Shown: piece by piece, positions 1 to 64,000 of the stretch
Layout of the letters: every line of letters begins with the position of its first letter
Position numbering within the stretch: the stretch's first letter is position 1
Notes under the pieces: generated by a model
The model's database searches: none
Seen by the model: the letters and a program-made list of their open reading frames with translations, nothing else
Told to the model about the DNA's origin: nothing
Position numbers and translations under genes: made by a program
Assembly (NCBI GenBank): GCA_964016885.1
Contig: OZ024745.1
Location: forward strand, 78,616,001 to 78,680,000
Source: Eledone cirrhosa
Lineage: Eukaryota
Direction of reading: 5' to 3'
DNA: 64,000 nucleotides

Positions 1-206
1 CACTTGGAGTAATAATAAATCAGGAAAGAAGGTTTACATGGTTTGCTATACAAAAAAGTTTGCTATACAAAAAAGTTTTTAATCACATAGCTTACATTTG
101 TTTCCTTTTCTTTTCTTGCCTGTGTATTTTCTTCATTCTCGCATGCTCCGAAGATCTGACTGGTTATAATTCTGTATTGGCGATCGAGTAACGCAAAATT
201 AAGCGT

Positions 207-307
207 CAATGGCCATCCAAAATCACCGGAAGAGATGACCCCTTAGCCTTTGTCAAGGCAGAATTCTAGGAGAAGGAAAACTCTGATATAACACCTGCAA
301 CCCTGAT

Positions 308-311
<4 letters not shown>
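207..311 (+). mobile_element. 5' fragment of short RTE-derived non-autonomous element (family A)
   Basis: Near-identical to 37143-37249 (CCATCCAAAATCACC...GGAGAAGGAAAACTCTGATATAACACCTGCAACCCTGATGGTAT); ends abruptly in (TA)n. Confidence 0.8.
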
Positions 312-356
<45 letters not shown>

Positions 357-410
357 ATGTATATATATATGTATGTATATATATATGTATATATATATAT
401 ATGTATATAT

Positions 411-1596
411 TTACATCAATCATAAGATACCTCTTGTATGCAGATGATTGCGATCTTGTAGCGCACACAGAGAGTGATATGCACCACATTTTGAATGTAT
501 TTTCTGACGCTTGCATTGCCCTAGGATTGATTGTCAGTCTCAAGAAAACCGTCGTCATGTACCAACCTGCCCCTGGTAAGCAGTACACTGAACCAAATAT
601 CTATGTGTATGGTAAACGACTTGGAGTGGTTGATCAGTTTGTCTACCTGGGAAGCACTGTCAATCGATACAGCAACCTTGATAGTGAAATCTCACTTAGG
701 ATTAGGAAAGCAAGTGATGCTTTCGGAAAGCTAGAAAGGCGACTCTGGGGTCGGCGAGACATATGCAGGAGGACAAAGGTAAAGGTGTACAAGGCATGTG
801 CGCTCTCTTGTCTTCTTTATGCCTGCGAGACCTGGGTCACATATCGACACCACCTTAAGCAATTGGAGCGTTTCCATCAGATGTGTCTCAGACGGATCCA
901 TGGCGTTCACTGGAAGGACCACATCAGTGATGTCGAGATTTTGGAAAGCTCTATGTGTGACAGTATAGAAGCTCTTGTGCTCCGTTGGAGTGGTCACCTT
1001 GCCAGGATGAAGGATTCTAGAATACCAAAACAACTCTTTTATGGAGAGTTAGTTAAAGGAAAACGACCGCCACATAAACCAAAAAAGATTCCTTGAAAGC
1101 CTCTCTGAAAGACGCTAACATCTCTGCTGATACATGGGAAAATATTGCTGCTGATCGTAATAAATGGAGAAAGACTGTATATGAGGGAAAAGTTGCCTTT
1201 GGGGCATCTCGAATCGCATACGAGAAAGTAAAGCGGGATGTGAGGAAGGGCATTGCTGTTGCACTTCCAGACGGCGAGGGTCCTCCTATGGTGCTGACAT
1301 GCAGCGTCTGTGCGAGACTCTGGCTAAGCAAAGCTGGACTCGAAATTCATCTTAGCAGTCATAAAGTAAGACCAGTGGTTGACTACCAGGCTGCTGTTGG
1401 AGATGCTACTCATCATGCTTGCCAAGCATGTGGTAGAGAATGTAAATCAGCAGGAGGGCTCAAGCGACATGCAAAAGTACACAAACTCCAACCACAGCCG
1501 GCTATTCCCAGTGAATGTTTTGGTTGCCGACTCTGTGCAAGACATTTTAGATCATTGGCTGGGCTAAAAAGCCACATTCGATCGCAGCGCTGTTAG
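411..1596 (+). pseudogene. 5'-truncated RTE-clade LINE ORF (RT C-terminal half + C2H2 zinc fingers), family B copy 1
   Basis: LLYADDCDL (RT), FVYLGS, LLYACETW, LRWSGHLARM..RIPKQLFYGEL are RTE hallmarks. Frameshifting 10-nt deletion near 1088 relative to the other copies. C-terminal CxxC-x12-H-x3-H fingers (CSVC..HLSSH, CQAC..HAKVH, third degenerate). Confidence 0.93.
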
Positions 1597-1688
1597 TTGC
1601 TATCGTGTGTGTGTATACATATGTTTATGTGTGTGCATATACATATATATATGTATATGTATACATATACATATATATATATATATAT

Positions 1689-1730
<42 letters not shown>

Positions 1731-2009
1731 ATGTATACATATACATATACATATATATATGTATATGTATATTATTATTGTTGTTGTTGTCGTTATTATT
1801 ATTGTTATTATTATTATTATTATTGTTATTGATCTAAGCGGACGTATTTTGCTCGCTCCCAGTAAGTCGCTTTATTTGCCTGTTAAAATTATTTGTTGTT
1901 AAATATTTCTTGTTGTGTAAGGGATATAAGCCCTCTGACTTTGCCCTGTGAAGGTAAAAGTATAATATTTGTGCCTTACATGTTAAAAAATTTACGGAGA
2001 AAAAAAAAC

Positions 2010-3969
2010 ATGACTGAGCCACGCCCCCCAGTGATATGTCGGCTGTCGTGCGACAACGACGTAGAAGTTGAGAGGAGCGCTACAGCGAAATTAACACAAA
2101 TTGATAACACAAACACCACCACAAACAATGTAAACAAAGACACCAATGATACCAATGAGAACTCTAATTTTGAAAAAAATGACAGTAACAGTGACAACGA
2201 AAATACAGATAACAAAAAAAAAATAACAAATGCAACAACAATATCAACACCACTAACATGAAAACAAATAGCGACAACACCAACACCAACAATACCAACT
2301 GCACCGAGAACAACGGTGGCAACAAAGACAACAATGATAACAGCGACAGTGCTAACAACACCAACAAGAACAACGACAACGACAACAACACCCCCAACGA
2401 AAACAAGAAGAACACTTTCGCTGCGGCAGCAGCAAAAAAGAGGCCATGCTTCAACATGGACCTCTCAAACAAAGATGAAAAGTTGGCCCAGCCATGGAAG
2501 CTCATCAGACAAGAGCAAACTTGGGCCAACTTAACTGTCCCAGTAGAAGCTATTGAGGAAGTGGAGCGCAGAACGGTGCATTATAGATGCATCTCAGCAC
2601 AAACCAAAAGGGCAGCTTTAATCCCACAAGAAGATGTCGAAGTCACGCTGAGGTGCATCAGTGAAGACACCGAATACATAGAGAGGGGCAGACAGTACGG
2701 CACCATTTCGGTGTTGTTCAAGTCAGAAGCCCTCGCTGTGAAACACGCTATGACTCCTTGCAAAGCCAGCAAGGTCATAATGTAACCCTGCCACATGGGA
2801 AAAAGAACGGCACGTCTCCGCATTCCCAGAATCCCACCAGGACTTGACATGTGCTGGCTTCTGGGATGTGTGATTGTGGAGGGGACGGATACCGTCCCTA
2901 TAGAAGTGACCAGAACGGCCAGAGAGGACTGGTCCGGGGTTGACCTGGAGATCCTTCTCCAGATCAGGCCCGAGAATGTGAAGACAATCCCGGCCCACAT
3001 CCGCCTTCAGAATGGGACGGTCATTCACATTATGACCGAAGGCAAAAGGCCGCAGTGTTTTGTTTGTGGGGAAAAAACCCATTTGCGAGCCTTCTGCCCT
3101 CAACTGCTGAAAGAGGCAAGGGGTCGAAAGGCTCCACTGCTGCCGACGCTGGAGCGAGGACCACAACCAGCACCGGCAAAACCACCAACAACAACACCAA
3201 TAGAAAGATCACCACCAACATTGACCACCCAGGGGGGAAACGAAGAAAGCTGTCAAATTCCCGCTCCCCCCAAAAATACACGCACCAATAAAACCATAAA
3301 CATACATACAGACACACTTACAGACACAGACCCCTATCTACCAGTAGTGAAAATGAGGGAAATCCCAAATCCCCCAAAATACAAAAAAGGAAACACAAAA
3401 AGAAACAAAAACTCAACAAAGCACAAAAGCACCCACAATAAAAAAAACGCAGACACCACCCACGCAAACATCTCTCCAATAACACCAACATCAACACCAC
3501 CATCACCATCATCCCCCAAACGCAAACAACTGAAACAGACGCAAGAACAAAAATATACACACAAACATCTGAAACCACAGACACCGCACTCACAACAAAC
3601 ACAGATACAACCGAAACAACACCACCAAAACCATCACCACCACAGCCACGCAAACAAATAAAATCACACCAACAAAACATACAAAACTTCGTGCTCGTCA
3701 GGAGGGCCAACAAGGAACTGATGGCCCTCGTAGCACGAAGTGAAAATATACAAAAAGAGGGGGAAATTTTTAAATCGAGCACATTTCGCGTGCCGGAAGA
3801 TTTGGTTCTGGTGCGAATGTCGCTCGACATATTCAAAGAAATACGAGACAGCTTGGGAACCCCGAACGTAAAACCCACTTCAAGACTTTTAAAGGGGTTT
3901 CCAAAAGAAACCCCACTAACTATGGAGGTCGAACAACCCGACCTTCACAAGATCCCGGAAGGTAAGTAA
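2010..3969 (+). pseudogene. Tx1/L1 ORF1 (gag-like, CCHC zinc knuckle), disrupted
   Basis: Pieces 2010-2261, 2258-2785, 2795-3661 and 3691-3969. CFVCGEKTHLRAFC = CX2CX4HX4C knuckle; N/T-rich and P/T/H-rich low-complexity tracts; internal stops and frameshifts. Confidence 0.8.
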
Positions 3970-4000
3970 ACCTTCCTCTCTCTCTTTTTATCCTGCCAAC

Positions 4001-7000
4001 ATGGCCGTATTAAGAGTAGGATGTTTAAATGTTCGAGGCCTGGGATCGTCCTGGAAGCAGGGGCACCTGCTCAATAACCTCAGGTCTATAGAAATGGATG
4101 TAATTGCAGTCAGCGAGACCAGGATTTCCGACACGCGCGCACTAGCCCCCATTTTCGACGACTATCAGATCTTTCCATCTGTTAGCCGGCCGGGAATGGG
4201 AGGCGGAGTGGCAGTGCTGTTTAGGAAAGGCCTGGATCTCGAGGTAAGGTCGATCTTCCGGGACCCGGACGGGAAGTTGGTGGTCCTGGACGTGAACAAT
4301 AATGAAGGTGGTGCCTTTAGACTGGTGGCCGTCTATGCTCCTACTGCGGCAGGACGGCCGGACTTCTTTAGACGCCTGGAAGCCTTTCTGGGTACGTCTC
4401 GCCCTTTACTGTTAGCGGGGGACTGGAACGGCATCTTAGACGCACGCTGGGACTGTGTGGGAGTATCCGATAGGAGCGGGGGGTGCAAAAGCCTCAAGAA
4501 CCTGATCAGCCAGTTCCAACTGTCTGACAGGTACCGACAAAATTTCCCTAATGCGCCAGTGTGGACCTTGGCTAACCGCATAGGGTCATCTAGATCGTAT
4601 ATAGGCAGGATATTCATTAGGAAACTAGACAGAAATAGTGTAAGCTGTCCACGTTTTGAAACGTTCGCCTATTCAGATCACAAGTTTGTGATCTGTATGG
4701 TCGACCTAGATAAGCCGCGTAGGTTAGGACCTGGTTACTAGAAGCTAAACATGTCATTTCCGGCACGTAAGGCTTACAGGGACCAGGTCGACAATTTAGT
4801 TAAGAAAAAGTTGACAGGGGGAATCGTAAACAATAGATGGTGGGGGGTTCTCAAAAGAGAGATTAGAGTAATGTCGATAGAGTTTAGCAAAGAAGTAGCA
4901 TTAGAGAAAAATAGAAAGGAGGGGGAGTTGGTAAATAAGTTAGACGAGGCTATTGTTAGTGGCATTGCAACTGATGTGCTAGCGGCGAGAATGGCATTAG
5001 ACCATTTCTTCAATGCGAAACACGAAGGTTGCATTGTCAGAGCTAAGGCGCGTGCTCTGAGAAACGAGGGAACCAAAGCTGTTCGATGGGCCCGCGTGGC
5101 AGAAGCGCAGCGTGGTAATAAAACTACGATTCGGTCTTTGACAGACCGAGACGGGCACGAGCTGAGCGATTCCAAGAGGATGTGTGAGGCCTTTCGCCAA
5201 CATTTTGCTCGGTTGTTCGGGGGAAGTGGCGGGTCAGAGATGGTGGCGGACTTCAGTCCCTACCTCGATGGCTTGCCACAACTCTCGACGGCTGACGCTG
5301 GGCGCTGCGAAAGACCAATTACTTCAGCCGAAATTCAGGATGCCCTTGTCGACTGCATGAGGCGCAAGTCACCCGGTTCGGATGGTCTGCCCTACGAGCT
5401 TTACGTAAATATGCCAGACTTGTTCTCCAATCTCCTCGAAGCCCTCTACTGCAACTGGCAGCAAAACGGGAGTATTCCCAGTTCTGTGAGCCGGGGCGTA
5501 GTGACGCTGATAAGGAAAGACGAGAACAAGAGGGACACATTAGACAATTTCAGGCCCATAACTCTGCTCAACACAGAGTTTAAGATTTTGGCCGTCGGGG
5601 ATTTGGTTGGGGAGGCGCAAACCAGGTCCATACACGACAACCTCCACCTAATGCGATACATCATAGAGAGGGTAGGGTGTAAACCTGGCTTCGGTGGGGC
5701 TCTGATCAATTTAGATCAATCGAAAGCATTCGATAGGGTCGACCATCGGTACCTGGAGGCTGTCCTCAAGGCAGCTGGCTTCGGCCCCGTCTTCAGAAGC
5801 TGGATCGCTGCAATGCACAGCGGCACCTGTTCGATGGTCAAAATTAATGGCCACCTCTCGGAACCGTTTCAGGTCTCCCGATCGGTCCGTCAAGGGTGCC
5901 CTCTCTCCTCCCTTCTGTACGTATTGACTCTCGAGCCTTTACTGCGGAAGCTGGAGCTGTTGCAGGGCATCCCGCTCGAACCGGGACGCGGAAAGGCTGT
6001 GTCGGCTTACGCGGACGACATCACCGTGATGGTGTCGGACACCTCAGAAATCGAGGTGGTCGGCAACATGGTGGAGGAATATGAAAGGTTGACGGGAGCA
6101 AAATTTAACCCGGAAAAGTCAGTGGGCTTGCAACTCGGCACCTGGAGAGGCAAGTCCATGCCGTCCAACAGCGTCGTTAGGCGCTGGACGGACGGACCGG
6201 TAAAGTTGCTAGGGGTTTGGTTCGGGTCAGACCTCCAGGTGGATAAGAATTGGGACGAGGTGACGAGCAGGGTAGTCAGTCTCACCCAGAAATGGGCTGG
6301 GATGAAGGTATCATTGAAAGGTCGGACGGAGGTGGCGAACGCGTACATCTCGTCCGTCATCTACTACCGTCTGACTGTCGTCCCTTGCCCCCGTTCGCGC
6401 CTCGCCATCTTGGAGTGGCTCCTCTTCAAATTCTTGTGGAGGGGTCAGGTTCCGCTGGTGAGGCGGTCCATCTGCTGCCAGCACCCTCTACGTGGAGGGC
6501 TGGGCATGCCGTGGCTAATGATGCGCAGGCACGCGCTGAGGCTGCGGCATCTCCAGATATTCTGCCTAAACGGTGAACAGGTGTGGTCGCCGTTTGTCAG
6601 ACGGGCCTTTCCGCAGCTCGTTTCTTTGACTGAGTTGCAACCTGGGTCAAGAAGAGACCGAGACTGGGTGACTGGCATCTGGAATGTTGCCAGGCACTCA
6701 CTGCCCTCTGCCAGGCGGGCAATGCGGTCAGTGGAACTTCCACTCTCGAGTTCTATAGAGGATTAGTGGTGGGCAAGTGCGACGACGCACTCGGAGAGGC
6801 TCTGGGAGTCAACGAAGTCGAACTAACCAGTCTGTACCGGAGGACTTTCGAGCCGGGGACGATGGATAATTTCCAAAAATGCCTCGCTTGGCAGTGCTAG
6901 CGGGGGGCACTGCCGGTTCGAGATAAACTCTACAGGCACGGAAGTGCTGTCAGACGGACCTGCCCAAGACGCGCGCAGAGCGACGAAACCGTTCTGCACG

Positions 7001-7377
7001 CACTCGTCCAGTGTCCGTACATTACTAACTTGTGGAGTTATGTTGAACAGCTGTTGTCGCGTGTAGAACGGATCCGGCTATCGGTCGAGTCCATAGTGAA
7101 GATCGACCCGCCGCCTTCTTTTGACCAGGAAGGGCAGGCAATTTCCCTCTGTCTGGTGGCAGTAGCGAAAGAAGTTGTATGGTGGACGAGGTTGAAAGGA
7201 CTGAAGACAGACACTTTTCTCTTCGGCCAATCCCTCATCAACTTTTTCAAGTTTCATTTGGAAAGGAAGGTGAGGGTGGAGAGAGAAGTGCTGCCCTCCA
7301 GTACATTTTCTGAAAGGTGGGTGAATGTGGCGAGAATGGCCCGTGTGAGTGGGCCTACTCTGGTCATGCGGCTGTAG
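4001..7377 (+). pseudogene. Tx1/L1 ORF2: APE endonuclease + reverse transcriptase + C-terminal Cys/His domain, disrupted
   Basis: EN motifs LNVRGL, VSET, VYAP, GDWN, SDHK. In-frame TAG at 4739 (GY*KLN, expected W). RT motifs KSPGSDG, FRPITLLN, DQSKAFDRV, RQGCPLS, AYADD. Frameshift near 6640, TAG at 6898, then CPR..DETVLHALVQC. Confidence 0.93.
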
Positions 7378-7663
7378 GTAGGTATATTGAAGAGGAGAGG
7401 GGAGCCCTTCCAGGGTGCTCTCGAAGCGTCGGGTGGTTCAGGACTGGTGGGGTACCTGAGCGAGCCCTAGGTGGTCATCCCCCCTATTGGGGAATTTTTT
7501 CTTGTTGTAATTTTCTTGTTACTTTATTGTTACTTTGTTATTGTTACTTTGTTATTGTTATTCATTTTGTTTACTTGATTTTTCTGTAAAACCCCAGTCC
7601 CAGTCTTTTGTATTGTCCCCTATATGTCGGCCCTTGTGGCCAATAAATGAAATCATTGTTATT

Positions 7664-7775
7664 AATATGTGTATGTATGCGTATCTATATGTATATATGT
7701 ATGTATGTATGTGTATGTATATAGATTTTTTTTTTCTCGTGCAATAGCCATACTCGATAACGAGGGGGCACCCAT

Positions 7776-7780
<5 letters not shown>
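7664..7780 (+). mobile_element. Displaced 3' terminus of RTE family B copy 1
   Basis: TTTTCTCGTGCAATAGCCATACTCGATAACGAGGGGGCA matches the 3' end of copy 3 (13620-13668). Confidence 0.85.
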
Positions 7781-7864
<84 letters not shown>

Positions 7865-7865
<1 letters not shown>

Positions 7866-8209
7866 ATAACACCTTCAACCCCTGATGGTATCCAATGATG
7901 TTGACTTGTTCTTCTTTTTGGTAAATATCATCAAGAGAGTGGGACTGGCTTTGTGCAGTGCCTTTGCTCACTATAAAAGCTTCACAGCACAGGCATTGCT
8001 TTATATCTGGAGATCTCTCTGCACTTGTCGTCACATGGTACCATGGGCCCAGCACTGTGTCAATAATTGTCACAAGTGTAGTGTTTGTACCAGAGTTTTC
8101 AAGTCGCTGGCTGGACTAAAGAGTCACACTCGTTCAGCGCATCGGTAGGGGTTCTCCTACTTGGATATAAAGTAGTGGCCGTACTCGAAAACGAGTTGGC
8201 AGCCACCAT
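7865..8209 (+). mobile_element. Short RTE-derived element family A (5'-truncated)
   Basis: Near-identical to 12261-12613, 13899-14265 and 37223-37571. Encodes a remnant zinc finger [23 protein letters not shown]; ends GCAGCCACCAT-(AT)n. Confidence 0.88.
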
Positions 8210-8236
8210 ATATTTATATATATATATATATATATA

Positions 8237-9386
8237 TGTGTGTGGTAAACGACTTGTAGTGGTTCATCAGTTTGTCTACCTGGGAAGCACTGTCAATCGA
8301 TACGGCAACCTTGATAGTGAAATCTCACTTAGGATTAGGAAAGCAAGTGATGCTTAGGAAAGCAAGTGATGCTAGAAAGGCGACTCTGTGGTCGGCGAGA
8401 CATATGCAAGATGACAAAAGTAAAAATGTACAAGGCATGTGTGCTCTCTTCTCTTCTTTATGCCTGCGCGACCTGGGTCACATATCGACACCACCTTAAA
8501 CAATTGGAGCGTTTCCATCAGATGTGTCTCAGTCGGATCCATGGCATTCACTGGAGGGACCACATCAGTGATGTCGAGATTTTGGAAAGCTCTATGTGTG
8601 ACAGTGTAGAAGCTCTTGTGCTTAAGCAACGACTCCGTTGGAGTGGTCGCCTTGCCAGGATGAAGGATTCTAGAATACCAAGACAACTCTTTTATGGAGA
8701 GTTAGTTAAAGGAAAACGACCGCACATAAACCAAAAAAGAGGTATAAGGATTCCTTGAAAGCCTCTTTGAAAAACGCTAACATATCTACTGATACATGGG
8801 AAAGTATTGCGGCTGATGATAATAAATGGAGAAAGACTGTCTATGAGGGAAAAGTTGCCTTTGAGGCATCTCGAATCGCATACGAGAAAGTAAAGCGGGA
8901 TGTGAGGAAGGGCATTGCTGTTGCACTTCCAGACGGCGAGGGTCCTCCTATGGTACTGACATGCAGCGTCTGTGCGAGACTCTGGCTAAGCAAAGCTGGA
9001 CTCGAAAGTCATCTTAGCAGTCATAAAGTAAGACCAGTGGTTGACTACCAGGCTGCTGTTGGAGAAGCTACTCATCATGCTTGCCAAGCATGTGGTAGAG
9101 AATGTAAATCAGCAGGAGGGCTCAAACGACATGCAAAAGTACATGAATTCCAACCACAGCCGGCTATTCCCATTGAATGTTTTGGTTGCCGACTCTGTGC
9201 AAGACATTTTAGATCATTGGCTGGGCTAAAAAGCCACATTCGATCGCAGCGCTGTTAGTTGCTATCGTGTGTGTGTGTGTGTATACATATGTTTATGTGT
9301 GTGCGTGTGTGTGTATATATATATATGTATATGTATATTATTATTGTTGTTGTTGTCGTTATTATTATTGTTGTTATTATTATTAT
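8237..9386 (+). pseudogene. RTE family B copy 2 (5'-truncated at GKRLVVV)
   Basis: Highly similar to copy 1. Tandem duplication of TAGGAAAGCAAGTGATGCT at 8336-8373; frameshift near 8720; C2H2 ORF 8755-9258. Confidence 0.92.
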
Positions 9387-9688
9387 TTGATAGTTTGTAT
9401 AATTTTGTATAATTTTGTACATAGATCTGTTGAATATGCATAACAATTCTAACACATATATGTCCTAGAAACGATCGTTAAATAATGAACTTTTTTTGTT
9501 TAATATAAGGAACTGTTTCATTGTTTTATTCATTATTTTTTTAATATTTTATCTTGACTCTGTATTCCGTTTATCTTTCACCGAAAGTGATTTTTGAATG
9601 CATCTCTTCTTTCCATGATATCCGGATTACATTGAGTTCTTCATACGGATTGGACACTACCGTAAACTTTTGGTAGATTTATCTACAT
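9387..9688 (+). mobile_element. 3'-terminal pLTR fragment of the Naiad-type PLE (diverged copy)
   Basis: Aligns with about 48964-49257 and 55157-55452. Starts inside hammerhead stem II and ends ATCTACA-(TA)n. Confidence 0.9.
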
Positions 9689-10530
<842 letters not shown>

Positions 10531-10846
10531 CACATGAGAAGAAAGAAGAATACTGCATGGTTTGCACATGGGTGACATATAATAAAATTAGTCCTTCGTC
10601 AGTGATTTTCCAACCATCATTGGTATTTCATCGCATTAAAAATCAGATACCTCAGGTTGGTGCGAGCAATAACTAAAACAAGTTATTGGGACCAGAATTC
10701 GCGTAAGGCGAGGGGGACAAGTAAACAACATAGAAGGATAAAAGCAAACGGAAGATAGGAAAAAAAAACAAGCAACATGGTTGACCGGTCAGCATATATA
10801 TATATATATATATACCTTTCATTTATATATATATATATATATATAT

Positions 10847-12256
10847 ATGAAAAAGTGAGTCCTTCATCAGTGACCCTCCAACCGTCCTCGGCATTTCATC
10901 GCTTTAAGGGCCATATGCCTCAGGTTGGTGCGAACAACGGCTAAAAAAAGTCGTTGGGACACGTAAATAAAGGGGGACGCTAGAGTAACAACAAAAAGGG
11001 TTTAAACAACGGAAAGTGAGTAGAAATAGACAAGTCCCAGATCTCTATGAATATAAACTCTGTGAAATCGTGAACAAGAGACGAAAGACCATCGAACCTG
11101 GTAGAAATGTGAGCAAGGAAAGAATTTCGCCCAAGTTTGACGGGGGGAAAAAAGAGAGAGAGAGAGACAGAGAAAGGAGAGAAGAGGAAGAAGAAGAAGA
11201 AGAAGAAGAAGAAGAAGAAGAAGAAGAAGAAGAAGAAGAAGAAGAAGAAGAAGAAGAAGAAGAAGAAGAAGAAGAAGAAGAAGAAGAAGAAGAAGAAGAA
11301 GAAGAAGAAGAAGAAGAAGAAGAAGAAGAAGAAGAAGAAGAAGAAGAAGATAAGGTGGTCTGGTCTGCGAAATCGGTAAACGCAAGTTTTGTGAAGTCAC
11401 AGACGAAAGAGAGAGAGAAAAAAAATTCCATACCAGCTCGGTCAAGACTGCGCGAGAAAAGAATTACACACAGGTCAAACTTGAAGGAGGAGGAGGAAAG
11501 AGGAGGAGGAGAGGTAGTGACAGAGAATGAGTGAGTGAAAGTTGAGGAGAGGGTAACAGAGAGGGAGAGAGACTGCTAGAAGTGGTAAAGATACAAGGAA
11601 CAGACAGACAGGCAGCATGGAAAAGTAATATGTGTAAATATGATGATAATAATGGAGCTGCGGCGTTGCAAATGGGATACATATGAAAAAGTGAGTCCTT
11701 CATCAGTGACCCTCCAACCGTCCTCGGCATTTCATCGCTTTAAGGGCCATATGCCTCAGGTTGGTGCGAACAACGGCTAAAAAAAGTCGTTGGGACACGT
11801 AAATAAAGGGGGACGCTAGAGTAACAACAAAAAGGGTTTAAGCAACGGAAAGTGAGTAGAAATAGACAAGTCCCAGATCTCTATGAATATAAACTCTGTG
11901 AAATCGTGAACAAGAGACGAAAGACGATCGAACCTGGTAGAAATGTGAGCAAGGAAAGAATTTCGCCCAAGTTTGACGGGGGGAAAAAAGAGAGAGAGAG
12001 AGACAGAGAAAGGAAGAAGAAAAAGAAGAAGAAGAAGAAGAAGAAGAAGAAGAAGAAGAAGAAGAAGAAGAAGAAGAAGAAGAAGAAGAAGAAGAAGAAG
12101 AAGAAGAAGAAGAAGATAAGGTGGTCTGGTCTGCGAAATCGGTAAACGCAAGTTTTGTGAAGTCACAGACGAAAGAGAGAGAGAAAAAAAATTCCATACC
12201 AGCTCGGTCAAGACTGCGCGAGAAAAGAATTACACACAGGTCAAACTTGAAGGAGG
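10847..12256. repeat. Partial tandem duplication (836-bp period) containing (GAA)n; possibly PLE-end derived
   Basis: 10847-11490 is nearly identical to 11683-12256 apart from GAA copy number. A diverged partial copy lies at 10591-10720. The minus strand ends with CTGATGAAGGAC. Confidence 0.85.
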
Positions 12257-12260
12257 ATGT

Positions 12261-12611
12261 ATATAACACCTGCAACCCTGGTGGTATCCAATGATGTTGA
12301 CTTGTTCTTCTTTTTGGTAAATATCATCTTGGTTAAGAGAGTGGGACTGGCTTTCTACAGTGCCTTTGTTCACTATAAAAGCTTCACGGCACAGGCATTG
12401 CTTTATATCTGGAGATCTCACTGCACTTGTCGTCACATGGTACCATGGGCCCAGCACTATGTGTCAATAATTGTCACAAGTGTAGTGTTTGTACCAGAGT
12501 TTTTAAGTCGCTGGCTGGACTAAAAAGTCACACTCGTTCAGCGCATCGATAGGGGTTCTCCTACTTGGATATAAAGTAGTGGCTGTACTCGAAAACGAGT
12601 TGGTAGCCACC

Positions 12612-12613
<2 letters not shown>
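12261..12613 (+). mobile_element. Short RTE-derived element family A
   Basis: Near-identical to the other family A copies. Confidence 0.88.
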
Positions 12614-12704
<91 letters not shown>

Positions 12705-12712
12705 CGTGTGTG

Positions 12713-13664
12713 TGTGTGTGGTAAACGACTTGTAGTGGTTGATCAGTTTGTCTACCTGGGAAGCACTGTCAATCGATACGGCAACCTTGATAGTGAAATC
12801 TCACGTAGGATTAGGAAAGCAAGTGATGCTTTCGGAAAGCTAGAAAGGCGACTCTGTGGTCGGCGAGACATATGCAAGAAGACAAAGGTAAAAATGTACA
12901 AGGCATGTGTGCTCTCTTCTCTTCTTTATGCCTGCGAGACCTGGGTCACATATCTACACCACCTTAAACAATTGGAGCGCACATAAACCAAAAAAGAGGT
13001 ATAAGGATTCCTTGAAAGCCTCTTTGAAAGACGCTAACATCTCTACTGATACATGGGAAAATATTGCTGGTGATTGTAATAAATGGAGAAAGACTGTCTA
13101 TGAGGGAAAATTTGCCTTTGAGGCATCTCGAATCGCATACGAGAAAGTAAAGCGGGATGTGAGGAAGGGCATTGCTGTGGCACTTCCAAACGGCGAGGGT
13201 CCTCCTATGGTGCTTACATGCAGCGCCTGTGCGAGACTCTGCCTCAGCAAAGCTGGACTCGAAAGTCATCTTCGCAGTCCTAAAGTAAGACCAGTGGCTG
13301 ACTACCAGGCTGTTGTTGGAGATGCTACTCATCATGCTTGCCAAGCATGTGGTAGAGAATGTAAATCAGCAGAAGGGCTCAAACGACATGCAAAAGTATA
13401 TGAACTCCAACCACAGCCGGCTATTCCCAGTTAATGTTTTGGTTGCCGATTCTGTGCAAGACATTTTAGATCATTGGCTGGGCTAAAAAGCCACATTCGA
13501 TCGCAGCGCTGTTAATTGCTATCGTGTGTGTGTATATATATATGTATGTATATTATTATTGTTGTAGTTGTCGTTATTATTTTTGTTGTTATTATTATTA
13601 TTATTATTGTTATTAATATTTTTTTTCTCGTGCAATGGCCATACTCGATAACGAGGGGGCAGCC

Positions 13665-13668
<4 letters not shown>
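12713..13668 (+). pseudogene. RTE family B copy 3 with internal deletion and intact 3' end
   Basis: Same 5' breakpoint as copy 2. About 210-bp deletion at 12979 joined through CG microhomology; premature TAA at 13432; 3' end followed by (TA)n. Confidence 0.92.
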
Positions 13669-13718
<50 letters not shown>

Positions 13719-13825
13719 GTAGGAGGTGAGTTTTATTCTAGCACAATAAAGTAATGCAAATATCGGATAAGTAGCACTCTACAGTTTGTAGGACTGGAGT
13801 ATAAATAATTTGATCTTATATTATA

Positions 13826-13861
<36 letters not shown>

Positions 13862-13898
13862 TGTATGTATGTATGTATGTATGTATGTATGTATGTAT

Positions 13899-14265
13899 GA
13901 AGGAAAACTCTGATATAACACCTGCAACCCTGATGGTATCCAATGATGTTGACTTGTTCTTCTTTTTGGTAACTATCATCTTGGTTAAGAGAGTGGGACT
14001 GGCTTTGTGCAGTGCCTTTGCTCACTATAAAAGCTTCACGGCACAGGCATTGCTTTATATCTGGAGATCTCACTGCACTTGTCGTCACGTGGTACCATGG
14101 GCCCAGCACTATGTGTCAATAATTGTCACAAGTGTAGTGTTTGTACCAGAGTTTTCAAGTCGCTGGCTGGACTAAAAAGTCACACTCGTTCAGCGCACCG
14201 GTAGGGGTTCTCCTACATGGATATAAAGTAGTGGCCGTACTCGATAACGAGTTGGCAGCCACCAT
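13899..14265 (+). mobile_element. Short RTE-derived element family A
   Basis: Starts GAAGGAAAACTCTG after (TATG)n; ends GCAGCCACCAT. Confidence 0.88.
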
Positions 14266-14292
14266 GTATGTATATATATGTATGTATATGTT

Positions 14293-14348
<56 letters not shown>

Positions 14349-14353
<5 letters not shown>

Positions 14354-15328
14354 AAGATTGAAGAATAACATGGTCGGCTGTACAACAAGGGGCTTTATTT
14401 CAAGTATTAACAATTGTGTCATTGATCAGGTGAGTCTAAAGGCCGCTAATCATTCGAAGTTGCGTCACAAGACCCTATATACAGTGATTACCTCTGACCA
14501 AATCCTCAGAATACTAGAGAACTCACATATGGCAATGGTATATATAAAGATACAGCGTAGAATCAAAACAATAGCATCAATAATAAAATATAATGATAAA
14601 TAGGTAAAGAAGTTACAGATGTAAAAAGTAAAAAAAGTTTTAAAAATAAAGAAATAGAAAATAAGTAAACGTATATAAGTACAGAATACAATAGTTGATA
14701 ATAGTGGTGGTGAGTAAGTGTCTGTATAAGGATGTGGGGGTGGAAGTAGTACTAACATGAAAAGCAATATTCGATACATACATACGTGTAGAGAGTAAGA
14801 GGTAGTAACAAATGACAGATAAAAGAAAAAACAATAAATTAAAAATTGAGAGATACGAGCATGAGACATAAGGGCTAAGGATGGATGGGGAAGGGAGGTG
14901 TTGATATGTGTGTGTAATATTTGGCCTTCTGATTGTCTTATCTTAATGGGATTGATGTGGCTTCAGGGAGAGAGTGTGAAAGAAAGGTTAGATGTATGAT
15001 CTAGTGACCATTCGATTAGTTGACAGCTAATAACAGTGTGGTGGTATGTATTCCGTACGTTAAAATTCGGGTGATTCAGTTCGAATTTTGCGATTGCTGG
15101 GTCGAATCATGGTGGTTTGAAATCTGTGAACTTGGTAGCTGCTTTGGGCCTACAGAAAATTGATCTTTCTATTTTGTTGTTAAGCAGCATCTTATCGTAC
15201 CTTAAAATATGGAATAGCTCCATATTGCAAAGTCCGCAGTGGGACATTCCATTGTGTAGGCCCTTGCTCCCGATAATTTTGACCAGCTAATCCTATATTC
15301 CTGGTTTGTGTTCTTAAGCTGCCAGATT
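14349..15328 (-). mobile_element. 5'-truncated second Naiad-type PLE (ORF C-terminus + 3' UTR)
   Basis: Minus-strand 15328-15108 translates, with one frameshift, to IWQLKNTNQEYRISWSKLSGARAY/NGMSHCGLCNMELFHILRYDKMLLNNKIERSIFCRPK..FKPP*. This is colinear with the C-terminus of ORF 49410-51851 (YDLTWGVLKRATPY..CRLCSQELFEI..LLNKRQE..C). The element ends at (TA)n; the extent of the UTR is inferred. Confidence 0.75.
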
Positions 15329-16264
15329 TTAGAGAGCGGGGGTAAATAGAAAGAATATATAAGACGGCAAATGAATAGCATGATGATGATTAAAAATATT
15401 GAATAAGATTAAGAAACGTTTGACGTTTTGGTTTATTTGCTCTTTATCAGAGATTTTAAAAAGAGAAAAAGAAAAAAAAACACAAAAAAGAATAAATTCA
15501 CGCGCCGCAGAAGTGGAAAACTGAAAGAAACGGGTTAATTTCATCGAAAATACTCGAAAAAATAATTAAGGTAGAAGATATATTAAATGTATGATCCGGT
15601 TGTTGCGTATACACGTGTATGCGTGTGTGTTTTCAGAAGTGATCGGTGATTGTGTGTGCGTGTGTTGTGTGCGTGCACTTTGTAAGCATGTGCATTTTGT
15701 TTGTTTCGTAATTTAGTGCCTATGTAGAAGTATGTATATGTTTTTCGTGTTTGTTTATTACGTGAGTACGCTGAATGTGAATGTATGTTCCAGTTTAATT
15801 TCAGGTTAAATTATGATTGTAACTATATTATCAGATTTTGTGTACGAAACTGATTCAATTGTGTGTAGTCCGTTCACTCGGTAAGATATCATATATATTG
15901 GCTCACATTAGTCTTTGTCTGTACGAATCCTATAATGGGTGGGGTATAACTTCTCGTCGTCTACATGTAACTGATCCACTCATATGTAACTAATCCACTC
16001 ATTGAAAGAGGGAAGAGAAGAGCATAGAGCACAAAAGAGAGTGGACGGTGTGTGTTCTTCTTCCTAACCAACGCTACCCACGAAGTCAAGCAAATGCTTG
16101 ATTTCTATTTACTATATGCAAATGGGCTTCTCTAGTAAGTGATCATCACGCAGAATTCTATATAGACCATAGTCTATTTCATACCATTACTTTTTGAGTG
16201 AGTTTCACTGATAAAAGATTAACAAATCTTGAAACAGCGTTGTCTGACATTCTCTGAACATATT

Positions 16265-16500
16265 GATTTCTTTATTAGTCACAAGGGCGCAACAAGAAAG
16301 GGGACAATACAAAGACATGCCGGGGATTTTACATACAGTCGTGTAAAAAAATATAAAAACAAACAAACAATTTCGACAATCGAAATCCCCAATAGGGGGG
16401 AGGCGCCACAAATGGGTTGTTTAATACCCCGTCGATAGAACAACCCTCAACTCGAGGAGCGTGTTGTGCAAGTGCTCCTTTCTTCCTTTTGCTCTCTTCC
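16265..16500 (-). mobile_element. Diverged Tx1-family 3' UTR fragment
   Basis: Reverse complement shares CCCCCTATTGGGGA, GTCTTTGTATTGTCCC and GCCCTTGTG..AATAAA.GAAATC with 7480-7654. Confidence 0.75.
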
Positions 16501-16651
16501 TCAACCTACAGGCAACTCTGTAATATATTCACCGAAGGAAACAATATTTTGTCGTTTGGTTTCGTTACGAAAAAGTATTTTCTTCAGCAACGAAGCTACC
16601 CATATGCTTATTATATGTAAACGTATTATATATGCTTCCATATACACTTAT

Positions 16652-17478
16652 CTATCTAGGGCGAGTAAAATTCCATGAACGAGTTCTCTCCAGCTGTCTC
16701 TGTCCCTCATTATCGCTGCTATGTCCTTTATTTCCAAGAGACCAGTGTCTGTCCTTAGGGCATCAACATATGTTAACCTCTGTCTTCCTCTTCCAGTGTG
16801 TTCATGCAGGGGCTCCCACAGGAGCACTGAGTGCAGTGTCAACTCTGGATGTCGGTGAGCATGTCCAGCTTACCTCAGGAGAAACACCAGGACTCTGGCT
16901 TTACTAATACCGACTCAGAGCAGGAGAGTTAAGACGAAAAAGATATCGGATGCTGAATTTGCCGACGACATAGTTTTGGTGACAAACCAAACACAGTGAA
17001 GGAAGCAGAGGAATTGATGCTGGAGGTGGAGACTGTGTCGATGAGTGTGGGGCTGAGAATGAATGAGATTAAGACGAAATATCTGGTAGAGAATATTAAG
17101 AAGCCAGAGAAGATTACTAATGTAGGCGGGAAGCCGCTAGAATTGGTTGAGGACTTCCTGTATTTGGGAGCAAAGATTGGGAATACGGAAGATGATGTGG
17201 TCGAGAGGAAGAACAAAGCCTGGGCGGCGTGTCACAGCTTGAGATCGGTATGGAAGTCGTACCTTCGTAAAGACTTGAAGATCCTCCTCTTCATTGCTGT
17301 AGTGGTGTCTATGCTGCTGTACGGGTCTGCGACTTGGACACTGACCAAGAAACTCACTCAGATGGTGGATGGGTGCTACACGAGAATGTTGAGGATGGCT
17401 CTGAACATTAATCAGTATACACTGAGGATGAAGAACTCAGAGCTGTACGGGAGCATCCCAAAAGAGAGCTCAAAACTG
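16652..17478. mobile_element. 5'-inverted, truncated RTE/RTEX-type LINE with 12-bp TSD
   Basis: Minus-strand 3' part (AGHAHRH..LLWEP..GRGR..TYVD..RDSWR) at 16652-16905 and plus-strand RT part (EFADD, FLYLG, LLYGSATW) at about 16910-17478. TSD ATATACACTTAT at 16640-16651 and 17479-17490. Confidence 0.85.
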
Positions 17479-17722
17479 ATATACACTTATATTATGCGTA
17501 AATAGTACCTCCAATTATATATATATACATAATATATTAAAATTAAGTGAGAAAAAACTCTAATTATGCGAGTACAAACAAGATAGACATAAAGTATTCT
17601 ATCTAACCTCGATTATATATAGTTCTCCCTGGTTTCATATGGGGAAGAATTCTTATTGGAACCACTAATAGAGAGACTTTTCTCATTGAGGTGTTTAAGT
17701 ATTAGAGACTAATTAACCTTTA

Positions 17723-17723
<1 letters not shown>

Positions 17724-17812
<89 letters not shown>
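17724..17812. repeat. (GT)n microsatellite
   Basis: Pure GT run; similar runs at about 21537-21627, 26103-26177, 28464-28534 and 32820-32903. Confidence 0.95.
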
Positions 17813-17816
<4 letters not shown>

Positions 17817-18050
17817 TAGAAGTTTTATATCATAAATTCGTAGGAGAGGATATTATGATATATTATGTTAGATGCCTCAATCAAAAGCGAAGCTTACTCA
17901 ATGCTTTAAGTTGCAATATTAAATATTAAAGTGGAGTTAGTACTTAGGAAGAATTAATATGCAGAGGATATAATCAGAGCGAATATAAACAGAAAATTAT
18001 GATGGAGAATCAAAACACACTTATCAACACTATTTATTCCTTATATATAA

Positions 18051-18230
18051 GGGCGGTGAACTGGCAGTATCGGTAGAGAGTCGGACGCCATGCTTTCTAG
18101 CATAGTTACGTCCCTTTACGGTCAGAGTTCAAATCCCGTCGAGGTTAACTTTGCCTTTCATCCTTACGGGGTCGATAAAATTAAGTACCAGTAATGTACT
18201 GGGTATGTGCCAAAAATAGAAACAATTATT
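18051..18230 (+). mobile_element. tRNA-derived SINE (octopus-type)
   Basis: A-box-like TGGCAGTATCGG, B-box GAGTTCAAATCC, core TTTGCCTTTCATCC..GGGGTCGATAAA..AAGTACCAG, tail AGAAACAATTATT. Confidence 0.85.
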
Positions 18231-18371
18231 TATATTTATAATATGTTTCAACTAGATAAAAAAAACTCAATGTGTGTTGACAGAATAGAATTCGATCTGA
18301 ATTTACCTATAGAAACATCTCGATCTAGAATCGTCAGAGGAAATCACAAATGTTTGTAATGATAACACAAA

Positions 18372-18464
18372 AGGGATAAAGATGAACTTTACCTCATGCT
18401 AATAAACAATACATTCTCGAATGTATTGTTTATGTTGTTTGAGGTAAAGTTCATATTTATCCCT
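18372..18464. repeat. Imperfect hairpin/fold-back abutting (TA)n
   Basis: AGGGATAAAGATGAACTTTACCTCA..ATAAACAATACATTC tc GAATGTATTGTTTAT..TGAGGTAAAGTTCATATTTATCCCT. Confidence 0.8.
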
Positions 18465-18554
18465 ATATATATATATATATATATATCAACGAATTAACAA
18501 GGTAAAATCTATTCCAACATTATGTTTTCCTGTTTTTTTCTGTTCAAATTCTAA

Positions 18555-18611
18555 CTGCCTGATGAAGTCATAGCTGTTGAATATTGGCTATCACTGAAAT
18601 ATATATACCAG
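18555..18611 (+). ncRNA. Type I hammerhead ribozyme (PLE-type minimal) in a TA-flanked PLE end fragment
   Basis: CTGATGA - AGTCATAGC/GCTATCACT stem II (1 mismatch) - GAAA - palindromic TATATA - TA. Stem I CTGC/CCAG has one mismatch. Confidence 0.65.
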
Positions 18612-18660
18612 CGAATATGAATAAACGAAGCTAAGTTTAACCTGTTGACTTACACTTCTT

Positions 18661-18697
<37 letters not shown>

Positions 18698-19160
18698 AGT
18701 AAGAGGTTTTGGCTGTAGCCAAGCTAACGAAACACATCAGGAATTATGCAGCCAAGCACTCGATGAGCTGTGCTCAGAGTAATAACATTTGTTAGATAGC
18801 AGGACAAATTGAAAACTGTGGCAGGCAAGCCTAACCACAACACCGAAGCAACGAAAAAAACTTTCAGGTTAAATAATATATATATATATATTCCCTTAAC
18901 GTACCTACTTTTGAATGTCTGTAAGTTGCTCCTACTTCCCTCTGTTGGTTTAGAAATCTGAAATGCAGAGAATAGTTTTAACCACAGTCGATTGCTAGAA
19001 ACAATATCTTAGAAAAATCGGCTAAAATACCCTATTGACGGGAAAATGTGTCAGCAGCTGCAACGTAGAACTGAACTTCGCAGTAAAAGCATCTGGCTGG
19101 AAATGTTTTCTTAACCCATCTTGCCGCGAATATTGTTTCAAAACATCTGTATAAAATAAT

Positions 19161-19418
19161 TGTTTCTACTTTAGGCACAAGGCCACCAATTTAAAGGAGA
19201 GGGGAAAGTCTATTAAAGCGACTCTAGTGCATTACTGGTGCTTTATTTTATCGACCCCATAAGGATGAAAGGCAAAGCTAACCTTGGAGGGATTTGAACT
19301 CTGAACGTAAAGGGCCGTAACTCTAATCCGCGAAGGATGGTGTCTGCCGCTCTATCAGTACTGCCAATCCACTACCCTACATCTGTGTAAAATAATTGTT
19401 TCTACTTTTGGCACAAGG
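19161..19418 (-). mobile_element. SINE plus 22-bp SINE tail fragment at one target (triple TSD)
   Basis: ACATCTGTRTAAAATAAT at 19143, 19379 and 19419; full SINE 19161-19378; tail only 19397-19418. Confidence 0.85.
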
Positions 19419-19979
19419 ACATCTGTGTAAAATAATAAAAGGGCTTTATTACTTGTAAAGTTAGTATCAGATGTATTGGTATTGGCCTGACTTACCTTCA
19501 AATAAAATTTAATTTCCTCGAAACATAGATAAGCGATGCTGCCAACATTAATAATGAGTGAGATAACGTTCAAAATCTGCTCTAAATACTCATTCATTTC
19601 TCATTCTATTAAGGAAAATATACATATGATAAATTATATAACAATTTACTTGCTATGATAGCCTACCTACTAAGATATGAACAGAGAGCTAAATGTTAAC
19701 TTTTACTTAATAGTTTGAGTACCTGATCTCGAATTCCATCAGTGTATACAGACCAGCATTGTTTGCTTGCACAAAACATGTTTCTTGCAGAGATAATCAT
19801 GAAGTCTCAAGGTTTATAGGCAAATAAAACGATAGTATGACGTCCCTGGTTATCGCATAGGCATTAACGATGTGAAATGCCTCTAATCTGGAATCGAATT
19901 GTGAGTAATGGTTCATATAACCAAAATAATTTTTATTAAACATTTTTTCGTGAAAGTAAAAGAGATTCTCATGTAAATA

Positions 19980-20190
19980 TTATTCAGGCCCAGGTAAACT
20001 CTGCTCGGAGAAATCAATTATCAAAGGCGTTCCAGCCGTGACCAATTAGTGTTCTTTTTTTTCAGACAAAGTCTATTTAGGACTATATTATCTAATGTGC
20101 CGTTCCCTTTTTAAGACTGTAAGAGAGAATTAGCTGTTATTTCTAGTAAGACCAAAGACCGCCTAGAGGATCCTCGCTGAGTTTTGATGT
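19980..20190 (+). repeat. Old dispersed repeat (second SINE/MITE-like family)
   Basis: Shared blocks (TCAAAGGCGTTCCAGCCGTGACC, TTAAGA, TTAGCTGTTATTTCTAG) recur degenerately at about 20340-20510(-), 23350-23560(+) and 29080-29290(-). Confidence 0.5.
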
Positions 20191-20621
20191 TCATGCTATT
20201 CTCAATGCTGTTAATGAAATGGAGTAGCTAAAACTGTAACTGAAATTAGTTTGCGGATACTACTTGTCTTGGTATTATCGTTAACCTACTGCACAAGTTT
20301 AGACAAAAGACATAAGAGTGATTTGTTACTTAAATCTAGGTGTTATTAGTGTACAGCCAAATCTCTCACAAAATATTCCACACCGTCATAAATAAAAAAA
20401 AATGACGCATTAGATATCTTATCCTTAAAAAGACGGGATGCTTACATCCCGAATGCCTTTAATCTTAGGTGTGCTTGGTCAGGTTTGAACTAGTACCAAA
20501 AGGGATATAAACAGGAAGACGAATGGTAAAATTAACTTAACGTAAAGGATGCTCCAGTTTTGTTTGACCACTCTTCACACCCACATACATACTTACATAC
20601 ATAATAGCTACATACACACAC

Positions 20622-20689
<68 letters not shown>

Positions 20690-20702
<13 letters not shown>

Positions 20703-21424
20703 TGAAGTTGTCTGTGCCTGTGTGTCCTAATTTCTACTCCGATTGACTTCAAACTTATATTTATATATTCCTTGCGGTCTAAAGATATTAACTGCAGCTT
20801 TTATTTTTCGATTTTGTGTTGTTAAAGGTCTTTTTTTTTTCACTAAAACTTTAAGCCCTGTTTGTCAGTTCGGCAATGTTGTCTACAATGTTCAAGAGAG
20901 ACACCTCTTTAGTATTTTGAAAGAGTTACCTCCCTTTATAGAATATATTATCCCTACTTATACGTACATCCCTTGAAATTGTTGATGGTGACCCCAATAG
21001 TAACTCCGAAGCGTTCGGCATCCGATATAACAGTTCGGTCTATATCAGATTGGGTAGAGTTTTGTAACCTTAAAAGTATCCAACTAAATTCATTCATGCT
21101 CTCCACCACTGCAGTCCCACATGCTTACTGCTCTGTAACTATTGCTTTTATTGTACCATAGCACAACAAATACATGTTCGGTTTGTCGAATGCCTTTTTA
21201 CTTAACCCTATCGTCTTGGCTTTTGTGGGTTGAACATTTTAATCTCAGGCACCCAATTAAGTTAAGCCCCTGGTAATCTACGACGGATTTTTTTCATAAG
21301 CACAAAATGTAGACACCATCCCCAGGCCGAGGTATTCCGTACTGCTCTGTACTGTTTCAGAAAGGAGGGATAAACGTGCCAATCTATGTTTAGAAGCCCG
21401 AGCAGCGCCAGGCCATTCTGCTAG
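20690..21424 (+). mobile_element. Non-autonomous Helitron-like element in (TA)n
   Basis: 5' TATATAAAACT; 3' GC-rich hairpin GCCCGAGCAGCGCCAGGC followed by CTAG|T. An internal antisense relic resembles Pif1/Helitron helicase motifs (LLCYGT; FGVTIGVTINNFKG). Confidence 0.65.
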
Positions 21425-21534
21425 TATATATATATATGCATACACCAGTGACACTTTCACGCTTTCAGCTGAGATGCATTGAGTACATTTTCACTTAATG
21501 TTTCGTAGATTTTATGTATGATTACACCTTGATA

Positions 21535-21629
<95 letters not shown>

Positions 21630-21944
21630 CGGTTCCGAACATTTTTCATCCCAAAAATGTCAATCATACAGCTTTGACTTCAGCAGTTTTGCTGGAAGTC
21701 ACGTATCCAAAGTCGTAACTGAAAGTGGCAGTAAATATCGTAGGTTATAGCTACATAATCTGGCTGCACTCATAATATTGTGATAGGAATTTCTTTTCAC
21801 TTTATATAATTCCAATAAATCCAGAAGCGATCTTCCTAGCCATATAGCTATAACTACATCCATTTAAGAAGACAATTATGAAAAATGACACAAACTCTCT
21901 CCTTGCAACGAAACATCGTTTTTAACCTTACATCTCATATTAAT

Positions 21945-22150
21945 TTCTAATTAAGGCATAGGGCCAGCACATTTGGGGATCGTACAAAGTTGATTAAATC
22001 AGCCTCTGTACTTGGCTAGTATTTTATTTTATCGACACCGGAAAAACAAAAGAGAAAATTGACTTTAGTGTGATTTGAATTTAGAATAAGAAGGACCAGA
22101 ACAAATATTGTAATGGCATTTTACCTTATGATCTATCAATTCTGCCAAGC
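21945..22150 (-). mobile_element. Degenerate SINE
   Basis: TTTTATCGAC..GAAAATTGAC..GATTTGAA..ATTCTGCCA matches the reverse complement of the SINE family. Confidence 0.6.
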
Positions 22151-22199
22151 AACCTGCTTTTAGTCTGACATTTCATATTTAAAAAGAAAAGTACTTAAT

Positions 22200-22680
22200 A
22201 CAGATAGATACAGGCACTTATGAGCAGGTTCCGTTTCAACCAATTTGTCATAAACCGATATGGATCTGACTTGAAGACTTATACATATGACTTGAGTGGG
22301 TATTATATGCATTACTCATATGTAACTAATATATATTATATGAATGTTCGTTCATATATTCTCTTCCAATATAAACCAGTCTCCTCCATGTTCAAATTCT
22401 GTTCTACTAAATGTCATTCTAAAGTTTTAATAAAGCTCTCGGCTGCTACTATATCGGCATACGCTGGATCCTCCGTTTCTCGCATATTGCGCAAAATCTT
22501 TCTTTCTGTAATAATTAAACCATTCAATGAAAGTTTTCTTTACATTCTTGCTTCAAATTTCAAAATTACTCCCAACTTTAGCTTGTATTATTAGTACGGT
22601 ATATATTTTCGTAACAGGTCTTCCAACCAGAACATTTTCAAATTTTCCATTTCGTGGACAGCTCCTTGTTGCCTCTTCAT
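22200..22680 (-). pseudogene. Tigger/pogo (CENP-B-like) transposase relic
   Basis: Minus-strand pieces EMENLKMFWLED, EWFNYY, SAYADIVAAESF and QNLNMEETGLYWKRIYERTF resemble the Tigger HTH and N-DETGLFWK motifs; many disruptions. Confidence 0.7.
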
Positions 22681-23113
22681 TATTATCGTTGTCTGCGCAT
22701 GCGTTTGTGGTAATATAAATGATTGTAACCATGAGTAGCCGTAAGTCGTGTTGGTCATATCTCGGACAGAGACTGTATTAAATAAAAGTGATTAAATCTT
22801 GCTCCAAGGGTGACAAAGCAATTAATCACTGACGTCTGCCACAAGCGAGTAAGTGTCAGTCATCTGAAGTCATTATAAGCAATTAGCAGATTTCTAGTGA
22901 AGTAGTCAGTAGAAACAGGAACTAAAGAATCCTTTATCCGTCGTCTCTTAAGTTGCAGTGACAGAATAGTTTTCATCCAGCTGACGCATCAACTCTTCAG
23001 AACACTAACAGATAAACTATTCAGCTATAAAAATAATCTTTAAAAATGTAGTCGTGTCGTCGTGGCTTTCTAATGTTGTTTAGGAATAAATGTAATTGTG
23101 TATAGATCATATT

Positions 23114-23298
23114 GTGGATTGGCAGTATCGGTAGAGGGTCGGACGCCATGCTTTCCAGCATAGTTACGTCCCTTTACGATCTGAGTTCAAATCCCGCCGA
23201 GGTTGACTTTGCCTTTCATCCTTACGGGGTCGATAAAATAAAAGTACCAGTAATGCACTGGGTAATTGCTGGCCTTGTGCCTAAAGTAGAAACAATTA
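23114..23298 (+). mobile_element. tRNA-derived SINE
   Basis: Same family as 18051 and 31066. Confidence 0.85.
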
Positions 23299-23987
23299 AG
23301 TTTGTATATGACACCTTAAATGTGTGACAACATATTTTAATCTTGTTATTTTAGTTGTTTAGCTTGAAATCAGTCATGCTTGAACGGTCCTATGATTGCA
23401 CACGTTCTAACCATGACCTTTTAAGATATCAGTCGCTATAACATCATATGCATCCTTCAAGAGTTAAGATGGTAGTAGAACATAATTTAAGCGAGATTTA
23501 GTTGCTATTTCTAGCATATCAAGTGACCACGTAAAATGTCACTTGTTAGCTCATTGTTGTTTTAGCTAAGGTGTATATATTTCTCTTTTTTAGTTGAATG
23601 ATGTCAAACTGTAGAACGCGTGTAGATAACAAAAAAACAACACTAAGAAAACTAATTAAAATTCAACGTATTTAATCAATGTTAATAATTTAAGGGGAGA
23701 ATATTGTTTCACAGCGGATATAAAACATGGGTGATAAACACAGCTACTCGTTTAGAAAAAGCTGGACTAATTTTTCTAAAGAAAAAAAAAGATGTTGGTA
23801 TTTGAAATAGGCTCACCAGAGCTACAATAAGAATACGATTGGATTGATCCATTGATCTTTAATCGCAAATATAAGAACATCTTATTTCTGCCAGTCAAGG
23901 TGTGTATGTATGGTCCCGTAACTCCTGATAGAGACGTAGGGGCACCGTGTTGACATACGGCGTTTCTTGGGTATTTTAAGACTGGCC

Positions 23988-24134
23988 GAGTCCATCCCTC
24001 TCCAGGCCTGACCTGGTGGAGTCCATCCCTCTCCAGGCCTGACCTGGTGGAGTCCATCCCTCACCAGGCCTGACCTGGTGGAGTCCATCCCTCTCCAGGC
24101 CTGACCTGGTGGAGTCCATCCCTCTCCAGGCCTG
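23988..24134. repeat. 31-bp minisatellite, 4.7 copies
   Basis: Unit GAGTCCATCCCTCTCCAGGCCTGACCTGGTG; one substitution in copy 3; no spacers. Confidence 0.95.
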
Positions 24135-24179
24135 TATACAGCAGATTTCTTTCAGAGAAAGATAGAGAGTGGGAGAGAG

Positions 24180-24366
24180 GAAATGAGAAAGAGGTATAGA
24201 CGAAGAATCGACACCCAGTACTAGACTGGTACCTTTTTTATCGACCTCGAAAGGATGAAAGACAAAGTTGACCGCAGTGGGATTTGAACTCAGGTAGCAG
24301 AGACCCGGAACGAATACCATAAAGCATTCTATACGATATTCTAACGACTATGCCAATTCGCCACCG
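24180..24366 (-). mobile_element. tRNA-derived SINE (older subfamily)
   Basis: CTGGTAC..TTTATCGACC..AAGGATGAAAGACAAAG..GGATTTGAACTC..GCCAATTCGCCACC. Confidence 0.75.
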
Positions 24367-26100
24367 TAATCAAAGGTAAGAATCAAAAATTGTTTTATTT
24401 CACTAATGTATAGATCCAGTCTCTTTCTTTCGTACACAAGTGGGCATTGTAAACTATTCTGCTTTACCATTGCTTGCTCTAATACAATAAATATAATATG
24501 CTGTGATATAATAAAATTTAGTACATTAATTAATCTACTGAACGTCCTAAAAATTATTACTACGGCAGGGTCTCTAACTTACGTCTACCACTCTTCTTGG
24601 ATGGTAGACGCTCATTCAACAGCAGTTAATGATGATAATTTCGCTATTGCAACTACTGCTAACCAAGCCTAAAGCAGAAATATAAATCGGAAGTATAAAT
24701 GTATCACACATAGAAAATTGGAACTTGTTGAAATTTCTCCAGATAAGACCCTGTGACTGTGTTAATATAGAAGAAAAAGTGTATTTTTAATCACAGCAGC
24801 ATTTCCATTCAGAACACGACGGGATGTGATGAAAGAATTTTACGGTGTACATAACTCATGTAAGGGGGTGATTGTTGGCAATGTTCTGGATAATTTTCGA
24901 AGAATTCACATATGACTTTCTAGGCAGCGTTCTTCCTCTTTATGAATACAAATACTTGGGGCAAGATTTAATCTATGTTCCTTTGACTCGAATTTCTTTA
25001 ACATAGAGACAAACAGAAATGTTCATTGAATAAAAAAAGATATCTTATTCGCTATCCAAATTTCTATTAAGTAAATTCTATATGTGTTATTAAACAGTAT
25101 ATTTCTTTATTTTTTGCATTTTACTCTTTTACTTTTAATTGTATGTAATGAATGAGTCTATGAATCACAGAATAAGATTTTGTTCCGAGCTTCTCTCAGA
25201 ACTGCTGAGACTTTTTTCTTTACCTTTGTATATATATACATATACTTCAATAAAAATATGAGAAGGCCGGATTCCAATAACTTGCTTTATCGTTTCTTAA
25301 ATTACATAATACGTATTTCTGTGGCCGGTCTACGTCATCGGATCATGGCGCAAAACAATCGACGACGTCATCAGACAGCATGAACAGATATAGTTAAGTA
25401 ATCGTTACTGGGGCACTGCAAAATATAAACGAGAATCAATTATATGGAAGGGTGTTTGGACTAGTCGTGCTATCCCCAACATTAAAGCATGTTATTGGAA
25501 TCTGGCCTTCTCATACTTTCAGTCAAGTATTTAAGTTTCGTGTACCAACCACAAGATACCACATCTATGATAGAGGATACGCATGACGTCGAGTGCTTTT
25601 GCAGTACGGTCTTCTGATCGGAATGACTGAGTCACAAACCTAGCTATCTATTTGATAAACCATATACAGTAAAGGATATATTTATAATGAAAATAGTATT
25701 AGAAATTTTCACCGTATATTGACTACAGTTTTCCGTCTCATATTCTGTCTTTTGCATATTGCTCTTGATTTTCTGTTTCACTTGAGGATTTCACTTGTTT
25801 GGTGGACCTAGTAGCCCTCCTGGTAGATGACCGGTGTTTTGATGACATACTGAAATAATTGATCTTGGAAAATATCGTGAAAAAAATCAATACAAAGGAA
25901 TATAAAAATACAAGTAAATACAAAATAGCAGCCGTCGGAATTAGGTCAATAACATACGGCAATATCCTCAAAAAGCTTCATTAATATACGCCGTATATTA
26001 ATTTCAAATAAGATCAATTTTATCATGAGAGATTGTCAGTTTTCCTTTTTGTGTGATGCATGAAGACACCAACCAACAAACAACTCCCTTTTATATTATA

Positions 26101-26180
<80 letters not shown>

Positions 26181-27029
26181 CCAGCGTTCGAGTCGGAGAC
26201 GCTGGCCGCGAAACTCGATCATCACTAACAACGAACGTGCAACCTTATGGGTGATTCCCAGCCTGCTAGAAATAGCAGTCAGGCTGGATAGCATACTCGG
26301 GATGTTTTCCTTGTTTCATGTTATAAAATTAGTATCAATAAACCTTCCTGGATATACCCTTATTCCATTGCTGTACTTACTTTTCGATTGTCACTTTTCG
26401 TTTTTGTATGATGCGCGCAGGAACCAACCAGCCAACAAACATCTCTCTTTTATATTATGTATAGATATATACATATACATAGTCATACATAAACAAATGT
26501 ATGTATGTACAATAATACATATGCCAATATACAAATGTGACTCATTAATTATCCGCAATGACGATTGTGGCGAAGTAGGTGTCACTTTCGTTATCACGAA
26601 GATCTAAAAGTTGTTGGCAGATTTCAAAAACGTTTTTGATTCTGTATGGCAGTGAATTAGCAATTAGATTGTAGATTAGAATGTCTTAAATTATGTTGAC
26701 CTTGTGCCTTCTGAGTTCAAATCCTACCAGAGTCCACTTTGCCTTATATCTGAATGATGGTTTGGCGGAATTGATCAAGCGTTTGATGAAATGCCCTGCA
26801 ATATTTAGTCTAGGCCCCTGTGTTCTAAATCCTTATCCAACTGTGACTGAATTGAGCCGAGGATCAAGCGATTTCCCGCTATAACACCGCCGCATGCTCC
26901 ATGGGTTCCTTTAGCAAAATCCATCCATTCTTTTGCAAACATTTGGGCTATACCTTCGGGCTAAAATATTTTTCCCCATCCTCACCACCATCGCCTTCCT
27001 AACTAAACAGTATCATATATATGTATGTA

Positions 27030-27093
<64 letters not shown>

Positions 27094-27101
<8 letters not shown>

Positions 27102-27220
27102 TAACAGATTAAAGTTTAAGCAAAGAATCGCTGCTTTCACCCTTCACGGGATCTTCAGAAGATCCCGTTAAGGGTGAAAGCAACGATTCTTTGCTTAAAC
27201 TTTAATCTGTTATTTTAATA
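27094..27220. mobile_element. Fold-back PLE end fragment (63-bp arms) centred on a hammerhead core
   Basis: Arms 27094-27156 and 27158-27220 with 2 mismatches. Centre TCTTCAGAAGA; each arm reads (CT)GAAGA-TCCC..GGG-T-GAAAGC; flanked by TA. Confidence 0.75.
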
Positions 27221-27308
27221 AATATTAGCTCTACGGTTCTTATATATTTGATATATATTTATCCTTATCGAACCCTCTTTGGATTTTATTCTTCAAATTT
27301 ATTATTAT

Positions 27309-27379
<71 letters not shown>

Positions 27380-27795
27380 TCATGACCAAACGGCTGAGCT
27401 CTTGCCCCCGCCGCCTTCCTTTAGCCGGGAAGAAACAACAACAACATTGACATCATCATCGTAACCACTATAACTACAATAATTGACGTGAAATCAAACG
27501 TTGTACACAAGAAAAGCAACGACAACACTGACACCACCACCACCACCAACAGCAGTAGCAGCAACAACAACAACAGAGACAACACCAACATCTCCACCAC
27601 CAGCAACAAAGAAAACAACAACACAAACAAGAACAACAACACCAAAATCAACTGGCAAGCGACCCAGAGCAAGTTGGTTGGATAACATCCAGCCGGATCT
27701 GTTGGAGACGGTTGTGACAGGATCCGTTGGGAGGAGTGTTTAAGGATCTGTCCCCACCACCTACTCAGGAATAAGTGCATGAAGAAGAAGAATTA

Positions 27796-27796
27796 A

Positions 27797-27853
<57 letters not shown>

Positions 27854-27860
27854 AAGTAGT
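27796..27860. repeat. (TAG)n microsatellite
   Basis: Direct reading. Confidence 0.95.
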
Positions 27861-28466
27861 ATAATTCAGGCAGTTATTTTAACAAGTTGAGAAATTAATG
27901 ATGCAATGAATCATGAGTGCTGTCGATTTCTTGGCATTTCTGCATAAAAGTGGATTAGAACACACTAGTGTATACTGAAATATATGTATATTAAGTGACG
28001 CTGAAAATATATAGGTTTAGTGATTCAAACACAATCTTCACACCATCTTTGTCAAAAAAAAAAAAAAAAAAAGAGTAAGATAGTGATAATATGAAATGGT
28101 ACTCTAATAAGCAATTGAACTGCCTTTGTAATAGTGATAGTTTGTAATAGTGATAGTTTACCTCCCACACCTTTACAATATTCTGGTTAAAGTTATTCAT
28201 TCACCAGCTGCTTAAAGGATTGCTAAGAACAGTCTCATTTTTTAATAAACGTCGCAATTTGTCATATTCTGAGTCAATTGAAGCCAGAAAAAACGCTCCA
28301 ACTTACGACCTTTACACTATGTTATATCTGACCCTTGAAAAGCGTCCGGTTAATCACGGATGTGGCCTCTAGTCAACTCAATTTCTTAAGTATCTACGTT
28401 AAGTTCCATGATTCAACTTCAGTTTCTCTAAAATATGTTTTTCTTTTCTCTCGCTTAATACGTTGT

Positions 28467-28536
<70 letters not shown>

Positions 28537-29349
28537 CTACATGCGCAAAAAGACATATCATTAAAATAGAAATACTGCATATATTACATAGTTCTTCAAC
28601 AAAATTTTTGTTCCTAAAAGGGCTTAACATCTACGAATTTATCTTCTAATTTCATCACGTTATAAAAGTAATTAAAATAAAATTTGCTCTAAAGACCCCT
28701 TCCATATTTAAATTATACCCCTTACCGTTAATGAATCAGAAAGACATCAAACATAATCGCATGTTATTCCGAAATGTTAACATGAAAAGAACCCACTCAA
28801 TTCAAACAATTTCTTTAGTGTATTTTTTCCTTCCTATTTTATCAAAAAATTGAAAAAAACATTTTTTTTATAATGATAATTTACCCAGTTTTTAAAAACT
28901 TCGTATTATTGTTAACTTCCTATCTTTAAAATTAATATTGTCCCTAATAATTATACAAGCATATTCGTTCTATATAATCTGACGTTTGTAAGTAGTTTGA
29001 AATACCAATTTAATGACATTCATACAGGAATAGATACTTTATTAATAATTCAGAAACTGAACTGATCGATTCGCCAACGATATTGGCAGTCGCTCGCCTT
29101 GCTGTAAATATAAGCCAAATCACTTTCAAACAACACCCTACTATCTTAGAAAGGAAGAGACCCATTTCATAATTGGTCCTGAGTACACACTACTTGAAAA
29201 GAAAACGAATGGTCGCAGCTTAAACACATTTGACCACTGGTCTTTGAATCATAGAAGATCAGGAGGCTAAATAACACCTAAATTGGATGTTATATTTCAG
29301 CGTTTACCAATCTTAGTAGAATCACTAAGTAATCTGACTGATAAAATGA

Positions 29350-29605
29350 CAAGTCAGTCAGTCATATTGGTGGCCTCCCACAGCCCCGGCGGACAGAATA
29401 GAGAAGGCGTCTCCCCAGAGGGCGGGGAAGGAGACGCACTGGAAAAGCCACTACAACTCACGGGGCTCACACCTGCGGCTGGCCATCTCAGCGCCTATGG
29501 TGGTGAGTAGGGAGGTTGCCCTAGGGCCGAGGACACCAGAAGTCTCTACTGCCAAGAGTACAACCGCAAATCTGTCCGGAGAGCGACCGGTACTTGAAGA
29601 GCTTA
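29350..29605 (-). mobile_element. 3' fragment of an RLE-endonuclease (CRE/R2-group) non-LTR element
   Basis: Minus strand KLFKYRSL..AVETSGVLGPRATSLLTTIGAEMA..EPREL*WLFQCVS..GDAFSIL matches the K..KY / P.AVET.G..G / L.QRLS....GNA C-terminus of RLE elements. Confidence 0.7.
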
Positions 29606-29769
29606 TGTTAAGTGCAGATAATTGTATTGATTGATATATGTGCGTTATGAAAAATTTTGACTATTATTTCAATCTGAATGGCGAAATACATTAACCGGAC
29701 GTTTTACTATACATATAGTAATCGGCTGTGTACAGCTACCCACCACGCTGAGATTCCTACAATTTTGTC

Positions 29770-30140
29770 GCTTCAATCCTATGGTCATGAATCTTGAGTA
29801 ATGACCGAAAGAATGGGATCGTGAATATAAGTGACAGAAATTAGGTTCTTTCGAAGGGTCTTCGGAGTAGCGTTACTCGATAGAGTGCGTAGCTCCAGAT
29901 CGAGCCACTGCTTCTCCAAATTGAGAGATCCCAACTTCAATATTTTGGGCATGTGTTTAGAATGTCTCAAGAAAGAACCGCTGAACAAATTTCACGGGCA
30001 AAACCAACCGACAGGAGACCCATTAGTAAACCCCGAGCAAGATGTGCTTGAGGACTCTGCTTCGATGACCCTCCCAGGTGGAAGAAGAAGAAGAAGAAGA
30101 AGAAGAAGAAGAAGAAGAAGAAGAATAAGAAGAAGAAGAA
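29770..30140 (+). mobile_element. Degenerate RTE-type 3' fragment with (GAA)n tail
   Basis: YGHES*V..EIRFFRRVFGVALLDRVRS followed by a GAA run at 30080-30140. Confidence 0.6.
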
Positions 30141-30649
30141 GTGATAGATTATATGTAAAGGTAATGTGATCATTTGAAGGAGCTTATCCATCTCTCAAAG
30201 CTTTCAGCTGGTATCCGACAGCATCCTCTGAAAATATAAAGTATAGGACCCCAAATGAAATGAGTTGTGGGTTACTAATGGAAGGTTGGCAATTCATAGT
30301 GAGTCATCACGCCGTTTATGTTGCTAGAGGACATCTAGAGAATTTATACACATCAAAAAAGTTTTAGAAAGTTGGCAGCGATGTTAAGGGAAAATGATGA
30401 TCTAACACACATTTTGTTTTGGCAGTCTTAAATATTATTTTTTTCTCCTTAATATCATTCTCTCTGATTTACGATGTCTATCTTAGTTCTCCGTGATTCA
30501 GCTAACAATTAATTTTTTAATAACTTTTAATTTTTAATTCTTAATTTATAAAAAATTCTATTATTTTCTAATATTTTCTTCCATTTTTGCCATTGTCAAT
30601 TTTTCATTTTTCTTCACCTCTTTTATCCCTCATTCCTGTCTCGAAGAAA

Positions 30650-31010
30650 TATTGACTGGTGTAATTTTACACAACAATGACTACCCCAGTATGAGTGTGT
30701 GTCTGTGAACCATATACATACCATGTCCGAACACAAAAGAACCAAACTCCCACTATCACTGCCTCCGTCTCTCTCCCGCTCTCCCCATCTCCCACTATTA
30801 TGAGTAATTGGGGACCCACGCACTGGTCGCCCCGCGGCCCCGGCGAACAGAATAGTGAAGGCGTTTTCCCGGAGGATAGTGAGGGAGCAGTGCTGGAAGT
30901 GCCACTCCAACTTGCGAAGCTCACACTTGCGGGTAGCCTACTCTGTGTCGATGGTGGCGAACAGGGAGATGACCAGAGGGACAAGGACACCAGAAGTTTC
31001 CACTGTTCAC
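30650..31010 (-). mobile_element. Second CRE/R2-group 3' fragment
   Basis: TVETSGVLVPL..LEWHFQHCSLTILRENAFTIL; alignable with 29365-29555. The left boundary is uncertain. Confidence 0.65.
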
Positions 31011-31065
31011 CTAACTGTAAATAGATATCATGTATTGTTATAGCTCATTATTGTAAACAGCGAGA

Positions 31066-31253
31066 TTGGCGGTGGATTGGCAGTATCGGTAGAGGATCGG
31101 ACGCCATGCTTTGACGCATAGAGTTACGGCCCTTTCCATTCTGAGTTCAAATTCCGCCGAGGTTAACTTTGCTTTTCTTCCTTGCGGGGTCGATAAAATA
31201 AAGTACCAGTAATACACTGGGTAATTGCTGGCCTTGTGCCAAAAGTAGAAACA
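31066..31253 (+). mobile_element. tRNA-derived SINE with 19-bp TSD
   Basis: TSD ATTATTGTAAACAGCGAGA at 31047-31065 and 31254-31272. Confidence 0.92.
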
Positions 31254-31916
31254 ATTATTGTAAACAGCGAGAACATTATTTCCTTAACACGCACCACAAT
31301 ATTCAACTTCTGTGGTAATAGCTAATAAAAAAAATGTATTTTACTAGTCTGGCTTGTCCTAGATTCACTAGATAAAGTCACAATATTTATTGCTACCCTT
31401 ATTCCGATGGCAATATCTATCTTTCGTCCAGCAACTTCATTTTTGATATAAAAAAAATATCTCATGAGGCTGATATTATTTATTAGCGCGATTTCGTGAC
31501 TCTTTCGAAATCTTCAGTCTAACTTCAGCGCCAAAGCATCTGAATATGTAATAATGTTTTAAATAATTTTCAAGTTTAAGCAATGCGATGTTGATCATAT
31601 GTCAAAATGGCATTTGAACTAAATGACATGTTACATAACATTCCCTAGATCTTTGAAGCGTGACATTCTCGAGAAGAGAAATCCTATTCATTCTAGTCTT
31701 CGATATGTTGAATGATTTTTTTTTTTTTTATTTGTTAGTGTGTTAAAATACAAGTCATCTTAGTGCCCCTCGTGCGTTTATCGTGATATCTCCGAAACGA
31801 TTTTGAAAGATCATCTGAGTTTGCAAGACAGGTAAAATGAAGAAGGGATTATATTAAAATAAATGGAGGAATCTAGTCTTGATGATGTAAAAACAAATCA
31901 CTTCTTTTTTTCATAA

Positions 31917-31959
<43 letters not shown>

Positions 31960-31969
31960 TAGATATATG

Positions 31970-32290
<321 letters not shown>

Positions 32291-32559
32291 AATATGTAAC
32301 GGGAATGATATGATTTCCGAAGCTCTTTAAGACGTTGCCCCAGTATGCCCGCAGACAAGTTCAATGACTGAATCTAAATCAGTGAAAGTTTTGTTTCATT
32401 TTTATTGTTTTTGTTCATTTACTATGTTGATTGTATGTCTATGGAATTAAAGCATTTCCGCACCTCACTAGGCTTAAACATGAACAACGCGTAATTAGAA
32501 CTCCCATGTTTGCTCCAACGGCTTGGCTTCATTCTCACAGAGGATCTCTCGTGGTGAAC

Positions 32560-32810
32560 GTACATCCTAAACATAGTTATAATAGTATTTAAAAGACTGA
32601 CCCGTCTCTTCAAAGACAGAAAATAATTCTGATCCTTTCAAAGGTCGGGTAAGTCCCACATTGAAGTAATGCTTCCATATTTGGGACGGTGCTGCTGCTG
32701 TCACACACTCAAACATCCTAGAACGCATCCAGAAAAAGGTTGCTCGCCTGAGTTGCATAAAACAATTGACAGACATTCTCCAGCACCTGGCCTACAGACG
32801 TTCTTTATGC
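32560..32810 (+). pseudogene. CR1/L2-group LINE ORF2 relic
   Basis: VSPTLK*CFHIWDG..ILERIQKKVARL resembles RP.LEYCS.IW..L.RIQ..A.R. Confidence 0.6.
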
Positions 32811-32817
32811 GTGTGTT

Positions 32818-32930
<113 letters not shown>

Positions 32931-33040
32931 GCGCGTATGCATGCGAATGAATATGTTTGATATAACATGTGTATCCCATCTTCATTAACAATCATATTTA
33001 CATACATACTTATGTACTTACGGTCTGAATTATTATTTTG

Positions 33041-33517
33041 ACTAGCAGAAAAACCACCCCTCGGGTGCTTTTTCTGCTAGCATGTGTAGTGTGTATATCG
33101 ATATTATACGCAAGTATATATACATGTAGATATGATACATCAAATAAAATCGTAATTGACAATATCCACAGAAATTGAACGAAGACTGTGTTACACTGTC
33201 TTATGTAATCAGTAACGTAATCCATGATACATTAAAAAAAGACGATATTATATATAAACTGCATTAGGAGAAAACTAGTGACAGCAATATATGTATGTTT
33301 ATTTAAGCGATCGCTAACCGGAAGTGTTGATATTTCAAATTTTTTAAAGAAATGAATCTTTAAATAAACAATAAAATATATTTAATCAACAGCCACGAAA
33401 TTTAGTAGATAAATTATGTAATCATTCATTATTTATTTAAAGTAATCCAACTTATTTTACTAATGGGATAAAAGATTATAAACCGTACGCAGTCCCGCGC
33501 TCCTTACTTTATTATAG
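33041..33517 (-). mobile_element. Helitron-like element
   Basis: Minus-strand start CTATATAATAAAGT; the end has the palindrome CTAGCAGAAAAACCACCC ctc GGGTGCTTTTTCTGCTAG. Confidence 0.45.
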
Positions 33518-34009
33518 TTTTGATGGAATAATTTTCGATGTACGATAATGTTAAAATTGGAGAGTAAAAAAAATGTTCGAAAGTAATGTGAAAGAGAGAG
33601 AGAGAGAGAGAGACTGCAGAAATATTAATACATGGTGATAGAAAAAGGCATTTGTGACAACAGAACAACAGCAGCGTCTATGACGAAGACAATTTGTTAG
33701 TAAAGTCATAAAAATGAGAAAAAAAGGGAGAGATATAAAAGAGATAGCAATAGGGAGAAAGAAATGGGGAAGAGAGTCTGGAGTGAGGCAGTAAGAAGCA
33801 ACGAACGATTTTTACATAAAAATGGGAGAGTGGAGAGAAACGGACAAACAGAAATATATATTAAAATAGATTTTCATTTTACACCAATATACCTACAATA
33901 TTTGATAAAGTAAAAAATCAATATGTAATCTAATTGTTAAATATCTTTAAAAACTACATTTATATAATCGCTATTAGCCTCTACTAATGTTACATTATTT
34001 TGTTCTCTT

Positions 34010-34389
34010 TGGTGGTGGATTGACAGAATCGGTAGAGTCGGACGCCATGCTTTCTAGCATAGTTACGTCCCTTTACAGTCTGAGTTCAAATCCCACCGAG
34101 GTTAACTTTGCTTTTCATCCTTACGGGGTCGATAAAATAAAGTACCAGTAATGTACTGGTTAATTGCTGGCCTTGTGCCTAAAGTAGAAACAATTATTTT
34201 GTTCTCTTTGGTGGTGGATTGACAGAATCGGTAGAGCGTCGGACTCCATGCTTTGCAGCATAGAGTTACGGTCCTTTATGGTCTGAGTTCAAATCCCGCA
34301 GAGGTTAACTTTGCCTTTCATCGTTACGGGGTCGATAAAATAAAGTACCAGTAATACACTGGAATAATTGCTGGCCAAAAGTAAAAACA
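34010..34389 (+). mobile_element. Tandem pair of SINEs with triple TSD
   Basis: ATTATTTTGTTCTCTT at 33994, 34193 and 34390 brackets two SINE copies. Confidence 0.92.
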
Positions 34390-34602
34390 ATTATTTTGTT
34401 CTCTTCATAATTTATTTCTTGAATCTGCCATGACATACCATTGTAAAACAAGGGACAAAAAAAAATAACACCGTTTTCATTCTACACGTGATATATAGTT
34501 GGTCCTTCTAATATGTATCTTGAAATAGTGTATCTATATCAGTGTACTCCTGTTCTCATTGTAGCTACCTTGCTCAGTAGCAGCATATGCATTCTCTCTC
34601 TC

Positions 34603-36962
<2,360 letters not shown>

Positions 36963-37571
36963 TGTGTCAGGTCACCAGTTGGTGCTATTGGTAACATGTA
37001 TCCCAGTACAACCTGTCTCATGGTCGGGTCGTTGGCGACTAAACTGGCAACCCCACCAAGGTTTCTTTGTGAGGAGGGTGGCTTTGGACATCCTGCAGGA
37101 CTAAAAACAAAACCTGTCAAAAGGCAAAGGGGCTCTTAAGAGTCAATAGCCATCCAAAATCACCGAGAGAGATGACCCCTTAGCCTTTGTCAAGGCAGAA
37201 TTATAGGAGAAGGAAAACTCTGATATAACACCTGCAACCCTGATGGTATCCAATGATATTGAATTGTTCTTCTTTTTTATAAATATCATCTTGGTTAAGA
37301 GAGTGGGACTGGCTTTGTGCAGTGCCTTTGCTCACTATAAAAGCTTCACAGCACAGGCATTGCTTTATATCTGGAGATCTCTCTGCACTTGTCACATGGT
37401 ACCATGGGCCCAGCACTATGTGTCAATAATTGTCACAAGTGTAGTGTTTGTACCAGAGTTTTCAAGTCGCTGGCTGGACTAAAAAGTCACACTCGTTCAG
37501 CGCATTGGTAGGGTTCTCCTACATGGATATAAAGTAGTGGCCGTACTCGAAAACGAGTTGGCAGCCACCAT
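36963..37571 (+). mobile_element. Longest copy of short RTE-derived element family A (about 610 bp)
   Basis: RTE-type 5' UTR (CTAAACTGGCAACCCC, GGAGAAGGAAAACTCTGA) joined to the zinc-finger-coding 3' end; no RT; TA-rich flanks on both sides. Confidence 0.88.
36970..37047 (+). ncRNA. Candidate degenerate HDV-like ribozyme at the 5' end of family A
   Basis: P2 CCAGT/ACTGG, J4/2 CTAA, P4 TCG-TTGG-CGA preceded by GGG, weak P1 GGTCA/TGGTC, J1/2 hairpin CCAGT..ATTGG. P3 does not pair cleanly. Confidence 0.4.
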
Positions 37572-37874
37572 ATGTATGTATATATATATATAATATGTAT
37601 GTATATGTATGTATGTATATATATGCATGTATATCTATATATATTTATATGTATGTATATCTATATATATTTATATGTATATCTATATATATTTATATGT
37701 ATGTATATCTATATATATATTTATATGTATGTATATCTATATATATTTATATGTATGCATATCTATATATATTTATATGTGTATATCTATATATATATAT
37801 ATATGTATATCTATATATATATATATATGTGTGTGTATATATCTATATATATATGTATATCTATATATATATTA

Positions 37875-38649
37875 AGACAGGGGGGGAAGAAAAAATGGCT
37901 TCACTTGTGCTTTCAACAAATTTATTTTCTTCACAAAATCCAAAAAGAATTTTTCTTAAAAAAAATTATTTTATAAATTAATTTGTTGGTTGTTGGTTAG
38001 GTCTTAGGAGTTCTTGGTTAACGTAGGAGGTATTGTTTCGTTTTTAGAAAGACCTTTCACGCTGAGGTGCGCTTGTCAAACTGATGTGTATGTGGAGTGT
38101 TATTCTATATATAGGGATTTAACATGTCTGGGGTGTGGTGGGGGTTTCTTTTCTCCCCCTTTAATAAGTGCATGGGTGTAGGTGTGTTGAAAAAGTGTTC
38201 ATAGCAGTAATGAGTTGAGATGGTGAGTGGGGTTGGGTGGGGAGAAATGTAGCAAGGGCGGCCTGCCCCGGTCATTCTCGAAAAATTCCTTTATTCAGGG
38301 GAAAAAGCTTTTAGTATTGTTTTTGTGTTGAGAATGGTCACAGGCAAATCGCACCTGTCAAGTTTGTGAATAATTATTTTTTTTCTTCTTTTTTTCCTGA
38401 AGAATTTTTCTACGTCCATCCCAAAGTTAGTCCTTTGTTCAACACACACATATGTGCGCATATACGTACATACACACACGGGCATATGTAGGAATATATA
38501 AGCACACACCATCAATCACACCCATGTACAAATACATCCACATACATACACAAAAACATATAGAGACACATATAAAAACACACATACACATACGTACACA
38601 CACGAATATGTACTCATACCTCCACATGGGTATATATATATATATATAT

Positions 38650-38682
<33 letters not shown>

Positions 38683-38941
38683 CATACATATACACATACA
38701 CACACATACAAACACACATATATATATATACACACACACATATATATATATATATATACATATATACATACATATACATACATACATATACATACATATA
38801 CACACATAAAGATACATAACTAAATATACATATATACACATACACGCACACATACACACACGCACGTGTATACACACACACACACACACACATACACACA
38901 TACATCTATATATATATACACATATAAAGAGAGAGGCATAC

Positions 38942-38976
<35 letters not shown>

Positions 38977-38977
38977 C

Positions 38978-39008
<31 letters not shown>

Positions 39009-39109
39009 CATACATATACATATACACATATGTACACATAAACACATACAGACACATACACACATATACATACATATATATCCATATACATATATATACA
39101 CATACATAT

Positions 39110-39162
<53 letters not shown>

Positions 39163-39223
39163 CACATACACATACAAGTACATACATACACACATACATA
39201 CATACTCATACATGTACATATAT

Positions 39224-39268
<45 letters not shown>

Positions 39269-39616
39269 TACATACATATATATATACATATATATACACA
39301 CATACACACACATGCATACACACATACATATATACATATATATATATATGTGCGTACACACGAGCACATAAAGACACATATACACATACACATATATATA
39401 CATATATATACATATATATACACATACATCTACATACATACATATACACAAACAGAAACATACACATATGTACACACATATATACATATATGCACATACA
39501 TACACACACACACACATATATAGGTACATTCATATACATACACACACACATAAACATACATATCTATCCATATATATATATATATACACACACACATACA
39601 AACATACACACATCCA

Positions 39617-39665
<49 letters not shown>

Positions 39666-41390
39666 ACATACATATATACCCACACGTACATACATCCATA
39701 CATCCCTACACACATATATGTGTGTGTCTCACCGTTTACTCAGATATTCATGTGTATACATAAGAAGGGGGGGGGGTAGTGAAATGGAATTTTACCTCCG
39801 AGTGTTAATTCATTTTTTCGTGTTCAGTAGTGGTTTAAATTTTTCAATGAAGAATTCTTCTTTATATCTGCGGAAATGTTCGTTATCCGACCATATCTTG
39901 AAGAAAGGGAAGATTGTGAATTTTCCCTTCCTGCATGATGCAAAGTGTGCGCTACATGTGGTATTTCTGACTGTGGGGTCTTTAATTTGTTGTTTATGTA
40001 CCCGGACTCTATCATGTAATCCCGTTCCGGTTTCCCCAATGTAATACTCTTTACACTGTGGACATGTTGCGCAATATATTAGGTTTTTCGTTTTGCAGTT
40101 CATGTTAGCATTGACCTTGAAATTATCATGGTTTTTGAAGGACAACTGTTTGCCCTCTTCAATGAGTTCACAGGTTCCACATCTAGGGTCCCCGCATTTC
40201 GTCACTTGCATTGATTCCATATTGGTCGTAAATTTTGCCTTGGTAATTAGTTTTTTAAGGTTGGGTGCTTGGCGTCTGCTATAAATTATCTGTGTGTTTT
40301 TTAAGAGTGCATTCATTTTGGTAGATTGCTGTAGAATCGGGAGATACTGCTTAGCAGTTTTCACAATGTTGATGTTCCCTGGGTTGTCAGTGATGACAAA
40401 AGAGATAGCAGGGTTTTCTTTTTTATGTTGTGGGTTTGGTTTTCTCAGTGTTGTTATTGGGATGTTCTTAGCCTTGGAGATGGCTGCGTTGATGAGTTTC
40501 ATCGGGTATTCTTGTTTTTTAAGGAATTTTTTCAGGTCACATAATCTTTTTTCTTGTAGTACGGGTTGTGTTGCTATAGTGCAGATGCGCCTTGCCATGT
40601 TGAAGGGAATGTTCCTTTTCGTATGTGAGGGGTGTGCTGACCGGAAATTTAAGTATTGGTGTGTGTCAGTGGGTTTGGAAATAGGTCCGTTATGATATTT
40701 TCCCCTTCTTTGATGATGAGGATATCTAGAAAGGGCAGTTCCTTTTCGTTACATTCCATAGTGAATTGTATAGCTTCATGAAGCCTGTTTAGGATCGAAT
40801 AAAATTTGTGTAGGTCTGTTTGGCTTCTGTTCCAGAAGATGAAGCAGTCATCTAGGTAACGTTTCCAGTTTTTATTAATGTATTAATGTAGAAGGCGAAG
40901 TCGTGACTGAATGTTATCTGTAGTTGGGAATATAATTTTGCCTCTAAGTGACCCATAACGAGCGTTGCATATGTAGGGGCCACTTTGTTACCCATGGCTG
41001 TTCCTTTTATTTGTAGATAAAGTTCGTTGTCAAAGAGGAAGTGGTTGTTTTCCAATACTAATTTAAGTCCTTCCAAGATGAATTCTTTGGGGAATCTTTC
41101 TGAAATGTGACTTGAGTGTTTTGTAATCCAGAAGTCCACAGCTTCAATCCCTAGGTCGTGTGGGATGTTAGTGTACAGGCTTATTACATCAAAACTGACT
41201 AGGATTGTATCCTGGTGTACTTTTTGGAGGATATAGTTAAGGAATTCCATATCATCTCTGATGTAGCTTGGAACTTTTTTACATAGGGGTTTGAGTATGA
41301 TGTCTAATAGGTTGCTTAGACGTTGTGTGTTTGAGGCTGGGCCAGCAATAATGGGGCGTAATTTTAAGTCTGTCGGTTTTGGTGCTTCGA
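37875..41390 (-). mobile_element. 5'-truncated Penelope-like element (Neptune-like) with microsatellite-rich 3' region
   Basis: Coding relic 41390-39810. The downstream CA/TA tract and a unique end with CCCTATATATAG plus a degenerate hammerhead-like motif near 38050-38085 are assigned to the element by inference. Confidence 0.7.
39810..41390 (-). pseudogene. PLE reverse transcriptase + GIY-YIG endonuclease, frameshifted
   Basis: LRPIIAG, VSFDVISLYTNIPH, GTAMG, RYLDDCF (40843-40863), LPFLDI, CGDPRCGTC linker, NLIYCATCPQC..YIGETG..RVRVH, LN. Frameshifts near 40880 and 40680. Confidence 0.92.
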
Positions 41391-41527
41391 TATATTCGAT
41401 ATATTCGATATATTCGATATATATATATATGTGTGTGTATATATCTATATATATATGTATATCTATATATATATATATGTGTGTGTGTATATATGACACT
41501 CATATAAGTGTTCATTCATTAATAAAT

Positions 41528-41565
41528 TGCTCCGAAGAGCGGTTTGGAGGAAACAGTTGTAAGCA
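41528..41565 (+). ncRNA. Degenerate hammerhead motif in a PLE end fragment
   Basis: TGCT-CCGAAGA-...-GAAA-CAGTTG-TA-AGCA. Stems I and III pair; the core has a U>C change and stem II is decayed. Confidence 0.45.
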
Positions 41566-42057
41566 TAAAAATGTTTTGAACAGTTCTTTGATTCTTATAT
41601 TTCATATAACTGCTCTGTAAATCATCTGATGTTTTTACATTGAGCTACTTAACTTACTGGTAATAAAGTAGTAATATATTACTGCCTACCACTATTTAGG
41701 GTTTGTATAAAAATATATATAACTGCAAAAGGTTTTTGTATTTACATAACCATAAATAGTATAATTAATACCATATATGTATATATATATTTATGTATAT
41801 ATATATGTATATGTATATATTTATTTATATATGAATATGTCATTTATTTTGTCTGACCTGTTTACCATGACTTGTTTTTTTGGCTTAGGTGGTTTATGGC
41901 TTCTTGACAGCCTTCTCAGTTTTGTATGGCCTTTATAACCTATGTTTATTGCTCTAGGTTTTTTTAGCCCATGGAGCGCTTGCCAGCATGACTCGGAATT
42001 TGCGTTACGTTTCGCTTTTTCTACCCGCCGAAATGCGATTCTCGCTGAATTTATATT

Positions 42058-42094
<37 letters not shown>

Positions 42095-42319
42095 GTGTGT
42101 GTATATATATATATATGTGTGTATATATATAGAGAGAGAGAGAGAGAATTAGTACATTTACCAACATATGTGTACAGATGTTCACCTATGCTAGCAAATA
42201 TATATGTTATGTCTTAGTACCTTTGTGGTTCTATGCAGGGGGATGCAGAACAATTATATGAAATACGTAAAATAAGAAAATTTTAAAAATTAAAAATCAA
42301 CTTACTTACTAAAATTTTC

Positions 42320-42401
42320 ACTCCAACTAATTAGTTTCTGTATGGGGACAAATATAGTTACATAATATAACTATAGAGAATTCCATACGTCATCAGGGAG
42401 T
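42320..42401 (-). ncRNA. Type I hammerhead ribozyme with extended stem II
   Basis: Minus strand: ACTCC CTGATGA C GTATGG..TATAGTTA tattatg TAACTATA..CCATAC A GAAA CTAATTAG TT GGAGT. It lies in a TA-flanked island of about 42146-42465. Confidence 0.85.
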
Positions 42402-42528
42402 CTATTCTCAGCTAAGTTCCCAGGCGATGCGCGGACACTAGGAACCCATATAAAAATAATAATATATATATATATTAATGTATGTATATATATATATATG
42501 TTTATATATATATGTATATATAAATATG

Positions 42529-42561
<33 letters not shown>

Positions 42562-42566
42562 GTATG

Positions 42567-42597
<31 letters not shown>

Positions 42598-42756
42598 GTA
42601 TGTATATATATATATATGTATGTATATGTATATATATATATATGTATGTATATATATATGTATGTATATGTATATATATATATATGTATGTATATATATA
42701 TGTATGTATATGTATATACATATATATATATATGTATGTATATATATTAATGTATG

Positions 42757-42813
<57 letters not shown>

Positions 42814-42840
42814 GTATGTATATATATATATTAATGTATG

Positions 42841-42871
<31 letters not shown>

Positions 42872-42930
42872 GTATGTATATATATATGTATGTATATGTA
42901 TATATATATATATGTATATATATATGTATG

Positions 42931-42963
<33 letters not shown>

Positions 42964-42983
42964 GTATGTATATATATATATGT

Positions 42984-43723
42984 ACGTTATTCCGGGTTGA
43001 ATCGGAGGTAACCACAGTAAGTAAGGTACTCAATACATAGCAGAGTATAAAAGTTTTAATATAGATGAGATTCTACAGGACTAGAACTGTTTCATTCATT
43101 AGAAATCATCAGGAATCTGGGTATCAAAAAATAAATATGGTATTTATAGGTCTCTACAAGTGGTAGGAGAGGGTGGGGAGTGGGATGGGTGCAGGTCATT
43201 GGTTGATAGAAAAGGGAATTCATTAAAAGCTAATTCTACAAAGCTATAGTTTATTTTTATTTATTTATGTTTTTAGAGTAACAAGGGCAGACAGAATTCT
43301 ATAAACAGGTTCCGGATGGCATACCATTCCTTGTCATTAAGTTTCTCTTAAGCTAACAGATGTCTATAAAATCAGTGGGGGGTCAGTCATGGTCGATAGA
43401 ATTAAAGAAAAGGGAGATTCTTTAAAAGCTAAAATCATTAAGGTTCTACTAAGTGACAAAGGTCTAGAGAATTCTGCAGACAGATTCAAAATACTGAGTG
43501 CATATCTTACTATTATCTTCGAACTTCTCTTAAACTAATCAACTATATGCCAAAAATCAACAGACACATTCACAAAAAAACAAAAAAACACATACTCACT
43601 CACACACTTACGCGCAACCATAAACACACACACAGACACATATACACACATAAAAACACACACACATATATAAAAATATATATTCATGTACACACACATA
43701 CATACACACATACATACATACAT

Positions 43724-43806
<83 letters not shown>

Positions 43807-44005
43807 TATATACACATATATACACACACACATATATATATATATATACACATACACACACACATACACATACATACACACACACACACATATATACACA
43901 AATAAATACACTCACACGCATACATACAAACACAAATATACATGTGTATACATATACACACAAATACATATAGACATATATACATACACATACACAGACA
44001 CATAT

Positions 44006-44057
<52 letters not shown>

Positions 44058-44099
44058 ACACATACATACATACACATATATATATACACACACATACGT

Positions 44100-44154
<55 letters not shown>

Positions 44155-44290
44155 TACATGCACACACATATATATACATATACACACACATACACACAAA
44201 CACACACACACATATATATACACATATACATATATACATATATACATTCATATATATAACCACATTCATATATACATACATACACATACA

Positions 44291-44352
<62 letters not shown>

Positions 44353-44397
44353 AACAAATATATACAAATACAAACACACACACATACATACACATAC

Positions 44398-44439
<42 letters not shown>

Positions 44440-44507
44440 GTTATTCCGGGTTGAATCGGAGGTAACCACAGTAAGTAAGGTACTCAATACATAGCAGAGT
44501 ATAAAAG

Positions 44508-44563
<56 letters not shown>

Positions 44564-44631
44564 CTTTTATACTCTGCTATGTATTGAGTACCTTACTTAC
44601 TGTGGTTACCTCCGATTCAACCCGGAATAAC

Positions 44632-44681
<50 letters not shown>

Positions 44682-44688
44682 GTATGTG

Positions 44689-44695
<7 letters not shown>
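42984..44695 (-). mobile_element. Non-coding PLE-derived element with direct and inverted terminal repeats (retrozyme-like)
   Basis: A 78-bp direct repeat at 42984 and 44438 (period 1454), an inverted copy at 44556-44633, a hammerhead at 43069-43117, and no real ORF. Confidence 0.75.
43069..43117 (-). ncRNA. Type I hammerhead ribozyme
   Basis: Minus strand: GATTC CTGATGA TTTC taat GAAT GAAA CAG ttctagtc CTG TA GAATC. GUA triplet; TATA-like CCTATAAATAC about 25 nt upstream. Confidence 0.85.
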
Positions 44696-44719
<24 letters not shown>

Positions 44720-44791
44720 TAGGCTTTATTCTTACTGTTAAACCAACCATGGAAATGTCTACCACTCCAAGCAATTATATGTATGTGTATG

Positions 44792-44875
<84 letters not shown>

Positions 44876-45113
44876 CACATACAAACACACATACAAACAT
44901 ACATATACACATACATACATATAAACATATATATACACACAAATATATACACGTATGTAGATACATATATACACATACATACATATATATATATATATAC
45001 ACATATATATACATATATACACATATACATACATATATTTACACACACATATACATATTATATATACACATATACACACACATACACACACACATATATA
45101 CACATACATACAT

Positions 45114-45168
<55 letters not shown>

Positions 45169-45309
45169 TACATATACATACACATACATATATATATATA
45201 TATACATACAAATACACACACATATATATACACGCACACACATATATATAACCACATATATATACACACACACACACACACATACACATGCATATATATA
45301 AATACCTAT

Positions 45310-45359
<50 letters not shown>

Positions 45360-45448
45360 ATACATATACAAACATACACATACATACACAGACCTATACA
45401 TAAATATACACATATATATACAGACATATAACGCATATATACACACAC

Positions 45449-45522
<74 letters not shown>

Positions 45523-45575
45523 GCGCGCATACACACATACACACACAAATATATATACACACTCTCTCTCTCACG

Positions 45576-45646
<71 letters not shown>

Positions 45647-45649
<3 letters not shown>

Positions 45650-46216
45650 GGTTATCCCAAGCGACTGATTAACGGAATTAGAGACCCCAGACCCAGTAGA
45701 CAGACACCCACTAGAAAACTTAATATTAGCAGGTGCTTCTTTAAAATCCCCCACCTGAGTGAATATACCACGAACGCCATCCGCAGGGCCATACGGACGG
45801 AGGGACTTGACATACATTTGGCCCACACAGGACCTTCGCTGCGAAGATGCCTCTCCAACAAACCCTACGAGGCAAATGGGACGTGTTCCCTCAGCAACTG
45901 CCCGATACGGGGGGCAGATTGCCTACGCACCTATGTCGTATATAAGATTCAATGCGATAAATGTAACAAGTTTTACATAGGTAGCACCATCCGACCCTTA
46001 CATGTTCGTATCAAGGAACATATCAACACCAACGCATCTTCCTTCCGTAAACATATCCTTAAATGCGGAAACCCACAGGGTAGACCCTTGGTCACAGTCC
46101 TAGCGACTGAACGCAGCATCGGATCCTTAAGGATAAAGGAAGCACTTGTTATTAAGAACCTCAGACCCCCACTTAACAACCGGGCTGAGAGAAATGAGCT
46201 GACATGGCTAACTTAA
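45647..46216 (+). pseudogene. 5'-truncated PLE ORF: RT thumb/linker + GIY-YIG endonuclease
   Basis: One open frame [64 protein letters not shown]. The 3' UTR has a duplication of about 155 bp (46255-46570) and runs to TA near 47010. Confidence 0.88.
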
Positions 46217-46824
46217 CCATAATGACCATTCACAGCCTACGGCCTGCTATCTTCACACACACGCACGTATATGCATACCCATACGCATGCACACACACTT
46301 CTATATTTTACACGCACACATGTTTTTACAACCTACCACCTTTCACACCCTTTGATTTCCAGCTTTTACAGCCCACTATCTTTCACACACAAACGCACTC
46401 ACACATATACACACACAGTTACACACACACATGTATACCCATACGCTTACACACACACACATCTATATTTACACACGCACACATATTTTACAACCTACCA
46501 CCTTTCACACCCTTTGATTTCCAACTTCTACAGCCCACTATCTTTCACACACACACACACTCACACATATACACACTTACACTTATACACACACAGTCAC
46601 ACACACATATATATTTACATACACATATCTTACGGCTTTCACACGCTAACGCACCCTCTTGATTTAACCCATTTGGTCAGTAGCTTTTGCCACAGCTTAT
46701 CACGCGCACGCGCATTCTTTCCCTCGTTTAAATTTTAAATATTTTTCTCCCCATAACGGCATTCCTGTCTTAACGACATCACCACTTTCTCCGCTTGGCC
46801 TGTTTTCCCCCCTTTTGGAATTTT

Positions 46825-46860
46825 TCCCCCGTTGATGGGCGTGAGCCCGAAATATTGGGA
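46825..46860 (+). ncRNA. Degenerate minimal hammerhead in the PLE 3' UTR
   Basis: TCCC CCGTTGA T GGGC gtga GCCC GAAA TATT GGGA. Stems are intact; the core differs from CTGATGA at two positions. Confidence 0.5.
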
Positions 46861-47007
46861 TTAAATCTCTACTACGGTAACCCTTCTAACTTTGTTTTGT
46901 TTTCATCTTTGTCTCTCCCAACATTCACTTTCACCTGTTTTTCCTATCTATATTTCACTTCCTACCTCGAGATTTCCCTTTGCATTGTTGTGGCTTTCTT
47001 AAATACG

Positions 47008-47073
<66 letters not shown>

Positions 47074-47206
47074 TATACATATATATATATACATACACAC
47101 ACATACACATATACACACATACATATACACAGACATATATATATATATATATACACACATACATACACACATACACACACACATATATATATATACACAT
47201 ATACAC

Positions 47207-47247
<41 letters not shown>

Positions 47248-47292
47248 TAAACAAATAATGAACAAACAATTCCTTATATTAAACAAAAAAAG

Positions 47293-47447
47293 TTCACTAT
47301 TTAACGATCGTTTCTAGGGTATATATGTGTTATAATTGGTATGCATATTTAACAGATCTATGTACAAAATTATACAAAATTATACAAATTATCAAGATTA
47401 AATATACATACCTAACTCATATATACGCCGTCTTCAGAAATAATGAA
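47293..47447 (-). ncRNA. Hammerhead ribozyme (inverted pLTR copy)
   Basis: Reverse complement of 48912-49066. Confidence 0.8.
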
Positions 47448-48224
47448 GTATATTTATTGATAATAACAACAATTCAAAATATCAGTTCAAAATTGACCAA
47501 TGAAAACACAAAGGGTTAAAAAGCAGTTTGGTGTGTGTATATACATGTAAAACCCCACACACATTTTACAATAATGTGTGTATAATTTGTATGTGCATAC
47601 TAAAAAGATGGATGCAAATAAAAAATTTCAAGGTTAATATCTCTGTAAGCTTAATGCGCTGATAAGATACGCAATGATACTTATGGAGTCAAGCATATAA
47701 ATATATTTTTTTCATACTCACACATATCAGTATAATCACACATACATGTGCGTATATATATAAATATACACATAACCACGAACACACAAACACACACACT
47801 CCCCCACTCACATTTATATATGTGGATATAAAATCATAAGCAAATAGAAATTAAGTCACTTACATAAACACACTGGTACACACATTTCAAGATCAAGATA
47901 CAGAAATTAGGTGGGAGGGGGGGGGGGAGGGGTCAGTATTAAATTGTCAGACCAGACAGCCTAATATAAATGTATCTATAAATTATGAAAAATAAAAAAT
48001 AAAAAAATAAAAACAATAAAATATAATACATATAATATAATGTACATACGCATACAGATATACATACACATACATACATGTACGCGCACATAGAGATATC
48101 TACACATACATACATACACACGTACCTATACTTTCATACACACGCATACATTTACACGAACATACACATACACATATAAAAAGATATAAATACGGACACA
48201 CACACGCGCAACACATACACACAT

Positions 48225-48267
<43 letters not shown>

Positions 48268-48911
48268 TACATATATATATACACACACACATAGACTCAT
48301 ATATATATACATACACATACATACACTTATACACAAACATATATATCCCACACTCATACCACCATATTTTTCATAATTTATAGATACATTTATATTAGGC
48401 TGTCTGGTCTGACAATTTAATACTGACCCCTCCCCCCCCCCCTCCCACCTAATTTCTGTATCTTGATCTTGAAATGTGTGTACCAGTGTGTTTATGTAAG
48501 TGACTTAATTTCTATTTGCTTATGATTTTATATCCACATATATAAATGTGAGTGGGGGAGTGTGTGTGTTTGTGTGTTCGTGGTTATGTGTATATTTATA
48601 TATATACGCACATGTATGTGTGATTATACTGATATGTGTGAGTATGAAAAAAATATATTTATATGCTTGACTCCATAAGTATCATTGCGTATCTTATCAG
48701 CGCATTAAGCTTACAGAGATATTAACCTTGAAATTTTTTATTTGCATCCATCTTTTTAGTATGCACATACAAATTATACACACATTATTGTAAAATGTGT
48801 GTGGGGTTTTACATGTATATACACACACCAAACTGCTTTTTAACCCTTTGTGTTTTCATTGGTCAATTTTGAACTGATATTTTGAATTGTTGTTATTATC
48901 AATAAATATAC

Positions 48912-49066
48912 TTCATTATTTCTGAAGACGGCGTATATATGAGTTAGGTATGTATATTTAATCTTGATAATTTGTATAATTTTGTATAATTTTGTACATA
49001 GATCTGTTAAATATGCATACCAATTATAACACATATATACCCTAGAAACGATCGTTAAATAGTGAA
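48912..49066 (+). ncRNA. Type I hammerhead ribozyme with 116-nt stem II domain (5' pLTR)
   Basis: Stem I TTCATTATTT/AAATAGTGAA; CTGAAGA; stem II helices GTATATATG/CATATATAC and GGTATGTATATTTA/TAAATATGCATACC; GAAA-CGATCG-TT. Predicted cleavage after 49056. Confidence 0.8.
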
Positions 49067-49409
49067 CTTTTTTTGTTTAATATAAGGAATTGTTTGTTCA
49101 TTATTTGTTTAATATTTTATCTTGACTCTGTATACCGTTTATCTTTCACCGAAATTGGATTTTCATTACATCTCTTCTTTCCATGATATCCGGAATACAT
49201 TGAGTTCTTCATACGGATTGGACACTACCGTAAACTCTTGGTAGATTTATCTACATAATTTTGCTCCTATTTTCACGGAAATATTCGTATTTTTGTACTG
49301 TATGTGTGTATTAATTTTATATTTATGTATAAACATATATATATGTATGATTTTGTAAACCCATATACATTTAGTTGAGCTCTTTCAATTGTCCATCATC
49401 CATATCACA

Positions 49410-51851
49410 ATGGAAAAACAATATTTAGGAACCTCCTTAAAAAACATACCAATACCTTCTAAGGACGACTTCTTACTCCTTATGATTCAGAAAACTAATA
49501 ATTTTATCAGAAGGGTTAGATGGAGAGCCTACCACTTTGATAGAAAATCTAAACAAGCAGATCGGAAATATATGTATGATTTCAATACTTACAAGAATCC
49601 ACCACACAACTTTTTACTTGAAGACTTCGAGAAAGACCTTTTTAATTTAATTAAACACCTCAAATTTAAAAAGTATAAATCAGTCTTTCAAAAGGACCTT
49701 GATTCTACCCTATTGGACCTAAAAAAGTCTAAAAAAATCCATGTCCACTCGGACAAAACTGGTAACTTGTATCATATGGATATTGAACATTATAATGAGT
49801 TCATATATAAAGAACTCAGAAAAAATTATAAAAAATCTAATAATGCGTCACTCACCAACATCAACAACAAAACACACAACATAGTAAAAAAACTAAATAT
49901 TGAAGATAGAACTGAACCTTTGGCATTGAGAAGTCCACACTTCAACCTGAAAGATCACAAATCTAACTTTAACTCTAATCCTTCTATTAGACTTATATGT
50001 CCCTCCAAATCAGATATTGGAATAATTAGCAAAAAAATTTTAGATAGAGTCATCCCACAAATAAGAAAATACGTTATTTTACCACTCTGGGAAAACACCT
50101 CCCAGGTAATTAATTGGTTTAAAAATATTAGGTGTAAATCTTCTGCTTCTTTCCTACAGTTTGATATAGATAATTATTATTCTTCTATATCACCCATACT
50201 CCTGAACAAAGCATTAATATTTGCTAAAAATAGATCTAATTTAACTTCGGATGACATTAACATTATTACACATGCTAGACAAACACTTATTGAATTTCAG
50301 AATGAATACTGGACCAGAAACACTTATAGTAATCTTTTTGATATTACTATGGGTTCAAGCGATTCTGCCCAAATTACTGATCTTGTGGGCCTCTTTCTCC
50401 TTTTCAACATAAATGCCTCTTTTCCCCACCTCAAAGGTGGTTTATATCGTGATGACTGTCTTCTTCTTTCTAACAACCTTAGCCTTTCAGAAATCGAAAA
50501 AAACAAAAAGCATATTAGAACTTTCCTTAAAGACTATTATAATCTTAATATTACTTTTGAAAAAACAAGTAAAGTAGTAAATTTCCTAGATATAACTTTA
50601 GATTTAGCTACGGGTATATACCAACCTTACCATAAACCTAACCAAAACTTACATTACATACACTCACAATCTAATCACCCTAAATCTATCCTTAAAAACC
50701 TTGCATATAATATATCACTTAGAATTTCTAACCTTTCTTCTAACCAAGATGTATTTGATAAAAATGCGACCTTTTATAATGAAGCTCTAGATAGAAGTGG
50801 CCACAAAAATAGATTAGAGTATATACCTTCTACTAAAAATACTGAAAGCATACAGCATAATATTACCAACAAACACCAAATGAAAAGTACACACCTAAAT
50901 GCCACCCACAGTATACCCCAAAATACTAAATCTTCTAATATAAAGTATAGTAACCCTCAAAAAACTACTCATCATAAGACTATAATAAATATTAATAATA
51001 AAACTCCTAATAAAAAAGATAAAACATCTAAATCTACAAATATAACTAAAAATAGTTGTGGTGAGATCATTAACATTATTCCTCCTAGTAAAAATCATGA
51101 TACAACATATAAAAATAATAAAAATAATAAACAACATAGAAACCGTAATAGACGAGTTACTTGGTATAATGCTCCTTTTAATTTACAAGTTAAGGATAAT
51201 ATTGCTAAAAAATTTTTTTATATCCTTGAGAAAAACTTCCCGCCAAACCACAAATACCATCAAATCTTAAATAGGTCTACAGTTAAATTCTCATATTCTA
51301 CAACAAATAACATAAAACAAAATATAAGTGCATATAATGCATATAAATGTAAGAAAACTATAAGTATACCACCAGTACATCAAATTAACAATAATATCTC
51401 CTCAAATACAGAATTAACGAAAGGATGTAACTGTAGAAACAAAACAAACTGCCCATTAAAAGGGAATTGTCTTGTTAACAACATAGTCTATAAATGTAAT
51501 GTTAAAACTAAAGATTCTATTTGCTCATATATAGGAGCTACCTCTAACAATTTTAAGACAAGGTATAATACCCACAAACATAGCTTTAAAAATGCCGCAC
51601 TGGCTAATACAACATCTCTAGCAGAAAAAATCAATAGTTATAAAAATAAAAATATAAAATATGATTTGACCTGGGGTGTGCTCAAAAGAGCCACCCCTTA
51701 TCAAAATAATAGAAAGGAATGTAGATTATGTTCCCAAGAACTATTTGAAATAATGAAGTCTAGGGATATCTTATTAAATAAAAGACAGGAATTAATTATA
51801 TCGTGTAATCATAAACTAAAAAAAACATTTAAATATTATAAACCTAATTAA
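49410..51851 (+). CDS. Naiad-type PLE polyprotein, RT + GIY-YIG endonuclease, 813 aa, uninterrupted
   Basis: SLKNIPIPS..RVRWRA N-terminus, SDKTGNLY, LKDHK..RLICPSKS, QFDIDNYYSSI, DITMGS, LYRDD, VNFLDI, SNHP, TWYNAPF, CNCRNKTNCPLKGNC, IVY..YIG..FKTRYNTH, CRLC..E, LLN. First ATG at 49410. Confidence 0.93.
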   Translation: MEKQYLGTSLKNIPIPSKDDFLLLMIQKTNNFIRRVRWRAYHFDRKSKQADRKYMYDFNTYKNPPHNFLLEDFEKDLFNLIKHLKFKKYKSVFQKDLDSTLLDLKKSKKIHVHSDKTGNLYHMDIEHYNEFIYKELRKNYKKSNNASLTNINNKTHNIVKKLNIEDRTEPLALRSPHFNLKDHKSNFNSNPSIRLICPSKSDIGIISKKILDRVIPQIRKYVILPLWENTSQVINWFKNIRCKSSASFLQFDIDNYYSSISPILLNKALIFAKNRSNLTSDDINIITHARQTLIEFQNEYWTRNTYSNLFDITMGSSDSAQITDLVGLFLLFNINASFPHLKGGLYRDDCLLLSNNLSLSEIEKNKKHIRTFLKDYYNLNITFEKTSKVVNFLDITLDLATGIYQPYHKPNQNLHYIHSQSNHPKSILKNLAYNISLRISNLSSNQDVFDKNATFYNEALDRSGHKNRLEYIPSTKNTESIQHNITNKHQMKSTHLNATHSIPQNTKSSNIKYSNPQKTTHHKTIININNKTPNKKDKTSKSTNITKNSCGEIINIIPPSKNHDTTYKNNKNNKQHRNRNRRVTWYNAPFNLQVKDNIAKKFFYILEKNFPPNHKYHQILNRSTVKFSYSTTNNIKQNISAYNAYKCKKTISIPPVHQINNNISSNTELTKGCNCRNKTNCPLKGNCLVNNIVYKCNVKTKDSICSYIGATSNNFKTRYNTHKHSFKNAALANTTSLAEKINSYKNKNIKYDLTWGVLKRATPYQNNRKECRLCSQELFEIMKSRDILLNKRQELIISCNHKLKKTFKYYKPN

Positions 51852-53696
51852 TAACATTATTCTAGAATTTAATTTAATTTAAATGTTAGTTAACCTATAA
51901 ATTTAATTTAATTAATATTTTATTACAGATGAGTAAATATTATGTAATCATTAATTTTGAAAAACCTTTAAATATTACTAATATATATTCAGTAATTTAA
52001 TTTATAGATTAATTTTAACTTATTTTAACCTTTTATTATAATTTTTTAATTTAGTTTAACCTTTTATTATAATTTTTTTTTTATTATAATTCTTTTACAG
52101 ATAAAATATAACAAAATAATATCATGTATCCTATGACGGAGATAGAATTTTTAGTATTATTGACCTAATTAATATACATTTTGGAAATATATTTATTATT
52201 TGGTTTTAGCTTTAATCAACCTAAAACTTTAATTTTAATTTTAATTTGCTTAAAATTAGTATCCTTGTACAGACGAATTGCAGAATGTCATGTAATCATA
52301 GAATGGGAGGTGTTTTTGGATATATACCTAGTTAATATATTCTGTGCAAATTTTTTGAAAAAGATATGTATATCTATATGTATATGTATATGTGTGTGTT
52401 GTATGTGTATCTGTATGTATATTTATGTGACTATATATGTATGTATGTGTATATATATGTATATATATATATATATATGTGTATGTATATGTATATGTAT
52501 GTGTATGTGTATGTATATGTATGTGTGTGCGTATTAATTTTGATTTTTATTTGCATATAATTATATTATGCTATTGATGAAATACAATATCTGCTTTATG
52601 TATTGTATACCTAATTAACATATACTAATTAACATATACTATTGAAATAAATATATAATTTTTAACTTAGTTAACATATAATTTATATGCTACTACCGAT
52701 GTAATACTTTATTTTATTTTTATTTGGGTTTCTTTTCCCTATTACTAAATTCATCTCCTAATATTGATACCATAATGTTATTAACTTTAATTTAGTTATA
52801 ATGTAATTAATAATCTACTACTGTTTGACTTCATAATTCTGCTTCAAATATTATAAACCTAACTAATTTACACCTTGGAAATCAATATGTTGACTATCTT
52901 TGGTTTAGTTGACATATGATTAATGGTATACTTTTTTATTTTGTGATGCATAGATTTCGTATTTCCTAGCACTGTAAATATGTGGGAACATACATTGAAT
53001 TAAGATATGGAAAATATTATATGTTTCTTGAAACTTATATTTACTTTGATCCCCTTCTCCAAACCCCCCCTTTCCCCCATACTATTATCATCTGTTTTTG
53101 TAAGTGTATATGTATGAATATATGTGTAGATGGGTGTCTATATAGTTTTTTTTGGTATTTATTTCTAAATATAAAAATACATATATGAGCATGTAAATAT
53201 GAATGTAAGATTGAGTGTGTATATATGATTGTACATACATATGTATGTATATATATGTATATATATATATATATTATATATGTACGTGTATGTGAATGTG
53301 TGGTATGTATATGTGTATGTGTATGTATATATGTGTGTGTATGTGTATGCTTGTATATAGGAATATATATGTGTGTATATATGTATATATATGTATATGC
53401 GTGTTTGTATGTATGTGTATATGGGTTCTGTATATATTTGTATGTCTCTCTATTTATATGTTTATCTTCGTATCTATGTGATATATGTGTGTGTGTGTGC
53501 ACGTATGCATATGTATGTGTTTGTGTGTGTTTGTATGTGTGTGTGTATATATATATATGTATTTGCGCACACTCACATACACATATATATATATATATAT
53601 ATATATGTGAGTGTGTATGTGTGTCTGTGGGTGTGTGCGTGTGTGTATATGTGTATATGTATATATATGTGTATGTATGTGTATGTGTGTGTATAT

Positions 53697-53736
<40 letters not shown>

Positions 53737-53871
53737 ATATAGGTGTCTATGTGTGAATATATGTCTTTATTCGTATGTGTGTATTTATATATGTTTATAT
53801 TTAGGTGTATGTATGTATGTGTATGTATGTATGTATATGTATGTATATGTATATATATGTGTATATGTGTG

Positions 53872-53908
<37 letters not shown>

Positions 53909-54123
53909 CTTTATTATTATTGTAATATAACTTATGTGTATATGTGTATAAGTGAGGTTGTGTATGTATATATACTATGTGTATATATAAGGGTAATGAA
54001 ATATATATATATATATATATATATATGTGCATGTCTGTATTTTATGTGTGTGTGTGTATATATATATGTGTATGTGTGTATATGTGTATGTATATATACA
54101 TATATGTGTACGTGTGTGTATGT

Positions 54124-54168
<45 letters not shown>

Positions 54169-54287
54169 TGGATGTTTGTATGTGTTTTTATGGTGGTATG
54201 AGTGTGGGATATATATGTTTGTGTATAAGTGTATGTATGTGTATGTATATATATATGAGTCTATGTGTGTGTGTATATATATATGTA

Positions 54288-54330
<43 letters not shown>

Positions 54331-55104
54331 ATGTGTGTATGTGTTGCGCGTGTGTGTGTCCGTATTTATATCTTTTTATATGTGTATGTGTATGTTCGTG
54401 TAAATGTATGCGTGTGTATGAAAGTATAGGTACGTGTGTATGTATGTATGTGTAGATATCTCTATGTGCGCGTACATGTATGTATGTGTATGTATATCTG
54501 TATGCGTATGTACATTATATTATATGTATTATATTTTATTGTTTTTATTTTTTTATTTTTTATTTTTCATAATTTATAGATACATTTATATTAGGCTGTC
54601 TGGTCTGACAATTTAATACTGACCCCTCCCCCCCCTCCCACCTAATTTCTGTATCTTGATCTTGAAATGTGTGTACCAGTGTGTTTATGTAAGTGACTTA
54701 ATTTCTATTTGCTTATGATTTTATATCCACATATATAAATGTGAGTGGGGGAGTGTGTGTGTTTGTGTGTTCGTGGTTATGTGTATATTTATATATATAC
54801 GCACATGTATGTGTGATTATACTGATATGTGTGAGTATGAAAAAAATATATTTATATGCTTGACTCCATAAGTATCATTGCGTATCTTATCAGCGCATTA
54901 AGCTTACAGAGATATTAACCTTGAAATTTTTTATTTGCATCCATCTTTTTAGTATGCACATACAAATTATACACACATTATTGTAAAATGTGTGTGGGGT
55001 TTTACATGTATATACACACACCAAACTGCTTTTTAACCCTTTGTGTTTTCATTGGTCAATTTTGAACTGATATTTTGAATTGTTGTTATTATCAATAAAT
55101 ATAC

Positions 55105-55259
55105 TTCATTATTTCTGAAGACGGCGTATATATGAGTTAGGTATGTATATTTAATCTTGATAATTTGTATAATTTTGTATAATTTTGTACATAGATCTGT
55201 TAAATATGCATACCAATTATAACACATATATACCCTAGAAACGATCGTTAAATAGTGAA
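55105..55259 (+). ncRNA. Hammerhead ribozyme (3' pLTR copy)
   Basis: Same sequence as 48912-49066; predicted cleavage after 55249. Confidence 0.8.
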
Positions 55260-55452
55260 CTTTTTTTTTGTTTAATATAAGGAATTGTTTGTTCATTATT
55301 TGTTTAATATTTTATCTTGACTCTGTATACCGTTTATCTTTCACCGAAATTGGATTTTCATTACATCTCTTCTTTCCATGATATCCGGAATACATTGAGT
55401 TCTTCATACGGATTGGACACTACCGTAAACTCTTGGTAGATTTATCTACATA

Positions 55453-57171
<1,719 letters not shown>

Positions 57172-57321
57172 TGTTATACTTTGGGAGGGTCATGCCAATA
57201 AGAAACACACGCACCAGTTGCTCACTTCAATTTAATTTAATATATATTTATAAATTTACAAATTTATAAATTTCTGGTTGGTTGGTTGGTTCCACAACCA
57301 GATAGTTGTTTATATATATAT

Positions 57322-57366
57322 AGTCATAGTTCTTTCGTCACACACTCTGTGACCTCTTCAGTGACT
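57322..57366 (-). ncRNA. Minimal type I hammerhead
   Basis: Reverse complement of 58336-58380. Confidence 0.75.
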
Positions 57367-58335
57367 GGGGATTTCTTTCTTCGTTTCTGTGCCTTTCCTT
57401 TCTTCTATCCTACGCCATTTTGTTTGTGTGTGGGTTGCGTGCTCAGTTTGCGCATGCGCCACATCCGGGTGTCTGTGTGTGTTTGTGTTCATTTTTCTAT
57501 TTTTATATTTTTTTATATTTATATTTGTTTGTTTATTTATTTATTTATTGTTGGTTGGTTGTTTGTTCTATGTGTGTGTGTGTTTTCATTTTGTCTTGTG
57601 TGTGTTTTCATTTTGTGTGTGTTTTCAATTGTAAGTTGTTTATATATGTGTGTGTGTGTTTTCATTTTGTCCTTAATTGTAAGTTGTGATGTTGCTGTTC
57701 CACTCATATTTTCTATTTAATTTTGGTTTTAATTCTTTTATGCTTACTGCCTCTGTAATTTGCCTAAACATTGCGTCTTTCTTGTGTGTGGATTCTATTT
57801 TTATTTCTATGCTCTCTAATTTACCCCTGTGTTCTATCTTAGCATGTTGGTAGAGCACAGATGATTCTTTACTATCTTGGAGGTCTCGCCAGTGTTCATT
57901 TATTCGTTCCCCTATACTACGAGCTGTCTCACCTATGTACACTATATTTTTGTTTCTACATTGTCCCTCAGTACATCTTATGCTATATACTACATTTCTA
58001 GTTTTACAGTTAATATGGGGGCTTATTTTACAGGTTATACATTTCTTATCTATACATGAGGGTCTTTGGAACGGGTATGTCTTGCTAATAAGTGTTTTTA
58101 CGGAGGTACCAGGTCTTTCTACTATCTTAATATTGAGATTATGTTTCTTTAGGGCCCTTCTAAATTTGTAGGCTAGTTCACCTCTAGGGGTTGTATTGAT
58201 GAACATTACACTCTGGTATTTATTGCTATCATACCATGAGTTTATTCTATTGGCCTTGTTCTTAGTTCTTTCTATGCAAACAAAATGGCGTAGGATAGAA
58301 GAAAGGAAGGCACAGAAACGAAGAAAGAAATCCCC

Positions 58336-58380
58336 AGTCACTGAAGAGGTCACAGAGTGTGTGACGAAAGAACTATGACT
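58336..58380 (+). ncRNA. Minimal type I hammerhead
   Basis: AGTCA CTGAAGA G GTCAC agagtgt GTGAC GAAA GAAC TA TGACT. Confidence 0.75.
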
Positions 58381-58622
58381 ATATATATATAAACAACTAT
58401 CTGGTTGTGGAACCAACCAACCAACCAGAAATTTATAAATTTGTAAATTTATAAATATATATTAAATTAAATTGAAGTGAAAGCAACTGGTGCGTGTGTT
58501 TCTTATTGGCAACATGACCCTCCCAAAGTATAACAATATCGGTTTCAACACACGATTTCAGATAAAGAATCTTGCTAAACAAATTCAGAAACGAAATATA
58601 TATATATATATATATGTATATG

Positions 58623-61886
<3,264 letters not shown>

Positions 61887-62207
61887 ATTATTATATATTT
61901 GAAAATTGACCGGTTAATACATTTACATACATCTATATTATTATATATTTGAAACCACGTGTTTTCGAACTTGTGAGTACATTTTCCTTTAACTACAAAT
62001 TATTATTATATACTTTCGTCTTTTCATTAACTTAATTAATTTCAAATAACCAGAATATACATATATATATATATACTCATATTTATATATATACTCTTCT
62101 CACTCACACACAAGAAAAACAAAAAACAAAAATAAATCAAAAATAAATTTAAAAAAAATATATATATTGAAATACTTAACTAAAACACACACACACTCAA
62201 AACTAGA

Positions 62208-63373
62208 ATGGCTAACCAGCAAAAATCCAAACAGAACTGGTCTGATAATGAAATCGACATTCTAATAAACACATGGCATTGCCTTTCCCAAACAGAAGAT
62301 ATAGATGCTTCATCTCTGAACGACATTGCTAAACGTACAGTTCAATTTTTGAAAACTCGATCTGAACAACAGATTCAAAATAAATTAAAGCAAATCGAAA
62401 TTGCTTTTAAATTAATCAATAAACATTTGGATAAACTACGGTGTGTTTTCTCTTCGAATGCTGTCCAGCAGCAGCAACATAACAACAGCAGCTACAACAG
62501 CAACAACAACAACAGCTACAACAACAACATCAACAACAGCAACAACAACAACAACGACAACAACAGTGTGAACCACTCCTTGATTCATCAACAATGGCCG
62601 ATCTACTAAATGAAACTATTGACCCCCCAGTAGCCTCTGTCTCACAGCATGAAACGCCACATCCTTTCTCTGGCCCAGCAGTCCAATCATCACCACTGCC
62701 AACATCTCTGCCTACTACTACTACTACTACTACAACATTTTTGTCTACTGCTATGTCAAGGAATTTACCTTCTAATACCAGTACAAGAAGTCTCCCTCCC
62801 ACAGTCCACAAAGGTCGTCAAATCCTACCCAAACCATCATCTACACCTCTCACAACACACACACCCACATACCCACCCACTCGAAACCCCATCATTTGCC
62901 GCTACTCTCTACGCTATAGAATATGTACGGATAGTGGCTGCAAATTCACCCATTTACCTAGGACAAAACGATCTATCCCCACAAACAGCCACCACCATAA
63001 TACATACTCTAATTTAACACCAACACAACCACCAATAACTCAAACAAGGAATCCACAAATCTGCCGCTTTTCCCTGCGAGACAGATTGTGTTTAGACCGG
63101 GATTGTCCCTTTACCCATCTCCCGGGGACCCGTCGGACAAATGAAAATAAAATTAAAAATAAAAGCAAAAACAAAAACCAGAACCTACATAAAAATAACC
63201 ACTACCACAGTCACCAACAGTCTTCTAAACAGGAAACTTCTTCCTCTTTTTTAGCCATAATGAATCTGGCAAAAGAACTGGAAAAAACATTCGAGCTATC
63301 ACCCAGCACCACCCTCCACTATCACCCCACTGCACAAACTCCCATTGCTGCCATTAACAAACAAACAAATTAA
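62208..63373 (+). CDS. CR1-group LINE ORF1 (Myb/SANT-like N-terminus, two CCCH fingers), split in two frames
   Basis: 62208-62609 QNWSDNEIDILINTW..RSEQQIQNKLKQI; 62594-63373 has CRYSLRYRICTDSGCKFTH and CRFSLRDRLCLDRDCPFTH (C-x8-C-x4-C-x3-H); directly upstream of the APE ORF. Confidence 0.7.
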
Positions 63374-64000
63374 CAACACACCAAAACAATTAAAACCATC
63401 CACTCTCGCCTCTACATTTTTGCTTAACGCCCAAGGCATCAGCCCTTCCACCAATACTCAAAAATGGAAGATCAAATTCCTGGAGGACTGGATTGATGTC
63501 CATCCAAACCACATCCCTTTCTTCGTCCTCACTGAAACCCATCTCAGTAACCTCCACTTGGAAGCCGAGGTGAAAGTGAAAAATTTCAAAGCCATCCGTG
63601 CTGATCGCGCTGGCAGAAGAAAGGGCGGAACTGCCATTTATGTCCATAATTCTTTCTCAACAGAGGCTATGAACATATTCACTAATGGATACTGTGAAGC
63701 AGTCACTGTATTCAGTCAAACCAACAACCTATTAGTAGTTGGGCTCTATAGGCCACCCCAAACGCCTGTACCATGCTTCAAGGAATTCCTCAACAGCATA
63801 AAGTGTTTCATCCAAGAGTGTCACCCTGACAACATCTTAATGATGGGGGACTTCAACCTCCCCGGAGTTGACTGGTCCACAAACAGCCTGCCACCAGGTT
63901 CTTCTGCCTCAACCTCTGACAGGGAAGCTATGGAATCGCTTCTTGACTTCATGGATGATTTCTTCCTATCCCAACTGGTGCTCGAACCAACGAGGTGCCA
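63264..64000 (+). CDS. CR1-group LINE ORF2, APE endonuclease, partial (runs off the window)
   Basis: Open frame absent from the ORF track: LLNAQGI, LTETHL, RADR..KGGTAIYV, GLYRPP, MGDFNLPGVDW, LSQLVLEPTR. Confidence 0.9.
   Translation, partial: MWQKNWKKHSSYHPAPPSTITPLHKLPLLPLTNKQINNTPKQLKPSTLASTFLLNAQGISPSTNTQKWKIKFLEDWIDVHPNHIPFFVLTETHLSNLHLEAEVKVKNFKAIRADRAGRRKGGTAIYVHNSFSTEAMNIFTNGYCEAVTVFSQTNNLLVVGLYRPPQTPVPCFKEFLNSIKCFIQECHPDNILMMGDFNLPGVDWSTNSLPPGSSASTSDREAMESLLDFMDDFFLSQLVLEPTRC

Follow-up and report, generated by a model that had tools for sequence, protein, structure and literature searches.

The role of hammerhead ribozymes in Penelope-like elements (PLEs) is still debated, and a 64,000-nt stretch of Eledone cirrhosa DNA (contig OZ024745.1, positions 78,616,001 to 78,680,000 of the forward strand; hereafter the window) contains a hammerhead whose stem II forms a very long arm. 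This raises the questions of which element carries such a ribozyme, how the arm came about and whether an RNA of this architecture could still cut itself. The motif, assigned here to a family named F1, lies in the upstream pseudo-LTR of a PLE at 48912-49066(+) and was characterised by a scan of both strands, folding and covariation analysis. Stem I pairs 48912-48921 with 49057-49066 (10 bp, one U·G), the core consists of CUGAAGA at 48922-48928 and GAA at 49045-49047, and the 116-nt stem II domain (48929-49044) is closed at its base by C48929·A49044. Stem III is formed by the palindrome ACGAUCGU at 49048-49055, the triplet is GUU, and the predicted cut falls between 49056 and 49057. Identical hammerheads were found in the downstream pseudo-LTR (55105-55259(+)) and in an inverted truncated copy (47293-47447(-)). 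Together with one member of a second family, F2, at 42320-42401(-), which has a 51-nt stem II domain, a C·A closure, the palindrome ACUAAUUAGU and GUU, these three 116-nt copies make up the four whole type I hammerheads detected in the window. A preliminary description of this DNA had placed every one of these traits of the two motifs at 48912-49066(+) and 42320-42401(-) correctly.

F1 is a type I hammerhead motif and a predicted self-cutter. Both F1 and F2 contain CUGANGA, GAAA, A15.1-U16.1, an NUH triplet, the type I order and three stems; their folding z-scores are -5.7 and -3.1, respectively. The R10.1-Y11.1 pair that closes stem II is replaced by C·A in both, and next to it F1 has a G·U, A-U or G-C pair, and F2 has G-C. 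No match to the Rfam hammerhead families was obtained for either motif at E up to 10, and among the matches listed for an Rfam scan of the whole window only microsatellite hairpins were present. The earlier expectation that length-limited searches would overlook such motifs was borne out, in that Rfam misses both scanned motifs and their arms exceed a published example descriptor (stem II of up to 7 bp plus a 10-nt loop, with optional extra N10 and N11; PMC4209133).

A further copy at about 9389-9689(+) belongs to an F1 subfamily with a 114-nt domain and retains only the 3' half of the hammerhead: its 5' break lies inside stem II, and both CUGANGA and the 5' strand of stem I are missing. A change in stem I from U·G to U-A had been proposed for this copy near 9470-9489. 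Whole members of the same subfamily do carry the change, but the copy itself has no 5' stem I strand in which the pair could form, and the change is one-sided.

The element that carries F1 had been called a Naiad. Naiads have been described as having an N-terminal endonuclease, DKA in place of DKG and, in the available text of Craig et al. 2021 (PMC8557442), no canonical hammerhead. The element in the window contradicts this definition in domain order, in the RT motif (SDKTGN, that is, DKT and not DKA) and in its complete hammerhead core, and the assignment was rejected. The intact ORF at 49410-51851(+) encodes 813 aa with the RT first and, at the C terminus, an endonuclease of GIY-YIG type (motifs RWR, DKT, CxCX5C, CxxC and CxH). 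It is preceded by the upstream pseudo-LTR (48365-49257(+)), which shares 99.4% identity with its downstream counterpart across 895 columns, and followed by an AT-rich 3' untranslated region of about 2.7 kb (51852-54560(+)) up to the downstream pseudo-LTR (54561-55452(+)), which ends in (TA)n. An inverted 5'-truncated copy, consisting of the end of the 3' UTR and a pseudo-LTR (47240-48366(-)), ends in (TA)n at the +198 site, counted from the ribozyme core. The whole insertion is thus ordered as inverted truncated copy, pseudo-LTR, ORF, 3' region and second pseudo-LTR, with (TA)n on both sides.

These features place the host element in the Hydra clade of PLEs, for which RWK, DKT, a CxCX5C linker, CxxC and CxH around conserved E and N residues, and no CCHH have been described (Craig et al. 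2021, PMC8557442). The single ORF has the C-terminal GIY-YIG endonuclease (IVY...YIG, R, E, N), DKT is present, RWR differs from RWK by one conservative change, and the linker and endonuclease cysteines (CNCRNKTNC, CRLC, CNH) occur without CCHH; D115, K116 and N119 are invariant in 40 relatives of the protein. Insertion into (TA)n was observed at both ends of the window insertion and at most 3' ends of copies. The published Hydra reference proteins agree with the 813-aa ORF in a comparison made by eye only. The unit measures about 6.06 kb, as judged from the spacing of genomic matches, and exceeds the generally <3 kb of published Hydra elements, a trait that is descriptive and not diagnostic. 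Pfam gave no match for the 813-aa protein and recognised GIY-YIG in 3 of the 40 relatives, so the endonuclease assignment rests on motifs; a sequence search against solved structures returned no match. Between the RT thumb and the linker, the protein has a low-confidence insertion of ~100 residues rich in N, K and T, which is absent from most relatives (residues 477-573, its reliable coordinates; 49882-50128 was given for the region in the window). The F1 family is young, with an intact ORF and all of the top 40 genomic matches to the window copy 100% identical.

Such hammerheads are abundant in the host genome (3.0 Gb). Exact patterns for F1 and F2 matched 11,120 and 10,850 times, and the reversed patterns did not match at all, which shows that the motifs are not due to chance. 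A third group, F3 (stem III ACAAUUGU, domain of 70-100 nt), gave 5,986 matches against 6 in the control, with closures in 30 distinct copies of U·U (11), A·A (7), C·A (5) and others (7), two or so of the copies probably being mis-parsed. One F3 hammerhead, overlooked in the preliminary description, lies in the window at 14403-14515(-) (82-nt domain, U·U, ACAAUUGU, GAAA changed to GACA in this copy); it follows a Hydra endonuclease fragment (15113-15256(-)) at a distance of about 600 nt. A 5'-side GUAUU and a 3'-side UAGAC recur in several diverged F3-group arms (e.g. loci L363, L370 and L381), possibly as a conserved loop motif.

A random sample of eighty evenly spaced 10-kb stretches (800 kb) contained 34 hammerheads, compared with none in the reversed control and none in five shuffles. 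As near-palindromy of stem III was a condition of the scan, the sample says nothing on that trait. The lengths of the stem II domains formed a continuous range of 12-116 nt; they were at least 49 nt in 12 of the 34 and longer than 26 nt in 26, implying that length-capped searches undercount hammerheads. The density of intact-core motifs was about 42 per Mb, and extrapolation gives roughly 125,000 motifs in the genome, about a third of them with arms of at least 49 nt. Many shorter families with an AUA triplet and stem III AUAUAUAU or AUGCGCAU were also present in the sample. Among the long-armed forms elsewhere in the genome, a separate 90-nt family with C·A and stem III ACAAUUGU lies downstream of a Hydra endonuclease (L365, L368, L383 and L384), and in a family with a branched stem II domain of 93-97 nt (L359, L373 and L387), the basal helix opens into a junction that carries two hairpins.

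The preliminary description had regarded the long stem II, C·A closure, palindromic stem III and GUU as the joint signature of a distinct subtype. The recurrence of a long stem II in several families (arms of 48-126 nt) stands. The linkage of the other traits to it does not: C·A and GUU occurred in 8 and 9 of the 34 random hammerheads, long arms are also closed by U·U, A·A or A-U, and three of the six F1 copies in the random sample had GUA as their triplet. Since C·A recurs in three long-armed families (F1, F2 and the 90-nt family) and other closures occur too, it is a maintained variant but no mark of long arms.

Most of the individual traits are already in print: palindromic stem III, GUU, a mismatch at the base of stem II and, in one Chara element, C·A itself (PMC8557442, PMC4209133). 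Hydra-clade hammerheads resemble F1 in being of type I, located in the pseudo-LTR, with a near-palindromic stem III, a GUH triplet and a stem II base mismatch, and their elements share (TA)n targeting and the protein motifs with the F1 element. In the 26 Hydra rows of File S2 of Craig et al. 2021 (PMC8557442), U·U occurs in 14, GUU in 10 and C·A in none, and stem II domains reach about 26 nt, compared with the 48-126 nt found here; the F1 element, at about 6 kb per unit, is also larger than the published Hydra elements described there (under 3 kb). Minimal PLE hammerheads, for which Cervera and de la Peña 2014 (PMC4209133) described an extra base after A9, a palindromic helix III, a dimer proposal and low activity, share with the present motifs the extra base between A9 and G10.1 and the palindromic helix III. 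The example descriptor given there lacks stem III, whereas the motifs here have a palindrome of 8-10 nt and very long arms. Two plant elements of another clade come closest in single traits (PMC8557442, File S2): PLE-X1_cBra, the Chara element, has the exact C·A closure with a palindromic stem III, and in PLE-X1_sMoe the stem II domain, flagged in the file as deviating, measures about 50 nt; neither combines both traits or approaches 116 nt. No published report of 80-126 nt arms in PLE hammerheads was found in a literature search of incomplete coverage. The apparent novelty lies in the length of the arm, in its occurrence in several families of a single genome and in the footprints of copies described below.

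An outside comparison was made with 77 Hydra loci from metagenomes, of which 38 had a motif and 39 had none. Arms measured 10-25 nt in 36 of 37 distinct motifs, and C·A did not occur; a 105-nt arm in one locus was antisense and likely arose by chance. A long arm as a Hydra-wide trait was therefore not seen in the motif-bearing metagenome loci (38 of 77); since the other 39 gave no motif, long forms may also occur elsewhere. In a tree of 49 endonuclease fragments (three dropped, with an intervening TA run), rows from the host genome formed one group (support 98/92) apart from the metagenome rows. This tree, which is short and midpoint-rooted with long branches, includes no other PLE clade and contains a row (L075) that is probably unlinked to its hammerhead, so it is read only as compatible with an expansion inside this host lineage. 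The distance from endonuclease to hammerhead was 423-1,554 nt in the retained fragments of the host genome (about 3,250 in the window) and 53-524 nt in the metagenome loci.

Covariation in stem II, which had been named as a check on the proposed fold, was found in both F1 and F2. For F1, 20 of 34 cluster-representative-level sequences were used, chosen for diversity and mostly intact ends. Compensatory changes occurred in stems I and II; 93.8% of 874 cells were paired and 27 were double-change cells, and neither value was reached in any of 500 shuffles, while slid-structure controls gave 21-60% paired. Weaker measures that count pairs or pair types were equalled in 30 and 317 of the 500 shuffles, respectively. 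Because these two measures are weaker and the rows are related, the result is taken as support and not as a significance test. The domain ranges from 99 to 126 nt, partly through gains of a 10-nt repeat. One subfamily has swapped its whole basal helix (GGGUAGU with ACUAC-Y-C) and kept the core and the apical GAUA-N-UUUGUA / UACAUAGAUC segments. Column conservation was 0.97 in the core, 0.95-0.97 in the apical segments and 0.84-0.86 in the basal helix. Variation of the catalytic core across the subfamilies is confined to N7 and N17, position 17 being either U or A in the alignment. Inspection by eye revealed no stem I-stem II pseudoknot in F1.

The shorter F2 arm, in which a basal helix of 6 bp is followed by an internal loop and a cap hairpin, was analysed in the same way and showed 96.0% of 372 cells paired over 19 variants, with 52 double-change cells and one pair with all four Watson-Crick types. 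C·A was present in 23 of 23 distinct copies, although the search pattern left the closure free, and the domain length is held at 48-55 nt. A candidate pseudoknot joins GAGAA just 5' of stem I to UUCUC in the stem II internal loop; its support comes from two columns, one with G-C changed to A-U in 4 of 19 rows and one with a double change in a single row, and 75% are paired over seven pairs. Such a pairing would restore the usual contact between stem I and stem II. It resembles the Watson-Crick contact between the flank of stem I and the stem II region in pseudoknotted hammerheads (Perreault et al. 2011, PMC3088659), with the difference that in F2 the partner sits in an internal loop of a long, capped arm; part of the pseudoknot analysis in that study left out repetitive type I motifs. 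In L047 and L057, F2 also occurs as tandem non-coding units (about 535 bp), every one of which contains a type I hammerhead, an arrangement that it shares with non-LTR retrozymes (PMC7229834; bioRxiv 10.64898/2026.07.22.740005). F2 differs from these in its long arm, PLE-type inverted pairs and (TA)n ends. No link of F2 to a Hydra ORF was found; the nearby fragments in L047 and L057 do not follow the order of ORF and then ribozyme.

Several explanations of the arm can be weighed on this evidence. A rather unlikely one is that it is a tolerated passenger, stem II length being nearly free, so that the arm grows by slippage in an AT-rich genome and must only stay folded off the core. The continuous 12-116 nt range in the random sample, the variable number of 10-nt repeats, the enlargement of the whole non-coding part and the free variation of the stem II closure between families would all agree with it, but unpaired loop bases are invariant across diverged subfamilies, and F2 has a fixed length, a fixed C·A and a candidate pseudoknot with double changes.

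The preliminary description had suggested a handle for RT binding or packaging. The conserved F1 apical loop is compatible with such a role, and in a stronger form the GAUA-N-UUUGUA / UACAUAGAUC loop would recruit the protein, which would license both folding and cutting and mark the RNA for copying. The higher conservation of the apical segments than of the replaceable basal helix would favour a dedicated handle of this kind, as would the presence of conserved loops of their own in the arms of other families and the published protein-assisted cleavage of a PLE ribozyme (PMC11167929). However, arm sequence, length and branching are wholly different between families, and Hydra elements elsewhere work with arms of 10-26 nt. 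The RT-binding region of the Anolis element, the first 172 nt of its ORF, comprises stem II and sequence beyond it in the accessible part of that report (PMC11167929) and so does not single out the arm. We regard the dedicated handle as doubtful.

Further information comes from where genomic copies begin and end. Matches number 15,164 for the F1 3' half, 11,120 for the whole core and only 5,675 for the AATAAA lying 15 nt further up, the three patterns not being strictly nested. Among position-ordered F1 copies, 10 of 30 begin 3-8 nt before the core, most of them at -7 (48915(+) in the window), and several of these are two arms of one insertion. Some 3,000 genomic copies start at this point, which has TCA-TT and, a few nucleotides upstream, AATAAA; genome-wide, 3,189 F1 copies have a non-templated base at -8. 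At 30 inspected loci with such a junction, the adjoining upstream AATAAA or sequence was kept in none, and some copies join GC-rich DNA. Insertion into an existing pseudo-LTR was not supported as the cause of the -7 junction: only 3 of 30 loci had upstream parts nearby, and these did not adjoin. None of five distinct ORF-bearing copies started at -7. Several F3-group copies likewise begin at the ribozyme, as do a few F2 copies (about 3 of 28). A peak of copies starting at the cleavage site was not found: only 76 copies in the whole genome are without U16.1 ahead of the 3' strand of stem I, and about 18 of 30 inspected begin at the cleavage site or within stem I, many by stem I microhomology. 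In some copies (L432, L433 and L418-L421) the terminal 10-13 bases have been re-copied in short tandem series at the 5' junction, as expected of an RT slipping at the template end. Certain short F1 copies (L423 and L427-L431) are joined at their 5' end to one and the same other repeat ending in GTAGAAACA via ATT microhomology, and the ATT tail of another repeat was used at 6 of 30 inspected -7 junctions.

At the other side, 3' ends are fixed at +198 and +335 from the core, which delimit a 137-nt tail (49120-49257(+)). Many head-to-head pairs have one arm from -7 to +335 and one from -7 to +198, and the large window insertion ends at the same two points. Since copies begin at -7 and end at two fixed points, it is likely that the ribozyme stands at the start of the template RNA and that this RNA is copied without having been cut, and the two 3' ends would mark two internal RT start sites. 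These footprints fit the findings on Anolis Poseidon (Frangieh et al. 2024, PMC11167929), in which RT starts internally at two sites on an uncut RNA template and cleavage is assisted by the protein, which the ribozyme requires; two 3' points defining a tail and an AT-rich target are also shared. The tail there is 30-40 nt, compared with 137 nt in F1, and the available text of that study reports no fixed 5' end before the core.

The build of the element, its hammerhead core, the covariation of the arm, the number of copies and the fixed -7, +198 and +335 points of the short ones lead us to the following course. A discrete 5' end of the F1 RNA very probably lies 7 nt before the core. The simplest option, a transcription start at TCA-TT within the pseudo-LTR, seems about evenly poised between right and wrong; TCA-TT at this point is initiator-like. 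No excess of G was found at -8 (675 of 3,189, or 21%, equal to background), so there is no cap signature for a transcription start. An internal promoter in the pseudo-LTR has been described for Drosophila Penelope (PMC2377424). A poly(A)-type cut after the conserved AATAAA and an RT stop or fold-back at stem I are each unlikely, and equally so. Reverse transcription then quite probably begins within the RNA, at +198 or +335, with priming on (TA)n DNA, and proceeds along uncut RNA as far as that 5' end, which would yield the head-to-head pairs.

Folding predictions bear on how cutting might take place. The F1 monomer has a 2-bp stem III (probability 0.25), an alternative UUUCU/AGAAA pairing can tie up the core (probability 0.29), and addition of 50-300 nt of flank reduces the stem I probability to 0.0, the arm being predicted in all cases. 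With a 2-bp stem III and a stem I that is not predicted in the presence of flanks, a cut would likely depend on a second copy as partner, on folding during transcription or on the protein. The active dimer is predicted at -98.0 kcal/mol, about 15 below a pair of active monomers (-83.2), but another dimer fold has the lowest energy (-100.6) and lies 2.6 below the active one. It is more probable than its opposite that a lone ribozyme, with its 2-bp stem III and C·A, is weak and that two copies pair via ACGAUCGU into an 8-bp stem III and cut after GUU or GUA. Such a cut would strip the ribozyme-bearing 5' end from the message or trim tandem transcripts. That the motif no longer needs to cut, its fold surviving as a structure of the 5' end (for promoter function, stability or an RT stop) and its catalysis silenced by C·A and the UUUCU/AGAAA pairing, is very unlikely: integrated copies derive from uncut RNA, inactive folds compete and cleavage is dispensable in vitro for the Anolis element (PMC11167929), but the core varies only at N7 and N17 across subfamilies, and natural hammerheads with a mismatch at this place (U10.1-U11.1), which is also known from axolotl hammerheads (PMC7229834), have been reported to cut (PMC3088659).

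F1 is thus probably the hammerhead of a young Hydra PLE pseudo-LTR whose stem II has grown into a long paired arm and which is likely to cut only as a dimer or with the aid of protein. The arm would consist of a basal helix of canonical length whose loop is capped by added helices; it may have grown along with the enlarged non-coding part, in part by 10-nt repeat gains, with selection keeping it paired. The conserved internal loops may provide a stem I-stem II contact (the F2 pseudoknot) or a protein site (the F1 apical loop), a suggestion that we place slightly short of even. More speculative, and quite unlikely as a whole, is the view that the giant-arm ribozyme is the 5' end of the RNA, that its loops act as an RT-binding switch between copying uncut RNA and cutting, and that this class belongs to the Hydra elements of one host lineage and goes unseen by current models. 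If true, the -7, +198 and +335 footprints would be a ready map of the PLE retrotransposition reaction, and tens of thousands of motifs per genome would be invisible to such models. F1 combines a single core with naturally varying stem II lengths and closures, and the start points of the RNA and of RT are recorded in its short copies, which makes questions about the 5' end and about control by protein directly testable.

The window also contains other repeats. A degenerate PLE of another clade at 39810-41400(-) has RT and GIY-YIG fragments, with a linker of the form CxxxxCxxC and an endonuclease core that contains two cysteines, and remains of a non-LTR retrotransposon at 3920-6766(+) include an AP-type endonuclease (PF03372) and RT (PF00078) in successive frames. 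A perfect 194-nt palindrome lies at 44439-44632; its arms match 42983-43066 and 58764-58837, and it possibly consists of head-to-head ends of another repeat. An inverted repeat of about 260 nt, 97.7% identical, is formed by 57172-57426 and 58277-58535.
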